63,919 nucleotides of DNA, filler included, from Octopus bimaculoides (GCF_001194135.2; 6 parts of 6 records of this genome joined end to end with filler, not necessarily neighbours in it), one strand, 5' to 3'; positions 1 through 63,919 are shown, counted from the first letter of the whole stretch. Made by a program: numbers and translations. The notes: a model not told the origin generated them from the sequence alone.

Positions 1-902
1 TATATATATATATTTATTTATTAATTGGCCTTTCTGGTTTTATGTTTGCAGCCCACTAATATTATCATTTCTTATGAATAATAATGTTCTTTTATATTTG
101 TATGTATGTATGTATGTATGTAGAAATTTACAGAAAAACAAAAGACAAAGACAGGTGTATGAAAAACAAGCAAGTGTATTAATTTGACACTCGGGAAAGT
201 GAGCAAGTCTTTTACGTTTCATAGCTTATGCTCTTCAGCAGAAAGGAATAAGAGAAAATAAACAGAGAGAGAATAAAAAAAACATGTGGATTTAGCGATC
301 AAGCATGGCAACTGGTTGGGAAAAAAAGGTTTGACAGAAGAGGTAGAAAGGAGTGGGGATAATAAAGTATTGGTGATCCCAAAACAAAGGTGCACGTGCA
401 TGTGTGTATGTGTAAGTGTGTGTGTGGGGATAGGGGCTAGTGATTTTGACGTGTGTCCATGTGTGTGTGTGTGTGTTTGTGTGCATCTGTAATGTGTGGG
501 TGTGTGGATGATGGTGTGGGTGCTGGGAAGTAGTCAGTGCTAATGTGTGTGGATTGGGGTGGGGTGGGGTGGTGTGAGTACAATATAGATAGTAGATTGA
601 TTAATAAATACACAGTTAATGGATACATACATACATTCATACATATATGCATGTATGTATATTATGTAGGTATATATATATTATGTGTGTGTGTATACAC
701 ATACAGAAGTAAGCAATCAGAAAGGCAAATAAGTAAATAAAAAAAAGAAATGTATGAATAGATGGATGGAGGGAGGGATTGGTGGCTGGCTGGCTTGCTG
801 GCTGGTTGGATAATCACAGGCCTCTCTGTTCCTTTAAAGAAAATCCAAGGTTATAATTTTAATTGAAACATATTTTCATTTTTGATACTCCATACGCAAC
901 AG

Positions 903-939
<37 letters not shown>

Positions 940-1705
940 TACACACAAACATATTCACTCATACACTCACACACTTTATACGCACATACATACACTCACA
1001 CTTTCACACACATATATACACATACACACATGCATGCACACACATGCAAACACACACATATACACATACACTCACACATTTTATACGCACATTCTCACAT
1101 GCAGACACACACACATGTATGCACATATATGCAACCACACACATGTACACATACACACACACTTTATACACATACACACTCTCATACAGAGTGTGTGTAT
1201 GTGTATAAAGAGTTCAGATTATTAGAAAATCATTCCCACCATTAAAAATAAAATATGGTAAGAAAAAAAAGGTTCCAACAAATTTCATTCTTTTGCTAAG
1301 CTGCAATTGAACTGGAAGTGAGAAACGGCAAGGAATGGAATGGTAAATTAAAACATTTCCTTACCAAACACATAAAAATAAAAAACACACAAGACAAATC
1401 TAAGGTAAAGATCATTTGAACTCGTTAAAAATCTAAATGCAGTTATGTATTTTTTTTTTGCATTTCTGTGTTATTTCTCAAAAACATGGCTGAAAGCAAT
1501 GACATGATTAAACAGCTTCGGAAAAAAAAAATTTTCAAAGTATGTAGCTTCAGAGGAAACTGGCACATCTGCACACATGAACTAAATACATACATATTTA
1601 CAAGAGTGTGTGTGTGTGGTGTGTTTTATATACATATATATATATGTATATATATACATACATATATATATAATATATATATATATGTATATACATATAT
1701 ACATG

Positions 1706-1748
<43 letters not shown>

Positions 1749-2069
1749 NNNNNNNNNNNNNNNNNNNNNNNNNNNNNNNNNNNNNNNNNNNNNNNNNNNN
1801 NNNNNNNNNNNNNNNNNNNNNNNNNNNNNNNNNNNNNNNNNNNNNNNNNNNNNNNNNNNNNNNNNNNNNNNNNNNNNNNNNNNNNNNNNNNNNNNNNNNN
1901 NNNNNNNNNNNNNNNNNNNNNNNNNNNNNNNNNNNNNNNNNNNNNNNNNNNNNNNNNNNNNNNNNNNNNNNNNNNNNNNNNNNNNNNNNNNNNNNNNNNN
2001 NNNNNNNNNNNNNNNNNNNNNNNNNNNNNNNNNNNNNNNNNNNNNNNNNNNNNNNNNNNNNNNNNNNNN

Positions 2070-2106
<37 letters not shown>

Positions 2107-2420
2107 TATATGCATGTATATATATTTATATATGTATATATAGTTGAAATTTACAGAAAAACAAAAGACGAAGACAGGCGTATAAACAACAAGCCATTGT
2201 ATTAGTTTGACACTCAGGGGTGAAAGTCTTACTTTTCGAGTCTACGCTCTTCAACAGAAAGGAACATACATATATACATACACACGTATGTATGTATGTA
2301 TACATATATGTATGTGGTGCTTTGACATCTATTGTCCCTTTGGACCATTAGTGTAGGAACAAACAATGGTTGGTGTGGTTAATTTGATGAGAAAAGGTTT
2401 GAGTTTGTGAAACTGCATGC

Positions 2421-2775
2421 CTAATCCAAAGAGGGTGGTGTTCTCCAATTTGATAATAGAAACTTATCAAGATGCTTGCATTTTGTGGAAATCTCAGACT
2501 TAAAATTCAGTACGTTAGTGGAGTTCTTAGATTCAAAAAGGATATGAGTTCTTTCAACAATACAAAGCTTGCACCTCATTGATCCATTAATGTGTGGCAT
2601 AATTTCCTCAATGATGCTCTGCTTGATGTGCAGGGTATTTTTGACCTTCAGCTCCCAAAAGTAGGTAACTAGTTAAGTGTTTTTCTTCTTGTCAATGTTC
2701 TCCATGCTATGCAAACTCATCCAACTAATATACTATTGGAGTATGAAACTTATAATGGCTCACATTTAATTCCTG
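2421..2775 (-). mobile_element. Penelope-like retroelement relic (GIY-YIG endonuclease C-terminal part)
   Basis: Minus translation YFWELKVKNTLHIKQSIIEEIMPHINGSMRCKLCIVERTHILFESKNSTNVLNFKSEISTKCKHLDKFLLSNW resembles the PLE endonuclease tail (YIWxLK...RCxLCxxEK...LNxRSE...CRH). Upstream part carries stops. Confidence 0.75.
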
Positions 2776-4156
2776 TGTTTATTAAAATGATACGTATCCA
2801 TATATATATANNNNNNNNNNNNNNNNNNNNNNNNNNNNNNNNNNNNNNNNNNNNNNNNNNNNNNNNNNNNNNNNNNNNNNNNNNNNNNNNNNNNNNNNNN
2901 NNNNNNNNNNNNNNNNNNNNNNNNNNNNNNNNNNNNNNNNNNNNNNNNNNNNNNNNNNNNNNNNNNNNNNNNNNNNNNNNNNNNNNNNNNNNNNNNNNNN
3001 NNNNNNNNNNNNNNNNNNNNNNNNNNNNNNNNNNNNNNNNNNNNNNNNNNNNNNNNNNNNNNNNNNNNNNNNNNNNNNNNNNNNNNNNNNNNNNNNNNNN
3101 NNNNNNNNNNNNNNNNNNNNNNNNNNNNNNNNNNNNNNNNNNNNNNNNNNNNNNNNNNNNNNNNNNNNNNNNNNNTATCATCACTGTTTAACATCTACCT
3201 TCCATGCCGTCATGGGTTGGACAGTTTGACAGGAGCTGGCCAGGCAGAAGACTGCACCAGACTTCTGTGTCTGTTTTGGCATGTTTTTTTTTGTGTGTTT
3301 GTTCCCCACCACAACTTCACAACCAGTGTTGGTGTGTTTACATCCCCATAACTTAGCAGTTCAGCAGAAGTGACCAATAGAATAAATATCTGGCTTTAAA
3401 AAAAATAAGTACTGGGGTTGTTTCATTCAAAAGATTGGTAAAAGATTAAAAGATTAGATGGATTAATGTTTGTAGAATTTGGATAATTTGCAAGAAATAA
3501 GTAGATAATAGAAGTAGACACATTAATTTACTGATCTTCGTGTTTAGAACATTAATTTCACTTATTGTCTTTCTGTATTTAATATCATTCTGTTTGATGG
3601 ATGGCACAGATATTGTCTTTTATTCCAGAGTCATGCCAGTAGCCAATTTGTTGGTTATTGGGTTGGAATGTTTCATGTTGTTCAGTTTTCCTGTTGTTAC
3701 ATACACATACATTCACACATATATCCATACAACACCTATATACATGTATGTACATATCTGTATAAACATAGAAGTACACATACGTTGGGAATATTTTTTG
3801 TGCAATGTCTTTTTCTGTCTCTTTTTCTCTCCCTTTTGCCATCCTCTCCCCCCTACTCTCTCTCTCTCTCTCTCTCCCTCTACAATTTCCCCATGTTGCT
3901 ATCTGTCTCTCTATTTTGTCTTCCTCTCTCTCTTCTCCTTCCTTCTCTGTTGCTCTCCATCTCTCTCTGCCCTCTACCACATAACCCATGGATTGAACTC
4001 AAAACCTCTAGGTAACTGCACAGCATTAACCAGTGCCTGTATTCACCACCGCTATGCCTGCAGGCAGAGTCAGAGTCAATTGTTTTGTAAGGCTTACAAA
4101 GCTCCCTGAGTCTTATGTCAGCTCTGAATCAATTTGAAATATAGAAATGTAAAATT

Positions 4157-4258
<102 letters not shown>

Positions 4259-5347
4259 ATCCAATATGGAGCTGGAAAGCTCATAGTTCAATTCACAGTG
4301 ATTTGATGGGGAGAGTGAGGTGATGTGTGGAACATACATTTAATCACTATAAGCAAATCATTTGTGCAGGGCACTCAGCAAAAGCTGAACGCTCATATGT
4401 TGTCTTCAATGGAAGAGTCCATTGTTATATACAAAGATTACAGAGGTGGTTCAAATCCATAATGCATCTTCGTTAGTTTGGTCTGAAAATTTTACAAATT
4501 ATCAGATTAATTATTTTGTTGATTCTAGAATATTCTTTAATCATTATTACTTCACATTCATATTTTATCAACTTTGTTAATTCTCTTTTAAATCATCCTT
4601 CTTTCGTGTCCTACCAAGGGTCAACTTTTCCTTTCTCCAAGGTTCCCAAAAAAATGAAAGTAAAAAAAATAAAAACAAAAGTACCTGTCATGAACTGGGG
4701 ATTAATGTAATCAACCATTCATTAACCCAACTCATCTTGGAACCCTTTCTTTTATTTCGAAAGAAATCTGTTATGGAAGTGCAATATGGTAATGAAGAAG
4801 ATGTAAGCAATCGCTGTTTACAGAGTGGTTACTTGACCCCTGGAAGGGGATCCCCATCATTTACATGTGAGAAGACTATGAAATGGATTAGCCATGGAAT
4901 AACAACAACAACCATAACAATAGCAACAACAATTTGGACCGTTTATAAATTATGTATGAGGACAGTTGATTGACTGACAAAGTTTATAGTTGAAGTAGAA
5001 CTGATATGAAGCGGGTGGATGGATGGATGGATGGTGGGGATTGTTGCTGAGAGCTAGCAGTGAGAGTAGAGACATACAGGTTTTATTAAAATAAATAGAA
5101 TACAAGTGTGAGGTATTATAAGATATATCAAATTATCATATCAATATACACGTGTGCACACGCATGTGTGTGTGCGTCTAACCAATTTAAAGAGACGACA
5201 TTGTGATACTATGCATATGTACACATACTGTGTATGCATGTATAAGTGTATGTGTATGCAGCTGGATGTGTGTGTGCAATTGAATACTTCTGTTTGTGTA
5301 GCTGTATTTATATGTAGATGTGTGTGTGTGTATGTTTGTATGTGTAT

Positions 5348-5396
<49 letters not shown>

Positions 5397-5826
5397 TACG
5401 TACTTATATACACATATATAGACATAAATATATATATATATATATATATATANNNNNNNNNNNNNNNNNNNNNNNNNNNNNNNNNNNNNNNNNNNNNNNN
5501 NNNNNNNNNNNNNNNNNNNNNNNNNNNNNNNNNNNNNNNNNNNNNNNNNNNNNNNNNNNNNNNNNNNNNNNNNNNNNNNNNNNNNNNNNNNNNNNNNNNN
5601 NNNNNNNNNNNNNNNNNNNNNNNNNNNNNNNNNNNNNNNNNNNNNNNNNNNNNNNNNNNNNNNNNNNNNNNNNNNNNNNNNNNNNNNNNNNNNNNNNNNN
5701 NNNNNNNNNNNNNNNNNNNNNNNNNNNNNNNNNNNNNNNNNNNNNNNNNNNNNNNNNNNNNNNNNNNNNNNNNNNNNNNNNNNNNNNNNNNNNNNNNNNN
5801 NNNNNNNNNNNNNNNNNNNNNNNNNN

Positions 5827-5875
<49 letters not shown>

Positions 5876-6004
5876 TGAATAATTATATGTAGATGGATAC
5901 AAGTACTTTCACACAGTTTTATGAATACGTATGTGTATATGTATGTATGTTGTGATCATGTTGTATGCAATATACAACATAATCAGACATGTCACTATGT
6001 GAGA

Positions 6005-6091
<87 letters not shown>

Positions 6092-6604
6092 CACACACAC
6101 ATATATGTGTGTGTGTGTGTGTGTATATACATACATAAATGCATGCATACACACACACACACACACACACATACACACACACATGTATGTATGTATATGT
6201 ATGTATACTTGAGTATCCAGGTGCAGGCATGGTCGCATGGCTTCAAGTTCAGTCCCATTGTGTTGCACCTTGGGCAAATGTCTGAGCCTGCCAAAACCTT
6301 GTGAGTGGATTTTGAAATTAGAAACTGAAAGAAATCCTTAGTATGTGTGTGTATATGGATAGATGCATGCATGCATAGATACATACATACTTGTATGTAT
6401 GTATATATATATATCTTCTATCTTTTACTTATTTCAGTCATGAGACTGCGACCATGCTGGGGCACCACCTTGAAGAATTTTTAGTCAAATGTATCAACCC
6501 CGGTACTTACTTTTTTATAAGCCTGGTACTTATCCTTTCGGTCTCTTTTGCCAGACCACCCTCTATAATCAAAGAGAAAGAATTGGCAAAGTCAATATTC
6601 ACAA

Positions 6605-6678
6605 TAGCCAAATGCCTTGTCATCTAATTAGTGACGCACATGAATAGATCAACGAGATTCCCACTGTCCCTATCTACT
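6605..6678 (+). rRNA. Isolated 74-bp 28S rRNA-derived fragment (non-functional dispersed copy)
   Basis: TAGCCAAATGCCTTGTCATCTAATTAGTGACGCACATGAATAGATCAACGAGATTCCCACTGTCCCTATCTACT matches the conserved LSU rRNA segment that follows ...CTTAAGG, with a few substitutions (two at CpG sites). Flanks are not rDNA. Confidence 0.9.
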
Positions 6679-7130
6679 GCCCTGCTGATGTGAATGTCTC
6701 TTCCAAAATCAAAGGTAAAGAGGATAACTCTGGACAACTGCTCTGAAATCTCCTGCTGCTATATTCAGATTATAAATTCATATATATGTTTGTTTGTTTG
6801 TAAATGCCTTAGTAAAAATTTGTATACATTAGGGTTTTAGGAAAAGAAATCAACCAGCTAACTCGCACATTAAATACAATCTGTAAGAGGAACAGAAGCA
6901 ATATGCAAGTCTTTTATCAAGTTTAAAATTTGCTTTTGCTCTCTGTGTTCCAACAATGGAGCTTTGTATCATTGTTAGAAACTACTTCTTTCCTTACAAG
7001 AAGATTTCAAATAATTAAGAATAGGACAAATATACATGTAAGTGATATATGCCTCTAAGCACTGACTCCACATTGAGTCAGTGAATGTGAAAAAGCTCAG
7101 AAGAAGTGAGTATAAATGTATTTATTTTTT

Positions 7131-7168
<38 letters not shown>

Positions 7169-7187
7169 TATATACATACATGCATAC

Positions 7188-7254
<67 letters not shown>

Positions 7255-10200
7255 CACACATAAACCTACGTATATTTTAAAGCTCATAGGAAGTAAATAT
7301 ATATATAAGTATATAAATATATTTATTCACTGCATTCTAAACTTGATGCAGATTTTAAAGAACAGAAATATTATCCTAACAAAACAACAACACTCTCTGC
7401 TAAAACAGCTCTAAAATGTTCATTCATGTACATCTATCATGTGCATACAAACATGCACACGTGCACACACACACACATACATGAATAATTATATGTAGAT
7501 GGATACAAGTACTTTCACACAGTTTTATGAATACGTATGTGTATATGTATGTATGTTGTATGTATGCATGGATGTATGTATATATATAGATATATGTGTA
7601 TATATACATATACATATATATATTATATGCATTATATTTGATTATTTATATATTTTGTGTGTGTGTGTATTTGTATACAAGCATATATATAATGGGAGGG
7701 AGAAATATAGATATGTACCCATACAATTTTTGTAAACATTTATATGCATATATACATACATGTAAACACAGACACTCACACGCATGCATATAATATAATA
7801 TTTAGTAGAAGATGAAGACAGAGAGGTAGAAAGAGAGAGAAATATACTCCCCCCACATACACACAGACACACACACACATAATTCATATTTTGATTATAT
7901 ATATGTGTGTATATATATATATATATAACATTTGGAGATATATGTATATATACATAGATATAAAGACCTTCATACACATATAGTTCTCCTTGTTTTCCCC
8001 TCCCGTTCTTCCAGTTCTCTTGGGTGTGTTAGTTCCCCAACTGGAATAAATTGGCAGCAACAGAGAATGATTATTTCCAATTCTCTTTTCTGCCATTATT
8101 GTCTTGTCAAAAAACATTATCAGCAGAATGGATATTTTATTCTGCCGCCATTGCTTGCCATTCCTGGGGAATATTCTACAAAAGACTGATTATACAATAC
8201 AAATATGAAGTAGGGAAGTTGCAGAGAAATATATTGCATAAATTTGTAAATTTTTTATTTATTTCAAAGAAAAAAAAAATCACCAAAAGTAGAATTCCTG
8301 CATTTTTTTTTTTTACTGATTTTGCTGTTCTGTGCAGTGTCAGGCATTGTCCTTTTGAAAAGATAAACTAGTGAGTCTTATATAAATATGTTGATATTTA
8401 GACAATGTGCATGTAAATATATAAAGCTTCACTTGTTAGTGAACCTACCATGGTACTTATTAATATGTGTCATGCCTTTGGGAATTGCAACAGAAGGATA
8501 GGTATGGACACATGTTTCTAACTTTACAGACATCATCAGACAACAGTTGTCCTATATGGAACACAGAAGAGGAGATACTTAGACATATACAAAAAGTGTA
8601 GAATACAATTATAACCTAAGGTAATTTTGTATAAGTTGAATGAAAATGAGCTAAGAGATATAACTCATAGTAGCCATATATGTATGGCACCTTGGGTAAG
8701 TGTTTTCCACTATAGCCTCAGGCCGACCAAAGCTTTGTGAGTGGATTTGGTAGACAGGAGCCTGTGGTATATATAAAAATGTATATATTTATGGGTGTGT
8801 CTATGTGTCTGTGTTTGTCCCCCACCAACCATCGCTTGACAACTAACGTTGGTGTGTTTACATCCCCATAATTTAGCGGTTTGGCAAAAGGGACCAATAG
8901 AATAAATACTAGGATTACAAAGAATAAATCTTGGGGTCAATTTCTTCAACTAAAAATTAAAACCCTTCAAGGCAGTGCTCCAGTATGGCTGCAGTCCAAT
9001 GACTGAAACAAGTAAAAGAATAAAAGAATATATACATATACATGTGTGTGTGTGTGTGTGTGTGTGTATTATAATGAAAACCACAGGTCTTGTGAAATAG
9101 AGCTACCCAAGATTTTGCAGCTGAAACATTAATTTCTTTTGCTGTTTTTTTCAAGTTTGAAACAAGACTGTTTGTCAGTTGGTTTTAAAGCAGATGACAT
9201 CAACTTACTACAACAATCTCTGGCAAAGGAAGGACAATTTGATATAGAAGTAAGGGTTGAATGGAACAAAAAAAAGGAAGAAATAAAATGAATGAAGGAA
9301 GGAAGGAAGAGAAAGAAAGAGAGAGAGAAAAAGAAAAAGAGGGAGAAAGAAAAGGGTTGTAAGAATACAGGCACAGAATAAATTGGTGCATGCCAAAGTA
9401 ATCAGGTTAAGATAACATCGGGTTATCTATAATTACATCAAAATTAAATTAGATACAATAGTTTAAGGATTAAATTAGATACATTAGTTAAGAAATGAAT
9501 GATTGGTTGGTTACACAAGAAATAATTCAAGTGGGATGTGAGAAAATTAATAGAGTAAAAATTCTACTGTTGCCATTAGCTGAATCAAGTTAGCTATGTG
9601 GAATTTTTATGTAAAAATTTTTAAAGTTTTATTAAATATGTGGAAGCAGTGGATCAATAATGTATTATGTTAATTAATTAAATTAGACCATACATTTGAG
9701 AATTTCCAATGCCTCTAATGAGAACAAATTACAGTTACCTCCACTCCTATGTACAGAAATGTACTACCATGAAATTTGGTAGTTGATCTTTTTCTCCTTG
9801 ATTTCTCAGATGTACTTAGCCAGTGAGGTTCTTTTCTTTTGTATTTAGAGGAACGAATACATGATAATGGACTTTACTACATGTTTTAACAGAACAGTTT
9901 ATATATTAAATTCTTCTTCAGACATTGGTTATTATGAGGGCATTTATCATGATACCCCCAGTTTCACATTCTATTAAGTTTGTTATCATAACATACCTTA
10001 TTTATGTTATTTGTGTTAATGTCATTGCTATGACGAGATAGCACATAATTGTTATCATTAATTAATATTAGACAGAAATATATTACTTGTAGCTAACCTA
10101 AACTGGTATTTACTGCCTGAATAATTAAAAGTACATTTGTTGTTACCAATAGTATTTAATTTCTTACTGTTAATTTCCACTATATTACCCACAAGATTAG

Positions 10201-11994
10201 GCATAGCAAAATATGCAAACTCCAGGGTATGTCAATTGAATATCTTACTACACCTGAAGGAAAATGCTTATCCAATATCCAAAGCTACCTGAATTACTTA
10301 AGGAGTGTCAAACCATGGGAGATTTCTGCATAATTTAGTTCTATTGGCTTTGTTGCCATTATTTACATCAGTTTGGTTGGTTATTGATTTTCTTACAGTT
10401 ATACAATGTGTAATGAATATTCTCAGGGTTAAATCTGTTATTATTATGTTTAGTCTGTTTACTCATGCCTAATTGAATTCCAGTTTCCAAATTTTCTAAA
10501 TATGTGCCATCAATATCATGGAAAATACTGGAGTTTTTCAGGCAATTTGCTTCCTTAACTAAAAGGGGGTTTCAAGTCTTACTCACTATGTAGACAGTAA
10601 TTTCTTTGTTTATTATACCACTATAGTAGAAGGCTATAGTAGAAGACACTTGCCCAAGGTGCCATGCAGTGGGACTGAACTCAGAACCATGTAGTTGAGA
10701 AGCAAACTTCTTACCACACAGCCATACCTGTACCTACATATACTATATATATTTATATATACACACACACACACATATATGTATTTGTGTGTGTGTGTGT
10801 GCATGTGTGCGTGTGCGCACACTGCAAGAGGTGAAAATTATTGATCTTAAAACTAAACTAAATTAGAACTACCAAAACAAAGTTACCGTAATTGTCTGTT
10901 AATGCTAGCTAAACATGTACAGAAATATTCCATTCTGTTTGGCAAAACCATTTATATTTAGATTTGAACAAAACTCTTAATAACACCTCAACTTCATTAA
11001 TGACTTCTGAATGTCCTCCAGGAATTACTTTGGTTTGTATTACTGCTTCTGTTTCTATAATCAAATTCTTTGATAACAGGTTCTTCACATCTCTAACAGC
11101 AGTTAGAGTAAGCTCTGTTTCATGAAACAATAAAAGAAGCTTCTATATGGTTACTTGACCTTTTAGAAATAAGCACCAGGTTCTCCCTACTCATAACTTA
11201 TGTGCTGCCTTAAAAATATAATGAAAGACTGCAGTGGACAATGTAAGTTTAAATTTGTGGTTCCCGACCCTTTTTCAACCTATGGACCCCTTTCATTCCT
11301 GTTTTACTCAAATGGACCCCCATAGCCATTCAATGTTTTAAAAAATCCTATTATATTTTTATAATTAGATATCATTAAGGACTAGCTGAAAAGACGAACT
11401 CTGTGCAGACTTTTAAGCTCGTGCCTAAGGAGGGTTCATTGGGTTTGTGGCCCCAGACTATAGAGAAGTAAATAGCATGACTCTAATACGTCTATAATGA
11501 CTACATGCCCCGGTGGTGTTTGATCAGAAGTTAAGGACAGATGGGAATGAATTCTGTAATGTAATCAGTCTATTGTTCTAGTCCCAAGCTGAATTCCAAC
11601 TGTTGGCCAATTTGTCCCAAAGTCCTTATCTCGACATAAAATCAACAAGCTGGTGTTGGTTTGTTTATGTCCCCATAACTTCATAACTGAGCGGTTTGGC
11701 AAAAGACTTTGATAGAAAACATGCCAGAATTTAAAAAAATAAGTACCGTCCAACTGAAATTCTTCAAGGCGGTGCCCCCACCATGGCCACAGACCAATAT
11801 CTGGAACAAGAAAACGATAAAAGACATCCCCAAAAATGTTTGGGTGGTGGAGGAGGTTGTTGCGGTGGAATTAGCAAAAAAGAAATAAACAGAAATAAAG
11901 AAATCTACAGCTGGACATGAGGACAGAAATAAACGTAGAAGTTAATTCCGGTGTTCAGCCTTTCGTTGGTTCATGTATTAAACACACTCTGTGA

Positions 11995-12044
<50 letters not shown>

Positions 12045-12313
12045 GTGTGGAAATACCCATTTGCGTATGCATTGCTATTTGCCTGCTTGTGCCATCCTAA
12101 TTAAATCTTAGTGAAGCACCAGTGTATTTTGCTAACTCAATTTACAAACAAATTCTTCTAAATCCATAATTTACAAACCTGTGTTTAATTAAATGTATTT
12201 CTTCTTTTTCTTCTTCTTCTTCTTCTTAACGACCACAGTACACCAAGACACCTACAGTTATCTCCCTTACATCGATTATTAATTTTTTTTTTTTTCTTTT
12301 TGAATTGTTTCAT

Positions 12314-12368
12314 AACCCTTCGAGTGCTCCAAACGTCAAGAAATGACGTTTGGAGCACTCGAATAGTT
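12314..12368. repeat. Perfect 20-bp hairpin, possibly a collapsed piggyBac-type MITE
   Basis: TTCGAGTGCTCCAAACGTCA (12319-12338), loop AGAAA, TGACGTTTGGAGCACTCGAA (12344-12363). The left end reads TAACCCTT, similar to TTAA|CCC piggyBac termini. Confidence 0.55.
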
Positions 12369-13147
12369 TTACCAAATATTTTCCAGCCATCTCCTTGTCT
12401 TAGAGTTTCGGTAGTGGCGCAGGTAGAGTATGTGCCACCCGGAGCAGCGCTTGTGTTTTCCATACACAACCCCGCCCCTTCCGCTCCTATACAAGCTTAT
12501 ACAGCAGACCCAACATTTCCGCCCCTATAAAAAGCAGCACACGGAACAGACGATCCCAATTGATCCTTTTTANNNNNNNNNNNNNNNNNNNNNNNNNNNN
12601 NNNNNNNNNNNNNNNNNNNNNNNNNNNNNNNNNNNNNNNNNNNNNNNNNNNNNNNNNNNNNNNNNNNNNNNNNNNNNNNNNNNNNNNNNNNNNNNNNNNN
12701 NNNNNNNNNNNNNNNNNNNNNNNNNNNNNNNNNNNNNNNNNNNNNNNNNNNNNNNNNNNNNNNNNNNNNNNNNNNNNNNNNNNNNNNNNNNNNNNNNNNN
12801 NNNNNNNNNNNNNNNNNNNNNNNNNNNNNNNNNNNNNNNNNNNNNNNNNNNNNNNNNNNNNNNNNNNNNNNNNNNNNNNNNNNNNNNNNNNNNNNNNNNN
12901 NNNNNNNNNNNNNNNNNNNNNNNNNNNNNNNNNNNNNNNNNNNNNNNNNNNNNNNNNNNNNNNNNNNNNNNNNNNNNNNNNNNNNNNNNNNNNNNNNNNN
13001 NNNNNNNNNNNNNNNNNNNNNNNNNNNNNNNNNNNNNNNNNNNNNNNNNNNNNNNNNNNNNNNNNNNNNNNNNNNNNNNNNNNNNNNNNNNNNNNNNNNN
13101 NNNNNNNNNNNNNNNNNNNNNNNNNNNNNNNNNNNNNNNNNNNNNNN

Positions 13148-13800
13148 CCCAAAATGGTCTGAAGTATACCGTTAGGTACGTTTGCAAATCCTGATGCCAG
13201 ATTCCAACACATTCATATTTAGCCCATTACCTCCAGTGGAAGGTAATATTTGTTTGTTAACAGGCATAGATCGTTTTTCGCGAATGGCCAGAAGCTTATC
13301 CAATCAAAGACATATCTGCAGTAACTATAGCAAGAACTTTATTTACCAATTGGATGTCTAGATTCGGCGGCATACCCAACACCTTGACGACAGATCGTGG
13401 AAGACAATTTGAGTCTAGACTTTTCGCAGAATTCAACAAATTGTTGGGAATTCATAGAATTTGTACAACTTCCTATCATCCACAATCTAACGGCAAGATA
13501 AAAAGGTTTCGGAGGCAGTTGAAGTCTTCATTAAAAACTTGTTCTGATTCTAACAGTTGGTTAGAAGCTTTAACCAGTGACATTGTTAAGAATCAGGAAT
13601 GCTGCTAAAGAAAGTTTGCTGAACATTTGTAGGGAACAACATGAACTCTTCCTGGTCAAATGTTTGAAAAAACCAATTCTTTTAATGAAGATATTAACAA
13701 TTATGTAACCCGGCCCAAGAGATTTCTGTCTGATGTTCCTTCTTTTTACAAGTAAATTACAAAATATTAAAAGTTTCGTTCCTTCTGAAATTTTATTCAC
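13148..13800 (+). mobile_element. Ty3/Gypsy LTR retrotransposon integrase relic
   Basis: Across frameshifts: PDARFQHIH...[67 protein letters not shown]...[23 protein letters not shown], the rve integrase core. A TATAAAA-containing GC-richer block at about 12400-12572 may be its LTR. Confidence 0.9.
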
Positions 13801-13814
13801 AGCAGCACAAGGAC

Positions 13815-14370
13815 GTGGTTGTTCAACTCACAGGTCGGCCCTGAACGAGCAGACCCGATCTATGATCAACGCTCTTCCAGACATGACCAATCAGTTGATT
13901 TTATTATATATATTTTTTTTTTATTCCTTTCATTTTGCAACTACGTTATCCAACGTAGCCTTCCATTTTTAAGGTAGTAAGATGTAATTTGAAGGGATAT
14001 TTGGCTTCTATTTCTAGCCGGTTGAACGAACGAACCCCCTTATTGGTTTGTTATGGAATTGTTGTTTAGCCCCAGGTTACCCCTAATTAAACAAACCTAT
14101 GATCAAAGACGCTCCAGCCGTGACCTTTCCATCTTGCTTTCAGAGACGACATTAACATGGAATGTCCTTCATTTTTCAAGGCGACAGGTTATAATTTGAG
14201 AGCGATTTGACTGTTATTTCTAACAGATCGAACGACCTCGTAAAGGCTCTTTCGTTCACTTGTGAGAGCGATGGCAGTTGTTATTATTGTTATTTAACTC
14301 CAGGTCAGACCTGGTCGAGATGACCCATGATCAAAGATTCCAGCTGTGACCATCCCTTTTTTTCCTATGA
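13815..14370 (+). repeat. Short array (3 copies) of an unclassified ~235-bp repeat
   Basis: Core ATGATCAAAGAC-TTCCAGC-GTGACC recurs at about 13860, 14098 and 14328. Related copies at about 17500-17560 and 35000-35340. Confidence 0.65.
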
Positions 14371-14399
14371 GCAGGGTCCTTTTTACTGATTTTGCAGCG

Positions 14400-14646
14400 G
14401 TGACCGGGGAGTTTCCTTCTATAATGATGCAGAATTGAGAGTTTGGTTGGATCAATTTTTTGAGTCGAAATCGGGTGATTTCTAACAACGATCTATTGAA
14501 AATCTTGTTGAACATTGGGAAGAAGTTGTAAACAACAAGGGTGAATACATTGTTGATTAATTAGTTGTTATTTTTTTTTATTAAACCTTTAAAAAAATTT
14601 TTAATTAAAAAAAAAAAAAAGTGGGAACTTAGTTGCCAACCCAATA
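14400..14646 (+). mobile_element. mariner 3' end fragment
   Basis: Degenerate ...WLDQFFESKSGDF...SIENLVEHWEEVVNNKGEYIVD* followed by TIR GGGAACTTAGTTGCCAACCCAATA. Confidence 0.85.
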
Positions 14647-14823
14647 AATACACTGGAGCTTTGAAAGTTTAGTCAATTAAAGATAAAAAAACTATGACTT
14701 TGGATATGCATGGTATAAAGGAAATTATCAGTTTAGACAGAGTTTAAAGAAAAAAGCTTATTTCGACCGAACAATTCACAAAACATGGAACAGTTGAGAC
14801 AAAGATGCAGAAATCAATTTGAA

Positions 14824-14923
14824 NNNNNNNNNNNNNNNNNNNNNNNNNNNNNNNNNNNNNNNNNNNNTTAATTAATTAANNNNNNNNNNNNNNNNNNNNN
14901 NNNNNNNNNNNNNNNNNNNNNNN
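14824..14923. other. Artificial 100-bp spacer (44N-TTAATTAATTAA-44N)
   Basis: The 12-mer at 14868-14879 gives stop codons in all six frames. Identical structure occurs five times in the window. Confidence 0.95.
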
Positions 14924-15272
14924 TCTGTTGTACCTGTAATTCAAAGGGTCAGCCTTGTCACACTGTGTCACGCTGAATACCCCCGAGAACTACGTTAAGG
15001 GTACACGTTTCTGTGGAGTGCTCAGCCACTTGCACGTTAATTTCACGAGCAGGCTGTTCCGTTGATCGGATCAACTGGAACCCTCAACGTCGTAAGCGAC
15101 GGAATGCCAACAACAACAATGGTTACGAGGGTCCACTGAATCTCCCCGAGAACTACGTTACGGGTACACGTGTCTGTGGAGTGCTCAGCCACTTGCACGT
15201 TAATTTCACGAGCAGGCTGTTCCGTTGATCTGATCAACTGGAACCCTCGACGTCGTAAGCGACGGAGTGCCA
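14924..15272 (+). mobile_element. Two tandem 3' tails of SINE family B
   Basis: GAGAACTACGTTA...GGAACCCTC(G/A)ACGTCGTAAGCGACGG occurs twice (ending about 15118 and 15272); same tail as the full copy at 21413-21802. Confidence 0.85.
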
Positions 15273-15620
15273 AAAGACACCTAAGCCACAACGTAGAAAC
15301 ATAACAAAGATTAAACTTGTCTACAAGTAATATTTTGACTGTAAGTCAGGGAAGCATGAGAGGGACTGGACACCACATATTTGCTGTTGACAGTGCAATG
15401 CAATGTTAATAGCTTGGATGAATTGCAAAAGAAAAGCTATGCCGTTCTCGTCCGCCACGGTTTGGCGTGAGCCGAAAAATCACTTCAATGATCGTTATTT
15501 TTTTATTTGACAAAAACTGATGATTTTACAAATAGAAACAAATCAAAAGTCATATACCCAAACTGCGAATCAGCAATAAAGCCAGTACTACATGATGAAA
15601 CAAATCCAACCTCAGTTTCC
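15273..15620 (+). mobile_element. DNA transposase N-terminal relic (superfamily not assigned)
   Basis: Across stops and a frameshift: KTPKPQRRNITKIKLVYK*YFDCKSGKHERDWTPHICC*QCNAMLIAWMNCKRKAMPFSSATVWREPKNHFNDRYF...NKSKVIYPNCESAIKPVLHDE. Resembles the WAPHICC / MPFAVPMVWREP / YPNLPSAxRPVPH motif series of a widespread invertebrate transposase family (recalled, not searched). Confidence 0.75.
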
Positions 15621-15665
15621 ACCAGCAATGACAAATTCGTTGGAAACAGCTGTAGTGAATTGACA

Positions 15666-15707
<42 letters not shown>

Positions 15708-16020
15708 AAAGGGAGAAAAGGGAGAAACTGACATGCACACGTCAGTTTATTCAAATCTATTCAAAATCCATAAAGTGAAATTCCTGTCCAACAGCCATTA
15801 TCATATCCAATTAGTTCAATTACAGAAATTAAATCAATTTAATTTAAATTTTCACATTGAAACTGGTTAATTGGGCATTTCATCAGGGAAGAATTTTCTC
15901 AAAAGGGAGTTGCATTTCAGCGTGTTGGTTGGCCTACGACAGACTCATATATGGATACATTGATCAATTATACACACACATACACACGCATACACACACA
16001 TACATACATACATACATACA

Positions 16021-16052
<32 letters not shown>

Positions 16053-16064
16053 CANNNNNNNNNN

Positions 16065-16133
<69 letters not shown>

Positions 16134-16410
16134 ACGTCCCACGTTTCTGAACTTCAGGCAATAATGAAATCACTATTCAATATGAGTTTACATACATATT
16201 CGTTGGCAGTCATGTTAGAGGATGATTACTCGCCTTGTTTGGAAATCTGTGGAATACCCTGCGTGTTTTTTGTATGCCAATCTGTTGCATATGTGACTTG
16301 TTAACCAAATAAACTTTGAATGAAATTATACTAGAAATTGATAATATTAATTAAAAGTTTGCTTTTTTTTTACTTTCTGTTTTTTTTTTCTTTTTCTTTT
16401 GGGTTCTTAC

Positions 16411-16567
16411 CTTTCAACTGGATTTCTCAACAACAAAATAAATTTAACGTTTGGTGTCAGGTGTGAAATACAATGAGGTGTTAAGACTGTAGGTTGCTCA
16501 AGGCCTTTATTTTGCGCGATAAGCGGCCATCCAGTGAAATCCCAGAAAACTGTAGGACTACCATCAC
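16411..16567 (-). CDS. CHST15: CHST15-like internal exon C
   Basis: Acceptor tgttgtgcatttcAG, donor AG|GTAAGA, 157 nt, phase 1 to 2. Encodes (C)DGSPTVFWDFTGWPLIAQNKGLEQPTVLTPHCISHLTPNVKFILLLRNPVE(R), including the start of the 3'-PAPS-binding motif LRxPxER. In frame with exon B. Confidence 0.92.
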
Positions 16568-18537
16568 CTGAAATGCACAACATATATTGTATTTAAGATA
16601 CAAGCTGAGGGCAGAGCGGCTTATGGTTGAGATTTCACTTGATATCATAGTATTTATTTATTTCTCAGAATCTATAATGGTGGAAGTCAAATGAAATTAT
16701 CCGACTGAGAATGGAAACTCGAAAATAATGAGAATGATTAAAACAATGATTAAAGCACAACGAATGGAACAAAAACTCGGCTCACCTGGTAATTATCTCT
16801 CATTCTACAGTGTTCAGAAATGGCATTCAGTCAACAAATACATTGTGTTGTCTCCCTACTTTTTTTCAAAAGTTTATTGAAATTTATTCAACCGAACAAA
16901 GAAGCCAAACAGCATGTCAAATCGTGTACAGTATGACAAGAAATATGTTATATACTTAATTATACAGTAGTTATACTGTAGTGTTTTCCACCGTAAAACG
17001 CTTTCACTCAAACAATGACGATGACATGGCTCTATGGTCCGAGAGGTTTGATTCACAACACCGTGTCTATAGTCAGCACCACGACATTTTCCATATATTA
17101 TCCAGCGAAACACTTGGAAATATGATCAATGACGTTTCCTGAGATCATTGGGTGTTCAAGGTATTTCAACACCTGGACACGTTCACTAGGAAATGCTACA
17201 AGGGTTCACCGAGCCCAGACTTGTGCCCATTAAACACTACTCCTGGTAGAAATACTCCTTCCAAGGATGACACCTTTTGATTTTCAATCACTTTTCCTTT
17301 TCTATCTCCACAGTCAACTTAATGTCCCTCAGTTAACTGACCACAGAGATGTCCACGGAAGAGTATTCTAGAATTACTTCTAGTTTCACTATAAGTGCCA
17401 CGTGAATGAAATTAGGCAGACTGAAGATGTACGCAGCACCATCATGCGTGTGTGTGTGTGTGTGTTTGTATACATCGGCGAAAGATTTTATCGTTAACCC
17501 CAGTTAAACCTTGATCAAGGAAACCTATGGTCGAAGCATTCCAACCGGTCACACGCCATCGTCCTATTTCTTTTTTTCTTTTTCTTTTATTTTTCAGACA
17601 TAGTGTATCTAGGATCACATTATCCAATATGTTCTCCACCATTTTTGAAAACAGCTGCACGTGATATAAGAGAGATTTAACTACCATATTTAGATGATTG
17701 AGTGACCACATAGAGATTCCTGTAAGCAATGGAGCAGTTAGGCAGAGGAAAGAGTTTGGCGCGCATTTGGAAAGCAAGACATAGTGGGATCTTAGAAAGG
17801 GAAGAGTCCAGGGTGGATGGAGGTTAAATGGAGGAAGAACAGAAGCCGTTTTAAGAGATGCTTTCGAGTCAATAATCTCAGGGTTTTAGGAAGCTGGCTG
17901 AGTGATATTACAGCTTTTTAGGAAGTCTCCAAAAACATTCCTAAAATATTTCTGATTGTGAAGAGAGACCCTAATTTATTTGCTAATGCAGTATGTGCGT
18001 GATTACCGTGAGAGAGTGCCACAGATCTAGCAGTTGAGATTATTTTGAAGGTTTAAGATGTGCACCTTTTTATAAGTATTTTAACACAATGATTTACTTG
18101 AGCTTTTTTTTTTATAGTGACTATTTCCTAAGTATGCATACTGTTTGTAACTTGGAGTTGTCATATTCTTATTAAAGCACATTTTCTTGTAACTGTTCGA
18201 AGGAGCAGTGAAAGACTCATGTAACGTTGCTTTTGGTTAAATGTAATGGCGCTACCCGCCAGAAGAGTAGATTAAAGAATAAATGAAATTACTACGAACT
18301 ATATAAGGTCATATACTAATTCACATGTATATACCTACTGCGAACAACCATGTATGTTCATCTCGACATCAATCTGATAAATAAACACGCTTTAAATTTG
18401 ATAAACCTCTTCTACCATGCCCACAAGAAGAAAAACAGAAAGCAAAAGATTATATATACACTTATAGTCAGGACCGGTTTTTAAACCAATTAGACAAATT
18501 TATTATTTATTTGCGTATTTTTGCTGTATTTACATTT

Positions 18538-19729
18538 TATCAGATCATCCCATAAGCTCTGTCCGAAATTTGAATAAAGAAAACAAGTGATCAAATGTTC
18601 TATTTAATTGAAATTTAATCATCAATGTACTTTCCCTGATTATCTATGACTTCCTGCCATCTGTTTATAAGCTTTTTAATCTCATTAATGTAAAACTCTT
18701 TTGGTTTCAAAGCGAAGNNNNNNNNNNTTCCTGCCATCTGTTTATAAGCTTTTTAATCTCATTAATGTAAAACTCTTTTGGTTTCAAAGCGAAGAATTCT
18801 GAAATGTCAGTTTCGACCTCCTCCTGGCTTGCGAAAGTTATATCCCCCAAATGATTCTGTAAACTACGAAACAAATGGTAGTCTGAATGAGAAAGGTCGG
18901 GAGATTAAGGTGGATGAGGAATTTTTTCTCAACCAAGCTCTCCGATCTTCTGTGATATGATCTTTGCAGTGTGGGGTCACGCATTGTCCTGATGAAGCAT
19001 CACTCCTTTTCGATTCACTAAAGCATGTCTTTTTTTCTTCAAAGTTTGGTTCAAGCGCTCTAATTGCTGACAGTAAACTTGAGCATTGATTGTTGCATTA
19101 GGTAGTAACAATTCAAAGTGAATTACTCCTTTGCAATCCCACCAGATAGAGAGAACCTTTTTCCCATGAAGTTCCCTTCTCGGTTGTGGTTGAGCTTTTT
19201 CCTTTTTACCAAACCACTGTTTATGACGATTAGCATTTCGATAGAAGATCCATTTTTCGTCAACAGTCACAAGTCTATCGAAAATAGGTGAAATGAGTTC
19301 TCGAGAATGGAGAGAAGAGTAGATCTCAACTCGAAATTTGCGGTNNNNNNNNNNTCAAACACAACTGGATCTTCATCTTCAAGTCTGAAATCTCCACTTC
19401 TGAATTTTGCAAACCATCTCCTGCAAGTTCTTTCATTCGAGCATAAACTGAGTGTATGTCTCGAGTTGCTTCGGCTGCAGAGTTTCCTTTTTTGTACTCA
19501 TAAAGCATTATGTGCCTCAAATGCTCTTTGAACACTTCCATGTTAGAAAGGGTTTTTAATCAAGGAAATTTTAATTCTATTATTCTGTAAAATAATATTT
19601 AATTAGTTTAAATGTACACAAATGCATAAAAATAATTTTCAGTTCCATTATACATTCTAAAATACTTTTAAATTTCATTCAATTTTAAAAAAAGGTAAAA
19701 TCAGACAGAACTTATGGGATGACCTAATA
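18538..19729 (-). mobile_element. Near full-length defective mariner element in a CHST15-like intron
   Basis: TIRs TAT(C/T)AG(A/G)TCATCCCATAAG at both ends. Minus-strand MEVFKEHLRHIMLYEYKKGNSAAEATRDIHSVY (HTH), TVDEKWIFY, WWDCKGVIHFELL and MLHQDNA. Frameshifted and internally deleted. Confidence 0.93.
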
Positions 19730-19850
19730 TTTGCATCATATGTACTTTATATACAAGTTTTACTTTATCTATTCGCTAGAAAGTTCGGAATACGAAATTT
19801 TGAGGTTCCTCAACTTGGAGTTTAATTATAAACGTTGACGTGTCTCTCTA

Positions 19851-20118
19851 TAGCCGTGGTTCCCAATCAAAGTCCATAAGGTCCTTCGGGGTTTACATAA
19901 GATTCTATTGTTAAAGTTTATGTACTATAAATTGGTTATATTTCTACAATACACAAAATATTTCAAGAGTTTTTTTTAAATACAATTCCTAATAATATTT
20001 AATTAAATGAATATAATGTGACGTTTCAAATCATTGAAGGGATATGAGAATCCATACGAGTAAAATAAGAATCAAAGGGATCCATAGGCAAAAAAAAATA
20101 GTTGAGAATCACCACTAT
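19851..20118. mobile_element. hAT-like MITE 1
   Basis: Termini TAGCCGTGGTTCCCAA ... GTTGAGAATCACCACTA resemble CAGTGGTTCYCAAC-type hAT inverted ends. Non-coding. Confidence 0.6.
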
Positions 20119-20142
20119 AGATATAGTTAAGCCTCTAGACTC

Positions 20143-20505
20143 TAGAGCAGGGTTTTCTCAACCAATTTTCACCAATGGACGCCTTTGATTACTACTTTAT
20201 TTTGGTGGACCCCACCACAGCCATTCAGTGTTTAAAAACTAGTTTTATAGGAACTTCTTTCAAAATTCCTATTTTGATTTTCACACATTAACTCGTGTAG
20301 GTTGAACTATGTAAAATGTTAGAGAAAGAGACCTAGCTGTTTCTTGCGATGCATACTAATACATACGTCAAAAGCATTTTTCTTTTCAGGCGCCCTTAAA
20401 ATACTATTGTGGATCCCTGGTTTATTATTTTGTTGCGTGGACCGCTAAAAGTTTGATATAGACCCTCAGGGGCCATATGGATTCCCGTTGAGAGCCACTA
20501 TTCTA
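20143..20505. mobile_element. hAT-like MITE 2
   Basis: Termini TAGAGCAGGGTTTTCTCAACC ... GTTGAGAGCCACTATTCTA. A related left-end fragment lies near 11256-11345. Confidence 0.6.
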
Positions 20506-20549
20506 TAGGCTTAACTAGGCGCTTTAGGAAAGAGTTGTACCGTACTCAC

Positions 20550-20669
20550 ATATTATATGAGATCTTAAATTTCCAGAAGAGTCATTCAGACGTTTGGCAG
20601 CAATATCAAATACATTCACATAGTCTTCAAATGACTGTATTCTCTTGTTCCGTATAAATACGTCATACC
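20550..20669 (-). CDS. CHST15: CHST15-like internal exon B
   Basis: Acceptor ttgttttcctttgtgatgtacAG, donor T|GTGAGT, 120 nt, phase 1 to 1. Encodes (G)YDVFIRNKRIQSFEDYVNVFDIAAKRLNDSSGNLRSHII, matching the family xEDYxxxFDxAA segment. In frame with exon A. Absent from the ORF track. Confidence 0.9.
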
Positions 20670-21412
20670 CTGTACATCACAAAGGAAAACAAGCAACGGT
20701 TAAACGCTTCAACGAAACTGCAAAAACTATGAAGAATGACCAGTTTGGGGAATAGTTTTAGAAAGAATAATTCTAAATTGAAGTTTAGGATTGTTTTCGA
20801 TGAGAATGACATGTCCCAGTTAGCATTTTGTTCTTAGCATTTTATCAAAAAGTGATTATGGACCGTATGTTTTCTTCAATTTACAGAAGTCGAAACATAA
20901 AAAAATACTAGAGGTGCAAGCATTGTTCACATTGCTTACTGGAAACACAAATTCTGGCTTCTTATTTGAATTTCCCCCTCTCTCTCTCTCTCACTTTCTT
21001 TATCTCTCCCCCTCTCTATCATGCGTGTGTGAGGGGTGGTGATGGTGAGAAGGCACATGGCCGAGTGGTTAGGCTGTTCCACTCACGATCGCAAGATGGT
21101 AGTTACTATTCCCAGACAACAATGCGAAGAAGCGCAATGTGATCAGCGGTATGTAGCAACAGCTAATAGTCTGCACAACGTGTGTGTGTGTATCACTGTA
21201 TCGACCAGACTACCGGATATTATACACCATTGGTCATAAAGCGCTTCCTCGTATTGGTTTCCATCTTGGCCCCAAACTGTTTCATTAAACATTGCATTTC
21301 CAATGATTTTGGCAGAAAAGTCATCTCGACGCTATGGAAGGCCTTTTCATAGTCGACAAAAGCGATGCACAGAGACAGCTTGTATTCTTTCGCTCTATCT
21401 ATAAGCTCTGTT

Positions 21413-21802
21413 GTGGAGGCGCAATGGCCCAGTGGTTAGGGCAGCGGACTCGCGGTCATAACATCGCGGTTTCGATTCCCAGACTGGGCGTTGTGAGTGT
21501 TTATTGAGCGAAAACACCTAAAGCTCCACGAGGCTCCGGCAGGGGATGGTGGCGAACCCTGCTGTACTCTTCCACCACAACTTTCTCTCACTCTTTCTTC
21601 CTGTTTCTGTTGTACCTGTAATTCAAAAGGGCCAGCCTTGTCACACTATGTCACGCTGAATATCCCTGAAAACTACGTTAAGGGTACACGTGTCTGTGTG
21701 TGGAGTGATTAGCCACTTGCACGTCAATTTCACGAGCAGGCTGCTCCGTTGATCGGAGCAACTGGAACCCTCGACGTCGTAAGCGACGGGGTGCCAGCAA
21801 CA
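21413..21802 (+). mobile_element. Full-length tRNA-derived SINE, family B (octopus OR-type), with 12-bp TSD
   Basis: A box TGGCCCAGTGG, B box GGTTTCGATTCC, (CAA)n tail. TSD ATAAGCTCTGTT at 21401-21412 and 21803-21814. Other copies: 27875-28232, 60105-60410 (different tail), 26010-26135 (-). Confidence 0.92.
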
Positions 21803-22021
21803 ATAAGCTCTGTTAGAGTGAATATGTGATCTCCCGCATTGTAGTTCTTACAGAGACCTGCTCGTTCCCTTTGCTGCTCCTCATCGAGGTGTTTCAGAGG
21901 TCTAGTGACTGTGACCTTTATAAGCACCTTATAGAGGTGAAACAGGAGGCATACGAAGCGATAGTTTCTTCAATCTTCCTTATCAGATTTTTTGTGAAGC
22001 TACATGGCATTCGACTGTTTA

Positions 22022-22231
22022 TACTCTTTTATTTGTTTCAGTCATTTGACTGCGGTCATGCTGGAGCACCGCCTTTAGTTGAACAAATCGACCCCAGGAC
22101 TCACTCTTTATAAGCCTAGTACTTATTCTATCGGACCCTTTTGCCGAACCGCTAAGTTACGTGGACAGAAACACACTCGTAGTGGTTATCAAGTGATGGT
22201 GGGGAGACAAACATACACACACACACACACA

Positions 22232-22275
<44 letters not shown>

Positions 22276-22426
22276 CATATATTTACGACGGGATTCTTTC
22301 AGTTTCCGTCTACCAAATCCACTCACAAGGCTTTGGTCGATCCGAGGTTATAGCAGAAGACACTTGCCCAAGGTGCCACGCAGTGGGACTGAATCCAGAA
22401 CCATGTGGTTGGGAAGCAAGCTTCTT
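22022..22426 (-). mobile_element. tRNA-derived SINE, family A
   Basis: Reverse complement of the family A body (GGCACCTTGGGCAAGTGTCTTC ... GACTGAAACAA.TAAAAGAGTA). Confidence 0.9.
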
Positions 22427-22589
22427 TATTTCATTATACTAGCTGTGAAAGCCGTACATAGAGGGGACAGCACAAGGTGGGGGACAAAAAAACAAAACGA
22501 ATGGAAAGGATGAATTAAATCTAATGAAAACTGAAATGAAACCATTCGGCCACACCTCCGAGCGACTTCATTGAACCTGTTAATACAAC

Positions 22590-23520
22590 GTTGTTTTTTG
22601 TTTTGTTTCGTTTTGTTATTTTTTAAACTAGTTTATAACACAGTTATTAGCGACAGCTAATTATCATTCCCCCGAAGGATGTTTACATTGTGCTTCTTTA
22701 AAATATCATAAACTCTTACTTGCTTAGACATTGAGCTGGTGTCCAATTTCTTGACCCAGCACTCATAGTCATGGGTTTCCTCAAAGTCCTTTTATCTTGA
22801 TACATATATATGCTGGGTCTGCGACGCTGGTACTAGTCTTCATCTGTGGTGCCGCTTCACTCTCCTTTTCCTCAATCGCCACGAGTAGTGGAGCACAAGC
22901 CACTTCCTCATTCTCTTGTTTCTCCTTAGCCTTCACAAGTGGTAGAGGACAATCCGCTCTAATGTGGCCTTTTAGGTCACATTTACAGCACCGCGGAATC
23001 CTCTCTTCCACTCTGACTTTCAGTGTTGCGTCTCCGACCGTGATTGTCTCTACCACATTTTCGATATCTTCCACTGCAACTTGTACCACCATATCAAGGC
23101 TTTGTCCTTGCCAGTTCCTGTGGGGTGTTCTGGCGGCCTGGAGGGCCACCACCTTCTCCTCCATGCCTAGCAGTATGGCAGCTACCAGCCAGGCTACATC
23201 CACTTCTGGCGGTATGCCTTCTACCCTAACCCTGGAAGCACGTCTCCCAAGGTATACGGGTAGAAGCAGCACTTCATCAGTTCTCAATGGTGTTGCTGAG
23301 TGCAGCCTGGCAGTAGCCACCTCCCGAAACCGCAACTCCACTATTCCAAAGATTTTTTCCTCTGGCTAGGTAGGAAATTCCTTACCAGATTTGTTTTAGA
23401 GCCTTTTCTCCTTGAGCCATCGTCATGATTTCAATCTTCCTGGCTGCCACCGAATGTTCTGTAAATCATGGTTTTCTCATTTTTCACTTTTAATACTTCT
23501 TTGTGTGCAGTGTGGGCGGG
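22590..23520 (-). mobile_element. LINE ORF1-like (RRM + CCHC zinc knuckle; L1/Tx1-type) element with no ORF2
   Basis: ORF 22781-23341: ...RVRVEGIPPEVD...LKVRVEERIPRCCKCDLKGHIRADCP (CX2CX4HX4C). Degenerate upstream extension to about 23520. An A-rich tract on the minus strand lies at 22590-22624. Confidence 0.75.
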
Positions 23521-23871
23521 GGGACACACACACACACACNNNNNNNNNNNNNNNNNNNNNNNNNNNNNNNNNNNNNNNNNNNNNNNNNNNNNNNNNNNNN
23601 NNNNNNNNNNNNNNNNNNNNNNNNNNNNNNNNNNNNNNNNNNNNNNNNNNNNNNNNNNNNNNNNNNNNNNNNNNNNNNNNNNNNNNNNNNNNNNNNNNNN
23701 NNNNNNNNNNNNNNNNNNNNNNNNNNNNNNNNNNNNNNNNNNNNNNNNNNNNNNNNNNNNNNNNNNNNNNNNNNNNNNNNACAAACGCTATACAGGAAGC
23801 AAGCTTCTTACTACCCAACCACGCTTGCGTCTGTGTGTGTGTGTGTGTATGTGTGTGTGTGTGTGTGTGCA

Positions 23872-24282
23872 TACTCTCTTTTACTCTTTTACTTGTTTCA
23901 GTCATTTGACTGCGGCCATGCTGGAGCACCGCCTTTAGTCGAGCAAATCAACCCCAGGACTTATTCTTTGTAAGCCTAGTACTTATTCTATCGGTCTCTT
24001 TGCCGAACCGCTAGGTTACGGGGACGTAAACAGACCAGCATCGGTTGTCAAGCGATGTTGGGGGACAAACACAGACACACAAACAACACACATATATATA
24101 TACATATACACATATACGACGGGCTTCTTTCAGTTTCCGTCTACTAAATCCACTCAGAAGGCTTTGGTCGGTCCGAGACTATAGTAGAAGACACTTGCCC
24201 AAGGTGCCAACCAGTGGGACTGAACCCGGAACCATGTGGTTGGTAAGCAAGCTACTTACCACACAACCACTCCTGCGCCTAT
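23872..24282 (-). mobile_element. Full-length tRNA-derived SINE, family A
   Basis: Head ATAGGCGCAGGAGTGG(T/C)TGTGTGG (A box) ... GGTTCAGTCC (B box), internal microsatellite, tail (AAAAGAGT)n. Further copies or fragments near 3290, 6200, 6410, 8685-9030, 10630, 11640, 25938, 30110, 30400, 35400-35935, 44200, 55090, 60700, 61462-61606 and 62260. Confidence 0.92.
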
Positions 24283-24767
24283 GCGCATACGTATATATTT
24301 TATCTATAAAATAGAGAAAGAAAATGTAATTCACGAGACTCTTTATCCAGAACCACTACAACTGTTTCGATCCATCATGCACCGGTATCTTGCAGGTGAG
24401 CTTCTGTAGAAACAGTTGTGATGCATCGTGGGTGCAGATGTGTCTTCTCGGGTGATTTTTCAAAATGTATCTCGTTTTTTTTTTTTTGTTCGCCGTTTCG
24501 CTTATTTCTATGACAATACATTTTGATAATTGTAGCGTATTGTGTGCCTCTAGAATGAAAAATTCTTCTCATATAAACAATAAAATAAAGAATACGAGGA
24601 TAAAATAGTTAAGAATCAAAATTAAAATTAATGAATTAAGGTTCTTCGACCTTGCATTTAAGGAACTAAAACCCAGACATATAGAGGGGTGGATTCAATA
24701 CATTAGTTCGATTTAAGCAACTTTTCCTTCTGATTAAAAATAATAAAAAATAAACTGAATGATTTAC

Positions 24768-24987
24768 CGAATCGCCTCCACGACCACCAGTGAGTTTCTT
24801 TTCCATTGAGTGCATTTGTTCGGAGTAATTCTGGATGTTGTCTTAGTCGAGAAAATAGATCAGTTGTACCACATTTATCAACTCCAACCAGATAAAAATA
24901 TGGTAAACAACGCAAAGTTAAGGTTTTTCCACCCGGCATTTCATACCAACAAGGGTTCTTGAAGCGATTCGAAAATGGTATCGGTTT
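24768..24987 (-). CDS. CHST15: CHST15-like (GalNAc 4-sulfate 6-O-sulfotransferase) internal exon A
   Basis: Acceptor tttctgtttccAG, donor G|GTAAAT, 220 nt, phase 0 to 1. Encodes KPIPFSNRFKNPCWYE...LRCLPYFYLVGVDKCGTTDLFSRLRQHPE...KETHWWSWRRF(G). Contains the 5'-PAPS-binding motif (KCGTT) and the NPCW, LRCLP and KExHWW motifs of the CHST15 family. Symbol denotes family; one-to-one orthology is not shown. Confidence 0.93.
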
Positions 24988-25094
24988 CTGGAAACAGAAA
25001 TATATTACGATAAAAGTGCCAACTGCAAATTTAATTTTATATATAAATGAGTGTGCGCGTGTGTTTGTAATAAATGTATATTTTGTATATATCA

Positions 25095-25880
25095 CTTTCG
25101 TTGGCTACGAAGGTCTTCAGCAACATCGAGATGAACGCAGTACTAAAATCTCTGAAAATGTAAGGAGTTGAGGTGCAATACACCAAACGATATAGCTCTG
25201 CTATTGCCACTCTAAGAGTTTCATCTAAGATGGATGTCAAACAAGGAGACAGCATCTCTCCAAAGTTTTTTTACCGCATGCCTAGTAATAGTAAAAAAAA
25301 AGGGCATCAACTGGAAAGAGGGCATGAACATACTTATCGAACTATGAAATTATACTTATCACCCAAACCACAGATCAACTGCAGACATTCTGACAGAACT
25401 GCACACCCATTGTTCAGCCTTATGTCTTAAACTGAACCGCATGAAAACAAAACACATGCGACCAGGAAGCGTAACGGAGTATGTCACACATTGAATGTGC
25501 ACCGAGACATAGATGCCAAAATGCCGAGGAGAATAAGGGTAGGAAGGAAGGCATTTACTTCGATAACAGATGTGCTCAAAGCAAAGCTGGACAAGACCCT
25601 ACGTGTCAGACCCTATCATAGTACTGTCTTAACTGTGCTGTCTATATGCAAGTGGGTTACTGCGAAGAAGGAGAAACATCGACTGGATACGTCTCAAAGG
25701 GCGATGGAAAAATCCATGCAAGGAATATCGTTGCGAGAGCATATCCGAAAAGAGATTATTCGCGAGAGAAACGGAGTGAACGGTGTTATCGCATAATATG
25801 AGAAGTCAAAGTCCCGCTAAGCCGGACATGTCGCAAGATTCACTGGCAGCAGGTGGACCCGTACATTTGAGTTATATCCG
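25095..25880 (+). mobile_element. RTE-clade LINE reverse-transcriptase relic
   Basis: Fragments ...VKQGDSISPKFF, ...RRIRVGRKAFTSITDVLKAKLDKTLR...QRAMEKSMQGISLREHIRKEIIRERNGVNGVIA, typical of the RTE RT C-terminal half. Many indels. Confidence 0.85.
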
Positions 25881-26549
25881 CGATGATGTGAAAACAATTT
25901 GGCTCAAAATCGAAAAGAACTGGAAGATACAAAACAATTGTAGGAGTGGCTGTGTGGTAAGTAGCTTGCTTACCAACCACATGGTCCCGGGTTCAGTCCC
26001 AAAAGAAACAGGAAGTAAGAGAAAGAGTACAGCAGGGTTCGCCACCATCCCCTGCCGCAGCCTCGTGGAGGTTTAGGTGTTTTTGCGCAATAAACACTCA
26101 CAACGCCCGGTCTGGGAATTGAAACCGCGATCCTANNNNNNNNNNNNNNNNNNNNNNNNNNNNNNNNNNNNNNNNNNNNNNNNNNNNNNNNNNNNNNNNN
26201 NNNNNNNNNNNNNNNNNNNNNNNNNNNNNNNNNNNNNNNNNNNNNNNNNNNNNNNNNNNNNNNNNNNNNNNNNNNNNNNNNNNNNNNNNNNNNNNNNNNN
26301 NNNNNNNNNNNNNNNNNNNNNNNNNNNNNNNNNNNNNNNNNNNNNNNNNNNNNNNNNNNNNNNNNNNNNNNNNNNNNNNNNNNNNNNNNNNNNNNNNNNN
26401 NNNNNNNNNNNNNNNNNNNNNNNNNNNNNNNNNNNNNNNNNNNNNNNNNNNNNNNNNNNNNNNNNNNNTAGTTTGTGGAATCAAAAGGATTTTTTTTTGT
26501 TTCTGGGCTAGTTTGGCATGGTTCGGTAGTTTTTAGATTGGTCTTAGAG

Positions 26550-28420
26550 TTCAAGATGGTGTGTGTGTGTGTGTGTGCACACGGTTCTATGCGCGTGTGT
26601 ATATATATATGTGCATGTGTATGTATGTGGGGTTTTTTGACTAGTCTTAGAGTTCAGTGGTGTGTGTGTGTGTGCGCATGTATGTATGGGTCTGTGCATG
26701 TGTGTGTTTTATATTTAGCAGGGTGGTGTGTGCATATGTGCACGTTTGTCTGTGTGTGTGTGTGTGTGTGTGATTCGTATTTGTCAGAGGTGCTGTTTAT
26801 GTGCACGTGTGTGTATGTATTTGTGTATATGTGTTTGTTCGTGTGTGTGTGTGTATGTGTTTGTCTGTATGTGTGTCCGTGTGTATGTTCGTGTGCGTTG
26901 TGTTGGTCAGCCAGGTGTGTGCGTGCACGTGAGTATGTGTGTGCGCGTGTCACTCTGTGTGTGTTTGTAGTGTTATAATTGTCCGGGTGGTGTCTGCGTG
27001 TGTGTGTGTGTGCGTGCGCATACATATGTGTGTGGGGGTAAATATGCATGTGTGTGTTTGAGTGTGTATATGTGCGTGAGTGCGCTGTATTTGTCAGGGG
27101 CTGTGTGTGTCCGTGTGTATTAAGTTTATCAGGGTGGTGTGTATGTGTGCGTGTGTGTGTGTGTGCGTGTACTATTATGTGTGTTTGTACTGAGTATGCG
27201 TTTGTGTGTGTATATGTGGGTATGGTTTATGTAGTTTTTCGGGTGTGTGTGCATGTGCGTGTGTGTGTGTGCCATATTTATTGTGGCTAAGTGTGTGCGT
27301 GTACGTGTGCATGAGTGTGTACGTGTATGTTATTTTTCTGTGCGGTCTGTGCACATGTTTGGGTATATTTTCGTCAGTGTTTTATTTGTATTGTTTGTGT
27401 TGTGTGTGTGTGTGTGTTTACGTGTGGGTGTGTTTGTGTGAGCATGTCTTGTATTTGGCAGTGTGGTGTGTATTATTGTGTACGTGTACGTGTACGTGCT
27501 TGTGTATGTGTGTATGTGTGTGTGTGTGACTGTGAGTGTTTGTTGTGATTCTTGGAACTGTACTGCGTGTGTATATGTGTCTGTTTTGTCTTTGATTATG
27601 TGTGTGTGTGTGTGTGTGTTTTTTTACAGGGGAATGAGCATATTGTGTTTGTGTGTGTGTGTGTGTGTGTACGTATGTATGCATATATGCGTGTGGGGGG
27701 GAGGAGCTGTGTTGTATTTGTGTGTGTTTGTGTGTGTATCTGTGCATGTGTGGGTGTGTTTGTGTGTGTATCTGTGCATGTGTGGGTGTGTTTGTGTGTG
27801 TATCTGTGCATGTGTGGGTGTGTTTGTGTGTGTGTGTCTCGTAATTGTCAGGGTGGTGTGTGTAAGTGTGTGCGGCAGCGGACTCGCAGTCATAGGATCG
27901 CGGTTTCGATTCCCAGACCGGGCGTTGTGAGTGTTTATTGAGCGAAAACAACCTAAAGCTCCACGAAGCTCCGGCAGGGGATGGTGGCGAACCCTGCTGT
28001 ACTCTTTCACCACAACTTTCTCTCACTCTTACTTCCTGTTTCTGTTGTGCCTGTAATTCAAAGGGGTCAGCCTTGTCACACTGTGTCACGCTGAATATCC
28101 CCCCGAGAACTATGTTAAGGGTACACGTGTCTGTGGAGTGCTCAGCCACTTGCACGCTAATTTCAAGAGCAGGCTGTTCCGTTGATCGGATCAACTGGAA
28201 ACCTCGACGTCGTAAGCGACAGAGTGCCAACATGTGTGTGTATCTGTGGGTGTTTGCTGTGATTGCTAGAATCGTATGGCATGTGTATATGTATGTGTGT
28301 TTTTCCTGGAATGTGTGTGTGTGTGTGTTTGTGCTCGAGAGTGGGGATATTGTGTTTGTGCGTGTGCGGCAGGTTGCATTGTATTTGCGCGTGTGTTTGT
28401 ACATCTCTGTGTGTCTGTTC
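26550..28420. repeat. Degenerate (TG)n-based compound satellite with an inserted family B SINE
   Basis: TG-rich blocks punctuated by a recurring TATTTGTCAGGGTGG-like motif. 30-bp unit GTGTGTATCTGTGCATGTGTGGGTGTGTTT about three times at 27730-27830. Confidence 0.8.
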
Positions 28421-28428
28421 TAGATGCA

Positions 28429-28750
28429 GTGAAGGCGCATGGCTTAGTGGTTAGGGCATTCCGCTCGCGATTGGAAGGTTGTGCGTTCGATTCCCGGCGA
28501 CGCGTTGTGTCCTTGAGCAAGACACTTTATTTCACGTTGCTCCAGTCCACTCAGCTGGCAAAAATGAGTAGTACCTGTATTTCAAAGGGCCAACCTTGTC
28601 ACACTCTGTGTCACGCTGAATCTCCCTGAGAACTACGTTAAGGGTACACGTGTCTGTGGAGTGCTCAGCCACTTGCACGTTAATTTCACGAGCAAGCTGT
28701 TCCGTTGATGGTATCAGCTGGGACCCTCGTCGTCGTAACCGATGGAGTGC
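28429..28750 (+). mobile_element. tRNA-derived SINE, family C
   Basis: Head GGCGCATGGCTTAGTGG...GTTCGATTCC, central GTTGTGTCCTTGAGCAAGACACTTTATTTCACGTTGCTCCAG block, then the family B tail. Related copies at 21050, 34560-34790, 40617-40905 and 63290-63530 (-). Confidence 0.85.
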
Positions 28751-29710
28751 NNNNNNNNNNNNNNNNNNNNNNNNNNNNNNNNNNNNNNNNNNNNNNNNNN
28801 NNNNNNNNNNNNNNNNNNNNNNNNNNNNNNNNNNNNNNNNNNNNNNNNNNNNNNNNNNNNNNNNNNNNNNNNNNNNNNNNNNNNNNNNNNNNNNNNNNNN
28901 NNNNNNNNNNNNNNNNNNNNNNNNNNNNNNNNNNNNNNNNNNNNNNNNNNNNNNNNNNNNNNNNNNNNNNNNNNNNNNNNNNNNNNNNNNNNNNNNNNNN
29001 NNNNNNNNNNNNNNNNNNNNNNNNNNNNNNNNNNNNNNNNNNNNNNNNNNNNNNNNNNNNNNNNNNNNNNNNNNNNNNNNNNNNNNNNNNNNNNNNNNNN
29101 NNNNNNNNNNNNNNNNNNNNNNNNNNNNNNNNNNNNNNNNNNNNNNNNNNNNNNNNNNNNNNNNNNNNNNNNNNNNNNNNNNNNNNNNNNNNNNNNNNNN
29201 NNNNNNNNNNNNNNNNNNNNNNNNNNNNNNNNNNNNNNNNNNNNNNNNNNNNNNNNNNNNNNNNNNNNNNNNNNNNNNNNNNNNNNNNNNNNNNNNNNNN
29301 NNNNNNNNNNNNNNNNNNNNNNNNNNNNNNNNNNNNNNNNNNNNNNNNNNNNNNNNNNNNNNNNNNNNNNNNNNNNNNNNNNNNNNNNNNNNNNNNNNNN
29401 NNNNNNNNNNNNNNNNNNNNNNNNNNNNNNNNNNNNNNNNNNNNNNNNNNNNNNNNNNNNNNNNNNNNNNNNNNNNNNNNNNNNNNNNNNNNNNNNNNNN
29501 NNNNNNNNNNNNNNNNNNNNNNNNNNNNNNNNNNNNNNNNNNNNNNNNNNNNNNNNNNNNNNNNNNNNNNNNNNNNNNNNNNNNNNNNNNNNNNNNNNNN
29601 NNNNNNNNNNNNNNNNNNNNNNNNNNNNNNNNNNNNNNNNNNNNNNNNNNNNNNNNNNNNNNNNNNNNNNNNNNNNNNNNNNNNNNNNNNNNNNNNNNNN
29701 NNNNNNNNNN

Positions 29711-29742
<32 letters not shown>

Positions 29743-30271
29743 TGCGTGTGTGTGTGTGTGTAACAAGCAAAGTATCGAGTTGTAGAATTTCTATAAGAGA
29801 TGCAGGTAGTAACTCTGCTGAAAAGTAATGGTTGTTACTGCCTTAATGCGGTTGTTTAATACAGAACAATGCTGCTACTCTTTTTAACCCCAGGAGAACA
29901 CCCCTTCCAGCTGCTTAATGACACACTCCCACCTAGCGTTAACAGGACCAGTAGACCAGCTGGTTTCAGGATCTTACCCTTGTTCGGTACTGGTATACAT
30001 GTCTGCTAGACATGGCAGTCGTTTGTCCCAGTTTGCAATATATAAATAAATAAGCGACATTTAGCCGCTGATTTTGCATCAAGCAAAGTAGCTTCTACAA
30101 AGATTTACAACTTTACTCTTTTACTCTTTTGCTTGGTTCAGTCATTTGACTGCGGCCATGCTGGAGCACCGCCTTTAGTCGAGCAAATCGACCCCCAGGA
30201 CTTATTCGTTGTAAGCCTAGTACTTATTCTAGCGGTCTATTTTGCCGAACCGCTAAGTTACGGGGACGTAA

Positions 30272-30371
30272 NNNNNNNNNNNNNNNNNNNNNNNNNNNNN
30301 NNNNNNNNNNNNNNNTTAATTAATTAANNNNNNNNNNNNNNNNNNNNNNNNNNNNNNNNNNNNNNNNNNNN
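30272..30371. other. Artificial 100-bp spacer
   Basis: Linker at 30316-30327. The family A SINE is reverse-oriented on the left and forward-oriented on the right, so the flanks do not read through. Confidence 0.95.
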
Positions 30372-30654
30372 TATATAATATATGTGTGTATGTGTGCGTG
30401 TGTGTGTGTGTGTGTGCGCGGGTGTGTTTCTGTTTGTCCCCCATCATCGCTTGACAACCAATGCTGGTGTGTTTACGTCTCCGTCACCTAGTGGTTTGGC
30501 AAAAGAGAAGAATAGAATAAGTACTAGGTTTACAAAGAGCACGCCCTGGGCTCGATTTGCACGACTAAAGGTGGTGCTCCAGCATGGCCGCAGTCAAATG
30601 ACTGAAACAAGTAAAAGAATAAAAGAATACAGATAGACAGGCAGTCAGACAGGC

Positions 30655-30739
<85 letters not shown>

Positions 30740-30859
30740 CAGTGTCACAGCACGGCTACAGTCTAATGACTGCAGCAAAGGAAAGAATATAAATATAATG
30801 TGTTGGTACATCTCTAGCAATATGTTCGGAGTTCAGTCAGATAACAAAGTAATGCTGTT

Positions 30860-31203
30860 AGTAGAATTGGTAAGAAGGAAGATGAGAAGAAATACAATAA
30901 AATCGAATGAAATAGTAAAATAAAACAGGATAAGATACAATAAGGTGGGAAAAGAAAGAATATAGAATGCAAGAATTAAAAAAAAAACAATATACATAAA
31001 ATACAAGTTAGTAGATACAAGGAAGTTTAATTTTCTGTAATAGGTTGATGGATATAAATTTCTTTTTAAAGATCTCGGATTTAAAAACGTTAAAGGTTCG
31101 TGGATATAAAAGTTTTAGAAGTTTTTAAAGTTTTTTTTAATTTTTCAGTTTTGAAAGTTTAAGGGTGTATAAAACGTTTGTGGATATTGAAGTAGATATA
31201 AAA

Positions 31204-31273
<70 letters not shown>

Positions 31274-31299
31274 ACAGACAGGCAGACAGACAGACAGAC

Positions 31300-31342
<43 letters not shown>

Positions 31343-31790
31343 CAGACAGGCAGGCAGACAGACAGATAGATAAATAGATCTATATGTCTGCCTAACTAGC
31401 TATCGACACATTTACCTGTCTCTCTAGCCATCTATCTAACTATCCACTGCTACACTTACTTCTGTATCCACAAACCTTTTATAAATCCTTAAGCTTTTAA
31501 AACTTCTAAACATTTTAAAACTTTTAAAACTTCAAAGTATTTTGAAACTTTCAAGACGTATATCCACGAACCTTTAAATCTTCTACATCTGTCACCTTTG
31601 AAAAAAAATTATATCCATCAACTTATTAAAGAAATTTAAACCGCCTTGTATCCTACTATCTTTATTACATATTATGTTGTTTTACTTTTATTTCATTTCG
31701 GTCCCCCACCTTATCTTATCCTGTCTTAATTTATTTCATTTTCATTTTATTTCCCCTTATCCTCCTCCCTACGTATCCTACTAAGGGCGT
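30860..31790. repeat. Large imperfect inverted repeat (~300-bp arms) around a microsatellite spacer
   Basis: Nested matches: AAAGGTTCGTGGATATA / TATATCCACGAACCTTT; GTTGATGGATATAA / TTATATCCATCAAC; GTAG-ATACAAGG / CCTTGTATCCTAC; ATAAGGTGGG / CCCACCTTAT. Confidence 0.8.
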
Positions 31791-31808
31791 TATTTTGTCA
31801 TCATTCAA

Positions 31809-31839
<31 letters not shown>

Positions 31840-31985
31840 GATAGATAGATATACAGGGCAGGNNNNNNNNNNNNNNNNNNNNNNNNNNNNNNNNNNNNNN
31901 NNNNNNNNNNNNNNNNNNNNNNNNNNNNNNNNNNNNNNNNNNNNNNNNNNNNNNNNNNNNNNNNNNNNNNNNNNNNNNNNNNNNN

Positions 31986-32035
<50 letters not shown>

Positions 32036-32726
32036 GTATATATGTATGTACGTATGTATGTATGTATGTATGTACACATGTTCGCTTCTATTTTTAAATA
32101 TTTGAAGACTTCCTGTAAACAAGGAGCTGGTTCCTAAAATAGATATAAAACTCCGTTGCTGAAACATTGATAGCAAAACAATGTCGTATGTTGAACTTGA
32201 GAAAAGCTTTGAATATTTTTACTGCTTCACATACAAATTCTATTTCTAATGCGTGTGTTAACTGATTCATTTCTTTTTCTGAAAACCCCACCTTTCACAG
32301 ATTATCACTAACAAAATCAAGTGTACCAATTATTATTGTTATAAATGTAGATTTATAATCTGGTTGTGTATAAGTATGCATGTATATATGGAAGCGGTTG
32401 ACAGCGAGGGAGATTGTTCCGGAATTATAAATATTTCAGTCTCTTTTGTAACATTTCAGACCTTTCTGTCAATGATATGATTTAAGAAACGTTGTTATTT
32501 CCCTTGACAACGGTCAGACTTCTGTTAGCTATACTTTTAAGATCTGATTAGAAACACTAGGCCACATACATATCAATGTAATACGTATGTGTTTGTCTGT
32601 TTGTATGCACGTGTGTATGTGTCTATATACGCGTGTGTGAGTGTGGTGTTTGTATTTATGTGTGTACTTCACATTCAAGAGATGAATGCGAATAGTTACT
32701 CAAAGTGCTCAATTCAATGATTCACA

Positions 32727-32965
32727 AAGGCGGCGAGCTGGTAGAAACGTTAGCACGCCGGGCGAAATGCTTAGCAGTATTTCGTCTGCCGTTATGTTCT
32801 GAGTTAAAATTCCGCCGAGGTCGACTTTGCCTTTCATCCTTTCGGGATCGATAAATTAAGTACCAGTTACGCACTGGGGTCGATGTAATCGACTTAATCC
32901 CTTTGTCTGTCCTTGTTTATCCCCTCTCTATGTTTAGCCCCTCGTGGGCAGTAAAGAAATAAGAA
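32727..32965 (+). mobile_element. Full-length SINE, family D
   Basis: AAGGCGGCGAGCTGG...GCCTTTCATCCTTTCGGG.TCGATAAATTAAGTACCAG...GTAAAGAAATAAGAA. Other copies at 32970, 37340, 37545, 44500, 47390, 49655, 50180, 53954-54185, 55766-55980, 58962 and 63610. Confidence 0.9.
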
Positions 32966-33728
32966 ACTTTGGTTTCAAATTTTGTCACAAGGTCAGCAGA
33001 TTTGGGTAGGAGGCCAAGTCGATTAAATCAACCCCAGTATTCAGCAGGCACCTATTTTATCATGCCCGAAAGGAAGAAAGATAAATTCAATCTCACCGGG
33101 ATTTGAACACAAAACGTGAAGACGGATGAAATACCGCTAAGCATTTTGTCTGGCAAATTAAATAAAATTTGGGATTTTTTTGCGGAGGATGAAAGTGGTA
33201 ACAAAAACAGGACAGTGAGAACAAAACAGTAAAAACAAACGGTGAGGGCTGTTAAGCCAAGGTGATGTGAAGTGCTGAACGATGGAAAAATGAGCTTTGA
33301 GAAGAGACAGATAAAAGCACGTCTTGTCTTTAGCAAGGAAGTGGAAGAAAGATGGCAGGCCGTTTGTCACGTGTGAGCAACAAGAGAGTTAAGGAGAAGA
33401 AGGAAGAGTGAGAGAGAGGGGGGACGGTGAAGGGGAGAGGGGAAGAATATGGAAAGAGTGGGAGAGAAAAACAGAAAGGAAGAGGAACAAGAGAGGGAGA
33501 TAGATAGACGGAAAAGAGATAGAATAAGAGTGCGCATCGTAATTATTAAGATAAAACTTACTTGGAAAACGATGCGTGGCGTGGCCCCTTAGTTTGCCGG
33601 CCTCGGGTCCTACTAAAAGTACATATTGCCTGCAGCAGACCCAAAAGTGGTGCCTCCTGGGCTGGACCGCCCCTCCGCCCCCTCTAGCTACGCTATTGTG
33701 TATATATATGTGTGTGTGTGTGTGTATC

Positions 33729-33783
<55 letters not shown>

Positions 33784-34080
33784 TAAGGTAGCTGTACTTT
33801 TAATGTCAAATAATTTTTTCATTATTTCTTGTAGATTTTTATCGGAAATTATAATTACTCTTTAAATATAATTTCATTTTTTTTACTTCTTTGCAAAATA
33901 TTCTTTAGTGTTTATTGTATCTGAAAGATTTTATTTGGAATATTTATTATTCGAATCATTTCCGCAAATTAATTTTAAATTATTTTTCATCACTTATATT
34001 GTCTTTTTGTTTTGTTTGTTCCTTTTAGCTATTTTGCAAAACATTTTTTACCAGCATATAGTCTGTATTGTAATTTTAGA

Positions 34081-34408
34081 TGCTTCGAATTTCTTCGTAA
34101 TATCTCGAAACCAGTATTACAAAGATGTTTCGAATTTCTTCGTAATATCTCGAAACCGGTATTACAAAGTNNNNNNNNNNNNNNNNNNNNNNCTTCGAAT
34201 TTCTTCGTAATATCTCGAAACCAGTATTACAAAGATGTTTCGAATTTCTTCGTAATATCTCGAAACCGGTATTACAAAGTTGTTTCAAATTTCTTCGTAA
34301 TATCTCGAAACCAGTATTACAAAGATGTTTCGAATTTCTTCGTAATATCTCGAAACCGGTATTACAAAGATGTTTCAAATTTCTTCGTAATATCTCGAAA
34401 CCAGTATA
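34081..34408 (+). repeat. 45-bp minisatellite (about 7 units, interrupted by a gap)
   Basis: Unit TTCGAATTTCTTCGTAATATCTCGAAACC(A/G)GTATTACAAAGATGT; the CCAG and CCGG variants alternate. Confidence 0.95.
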
Positions 34409-35681
34409 TATTTCAGAATTGTTTTACCTCTTTGGAACCTCTTTTACTACTTACCTGGTGAAGGTGAGAGATGATCTAGATATAAGGTTTGTTCTACATA
34501 AAAGCAGAAGGGTTGTCGTCAGTAGTATTAATATAATACTGCAGTAGTGTTGAGGGTGCAAAGCCTAATAGTTAGGCTGTAGCACTCACGATTGTGAGAT
34601 CGTGGGTCCAATTCCTTGGCTGGGCGATGCGTTGTGTTCTCGAGGAAAACTATTTATTTCTCGTTGCTCTACGATCACTTCGACATTTGACGTATGGCAC
34701 AACATGAACATGTACAGATTATGTCAATTTGATGGGGGGAAGTGAGCTAATGTGTTGATATGATCGCTATAAACAAATCATCTGTACAAGTTGTTCGGCA
34801 AGAAAGTGCAGAAACGTCTTTCTCGAACCGAAGAGACTACCATTATAGTAGTGTTAATACGCTTATGTAAATCCATTTGTATATTCAGTAATCAAGCAAT
34901 TCAAAGAGTGTCAATGAGCAGCTGGGGCAGTTGTTCAAGCAACTGAGCGTACACTGTCGAAATCAATGGAGAACCAATTTTTCATTTAGTCCAGGCGAGC
35001 TCTGATCGTGTACACGCATGGCCAAAAGTATTAATGTTTAGTGAGCGATATGGGGGCTGTGATCAAAAGTGTTCCAGCTGTCACCATCACGTCTTTTATT
35101 GAGATAAAACATACGTTAAGCATCATAAAGTTTCCATTCTCTTAAAATACAGTAGCGATTGATTTGAGGGTCATGTGATCATTTTGACCACAAAACCCTC
35201 AAATCACTCACGTGATCACATCTTTTAATTAAGCTCAATGCATGCAATACAATATTGCTCGCGACAGAAATCCACTTTAGAGCCCCTTTACCCAAAGCGC
35301 TCCAGCCATGATCATCTCTTATTATATTCATGAAGCATGGTGCATATAAGACAACAATATTCCTCTATTCTTTCCTTTAAAATACAGCAGTATGTGAATT
35401 TTTTACATGTTTCAGTCATGGGTAGGGGCTATATTGGGGCACCGCCTTGAAGGGTTCAGTGGAAGGAATCGATCTGAGAACATCTTTTTTTCTTTTTAAT
35501 CCGGCATTTATTCTATCGGTGTCTTTTGCTGAACCACTGAGTTACGGGAACGTAAACGCATCAACACTGATTATCAAATGGTGGTTTGGAAACAAACACA
35601 AACTTACATACATACACACACACACACACACACGTACATTTATATGTACGTGTGTGTGTATATGTATATATCTATATATAA

Positions 35682-35780
<99 letters not shown>

Positions 35781-36597
35781 TCGCTGCTTCCGCAAACAAA
35801 ATTCTGTTGCAAGGCGTTGGCCTGCCCGAGGTTATAGTAGAAAACACTTGCCTACGGTGCCGTGAGTAGGATTGAACCTAAAACCACATGACTGCTAGGC
35901 GAGCTTCTTAACCACACCACCCATCCTGCGCCTACGTAAGTGAGTTAGTTATTTGTTTACTTATTTACTTATTTATTCTTGTGAAGGGAAGGTACACTGA
36001 AGAGTATTCCATTCGTTAAATTTCTTCCAACCACTTGAAGTATTTAGATTTTTCGCCAGATTATTTTCAAAATCTGTGGTTTTGATGTAGTTTTGCATGC
36101 TGATTAAATGAATGTAATCTTGGTCATCAGTATTCAGAACTACTTCAGTAGAGAAAATAAGAAAATATTCTGGTGCTTATTTCAGAAAATTTTAGTGGTA
36201 GAAAAGAATTTAACAATTTCTCAGCATCCACTTTCCGTTAATTTTCAAACTACGATAAGCAGTGATTTGGAAACAAAACATTGCTAGCTATTTCTATCAC
36301 GACGAGAGACAGGAGAAAAGTTCCTTCATTAGAGTATTTGTTGTTTCACGTTTACTCTATATAAAGTCTATATGTGTGTTATAATATTTCAGTGAGGGGA
36401 TCTGTTTATGCATGTCTACGTGTTTTTCTTTTCTTAAAGAAACTTAAATGATCCCACGTACAGATGTAATCAATCACCGACTGCATTTGCAAAATTTTTA
36501 AATATCAGAATTTAAACAACCATAGAATACATCGTACCTCATGCATATTTCTGCAATAAATATGTATGTATGTAGTATGTATGCATGTATGTATGTG

Positions 36598-36636
<39 letters not shown>

Positions 36637-36736
36637 NNNNNNNNNNNNNNNNNNNNNNNNNNNNNNNNNNNNNNNNNNNNTTAATTAATTAANNNNNNNN
36701 NNNNNNNNNNNNNNNNNNNNNNNNNNNNNNNNNNNN
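36637..36736. other. Artificial 100-bp spacer
   Basis: Linker at 36681-36692. Confidence 0.95.
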
Positions 36737-36894
36737 TCTTCTCCTCTTGCTTCTCTTATTCCTTTCTCTTCAGTTTGATAAAGATAATCAACATGCATGT
36801 AAATTTCTCTTCTGTTTCTTCCATTGGCGAATTTATTTTCCTTGTACACTAATCTCATCTGTATGAATTTTATGTATGTATGTATGTATAAGTG

Positions 36895-36895
36895 C

Positions 36896-36932
<37 letters not shown>

Positions 36933-37140
36933 CATAATACCTAGCTACCTACCTACCTACCTACCTACCTACCTACCTACCTACCTACCTACCTACCTAC
37001 CTACCTACCTACCTATCTATCCCTCTATCCATCTGCACACACACATGTATGTATGTATCTATGTATGTACGTATGTATGTATGTATGTATGTATCTATGT
37101 ATGTACGTATGTATGTATGTATGTATGTATGCACTACGTA
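36895..37140. repeat. Compound tetranucleotide microsatellite (TATC)n(TACC)n(TATG)n
   Basis: Direct reading. One of dozens of microsatellite tracts, e.g. (TG)n 4159-4257, (AG)n 31205-31270, (ATC)n(ATT)n 49575-49655 and (ATT)n 50328-50445. Confidence 0.95.
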
Positions 37141-37756
37141 CATTTATATGTATGCACATCTATTTGTATGTACGTTTATCATTCGATAAATATAGCTTGG
37201 TAAAATAAATACCAAACTAAAACAAGCACTTCGAATCGATATGCTTGACTGAAACACTGGAGGCGGATCCTCAGCATGGTCGCTATCCAATGACTGAAAT
37301 CAATAAAAAGAGAAAATAACAACAACAGCAACAACAATGGTATCAAATTTCGGAACATGGCCAGCAATTTCGGGGTAAGGGAAAATCGATTTGATCGACC
37401 CTAAAGCTCAACTGGTACTTATTTTATCGATCCCGAAAGGGTGAAAGCGACGGGAGAAATACCGCTTTAGCATTTCGTCAATGCTTAACGGTATGATAAT
37501 ATTAATAATAATAATAATATCAACAACAACGACAACAACAACACTCCTTTCTACTGTAGGCATAAGGCCTGAAATTTGGCGGAAGGGATTAGGTCGATTA
37601 TATCAACTCCAGCGCGTAACTGGTACTTATTTAATTGATCTCGAAAGGATGAAAGGCAAAGTCAACCTCGGCGGAATTGATCTCAGAACGTAAGACCGGA
37701 AGAAATGCCGCTAAGCATTTTGTCAGGCATGCTAACGATTCTGCCAGCTGGATGCT

Positions 37757-37792
<36 letters not shown>

Positions 37793-38490
37793 TGTCCCGG
37801 TCTTACGAATTTTTAAAGGAGTACGTCCGGGTCATTCAAATTTTACTGTAAGTTGTCATGATTCTTCATGTTTTTAAATAATATGTGGAAATATGTCATG
37901 TATCATGTGTCTCATGTCAAGCTATTCCACGTTTTAATATATTTAATCCAGATTAGTCACGTTTTAATGTAGTATATACCTAGGATTTTTTTTAAGGTTT
38001 CAGTGTAATATACTTAAAATCTAATTTAAACTGAACGCATCAGCATGNNNNNNNNNNNNNNNNNNNNNNNNNNNNNNNNNNNNNNNNNNNNNNNNNNNNN
38101 NNNNNNNNNNNNNNNNNNNNNNNNNNNNNNNNNNNNNNNNNNNNNNNNNNNNNNNNNNNNNNNNNNNNNNNNNNNNNNNNNNNNNNNNNNNNNNNNNNNN
38201 NNNNNNNNNNNNNNNNNNNNNNNNNNNNNNNNNNNNNNNNNNNNNNNNNNNNNNNNNNNNNNNNNNNNNNNNNNNNNNNNNNNNNNNNNNNNNNNNNNNN
38301 NNNNNNNNNNNNNNNNNNNNNNNNNNNNNNNNNNNNNNNNNNNNNNNNNNNNNNNNNNNNNNNNNNNNNNNNNNNNNNNNNNNNNNNNNNNNNNNNNNNN
38401 NNNNNNNNNNNNNNNNNNNNNNNNNNNNNNNNNNNNNNNNNNNNNNNNNNNNNNNNNNNNNNNNNNNNNNNNNNNNNNNNNNNNNNNNNN

Positions 38491-38575
<85 letters not shown>

Positions 38576-39107
38576 GCTAGACGTCTGAGAACATATTCCC
38601 CGGGAAACAATATTTCAAAAGTATAACATAACAAAAGAAACAACCATACAGCCATACAAACAAAAAAAAATAAACAAATGAATAATTAAACAAACAAACA
38701 AACAAACAAATAAATAAATAAATAAATAAACAGAAATGAGTGGTTGCATTTCCTCTCTTCTTGCGGAATTAATAACGACATTTGGAAGGAAATGTCTGAA
38801 GGCTTATGACATCTCATGAAAGTGGAGAACAATAAGATGAACTGAATAAATGTGACAGCCTGCCTACTCACGTGACTCTATGTACATATATGATTAAAAG
38901 CTGAACGTGACACTGGCTATTTATCTGTCATTGATACCGTGGTGTTCTTGTGATCTACATGCCAATGCCAGTTTAAAAAAAAAAAAAATACAAAAACAAC
39001 ACAAAATNNNNNNNNNNNNNNNNNNNNNNNNNNNNNNNNNNNNNNNNNNNNNNNNNNNNNNNNNNNNNNNNNNNNNNNNNNNNNNNNNNNNNNNNNNNNN
39101 NNNNNNN

Positions 39108-39139
<32 letters not shown>

Positions 39140-39280
39140 AACACAAACACATATATAAACGCACATTTATACACATAAATGCATGTATGTTCGTTTGTGT
39201 GTATGTGTGTGTGTGTATATGCACACAAACATACACACTTTTAAATCTACATATAGATATATTTTATACCCATGACTTCT

Positions 39281-39342
<62 letters not shown>

Positions 39343-41925
39343 GCAAGAACTAGAACAGCGACCCAAGTTACAGCAGCAGCAAGCCTTAAACAATATAGTA
39401 TGTGTCCTGCGATTAGTTGCACGTGTATTTATCCAGGGCTGTATGTCTATCTATCTACGTATATATCCATGCATGTATGTATGTATGTATGTATGTATGT
39501 ATGTATGTATGTATGTATGTATGTATCTATCTATCTATCTATCTATCTATCTAGCCATCTGTCTGTCTATCCCTCCCTCTCTCTATATATGCGCGCGCGT
39601 GTGTGCAGCTATATGTGCAGACCCCCACACACACACNNNNNNNNNNNNNNNNNNNNNNNNNNNNNNNNNNNNNNNNNNNNNNNNNNNNNNNNNNNNNNNN
39701 NNNNNNNNNNNNNNNNNNNNNNNNNNNNNNNNNNNNNNNNNNNNNNNNNNNNNNNNNNNNNNNNNNNNNNNNNNNNNNNNNNNNNNNNNNNNNNNNNNNN
39801 NNNNNNNNNNNNNNNNNNNNNNNNNNNNNNNNNNNNNNNNNNNNNNNNNNNNNNNNNNNNNNNNNNNNNNNNNNNNNNNNNNNNNNNNNNNNNNNNNNNN
39901 NNNNNNNNNNNNNNNNNNNNNNNNNNNNNNNNNNNNNNNNNNNNNNNNNNNNNNNNNNNNNNNNNNNNNNNNNNNNNNNNNNNNNNNNNNNNNNNNNNNN
40001 NNNNNNNNNNNNNNNNNNNNNNNNNNNNNNNNNNNNNNNNNNNNNNNNNNNNNNNNNNNNNNNNNNNNNNNNNNNNNNNNNNNNNNNNNNNNNNNNNNNN
40101 NNNNNNNNNNNNNNNNNNNNNNNNNNNNNNNNNNNNNNNNNNNNNNNNNNNNNNNNNNNNNNNNNNNNNNNNNNNNNNNNNNNNNNNNNNNNNNNNNNNN
40201 NNNNNNNNNNNNNNNNNNNNNNNNNNNNNNNNNNNNNNNNNNNNNNNNNNNNNNNNNNNNNNNNNNNNNNNNNNNNNNNNNNNNNNNNNNNNNNNNNNNN
40301 NNNNNNNNNNNNNNNNNNNNNNNNNNNNNNNNNNNNNNNNNNNNNNNNNNNNNNNNNNNNNNNNNNNNNNNNNNNNNNNNNNNNNNNNNNNNNNNNNNNN
40401 NNNNNNNNNNNNNNNNNNNNNNNNNNNNNNNNNNNNNNNNNNNNNNNNNNNNNNNNNNNNNNNNNNNNNNNNNNNNNNNNNNNNNNNNNNNNNNNNNNNN
40501 NNNNNNNNNNNNNNNNNNNNNNNNNNNNNNNNNNNNNNNNNNNNNNNNNNNNNNNNNNNNNNNNNNNNNNNNNNNNNNNNNNNNNNNNNNNNNNNNNNNN
40601 NNNNNNNNNNNNNNNNGATTCCTGGACCGGGCTGCGTGTTGTGTTTTTGAGCAAGACACTTTATTTCACGTTGCTCCAGTTCACTCAGCTGCAGAAATAA
40701 GTTGCGACGTTACTGGTGCCAAGCTGTAATCAGCGCTTTTGCCTTTCCCTTGGATAACATCGGTGGCGTGGAGAGGGGAGGCTGGTATGCATGGGCGACT
40801 GCTGGTCGTCCATAATTTCGCCGGTGAGTCTACTTTCCACCCAGACTTGTGTCCCGGAGGGGAACCTCTTAGGTGCACCCATGGTCATTTGTGACCGACG
40901 GAGTCAAGTTATGTATGTGTGTGTGTATATGTGAGTGTGCGTGTGCATATGTATATGTGTGCGTGTGTGTGTTTGTGTGTGTATGTGTATAAATATCTCG
41001 TATGTATTGTTAGGTGTACAATTACTAGTTTTGGGTTTAGTGTTCCATCTAAGTTAACATTATCCAGTCTGCTTCCAGTATAGTGGTTTGGTTATTATGA
41101 TACTTAAATTTATTAATAGCTACAGAAGAAATGTAGGAGAAATTACGAGAAGCAAAAGTTTATATAATTTGTTCCTTACGTATGTTTCACTATTGGGGTT
41201 GTCTAGAACCGCTGCATTAGATATTTCAAGTGCAGTTAGATGCTTCATTACAACATATCATCACAGCCTTATTGTAAAATCTCTATGCGACCATGTACTG
41301 GTTGCATACCCATCACGTTTTGCATATTCCATTTGCTAATTATGGACATTAAGATTATTACGTACTTCCGAACTTCCAGAAACAGCTGTCGAGCAAATAA
41401 AAACTTATGCATTCTTTCCTTAGTATTCTGTATTATTTTATGTTCTTTGTAAATATATTTGTCTTTATTGCTAAATATTTATTTGTTTCTGCATATGTGT
41501 TTATCTTCTGAATATACTTAGCCATATGTATCTATCGATATATATATNNNNNNNNNNNNNNNNNNNNNNNNNNNNNNNNNNNNNNNNNNNNNNNNNNNNN
41601 NNNNNNNNNNNNNNNNNNNNNNNNNNNNNNNNNNNNNNNNNNNNNNNNNNNNNNNNNNNNNNNNNNNNNNNNNNNNNNNNNNNNNNNNNNNNNNNNNNNN
41701 NNNNNNNNNNNNNNNNNNNNNNNNNNNNNNNNNNNNNNNNNTATATATATATATATATATATATATGTCTTTGTATATATGTAGGTGTATCTATATGTGT
41801 ATATGTATATATGCTTATATATACCAAATTTGAATCATATTTATCTGAATCATTATCTCTCGCTCTCTTTTTGTGTCTCTGTGAATATACGCACGCACAC
41901 ACACACACACAAAGAAACGCACACA

Positions 41926-42031
<106 letters not shown>

Positions 42032-43513
42032 TACGTACGTAAACGCTTAAGTGTATCCAAACAGAAAATTTAACACTATTTGTGTTAGGTTTTTCTCCAA
42101 TAATCGTTCTTTTAATTTTTTTTACAGCTGTATATCTATATTTTAAATCCTTTTAACATTTCTTTTTTTCAATTAACTCCATCGTTTTCCTTTAAATATG
42201 TCGTTCCTACAACACCCCTTGTAAAGAAGCCTTACCCTCTGTACCATTAGTATACGTTTTTTATTTTAAAGATATTGAGTGATTTTTGGAGTATTTTTGT
42301 TAGTTATTGATTTGCTGATTTAGTGTTTTTATTTTTACTTTTTTTGTCACAACTCCTGAATATGTATATATAATGGGTTTATAAATTCTTCTCTTCGCAT
42401 TTCTCTGAAGAGCATTTTTAGAGAGAGAGAGAGTGTGTGTGTGTGTATCTGTGTGTATACGTGCATACTATGCATAAATATATAGACTTAGACATCGTAT
42501 ACATACATAAACATACACACGCATACATACACATATAAGCATGTACGTCCGGTTGGTTATGTCACCATACCTTCAAAAGTAGACCATTATGCAAACACAC
42601 AAGATTACTTCGAATATAAAACACCACACGCACAAAATTGCATGTGTGTGTATGTATCAAGTGTGTATGTGTATGTGTGCGTGTGCGTGTGTGTGTGCGT
42701 ATGTTCGTGTCTTTGCACATACGTATGTATATGTATATGTGTATGTAGGTTAGTTTGGAAAGTAAGTATATGTGAATATGAATTTCCCATGCGATTTGTA
42801 TAGCTTGCAAATCTGTGCGAATGAATGCATTCAGATATATTTAAATGGTATTGCAAATTTCAAACAGAGAGGGGAGAAAGAGAGAGAGGGGCAGAGAGAG
42901 AGAGAGAGAGAGAGAAGGGGAGAGAGAAAGGGGAGAGAGAGAGTATAAAAGAAGGAGAGAGTATAAAAGAAAAAAAGGATGAAGAAAGAGTTTTGAAAGA
43001 GAACAATAAAGAATGAGAGAAAGGCGAGAATGAAAAGAAAACAGAATTTCGAATTTTGAATTTTTTCGTTTATTTCTTTCTATTGCNNNNNNNNNNNNNN
43101 NNNNNNNNNNNNNNNNNNNNNNNNNNNNNNNNNNNNNNNNNNNNNNNNNNNNNNNNNNNNNNNNNNNNNNNNNNNNNNNNNNNNNNNNNNNNNNNNNNNN
43201 NNNNNNNNNNNNNNNNNNNNNNNNNNNNNNNNNNNNNNNNNNNNNNNNNNNNNNNNNNNNNNNNNNNNNNNNNNNNNNNNNNNNNNNNNNNNNNNNNNNN
43301 NNNNNNNNNNNNNNNNNNNNNNNNNNNNNNNNNNNNNNNNNNNNNNNNNNNNNNNNNNNNNNNNNNNNNNNNNNNNNNNNNNNNNNNNNNNNNNNNNNNN
43401 NNNNNNNNNNNNNNNNNNNNNNNNNNNNNNNNNNNNNNNNNNNNNNNNNNNNNNNNNNNNNNNNNNNNNNNNNNNNNNNNNNNNNNNNNNNNNNNNNNNN
43501 NNNNNNNNNNNNN

Positions 43514-43569
<56 letters not shown>

Positions 43570-46500
43570 AATAGAAAACCGAACGAGTATCTGTAGGAAG
43601 AAAGTCTCCGAATAGGTGAATAACTTTTAACTAAAAACTAAAATATCTATAGAAAGTACTGAAATATCGGTCAGCGCAGGCATATCTGAACTTACGATGA
43701 TAATTAGTTCCAAGAGATGCGACTTAACTTGAAAAACGACAACATTATTAGCTTATATCTGTTTCAACAAATGCTTTGTACATATTTTCACATGTATTTC
43801 ATTTGATTTTCCCCTTCAGTATCGGTTTTTAGATGCTTTTAAAATCCATTTTTGTGGATTTAAGTATTTTCGCCGAGACTAACATTTACGTCGGATAAAT
43901 CGATTGCTGTTATGGTTTATTCTTTGCATTACTGTCTTAAGAAAACGACGTGATGCTAAAAGAGACGTAAGTTGAGGCATGCTTGTTTCTTGAAAATAAA
44001 TAAATAAATAAATGAGAGAAGAGAATAATTGATTGTCTGCTACTGACAGAACAAAAAGAATAATGCAAAAGTTAACGGGAAAGAACATGAGAAAAAATTT
44101 CAAAATTTCGAGAAAAATACAAAGACGTATTGAAAATATTTTTTGTAATGCAAGCAAAAAAAAAAAAAAAAGGTCGTCAAATTTATTTCTAAAACTATTT
44201 TTTATTCTTTACTTGTTTCAGTCATTTGACTGCAGCCATGCAAGAGCACCACCTTCAAGGGTTTTAGTTGAAAAAATCAACCCCAGTACTTATGTTTTTT
44301 TCTTTTACGTCTGATACTTATTGTATCGCATTATCTTTTACCGAATTGCTAAGTCAAACAGACGTAAACGAACCAACACGATTTGTTAAATGGTAGTGGG
44401 AACAAACAAAATCAAAGCACAAAGACATAGCCACACACAGACAGACAAGCACACACACACATACACACACACACGCACATACACATATGATGTAAATATT
44501 GGCTTCAAATTTTGTCACAAGGCCAGCAATTTCGGGAGAGTGGGCAAGTCGATTACATCGATCCTAGTGATCAACTAGTACTTATTTTATCGAAGATGAA
44601 AGGTAAAGTCGACGTCGGCGGAATTTGAGCACAGAACGTAACGACGGACGAAATGCTGCTAAGCATTTTGCCCGGCGTGCTTACGATTCTGCCTGCTCGC
44701 CACCTTAATATATATGAATGTATGTAAATATTAAGGAAAAATGTATCATTCTATCAAATTGAGAGAGAAAAAAATTATTAAATTTAATAACCCAGTTATC
44801 AGTACAAAAGAGGTATGAAAGCAAAGAATGAGACACTTATGATCATAAAATAAGCAAAGCAAATACTCATAAAAAATCCGAGCAGAGATCCCAAGAGTAC
44901 ATCCTAGACGGGTATTTATGTCAATTCCAGAGGAAATATATCAATATGTTACAGTAAGTCAAACAAATGAAACAGACATTTAGTTAGATTAACAGACCCC
45001 TCAACTTGTAAGTAACTACTTCAACCTTAAACTAAAAAAAAAGTAATTTAGTTCGATGTAAAAATTAAAAGTTAAACAGGGCACATGAAGTTAAGTATTA
45101 GTAAGGCACTTAAGCTGTTATGAGCTTGTAAAATCTATACATTTCCAAAGGAAAAAAAAAAACGTACGAGATCAAAAGCAAATAATATAATTAATAATTT
45201 GCAAGCATACTGACTGCAAAAAAAAAAAAAATCAGTATATAAATCTAGGTCAAATAGTCAGAAATAGAAACGCATGTAAGTGTACAACATTTAGAGTAAG
45301 ATAGGATCAAGATAGAAATATAGCATAAATATATTGAGCAGGATACATGCATGTATCAAGATACGCCCACATATACAGTTACTGAGAATTTAATGAAATA
45401 TACAAGAAGGAGTCAATGAACAGAAACCAGAAAAAATAAATGTAGTTAAATCAGGACAATTCAGAGTGTAGGTAGAGAAAAAAGGCACTAATTTGTGACT
45501 ACATTTTGTAAGTTCTTCAAGAGTTGAATCGGTTATGGTAGTTTCATGTTATGTATAGAAGAGAAAAATATTCATTATAGAAAATCAGCACAGAAAATCA
45601 AAAGGCAATTTATTGCACTTGAAAATTTAGAATAGTCATTAAAATCTTATAATTGCACAAAGTTTCTCTGGTGAGTTTTAATTTAGTAAAGGCGCTTTGG
45701 CAAAACTATTTCAAGCCCTTCGTTTATATAAAAGTCACATAATTTCTTCTCTTCTGTGTGGTTTAGCTTTTTGTGTATATTTGCGCGTTCCTATCCTTCG
45801 ATATTTGTATACACTCCGAAAGTGTGGTATTTATTTTTCACAGTTTCTGAAGGAATAGATATGAGAATAGTTATTAATTTCAAAGCTGTTAGCAGTAAGT
45901 CTAATACAAACTCCTTGTCGCTATTCTACTGCCTGTTAGCAAATTGTCAAATAGAAACAGAAGTAATAACTTCCAACTCATCATGACTCCTATCTCTAAG
46001 AATAGAATTGACATCCCTTCACTGCTACTACACTGCTCCTTTCCATGTTTTTCTTCCGACTCAAGACTAAAGGCCTTTATAAATGTATATGTGTGTATGT
46101 ATATACGATAAACAATCGTCTGATTAAAATCCATCATCTTCTCAACTATTCGGCCAATATTATGCTGTCATCTATCCACATTCACACTGAGTAATCCCTC
46201 TTTCCTGCCTGGAGGACAGGCCATACACACTTAGGAAACACAAGAGAAACAGGCTACTTGATCAGTCCAAATATTACATTTTACAACAGTATCGAGTATA
46301 TTTCTCCCGTTCGCTAATACTTACGCGCACACACATACACACACGCGCGCGCGCGCACACTCGCACGCACGCGTGCGCGTACACACATACGCATTACTGA
46401 TCGCTTCACTGTGTTAGCGGTCACGATACTATCAAGTAAATGAATTAAGCTTATCACAGAGGATTGACACACCCAACCGTCCATAGTTGATTGTTAAAGA

Positions 46501-48319
46501 AGAGTGTAGGAATAAATACAGTAGTAGATAAAGAAATAAATCTAAACTGAAAGAAAGACGGAAAGCAAGAAAGTTAACGAAAAGGAGGTAGAAAATGGAA
46601 GAAGAAGAAGAAGAAGAGGGTAGACAGAAGGAACGAGAATAATTAGAAGAAAGATGAGAAAAGTAAGGAAGAGTAATGGAAAGGTTCTCTAGAGTATTAC
46701 CAGATTCATTTCATTATACATAAATACATACGTATACGTATGTGTGTGTGTATTTGTTCGTTTGTGTGTGTGCGTGTGTGTATATAAAACCAACAATCTC
46801 AACAATATACAGATAAAATAATAAATAAAAACATATTTAAGATATTCGTTTATATAAGAACAGTAAGACGTAAGTTATAGCTGAATCCAGGACAGCTGCA
46901 GTTTAATATTTATTTAATTGTCTGATAGATTGATAGAAAAAGATGATGGATAGGCAGAAGCGGAATGATGGATTGAGCAAAAGTGATGGATAGCCGAAAG
47001 ATGTTGCATTGGCAGAAGTAGTTTGGTGGAAAAATAGAAACAATGGAGTGTCGAAGAAAATGCCTTGCGTTGTTGAGTTCCGTCGCTTAACATCGAAGTT
47101 GAAATCTTATCGAATTGACTTGATCTTCAAAGCGTCGATAAGATTATATGAAATTAGTAAAGATCAGTGGTCTATTAAATTGGCTATATTGTCGGTTTTA
47201 GACTCTGCGATGACAGGCATTTCATTTAGCGGATAGTCTTTATTATCATCTTAAATGCTTTGAAATCTCGCTTAGCTTTGGTCGCCAGAAAAGCAGTACA
47301 CAACTCCAACGTCGTCGGTGTTATCACAAGGGACTATAATAGAAATTAATGTTTAGAATGCGCACACACGCACGCGCACATACATGCACAAACTTTGGTT
47401 GGAGGTTGCAATTTCGGGGTGGATTGGGTGGGGGCAAGTCGATTATATCCACTCCAGTACATAACTGGTACTTATTTTATCGACCTCAGAAGGATGAAAG
47501 ACAAAGTTGACCTCGGCGGAATTTGAACTCAGAACGTAAAGACAGACGAAATACCTCTATGCATTTTGCCTGGCGTGCTTAAGATTCTGCCAGTTCACCC
47601 ACTTATACATCCACAATATTAAATAACAATTTGCAATATTTGTCAGGATGAGCTATGTTTCAAACGTGACAGACAGTGTTTACAGATTACAGCGCAATTA
47701 GTTTTTAATTCCTTCCTCAACTCCCAGACATCACAGTTACTCAGTTTCATTTACGTATAGTAGAACAACGGGAAATGAAATTCATTGCTCAAGGCTACAA
47801 TCCGCTGTCTGATCCAAGAATCGTAGCCATGACCTAACTATCGTGAACCCAACATCTTAAGCAATAGATTATACGTATTCGCACTTATCATTGTGTTGAA
47901 GCTACACGAGCTTTGAATACATTAATACGTTACAACACTTACAAACTCAATCTAGGTTTTGAAGATTAACATGATTTTAATTAAAGGCTGCAACTATATT
48001 CCTATGGAGAATAAATGAATTTATATGTATATAAATTAAATCTAAATAAGAATATATTCCCACCATTAATCGGAAGCGATTTCTGTTTTATATATGTGTG
48101 TATGTGTGTCTGAGTGCGTGTTGTGTGTGTGTGTGTGTGTGTGTCTGTGTCTGTGTGTACATGTGTGTGTGTAGGAGTGTAATCTCATATACACACAAAA
48201 ATACATATTTGTGTGCGTAAATATATATATAGGTAGGTAGATAGATAGATAGATAGATAGATATGATATATATGTGTATGTGAGTGTGTGCATATAGATA
48301 GATAGATAAATATTTATAT

Positions 48320-48357
<38 letters not shown>

Positions 48358-49574
48358 CGTACACTCTCACATGCATACATACATACCTTATAAAAAGCTG
48401 CGGGACGCCTGATTACGTCTCTGAAATTCCTAATTTACAGTGTCGTGGACGAAGTACACGCGTAACATTTTAATTCGTAGCTCTAAGCCAGATTTATTCC
48501 TCCCTTTACAAACTAGTAGATTAATTCAACCAGCAGGATATTAGAATCTTTGAGTTTGCCAGCTTACTAATGAATCAATTTCCACACTATTTTCATAATC
48601 ACAAAGTGTAAGAGGTAAGCTCCCATTGAGACTGTTTCCCGATTAGGTTTCGATTTCTTATTGGAAGCCAAAATCATTTCGCTTACATCACTAATACTCT
48701 GGGGGAATTGTATGAATTTCATGTAATCTCATTCCCACTTTCTCTGAGCCGTGTTTTATTAATTGATTCGCTTTAGTTTTATGGTGTAAATTTTAGTGGG
48801 AAACGTGGTAGTCCACCAGTCTGGGTATTGAGTGTCTACATCCAGAGTAGGGATTCGGTCTGAGATTCACTCGATACTTTTGTGTTCAGGTTCATACTGT
48901 AATAACATATGAGTCAAGATTATTTCGTTTTTTTTTTCTAGGCAGTACAGGTGCTAACATATTTGGCAAACCAAATGATCGACTAGGGCAGTAAAATCTG
49001 GGCATGCCGCACAAATTCTGAGTAACTTAAAATTACAGCAATGATCAGATGGCAATAACAGAGAAAACCTGGCACTTACTGTAAAAAGATAACTAAAGAG
49101 ATTACTAGAAATTATGATGCCAACGCGTGCCAGCACATATGGTGAAAAATATGATAGTGGTATCTCTCGTTACTTATTAATCATAATTTGTTTTGAGTGA
49201 GCTATTTTCCTTGAGCTTCTTACAGCAGGTTATAAGTTATTTCTGTTTAATAATTTCATGTATCAGTAATTATAGTTATTATTGTTTTTTATAACTATCA
49301 CATGCTAAATTAGTTAGCAGGGATGATGTTGTTTTGAGGTTTGTTTTCAAAATGTCTCGTCAAATCTCAGGAATCTTTCTTAGGAGTCTTACAGAATACA
49401 GGATTGCACTTACAGAATACAGGATGGTTTCAATTCGAGTTTCAATTCCAGTATCTTTCAGCCGCTTAGGTAGAAGTTTGGGTTGTTTTGTCAAGTACAC
49501 CATTTACTATAAGCATAATTGACACATCAGTCATCCACAATCTCGTCATCTCTCTGCCTAAGTCCTGATATTTC

Positions 49575-49656
<82 letters not shown>

Positions 49657-49866
49657 GGCGGCGAGCTGGCAAAAACGTTAGCATGCGGGGCGAAATGCTT
49701 AGCGGAATTTCGTCTGTCGTTACGTTCAAAGTTCAAATTCCGCCGAGGTTGATTTTGCCTTTCATCATTTTTGTGTTGATAAATTAAGTACCAGTGAAAC
49801 ACTGAGGTTGATATAATCGACTAGTCCCCTCCCGCCAAAATGTCAGGCCTTGTGCCTTTAGCAGAA

Positions 49867-49899
<33 letters not shown>

Positions 49900-50325
49900 T
49901 AGTTTTATTTTTATAACGTGCTTTCACTTCACTACCGAGCGCAGCTCTGTGCGCCTTGGGTATGTGCTGTGGTTTGCTGTGGTGCTCTTATGTTTACTGT
50001 ATTGAAAGTGTTTTGCGTAGAATGTGTGCAGTACCNNNNNNNNNNNNNNNNNNNNNNNNNNNNNNNNNNNNNNNNNNNNNNNNNNNNNNNNNNNNNNNNN
50101 NNNNNNNNNNNNNNNNNNNNNNNNNNNNNNNNNNNNNNNNNNNNNNNNNNNNNNNNNNNNNNNNNNNNNNNNNNNNNNACCTTGTGCCTATAGTAGAAAG
50201 AATGGGTCGACTTTGCCTTTCATTCTTCCGAGCTAAATAAAATAACTTCCAGTTAAATACTGGAGTTGATTTAATCGACATAACCTCTCTCCCGAAATTG
50301 CTGGCTTTATGCCAAAATTTGAAAC

Positions 50326-50446
<121 letters not shown>

Positions 50447-50856
50447 CTTTGATAAATTTAATATTCAATGAAAAAGAAGTGGAGTTAAAGGATATATTTT
50501 ATTTTGTCTCTATGTACGCTAGTTTCTAATGCATCATTTGACATGTTAGAGATTTTCTACTAATATTATTGACTAGACATTTGAAAACTATGGATGGGTG
50601 GCTGAAATCTACGTTAATATTCGCAAAGCGTTTACAATACTCAACTAAGTGATAATTGTTATTTTTAGGTCAATGTTATTAAAAGTACTGATTAAAACTT
50701 TTCTAAGTTTATCTAATGTGGTCATGAATTTACTTTTAAACGTTCCAAGGATATTTTATCTAAATGAAGTGTTTACTATCATAATAGGTTTACTTATCTA
50801 ACCCTCGTTTTCAAGGCAATGTTGTACTATATATACAATACAAAGATACAAATGCA

Positions 50857-51068
50857 TACGAGGTGGTGTGGAAATTTCCTGGCTTTGGATAAAAGAAAAT
50901 ACAGGAGGATCATTTAATTATGATTTTATTCAATACACTCCTCTCAGATTCATACACTTATTGCAGCAGTCCTTTTTGTAATTTCTGTAGAAGAACTCGG
51001 ACGGTTGGATCTCCAACTAGGCCTTTCGTGATACCCTTAAAGCCAGGAACTTTTTAGCACCCCTCGTA
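50857..51068. mobile_element. mariner-type MITE
   Basis: TIRs TACGAGG.GGTG..GAAA.TTCCTGGCTTT / AAAGCCAGGAACTTTTTAGCACCCCTCGTA with terminal TA. Confidence 0.8.
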
Positions 51069-52174
51069 CATCATTAAAATATCTAATTACTTCATCACAA
51101 CTTTAAGCGAGTTCAAACGAAGTAAGTCACCTCCAAATAATTATAATTGATAATTAACAAGCAATGATCTATGCCCCATTTACTGAAGGTTAGGTTATTA
51201 AACAAGTACAAGTAGAAGACATTTGGTTGGTACATGCATTGAAAACTGGGGCACCGTGACAAAGCCATGTTGTTGTTGTTATTGGTGGTGGTGGTGCTTA
51301 GCTTCAGTTCAGCCTCAGCTGTGCGGACTTAAAAACAAAGGAGTCCCAGCTATAATCATCGTTATCTATTTGTATATCTAGGGCTGCATAATCTAGAATA
51401 TTCTTCCTTTTGTAAGATGTGATTTGAAGAGAAACTCATGTTTTGTTTAATAAGGTCAAACGATTGCGTGGAAGTTTTCTTGTTGGCAATATTATATTTT
51501 TATTGTTGTTCTTGTTTAGTCGAAGGTGCGTGGCCTAGTGGTGAAGATGTTGCGCTCACAGTCGTAAAATCTTTGCTCCAGTTCACTCACCTGTAAATGA
51601 GTTCCAGTAGTAGCTGTGAAGTTAACTCTACAACTCAGCGTCACAGTCAGTGGGGTTGGTGGTAATAGAAAGGGTTCTAGTCTCAGTCACGTATATGCCA
51701 TGCAAGCTGGGTTAAGCTCCGACGTTATGATTCCTAATGCTCATCAGAGACCTACTAACCATTTTGTTCAACACAGGGCAAGTTACAAGGACGTTTCAGC
51801 TACAATCAGCCCATCGCTTTGTTTTTTAGTCATTGCGTATTCTGGATTACATTATCAAATGTTTCGTCCATTTTTGTAAAACTGTAGGGCGTGATTTGAG
51901 GGAGACGTGTCTTATATTTCTAGTTTGATGCACGACCATACAAATTTACTGGGAAATTTACGTATCAAATAAAGCTGGACTTGAAAATCTTCGAGAGGGT
52001 CGTATCTAACTTTGTTCTGTTAAGGAAGATCTTGTCAACTATTTATACTTCTACCGTACAACGCTCAGTAATGTCAAGCCTATTGTTCTGAAAATGACTA
52101 TCCAACTGTCTAACTGTCTCTCCATTCAGTTACATGTATGGATATTAGACTATGTTTACATACATACACACACG

Positions 52175-52232
<58 letters not shown>

Positions 52233-52793
52233 TAAATGCATGACTGTGCCCAAGTTTTATCTTTTTGTTATTTTAGATTTTATTTGCATTTTCTTATTAG
52301 TATTTTTCGTAGTTAGTTTGGAAAGATCAAGTTCCTAACTTCATATTCGTCATCGCCAAACCTTCACAGTCTCGTTTTCAAGAACTGAATATGTTTAGTA
52401 TTTGTGTTGTTCATTTATACTGGCTGAATTCCTATAAAATTTCCCACCAAAGTTGTTTTTTTACCCTTTAGCCTCATACGTCTACTGATATATGTTGATT
52501 TTCTTGTTGCGGTCAAATTTTCGAAGACTCGTTATGCTTTTATTAAAAGGAGTTATGACAAAATATTACTCCACTCACCACAAAACAACCTTAGATGGGA
52601 GAATACAACAGAATAATACGTAAATACTATGAATTTCTCATAAAAATAGAAGATTAATCATAGACACCATACTTATATTGCAATTCAATGGCAAAATAAA
52701 CACGCCCATAAAAATATTAACACGTTGCTACTGCTATAAAAATCAAATACTTGTTTCAGCCTGGGAATAAAAACCATCAAAGGTAACAATTAT

Positions 52794-53197
52794 TTAAAAT
52801 TATAATTTAGGGTATCTAAGAGATACCGCCACGACGAAAATAGCAGTCAAATCTTGACTCTAAACCACAATAAATGTTCATATAGCACCAAGAGCGAAGA
52901 CGAAGAGACAAAATAAACTAGCAAAAATTACTGGATAATTCCAGATCCCAGATTTCTGGCTTTGCATAAGAAATACTTTGCCTCATCAGTGGAATACACC
53001 CAGGAAAGCACATAAATACAAATATATATATATAACGTACGATATACTTACATATACGAACGTATACATACATACATATGCACGTATGCACACGACCAGT
53101 TTAAATTGCACGAACATTTACTGTGGTTTAGAGTCAAGATTTAACTGCTATTTTCAGCGTGGCGGTATCTCTTAGATACCCTATATTATAATTTTAA
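52794..53197. mobile_element. Non-autonomous TIR element with ~85-bp TIRs and TTAA at both ends
   Basis: Left TTAAAATTATAATTTAGGGTATCTAAGAGATACCGCCACG...TAAATGTTC matches the reverse complement of the right arm with about 5 mismatches. Confidence 0.85.
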
Positions 53198-53234
53198 TTA
53201 TATGTATATATATTTCGAATTACGAATTAAAACC

Positions 53235-53334
53235 NNNNNNNNNNNNNNNNNNNNNNNNNNNNNNNNNNNNNNNNNNNNTTAATTAATTAANNNNNNNNNN
53301 NNNNNNNNNNNNNNNNNNNNNNNNNNNNNNNNNN
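53235..53334. other. Artificial 100-bp spacer
   Basis: Linker at 53279-53290. CpG content drops immediately after it. Confidence 0.95.
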
Positions 53335-54183
53335 CTGAAAGACTATCATTATACAGTGATTTCTTTTGTAATAATAATAATAATATTAATAATAATAATA
53401 ATGATAATAATAAAAATAATAATAGTAATACTAATAATGATGATGATGATGATAAAAATAATAATACTAATAATGCTAATAATAATAATAATAATATAAT
53501 GAAGGAGGATGCTGTAGAGAAAGTGAAGGTGGTGGTGAGGATATTGATGATGAAGAAAGATAGGCAAAAATAACAGACTATACGAAATGTGATTCCAAGA
53601 AATCTATTGTCTTTGAGAATATTCTATAGTTGCATTAAGCTGGAAGCTATATGCATAACATGTTTAGCCCTCAAGTGTGTAGATTTACTGAAAACAATAA
53701 TAGAAGAAGATGAAATATTTTTCAGTGTAAGTATATAAGTGTGTGTGTGTATGTGTATGTGTGTGGGTTTTAAAGATATATATATGCATGTACACATAGC
53801 ATGTTTAAGCACATTTGTATAGCCTACCTATGCATGAATATACATAAACATATTGCCAAACACTCATATACAAATTCATCTATATAAAATTGAAGACTGT
53901 ATATGTGCAAGCATGTATAATACATTAATATATATAATACATGTGTGTGTGTGTTATTTCTTTACTACCCACAAGGGGCTACACACAGAGGGGACAAACA
54001 AGAACAGACAAACGGATTAAGTCGGTTATACCGACCCCAGTGCGTAACTGGTACTTATTTAATCGACCCCAAAAGGATGAAAGGCAAAGTCGACCTCAGC
54101 GGAATTTGAACTCAGAACGTAGCGGCAGACAAAATACCGCTAAGCATTTCGCCCGGTGTGCTAACGTTTCTGCCAGCTCACCG

Positions 54184-54228
<45 letters not shown>

Positions 54229-54573
54229 CATGTATCAAACTAAATATACAACCAAAAGAGCTACTAATAGTTTCATGCAATTATGATACATGAATAGGCT
54301 TATTTATAAAATACACCATGTATCTTAAAGCAATATTTGAAGCTCTGTTTATGCATTAGATGTAATTTTTTTTAAATCAAGGATACTGGTCAGTAAGAAA
54401 ATAAGAAAAACATGAAGAAGTTTCATGCAAAAAAAATGGAACAAGAAAAACGAAGGAATATCAAAAATTATGATTCTTACCCTCCCTGACTGCAGAAAGC
54501 TCATTAAATACAACTAGTTTAGAATACATTAACAGAAAATATGTCTAAGTCTGCAAGACTCAATCTGTATATG

Positions 54574-54828
54574 TATTAGGTTGGCAACTAAGTTCCCACC
54601 GTTTTTTTTAATTAAAATTTTTTTAAAGGTTTAATAAAAAATAACAACTAATTAATCAATAATGTATTCACCCTTGTTGTTTATAAATTCTTCCCAATGT
54701 TCAATAAGATTTTCAATATCTCGTTGGTAGAAATCACCTGATTTCGACTTGAAAAATTGATCCAACCAAGCTCTCACTTCTGCATCAGTATTGAACTAAA
54801 CTCCACACATAGCATTTGAAAGAGGTTT
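54574..54828 (-). mobile_element. mariner 3' end fragment (same family as 14400-14646)
   Basis: TIR TATTAGGTTGGCAACTAAGTTCCC; minus translation ...AEVRAWLDQFFKSKSGDFYQRDIENLIEHWEEFINNKGEYIID*. Confidence 0.88.
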
Positions 54829-55316
54829 CTACAGTTGGATGCCCTTCTTAATGCCAACCACTTTACAGTGTACTGGATATTTTTTTATGAGGCACCAACA
54901 CCAGAGGGGTCATCAAGTAACTTGCAAGACAAAGACCTCTCAGCTGGAAGAGAGGAAGTGGTACCAAGGGAAGCGGATTTGTGTGAAGTGATTTGGTCAA
55001 ACAAGACAGGTTCATCTAATGAACCCACGTAATTTTAATTTGCATAGAGCTGAATCAAACTCTTATTAAATAAATGATATATATATGTATGTGTATGTGT
55101 GTGTTTGTATTTGCTCCCCCACTTCTGCTTGACTGCAGTTGGTTTGTTTATGCCCCGGTAACTTAGCAGTTTGGCAAACACATACCAATAGAGTAAGCAA
55201 CAGGTTTTAAAAAAATAAGTGCAGGGACGATTTGTGTGACTAAACTTGTCAAGTAGTGCTCCAGCATGGCTGTAGTCTAATAACTGAGACAAGTAATAGA
55301 TAAAAGATATATATAT

Positions 55317-55679
55317 ATAGGCGTAGGAGTGGTTGTGTGGTAAGAAGCTTGCTTCCCAACTATACGGTTCCGGGTTCAGTCCCACTGCGTGGCACCCTGG
55401 GCAAGTGTCTTCTACTACAGCCTCAGGCCAACCAAAAGCCCATTGTATATATGTGTGTGTGTGTGTCTGTGTTTGTTTCCCCCACCGTTTCTTGACAACT
55501 GATGCTGATGTGTTTACGTACCCGCAACTTAGTGGTTCAACAAGAAAGACTGATAGAATCAGTACTAGGCTGACAAAGAATAAATCCTGGGGTCGATTTG
55601 TTCGACTAAAGGCGGTGCACCAGCATGGCCGCAATCAAATGACTGAAACAAGTAAAAGAGCAAAAGAGAGTAAAAGAGA
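55317..55679 (+). mobile_element. SINE family A with internal deletion
   Basis: Head and tail intact; lacks the segment between CCAAAGCC and the internal microsatellite. Confidence 0.88.
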
Positions 55680-56924
55680 ATATATTGAAGCAAAACATTG
55701 GTAACACACCAATGACTTATTTATTAAACTAGTTGTCAAGATTGTGTTATAATATGCAAAACTGTAAGGTGGTGAGCTGGCAGAAACGTCAGCACGCTGG
55801 GCGAAATGCTTAGCGGTATTTCATCTGTCTTTACATTCTGGGTTCAAATTCTGCCGAGGTCAACTTTGCCTTTCATCCTTTCGGGTTTGATTAAATAAGT
55901 ACCAGTTACGCACTGGGGTCGATATAATCAACTTAATCTGTTTGTCTATCCTTGTTAATCCCCTCTTTGTGTAGCCCCCTAGGTTCAAACTTTTTACCAC
56001 ACAGCCACAACTGTGCCTATTGGCATCACCAGCAGGAAGTAGAGTGTGTGTGTGTGTGTGTGTGTGTAAAATGAAAAAGCAGAGATGAGAATGAAAGATG
56101 AAGTGACATATTTATGTATAATGTTTGAGAGACAACAAGAAACAAACAGAAAGAGAGACAAGAGAAAAATATTTTTTTTGTAATAGAATAATGAAAAAGA
56201 TTTAATAGGAAAGCAGCTTTGAAACTTGGACTTCAATAAGAAGCTATTTCAGAACAACAAATATAACTCAAAGCAGGAATACTTTTTGCTATATATACAT
56301 ATACACACAAACACACTATATATATGTGTGTGTATGTGTATATATATATATACACACACACACATACATTTACAGGCTTATACATATATATATATATATA
56401 TATGGGAGAATATACGAAAAAACAACAACAGACGAGGACAGGTGGTGTAAATAACAAAAGGATGTATTAGTATGACGCTCGGGAATACGGAAAGTCTTTG
56501 ACGTTTCCAGCTACGTTCTTCAACAGAAAGAATACGGAGACAAGGAGAAAAACACGGAGAAAAAAAATTGAATAGTGTCCAGTCAACGGTCAATCATAAT
56601 ANNNNNNNNNNNNNNNNNNNNNNNNNNNNNNNNNNNNNNNNNNNNNNNNNNNNNNNNNNNNNNNNNNNNNNNNNNNNNNNNNNNNNNNNNNNNNNNNNNN
56701 NNNNNNNNNNNNNNNNNNNNNNNNNNNNNNNNNNNNNNNNNNNNNNNNNNNNNNNNNNNNNNNNNNNNNNNNNNNNNNNNNNNNNNNNNNNNNNNNNNNN
56801 NNNNNNNNNNNNNNNNNNNNNNGGAGTGGGAAGGTAGAGTAGGAGTGTGTTGGGGTGTGGTGGGATGAGCTTATGAGGGGGTGTTGACGATGAAGGGGGA
56901 AGGGGAAGGTGGATGTAAGAGAGG

Positions 56925-56995
<71 letters not shown>

Positions 56996-58482
56996 TCAAA
57001 ACATGAAGTTGATATGAGTGGAAAGTATCCAAGAGAGACAGTGGTAGGCTGGTACATACTGGTTCTTGGTAAGGAGGTTGAATAGAGAAACAGTGTGAAC
57101 AGCTTGATAGGAGAAGAGGGAATCATAGAGAGATGCAGAGTAATGGAAGAGATGGAAGTGACAGGCAGATAGTGGGAGAGAGTGAATGATTAAATAAGAA
57201 TGGGTACTGGCAAAAAGAGAGTGAGTGAGAGCAACTCGAGAGAATGATACTAGGAAAGAGTGAGCAATAAAATGGAGAAGGGAGAGTAAAGTGAACTGAA
57301 CCAAGCTTTTGTCATAAACAATATGGTTGTGACCATTATCATACCAGAGGGACCGACAACATTCAACCATCAAATTAAAAGTTTTCATTTTACAAGCAAA
57401 AAGGGAAATTTGGTTGTTTTGGTTCGTATTTTTCAAGTATTGAAAATATGGAAATTTGTTTTGTTTTTTTTTTTTTGTTTTTTTTTTTCAAGAAATTATT
57501 CAAATGCTAATATAGCTAAAAATAATAGCTCATAAAATGTTGGGTAAATACCCAATACACATTAATACATACCTACATATCCATATATTTATTTACTTAT
57601 ATTTAATTTACCCATCCACCTTCACTTTGAATGAATGTATGCAGAGAATGTTATGCACAAGAGCATTGTTTGTGCATGTATACATGCATATGTGTTTGTG
57701 TGTATGGGTATGTGTATATCTATATGTGTGTGTGTGTTTGCGTGTATCTCTATTTGAAAATTTATCTATCAATGTATATACGTATATGTTTGCCTGTCTT
57801 TCTTTATATATGTATGTTTATATATATATGTATATATATATATATATATATATAATAATATTATATTTATCTTATGATATTTACTTTACTTTATATTATA
57901 CTCATTTATTGTGCTTTTAATTATTAATTTTTCTATATGTGATAGTGNNNNNNNNNNAGTACACACAGCCATAGATCTACCCACATACACAGTCATACCA
58001 TTGATGTATTAATACGGATATGTGTTTATGAGTGTGGGTGTGAGTGTTAGATGCAAACACCTGCATATGCATATATACACATAAACACATACACCTATCC
58101 ACCTATTTAAGCATAGATTTCTTTGTCTATTCCAGTACACACACATACAACATACACATTTATACACACAAACACACCAGCATATATATATATATATATA
58201 TATATATCCATCTTGTCATTTACTGTGACCCTCTATATACCACATTATCTATCCATATGTCTATATAACCATGTAAAACTATTTCTATACTTATATACCT
58301 GTTAGTAAATTTATATATCTATCTATATATCTATTTGTTTATGTATGCATATGCATGTCTATCTGTGTATATACCCCACTCTGTATATACATTAGATGTA
58401 TACATTTATTTACATTTCACTCTGATAGTTCATATGTCGGTATTTTCGGTCTATTCTTAATCGAGTTATTTCCATGGGATGG

Positions 58483-58656
58483 ATTTGAAAATTAGAATAT
58501 GAATTTTAACTTTTGGTGATAAATCTACCATTATCATTAACATTATCTAATAAAATCTAACATTATCATTATGATTATCGTTAATTCTTTTTTCAATTTA
58601 ATGATAATGTTAGATTTATCACCAAAACTTTAAATTCATATTCTAATTTTTCAAAT
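58483..58656. mobile_element. AT-rich MITE-like inverted repeat (~60-bp arms)
   Basis: ATTTGAAAATTAGAATATGAATTT...GGTGATAAATCTA.CATTATCATTAA versus its reverse complement at about 58598-58656. Confidence 0.7.
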
Positions 58657-58875
58657 TCACCTCTTACAAATAAATCAATATAGATAGGCAGCAACACAAA
58701 CGAACATTTAGAATTACTGGCAGACACACACAATAAGAGAGATGGAGATAAACTGCCAAATATATCAACAGAAAGATGTGGAGTGGGGTGCGTATGTGTG
58801 TGTGTGTGTGTGTGTGTGTGTACATCATTATCATTTAACATCTGTTTACCATATATATATATATGTATATATATA

Positions 58876-58954
<79 letters not shown>

Positions 58955-59213
58955 GGTCGATTAAATAAGTACCAGTAACGCACTGGGGTTGATATGATCG
59001 ACTTAATCTGATTGTCTGTCCTTGTTTGTCCCCTCTGTGTGTAGCCCCTTGCGGGCAGTAAAGAAATAAGAAATATAAATATTAGGGAGATGTGAGGGTA
59101 TAAACACAAGGGAGAGAGAAAGACAGACAGCAGGTGTAGATTAGACAGGAATATATTGGCCAAAAGGCCCAAATCTGTGAATAAATAAATAGATATGCAC
59201 GCACAAACATACA

Positions 59214-59429
59214 TACAAGGTGTCCACAAGGTCTGGGTACATGGAGTAAATAGAATCATAACATAAACAGTTAAATATAAGAAATAATAATTTCTTAATG
59301 TATGTGTTAATCCCCATGTGGGTACATGGAGTAAATAAAATCATAACATAAACAATTAAATATAAAAAATAATAATTTCTTATAGTATGTGTTAATCCCC
59401 ATGTACCCCAACTTTGTGGACACCTTGTA
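59214..59429. mobile_element. Tc1/mariner MITE with internal tandem duplication
   Basis: TIRs TACAAGGTGTCCACAA / TTGTGGACACCTTGTA with terminal TA. The GGGTACATGGAGTAAA...TAATCCCCATGT block is present twice. Confidence 0.85.
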
Positions 59430-62400
59430 TATTTGTATGTTTATCTCTTTAGCAATCAGATTACTTATGTAATGCTTATTTCTTATATTGTTTAGTATTA
59501 ATCCAAGCATTATCTCACAGCTTTGATATTTCGACGATGTGATTGTTTATTTTACAGAATAACATTGTAGGATAAGTGCAAGGGGCCAGATCTGACCCAG
59601 CTCAACATAAAACAGGTAGAATATTTCCGCCTGATATGGTTAGTTTAAATCTTTAAGGGTTAAACATAAGTATCCAGACAGAGGCATCATAGAGTCATTC
59701 AGAAGTTTACTTTGCAATTAAAAAGTTCCTGGTTAGATCCCGTTGAAGGGCATCTAGTGCAAGTGCCTTTAACCATAGCCTCAGGTCAACTCAGTATATC
59801 TAAGAATGAATGGATGGATGGATGGATAGGTGGACAGATGGGTGGGTGGATATAAATATTTAGAAAAAAATTGTGAAAATCTGGCTAAAAGCATATGTTC
59901 AGAATTTGTGACAGGAATGTCAACATATGGTTCTGCAATGTTTACAAGATGTTCTATTTTCCATAAAAAGAACCAAGCTTCATATGAAAGTTCTTGCTCA
60001 TTACATATTTGTATTCTGTAACAATATACCTTCTTCATACATTAACCCATATATGCCCATAAAAAAATGAAGTCTTAAAATTTCACAGTATTTAGATTAA
60101 ACGTGGACGTGCAATGGCTCGGTGGTTAGGGCAGCGGACTCGCGGTTGGAGGATCGCGGTTTCAATTCCCAGACCGGGCATTGTGTGTGTTTATTGAGCG
60201 AAAACACCTAAAGCTCCACGAGGCTCCAGCAGGGGGTGGTGGCGACCCCTGTTGTACTTTTTCGCTCCAGTTTTCTCTACTTCTTTCTTCCAGTTTCTTG
60301 AGTAAAGCTACGATGGACTGGCGTCCTGTCCAGCTAGGGGGAACACATATGCCATAGAAACCGGGAAACTGAGCCCATGAACCTAGCTAGACTTTAAAAG
60401 AGCGCACGAATAAATAAATTTAAATTAAACATTATGGTAAGCTTTCACAATCTGGAAGAGAAGGACAGTATGCAACTGTTAGCTACGGATGTTGACTACC
60501 TACTGCACATTTTGTATGCTCAGTCAGATGTTTCCTGGGGAGTTCATGATGCCAATTCCTCCTCCTCTTAAACAATCTTTCGTCTCCACTTGGTACCAAA
60601 AGCTTTTTCCTTTTCCTATTTCCCTGATCTTTTTGTTTTTGCAAATTAACTTGGCAACCTCACAAGGGTCAGTAGCATAAAAAAATGCACCCAGAACACA
60701 TACTCTCCTTTACTCTTTTATTTGTTTCAGTCATGTGACTGGCCATGCTGGAGCACCGCCTTTAGTCGAGCAAATCAACCCCAGGACTTATTCTTTGTAA
60801 GCCTAGTACTTATTCTATCGGTCTCTTTTGCCGAACTGCTAAGTTACGGGGAAGCAAACACACCAGCNNNNNNNNNNNNNNNNNNNNNNNNNNNNNNNNN
60901 NNNNNNNNNNNNNNNNNNNNNNNNNNNNNNNNNNNNNNNNNNNNNNNNNNNNNNNNNNNNNNNNNNNNNNNNNNNNNNNNNNNNNNNNNNNNNNNNNNNN
61001 NNNNNNNNNNNNNNNNNNNNNNNNNNNNNNNNNNNNNNNNNNNNNNNNNNNNNNNNNNNNNNNNNNNNNNNNNNNNNNNNNNNNNNNNNNNNNNNNNNNN
61101 NNNNNNNNNNNNNNNNNNNNNNNNNNNNNNNNNNNNNNNNNNNNNNNNNNNNNNNNNNNNNNNNNNNNNNNNNNNNNNNNNNNNNNNNNNNNNNNNNNNN
61201 NNNNNNNNNNNNNNNNNNNNNNNNNNNNNNNNNNNNNNNNNNNNNNNNNNNNNNNNNNNNNNNNNNNNNNNNNNNNNNNNNNNNNNNNNNNNNNNNNNNN
61301 NNNNNNNNNNNNNNNNNNNNNNNNNNNNTGGCAGACTATGTTATTTTGCCAACATGGTTTACATATAGAAGTACAAAGTACATAAGGAATTAGAGGATGA
61401 ACAGAAGTTTAATCTTACAGCTGTTTCGGCCTAGTTTTGGCAGGCCCCATTCTATCCAGAACGTCTACCAAATCCACTCACAAGGCTTTGGTCGGCCCGA
61501 GGCTATAGTAGAAGACACTTGCCCAAGGTGCCACGCAGTGGGACTGAACCCAGAACCATGTGGTTGGTAAGCAAGCTACTTACCACACAGCCACTCCTAT
61601 GCCTATATATATAAAGCCACATTATCTAGTGTTTTTTTTTTTTTTGTCCTAAAGCAGCAGCATTTAATTTGAGAGAGATGTGGCTGCTGTTTCCAGAGGC
61701 TACCTCCTTGGTTTGGCTACTATGGTTTGGCTACTATGGTTATGCCAATAATGATAAAAGTACAGAAACCGATCCTGCTTTATCTTCCTGCTACCAATTC
61801 CAACTCCCTTAATCACCCTGATCACTCCCATTCTGCTGCCCCTATGGAGTTGATAGATGAGTTCACCTGTTGATGAATATCTCTGATCTTGAAAAGGTCA
61901 TGGTAATTGGCAGTATTTACCAAAGTATGCCACGGAATAGATAAATATTTATACTTCATCTCATCTTCAATTACACGTATGCATTCACACACATGCATAC
62001 GTGCATGAACACACTTTCACCCACACATACACATACATATACATGCTTGTACACACTTGCACATACATGCGTGTATATACAAACTTTCTCGTACACATGC
62101 ACATTTTCATAGACACAAGCAAGCACATGCAAACATACTATTGTGTATATAGACATACAAAACCACACACAAACATACACGTCAAAATATGCATACACAT
62201 ATGCACAGAGATGCATGCACATTTGCAAATGTATACACACACATTCACACAAATATGCATATACTCTTTTACTCATTTACCTGTTTCAGTCATTGACTGT
62301 GGCCATGCTGGAGCACCGCCTTTAGTCAAGCAAATCAACCCCAGGACTTATTCTTTGTAAGCCTAGTACTTATTCTATCGGTTTCTTTTGCTGAAATACT

Positions 62401-62721
62401 AAGTTACTGGGACATAAACACACCAGCATTTGTTGTCAAGCAATGTTGCGGGGGGGGACAAACACAGACCCCCCCCCTCTCTCTCTCTCTCTCTTTATAT
62501 ATATATATGATGATGATGATGATGATCTTTTCTCCCGCCATGCCTCTGTCTACCCCTCCATCCTCTCTCTCTCCTTCGTAGTTTTTCCTTAAGGTCTTCA
62601 GGTTCTGGCTATATATAAATGAGAAACCCATTCTAAATTATCTCGCTGACATACTACGACGAAATACCCAAGATGCAGATAAGATAGAGATTTTTTATTT
62701 ATTTACGGCCTCAAACATCTC

Positions 62722-62821
62722 NNNNNNNNNNNNNNNNNNNNNNNNNNNNNNNNNNNNNNNNNNNNTTAATTAATTAANNNNNNNNNNNNNNNNNNNNNNN
62801 NNNNNNNNNNNNNNNNNNNNN
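62722..62821. other. Artificial 100-bp spacer
   Basis: Linker at 62766-62777. Confidence 0.95.
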
Positions 62822-63285
62822 TATCAGTGTGGTAGCATTCCATTTCTCTGCCAGTTCCCTTGTCGCTTGACGAGAATTTTCGTGCAAAAATTGGTTTAAT
62901 CACACTTCATCGAACTCAACTGGACGGCCAGAACGAGGTGTGTCTTTGAGGTCAAAATTTCCATTTTTGAATTTGGCATACCAATCATCAGCTATGACAT
63001 CCTCTCCATACACAGTACAAATGTCGCGAGCAGCTTTTGCGGCCTAACCTTGATTAAAAGCAAAAAGAAAGAGGTGTTGAAAATGCTCGTTTTTCTTAAC
63101 TTGACATTCCATTTTAATGATCTGAAAATAACAAAAATTAACTAAAATTAACGAGAAAAAAAAATGTAGATTCCAAAATTATTCAAAAATAGAAGTCTCG
63201 AAAAAAAATAGATTCCTAAATTTAAAAACGCAATAAATTCTAAAATTTAAAAAAACACGGCGGGAACTTATTTGCCAACCCAATA
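62822..63285 (-). mobile_element. mariner 5' end fragment (HTH region)
   Basis: TIR TATTGGGTTGGCAAATAAGTTCCC, then MECQVKKNEHFQHLFLFAFNQG*AAKAARDICTVYGEDVI...WYAKFKNGNFDLKDTPRSGRPVEFDE. Cut by the spacer. Confidence 0.9.
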
Positions 63286-63919
63286 TTTAGAAAGTTACCC
63301 TCCAAGGCACAAGTCCGGGCAAGATTGGTTATGGAAGACTAGCAGTTGCCCATCCATGCCGGTCTTCCCTCTCCATGCCACTAGTGATGTGTAAGGGAAA
63401 GGCAAAGGACGATACACTTTGGCACCTGTTACATCGCAACTCATTTCTATAGTTGAGTGAACTGGAGCAACGTGAAATAAAGTATATTTCTCACTACCTC
63501 ATAATTGTGAATCCGACGCGCTAAACACTGAGCCATGAAAATCATTAACATTGTCTTAGTACACTTTCTGAAAGTATCAAGAATAAATAACAGAAGACTA
63601 TTAATTGTTTTCAAATATTCTTTACAACATAGGTACAAGGCCCGAAATTTTCGTGGAGAAGGCCAGTCGATTAGATCGATCCCAGAACGCAAATGATACT
63701 TAATTTATCGACCCCGAAAATATGAAAGGCAAAATCGACCACGGTAGATTTTGAACTCAGAACGTAACGGCAGTCGAAATACTGCTAAGCATTTCTCCCA
63801 GCGTGCTGACGATTCTGCCAGCTCGCTGCCTGATTGCTTTAAAATATTGACACAAGTTTAGCAAGTTTGAGAGGATGGGCAAATCAATTATTATTAAATT
63901 TCAGCTGCAGACAATGACG

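What the first reader, a model, noticed from the sequence alone, without database searches (positions are those of the whole stretch)
6552..6775. Dispersed 28S rRNA fragment bounded by the R2 and R1 retrotransposon target sites
Seen: rRNA identity begins abruptly at TAGCCAAATGCC (6605), without the preceding CTTAAGG, and stops at TGTCCCTATCTACT (6678). That is exactly 74 bp, and the flanks are non-rDNA. Established: R2 elements insert at TTAAGG|TAGCC and arthropod R1 elements insert 74 bp downstream of that site. Inference: this may be a copy of a doubly inserted rDNA unit (R2-like 3' end, 74-bp spacer, 5' end of a second site-specific element) moved out of the rDNA array, or part of a 28S-containing non-autonomous retroelement. 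An R1-site element in a mollusc would be unexpected. The CpG-type substitutions suggest it has aged outside rDNA.
Basis: partly seen in the sequence, partly recalled or inferred. Interest (0 to 1): 0.75.

Follow-up and report, generated by a model that had tools for sequence, protein, structure and literature searches.

The report
Stray octopus 28S rRNA gene scrap
A dead 75-base scrap of an octopus ribosomal RNA gene sits outside the ribosomal gene array and starts exactly where the R2 jumping gene inserts, so it is probably debris from an R2-interrupted gene; its proposed link to a second, insect-type element (R1) is not shown.

Summary
Window 6605-6679 (+) is a 75-nt piece of eukaryotic 28S rRNA (Rfam E 1.8e-13). 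It matches Octopus vulgaris 28S at 71/75 (blastn E 8e-30) and carries cephalopod-specific bases.

Homology starts exactly at TAGCC, the R2 3' junction. It ends at +74 or +75, where an ancestral-type R1 5' junction (+74) would lie. Neither flank is rDNA. All four differences are CpG transitions, and 0 of 65 non-CpG sites changed.

R2 is documented at this site in four octopods, so the left boundary has an ordinary explanation.

No evidence was found for a second, R1-site element:
- no reverse transcriptase, endonuclease or other Pfam domain in the readable sequence: 3176-5452 upstream and about 4 kb downstream;
- no ribozyme or R2 RNA element in Rfam;
- no second copy of the 14-bp R1 target duplication;
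- no resumption of 28S anywhere in the window.

A 16/20 direct repeat (p about 0.004-0.01) brackets a roughly 120-nt segment with the 28S piece at its centre. It may be a target-site duplication of a small insert.

Genome-wide copy number could not be tested, because the databases lack octopus sequence. The 3' end of octopus R2 was not available for comparison.

Verdict: an ordinary decayed rDNA fragment, probably R2-associated. The R1 link stays unproven.

The parts
6605..6679 (+). 75-nt fragment of octopod 28S rRNA gene, positions +1 to +74/75 counted from the R2 insertion site. It carries 4 CpG transitions.
   Evidence: Rfam LSU_rRNA_eukarya 58.6 bits, E 1.8e-13. blastn to O. vulgaris 28S 71/75, E 8e-30. 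CpG bookkeeping.
6558..6604 (.). Unassigned 47-nt upstream flank. It is not rDNA, and its last nucleotides are a candidate 3' terminus of an R2 element (untested).
   Evidence: SINE homology ends at 6557. The last 25 nt of the flank match 28S at 4/25. No second copy in the window. No significant similarity to the four complete R2 3' ends available: Limnoperna, Sepiola, Sepia and the flatworm Nematoplana.
6680..6770 (.). Unassigned 91-nt downstream flank. It is not rDNA and not a recognisable element 5' end.
   Evidence: The first 25 nt of the flank match 28S at 5/25. No match to octopod R2 5' ends. No ribozyme family in Rfam. No other copy in the window. No Pfam domain downstream.
6562..6581 (+). 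Left copy of a 20-nt imperfect direct repeat (TCTATAATCAAAGAGAAAGA), 23 nt before the 28S piece. Possible target-site duplication.
   Evidence: the repeat finder family D3, 16/20. 8 of 2000 dinucleotide shuffles reach it; local alignment p about 0.01; 3 of 310 in-window control pairs reach it.
6702..6721 (+). Right copy of the direct repeat (TCCAAAATCAAAGGTAAAGA), 22 nt after the 28S piece.
6582..6701 (+). Candidate 120-nt inserted unit: 23 nt of unknown origin, 75 nt of 28S, then 22 nt of unknown origin. This is an inference that holds only if the direct repeat is a real duplication.
   Evidence: Geometry. A short inverted repeat, ATTCACA / TGTGAAT (6597-6608 versus 6684-6695), lies inside it but is not significant.
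6400..6557 (-). 5'-truncated copy of an abundant SINE-like repeat that abuts the upstream flank. A fuller copy lies at about 8660-9020 (+).
   Evidence: Local alignment of the reverse complement of 6380-6640 to 8640-9040. Repeat families D12 and D13.
6771..6800 (.). (TA)n(GTTT)n microsatellite that closes the unique downstream flank.
   Evidence: Sequence. Only microsatellite hits elsewhere in the window.

Best explanation
This is a non-functional, decaying scrap of an octopus 28S rRNA gene that came from a gene copy interrupted by an R2 retrotransposon.

In R2-occupied genes the downstream 28S sequence begins exactly at TAGCC. That boundary is therefore inherited by any copy of the R2-28S junction, whether made from the co-transcript or from the DNA.

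A short piece was deposited in a SINE-rich, CpG-depleted part of the genome. It held at most about 23-47 nt of element 3' end plus 28S +1 to +74/75. The deposit was possibly a roughly 120-nt insert flanked by a roughly 20-bp target duplication, as LINE-type reverse transcription or repair of a staggered break would give. The piece has since lost three of its five CpGs to methylation-driven decay.

The 3' end at +74/75 is most simply where the copied piece broke off or where the template was left. Its coincidence with the arthropod R1 5' junction is not evidence of an R1-like element.

Shown: the 28S identity, its octopod origin, the exact boundaries, the CpG-only decay, the absence of element bodies, and the presence of R2 in octopods.

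Inferred: that the upstream flank is R2-derived, the route of insertion, and the target duplication.
For: - 28S identity and sharp boundaries.
- The window shares the cephalopod-specific C in GATCAAC and the octopod T in CCCTATCT.
- R2 lies at TTAAGG|TAGCC in four octopods: PMC13188248 supplementary file 16. R2 occurs more widely in Mollusca: PMC5035012 and PMC13580325.
- The 28S flank printed for a Sepiola R2 carries a CpG transition at the same position 34, so R2-flanking 28S copies can carry CpG changes.
- All 4 changes are at CpG and 0 of 65 elsewhere. Window CpG observed/expected is 0.34.
- A random rRNA fragment would start within 1 nt of the R2 site in only about 3 of several thousand possible positions, whereas every R2-occupied unit has that boundary (inference).
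- A direct repeat brackets a 120-nt unit, p about 0.004-0.01.
- No coding remnants on either side, although the piece shows very low non-CpG divergence: with the positive control.
Against: - The upstream 47 nt could not be shown to be R2. The stored supplement cuts octopod R2 3' untranslated regions at 400 nt, so their last bases were unavailable.
- The flank is AT-rich, whereas the visible parts of the octopod R2 3' untranslated regions are GC-rich.
- The window does not match any visible R2 part, and the flank shows no significant similarity to the four complete R2 3' ends available (three mollusc, one flatworm).
- The putative target duplication has 4 mismatches in 20. That is more than expected next to a 28S piece with 0 of 65 non-CpG changes, so it may be chance.
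- The 3' end at +74/75 remains a coincidence of roughly 1 in 100 before allowing for other notable sites.
- No tail typical of retroposition adjoins the insert.
Confidence: 0.45

Rival explanations
1. The scrap is a small copy of a doubly inserted rDNA unit: R2 3' end, 74-75 bp of 28S, then the 5' end of a second site-specific element that occupies the R1 site in an octopus.
For: - The fragment ends at +74/75, the position of ancestral-type R1 5' junctions (PMC2718515).
- The left end is the R2 junction, and R2 exists in octopods.
- Drosophila offers only loose precedents: R1 copies and an R1/R2 fusion array lie outside the rDNA, and R2/R1 hybrid elements sit in the R1 site (PMC2718515; PMC3414825).
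Against: - I know of no R1-site-specific element outside arthropods, and the papers read here describe R1 only in arthropods.
- The downstream flank has no reverse transcriptase, endonuclease or gag remnant within 4 kb, although the 28S piece is almost undiverged.
- Rfam finds no ribozyme.
- There is no second 14-bp TGTCCCTATCTACT and 28S does not resume.
- The downstream flank is single-copy in the window.
- If the direct repeat is a real duplication, only 22 nt could belong to the second element.
Confidence: 0.15
2. The 28S piece is an internal module of a multi-copy non-autonomous retroelement (SINE- or SIDE-like), and this locus is one of its insertions.
For: - A possible target duplication surrounds a compact 120-nt unit.
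- The locus lies in a genome region full of SINE copies whose tails end in TA/TG microsatellite, and a (TA)n(GTTT)n run lies at 6771-6800.
- TEs that carry rRNA-derived modules are known, for example SINE28 and the 5S-derived SINEs (PMC10946416).
Against: - No second copy of either flank exists in 14.8 kb that holds at least four other SINE fragments.
- There is no tRNA-like or other pol III head and no recognisable 3' tail next to the putative duplication.
- 120 nt is very short for such an element.
- The copy number in the genome is unknown.
Confidence: 0.1
3. A chance rRNA pseudogene or filler fragment. A random piece of rRNA, cDNA or rDNA was captured during double-strand-break repair or template switching, and both end positions are coincidences.
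For: - Dispersed rRNA fragments are common in animal genomes (own knowledge; PMC10946416).
- Short unexplained sequence on both sides plus nearby direct and inverted micro-repeats resembles patchwork repair junctions.
- No element sequence was identified in either flank.
Against: - It needs two exact coincidences. The 5' end alone falls on the R2 junction with a chance of about 3 in several thousand, while R2-occupied 28S genes are documented in octopods.
- The 28S sense orientation and clean ends fit a junction-derived template better.
Confidence: 0.2
4. Draft-assembly artefact: a contig end reaching from an R2 or other repeat into rDNA was wrongly joined to unrelated sequence.
For: - The window is a draft scaffold with four N gaps.
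- It holds a 100% identical 85-nt duplication next to one gap.
- In the published R2 table, several 28S flanks stop 71-79 nt into 28S. This looks like assembly graph behaviour (my inference).
Against: - The fragment differs from functional octopus 28S at four CpG positions, so it is not a slice of the consensus rDNA.
- Both joins are abrupt, with no shared k-mer, and lie more than 700 nt from any N gap.
Confidence: 0.04

Closest known systems
R2 / 28S 3' junctions of octopod R2 elements (R2-1_OVu, R2-1_OSi, R2-1_ORu, R2-1_ECi; Hassan et al. 2026, PMC13188248)
   Same: 28S sequence begins at exactly TAGCCAAATGCC, with the octopod-type downstream sequence. 28S flanks printed for cephalopod R2 copies can carry CpG or other changes: the Sepiola flank has the same G-to-A at position 34, and the Eledone flank is degenerate.
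   Different: Here there is no R2 body and no detectable R2 untranslated region upstream. 28S stops after 75 nt instead of continuing, and the locus is not rDNA.
R1- and R2-derived sequences inside and outside the Drosophila rDNA locus (Stage and Eickbush 2009, PMC2718515)
   Same: In Drosophila rDNA, 74 bp of 28S separate the R2 3' junction (+0) from an ancestral-type R1 5' junction (+60 plus the 14-bp duplication). R1 copies and an R1/R2 fusion array occur outside the rDNA locus.
   Different: Those cases are in arthropods, contain recognisable R1 and R2 sequence, and R1 insertions carry the 14-bp duplication. None of these features was found here.
R2/R1 hybrid SIDEs and R2 SIDEs (Eickbush and Eickbush 2012, PMC3414825)
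   Same: They are short non-autonomous derivatives of rDNA-specific elements, and they show that R2 and R1 parts can be recombined or template-jumped.
   Different: SIDEs have an R2 ribozyme at the 5' end and an element 3' untranslated region, insert into the 28S target, and carry no internal 74-bp 28S spacer. No ribozyme is present here.
Dispersed rRNA pseudogene fragments and rRNA-derived TE modules (for example SINE28; review PMC10946416)
   Same: A short piece of LSU rRNA sequence outside rDNA, non-functional and mutating neutrally.
   Different: Typical fragments have arbitrary ends. This one starts on a retrotransposon insertion site.

Membership tests
Eukaryotic LSU (28S) rRNA gene | Sequence and structure match to the LSU covariance model | tested here: met
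   RF02543, 58.6 bits against a gathering score of 50, E 1.8e-13, but only model positions about 2280-2353.
Eukaryotic LSU (28S) rRNA gene | Full-length gene inside an rDNA unit, with 28S continuing on both sides | tested here: not met
   Only 75 nt match. The flanks match 28S at 4/25 and 5/25, and no other 28S piece is in the window. It is a fragment, not a gene.
R2 insertion (3' junction) | Downstream 28S begins exactly at TTAAGG|TAGCC | tested here: met
   Homology starts at 6605 = T of TAGCC.
R2 insertion (3' junction) | The sequence immediately upstream is the R2 3' untranslated terminus of the host's R2 | not testable with these tools
   Octopod R2 3' untranslated regions are cut at 400 nt in the stored supplement. 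No match to the visible parts. No significant match to the four complete R2 3' ends available, three mollusc and one flatworm. The Rfam R2 RNA element was not found, but I believe that model is built from insect R2.
R2 insertion (3' junction) | R2 open reading frame (reverse transcriptase, restriction-like endonuclease) upstream | tested here: not met
   Pfam on six frames of 3176-5452 found nothing. 5453-5826 is an N gap, and 5827-6539 (microsatellite, SINE-like pieces and some unassigned sequence) was not scanned with Pfam.
R1 insertion (R1 clade, 28S site) | Upstream 28S extends to +74, that is the bottom-strand site at +60 plus the 14-bp duplication | tested here: met
   Homology ends at +74 or +75, since the G at 6679 is ambiguous. 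Junction positions are from PMC2718515.
R1 insertion (R1 clade, 28S site) | A second copy of the 14-bp duplication TGTCCCTATCTACT followed by resumption of 28S at the 3' junction | tested here: not met
   The only other hit has 3 mismatches, lies on the opposite strand 4.8 kb away and is within chance expectation. No other 28S match exists in the window. One N gap (12573-13147) is unreadable.
R1 insertion (R1 clade, 28S site) | Element body downstream: gag-like ORF1 and an apurinic-type endonuclease plus reverse transcriptase ORF2 | tested here: not met
   No Pfam family in six frames of 6540-10700. The method is validated by the rve hit. No protein hit for the six-frame flanks, although that database lacks octopus sequence.
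Non-autonomous retroelement (SINE / SIDE) | Multiple dispersed copies sharing the same termini | not testable with these tools
   No second copy in the window. No eukaryotic genome collection is available. The protein database lacks octopus repeats. The junction 23- and 24-mers are absent from metagenome contigs.
Non-autonomous retroelement (SINE / SIDE) | A pol III head (tRNA, 5S or 7SL) or a 5' self-cleaving ribozyme | tested here: not met
   ARAGORN found no tRNA-like gene. Rfam found no ribozyme or small-RNA head in 6480-6820.
Non-autonomous retroelement (SINE / SIDE) | Target-site duplication flanking the unit | tested here: inconclusive
   A 16/20 direct repeat at 6562-6581 and 6702-6721, p about 0.004-0.01, with 4 mismatches.

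The most novel reading that the evidence does not exclude
Octopus rDNA carries a second site-specific insertion, or a site-specific cleavage, at the position used by arthropod R1 elements (+60/+74 of the R2 site). This scrap would then be a retro-copied or captured piece of a doubly occupied 28S gene. That would be the first sign of R1-site targeting outside arthropods.
Probability: 0.15. Interest if true: 0.6.

Novelty: new member of a known kind. Interest (0 to 1): 0.3.

Why it matters
As it stands, the feature is a small piece of genomic debris. It does show that R2-interrupted rRNA genes of octopods shed junction fragments into the rest of the genome, and that these then decay by CpG loss. 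It also gives a cheap marker for mining cephalopod assemblies: 28S fragments that begin at TAGCC.

It would matter more if a census showed many fragments ending at +74/75, or if rDNA reads showed an insertion there. That would mean the R1 target site is exploited outside arthropods, which bears on how often the same rRNA 'safe harbour' sites are reinvented by retrotransposons. No function is expected for this locus itself.

Tried and rejected
1. A whole-window Rfam scan did not list the LSU hit and gave only mir-297/466/3149-type matches on TG/TA microsatellite, which are artefacts. A local scan was needed.
2. A six-frame composite of both flanks against the 5.8-billion-protein collection gave no hit at E <= 10. 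This is uninformative. A control with a SINE-encoded ORF found one candidate and no hit, and the O. sinensis R2 N-terminus found nothing, so octopus sequence is absent from that collection.
3. Exact look-ups of two window ORFs in the contig collection found nothing on record.
4. The junction 24-mer and 23-mer gave 0 hits in JGI metagenome contigs.
5. The octopod R2 5' untranslated regions, the visible 400 nt of the 3' untranslated regions, and about 250 nt of upstream plus about 270 nt of downstream octopus 28S were compared with the window. Only 6605-6679 matched.
6. 'Tandem R2 copies separated by a long 28S target duplication' was considered, because Sepia R2 shows a 24-bp duplication and Drosophila R2 shows duplications over 20 bp. 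It was rejected because the downstream flank does not resemble the conserved mollusc R2 5' end (and inspection) and the upstream flank is not 28S.
7. A resemblance of 6588-6604 to the Limnoperna R2 3' end is not significant (p 0.4).
8. The inverted repeat ATTCACA / TGTGAAT around the fragment is not significant. The RNA fold of 6559-6800 is no more stable than shuffles (z +1.4).
9. Template switching from the adjacent SINE's cDNA onto rRNA was considered. The SINE is on the opposite strand, so an rRNA template would give antisense 28S. A jump onto the R2-nicked bottom DNA strand would fit the orientation and the +1 start, but it is pure speculation.
10. A reverse-transcriptase stop at a modified rRNA base (yeast Um2347 corresponds to +74, from memory) would define a 5' limit, not a 3' limit, so it was rejected.
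11. The preprint copy of the R2 survey holds no supplementary text.

Full report
**What is there.** Window 6605-6679 on the + strand is a fragment of eukaryotic large-subunit rRNA. A local Rfam scan gives LSU_rRNA_eukarya at 58.6 bits (gathering score 50), E 1.8e-13. The confident alignment runs from UAGCC to CUACU. The whole-window scan missed it and reported only microsatellite artefacts. Against a generic 28S consensus the piece is 70/74 identical.

A species-appropriate reference came from the supplementary table of Hassan et al. 2026 (PMC13188248, file 16). That table prints the 28S flanks of R2 elements of Octopus vulgaris, O. sinensis, O. rubescens and Eledone cirrhosa. blastn of these against the window aligns only 6605-6679, at 71/75 and E 8e-30. 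The window shares the cephalopod C in GATCAAC and the octopod T in CCCTATCT, so the piece comes from the host lineage's own rDNA. The flanking repeats look like the abundant octopus SINE to me, but that rests on memory.

**Boundaries.** Identity begins exactly at T of TAGCC, the 3' junction of R2 insertions, and the preceding 25 nt match 28S at 4/25. It ends at ...CTATCTACT(G). Octopus 28S has G at +75 and so does the window, so the limit is +74 or +75. The next 25 nt match at 5/25. According to Stage and Eickbush 2009 (PMC2718515), R1 3' junctions lie 60 bp downstream of the R2 site, and ancestral-type R1 5' junctions retain 28S up to +14 of that point, which is +74. The usual '74 bp' statement appears in PMC8789037.

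**State of the fragment.** Against octopus 28S, the four differences are C14T, G34A, C41T and G42A. All lie in CpG dinucleotides. Three of five CpGs are destroyed, and none of the 65 non-CpG positions changed (P 1.7e-4 that four random changes all hit CpG positions). The window as a whole has CpG observed/expected 0.34. This is the signature of methylated, non-selected DNA, and the non-CpG divergence is very low. The 28S flank printed for a Sepiola R2 carries a CpG transition at the same position 34. Some of the decay could therefore have happened while the sequence was still next to an R2 element.

**Surroundings.**
- To the left, 6400-6557 is a 5'-truncated, minus-strand copy of a SINE-like repeat. 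A fuller copy lies at about 8660-9020, and other pieces lie at 3305-3404 and 11682-11742.
- The 47 nt at 6558-6604 and the 91 nt at 6680-6770 are unassigned. They have no second copy in the window.
- 6771-6800 is a (TA)n(GTTT)n microsatellite.
- Pfam searches of stop-masked six-frame translations found nothing in 3176-5452 or 6540-10700. The same procedure recovers a decayed integrase core at about 13285-13483.
- Rfam with lax filters found no R2 RNA element and no HDV-like or other ribozyme around the fragment.
- The 14-bp R1 duplication TGTCCCTATCTACT does not recur, and 28S does not resume anywhere.
- The window does not match the octopod R2 5' ends or the visible 400 nt of their 3' untranslated regions.

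No R2 or R1-like element body is present. Because the 28S piece is so little diverged, a body of about 1 kb or more within the scanned stretches should have been detectable.

**A possible insertion footprint.** A 20-nt direct repeat (6562-6581 and 6702-6721, 16/20) lies 23 nt before and 22 nt after the 28S piece. Restricted to the two flanks, only 8 of 2000 dinucleotide-preserving shuffles reach it. A gapped local alignment gives p about 0.01, and 3 of 310 equally spaced pairs elsewhere in the window reach it.

If it is real, the inserted unit is 6582-6701: about 120 nt, made of 23 nt, then 75 nt of 28S, then 22 nt, with a roughly 20-bp target duplication of the kind made by staggered LINE-type nicks. 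The four mismatches are more than expected next to a 28S piece with no non-CpG change, so I treat this as suggestive only.

**Interpretation.** R2 is documented at exactly this site in four octopods and more widely in molluscs. The left boundary therefore has a natural source: every R2-occupied 28S gene, and its co-transcript, carries the junction element-3'-end|TAGCC. A random rRNA fragment would begin there only about 3 times in several thousand.

I therefore consider an R2-associated origin likely, roughly three chances in four across all variants. The best single reading (0.45) is a small copy of an R2-28S junction that landed outside the rDNA and is decaying. In that reading the right-hand end is merely where the copy stopped.

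It rests only on the +74/75 coordinate. Once +51, +60 and the other known 28S sites are allowed for, that coincidence is suggestive but not compelling, and no positive feature of such an element was found. I give it 0.15.

The other rivals are:
- a multi-copy 28S-bearing non-autonomous element (0.10);
- pure chance or repair filler (0.20);
- misassembly (0.04).

**Limits.** The decisive test is the copy number of the flanks and the end distribution of other 28S fragments in the genome. It could not be run. No eukaryotic genome collection is on hand. The protein collection contains neither octopus SINE ORFs nor octopus R2, so the empty result is uninformative. The junction k-mers are absent from metagenome contigs. 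The last bases of the octopod R2 3' untranslated regions are cut off in the stored supplement, so the most direct check of the upstream flank was impossible. The similarity of that flank to a mussel R2 3' end is not significant.

**Comparison and novelty.** The closest known things are:
- the R2/28S junctions of octopod R2 elements;
- the R1- and R2-derived sequences found inside and outside the Drosophila rDNA locus (PMC2718515);
- the R2/R1 hybrid SIDEs (PMC3414825);
- ordinary dispersed rRNA pseudogene fragments (PMC10946416).

The scrap works like none of them, because it has no function. It resembles the first two in its boundaries but lacks their element sequences. I rate it a new member of a known kind, R-element-associated rDNA debris, with modest interest (0.3).

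The most novel reading not excluded is R1-site targeting in a cephalopod. I give it a probability of about 0.15, with an interest of about 0.6 if true.

Noticed in passing
window 8660-9020 (+); 6400-6557 (-); 6215-6340 (+); 3305-3404; 11682-11742: Several copies and fragments of one long SINE-like repeat, about 75-80% alike, whose 3' ends run into TA/TG microsatellite. ARAGORN sees no tRNA-like head. From memory it looks like the very abundant octopus SINE.
   Followed up: partly
window 5868-5953 and 7474-7559: An 85-nt stretch is present twice at 100% identity, in direct orientation 1606 nt apart, and brackets the segment that holds the 28S scrap. The left copy abuts the N gap 5453-5826. It may be a recent local duplication, a microsatellite-associated repeat, or assembly redundancy.
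   Followed up: partly
window about 13285-13483 (+), ORF 13354-13608: A decayed retroelement integrase core (Pfam rve, E 2.5e-5, below the gathering score) just right of the N gap 12573-13147. It is probably the remains of an LTR-type retrotransposon.
   Followed up: partly
window 120-195 and 2143-2218: A 76-nt direct repeat, 88% identical, 2 kb apart, with each copy immediately right of a TA/TG microsatellite. It is probably another dispersed repeat family.
   Followed up: no
window 600-2320, 5140-6410, 7140-7960, 10720-10820: Dozens of Rfam 'microRNA' matches (mir-297, mir-466, mir-3149, mir-5014 and others), all below gathering score and all on TG/TA/CA microsatellite. They are artefacts of simple sequence, not genes.
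   Followed up: yes
window 1749-2069, 2811-3175, 5453-5826, 12573-13147: Four runs of N show that the piece is a draft scaffold. Overall GC is 34% and CpG observed/expected is 0.34.
   Followed up: yes
PMC13188248 supplementary file 16 (not the window): In the published R2 table, several downstream 28S flanks stop 71-79 nt after the R2 site (Sepiola +79, O. rubescens +71, Nematoplana +77, and a stingray scaffold gap at +78). This is close to the +74/75 limit seen here. It is probably an assembly or extraction effect, but it is worth a look in case something real interrupts 28S there.
   Followed up: no
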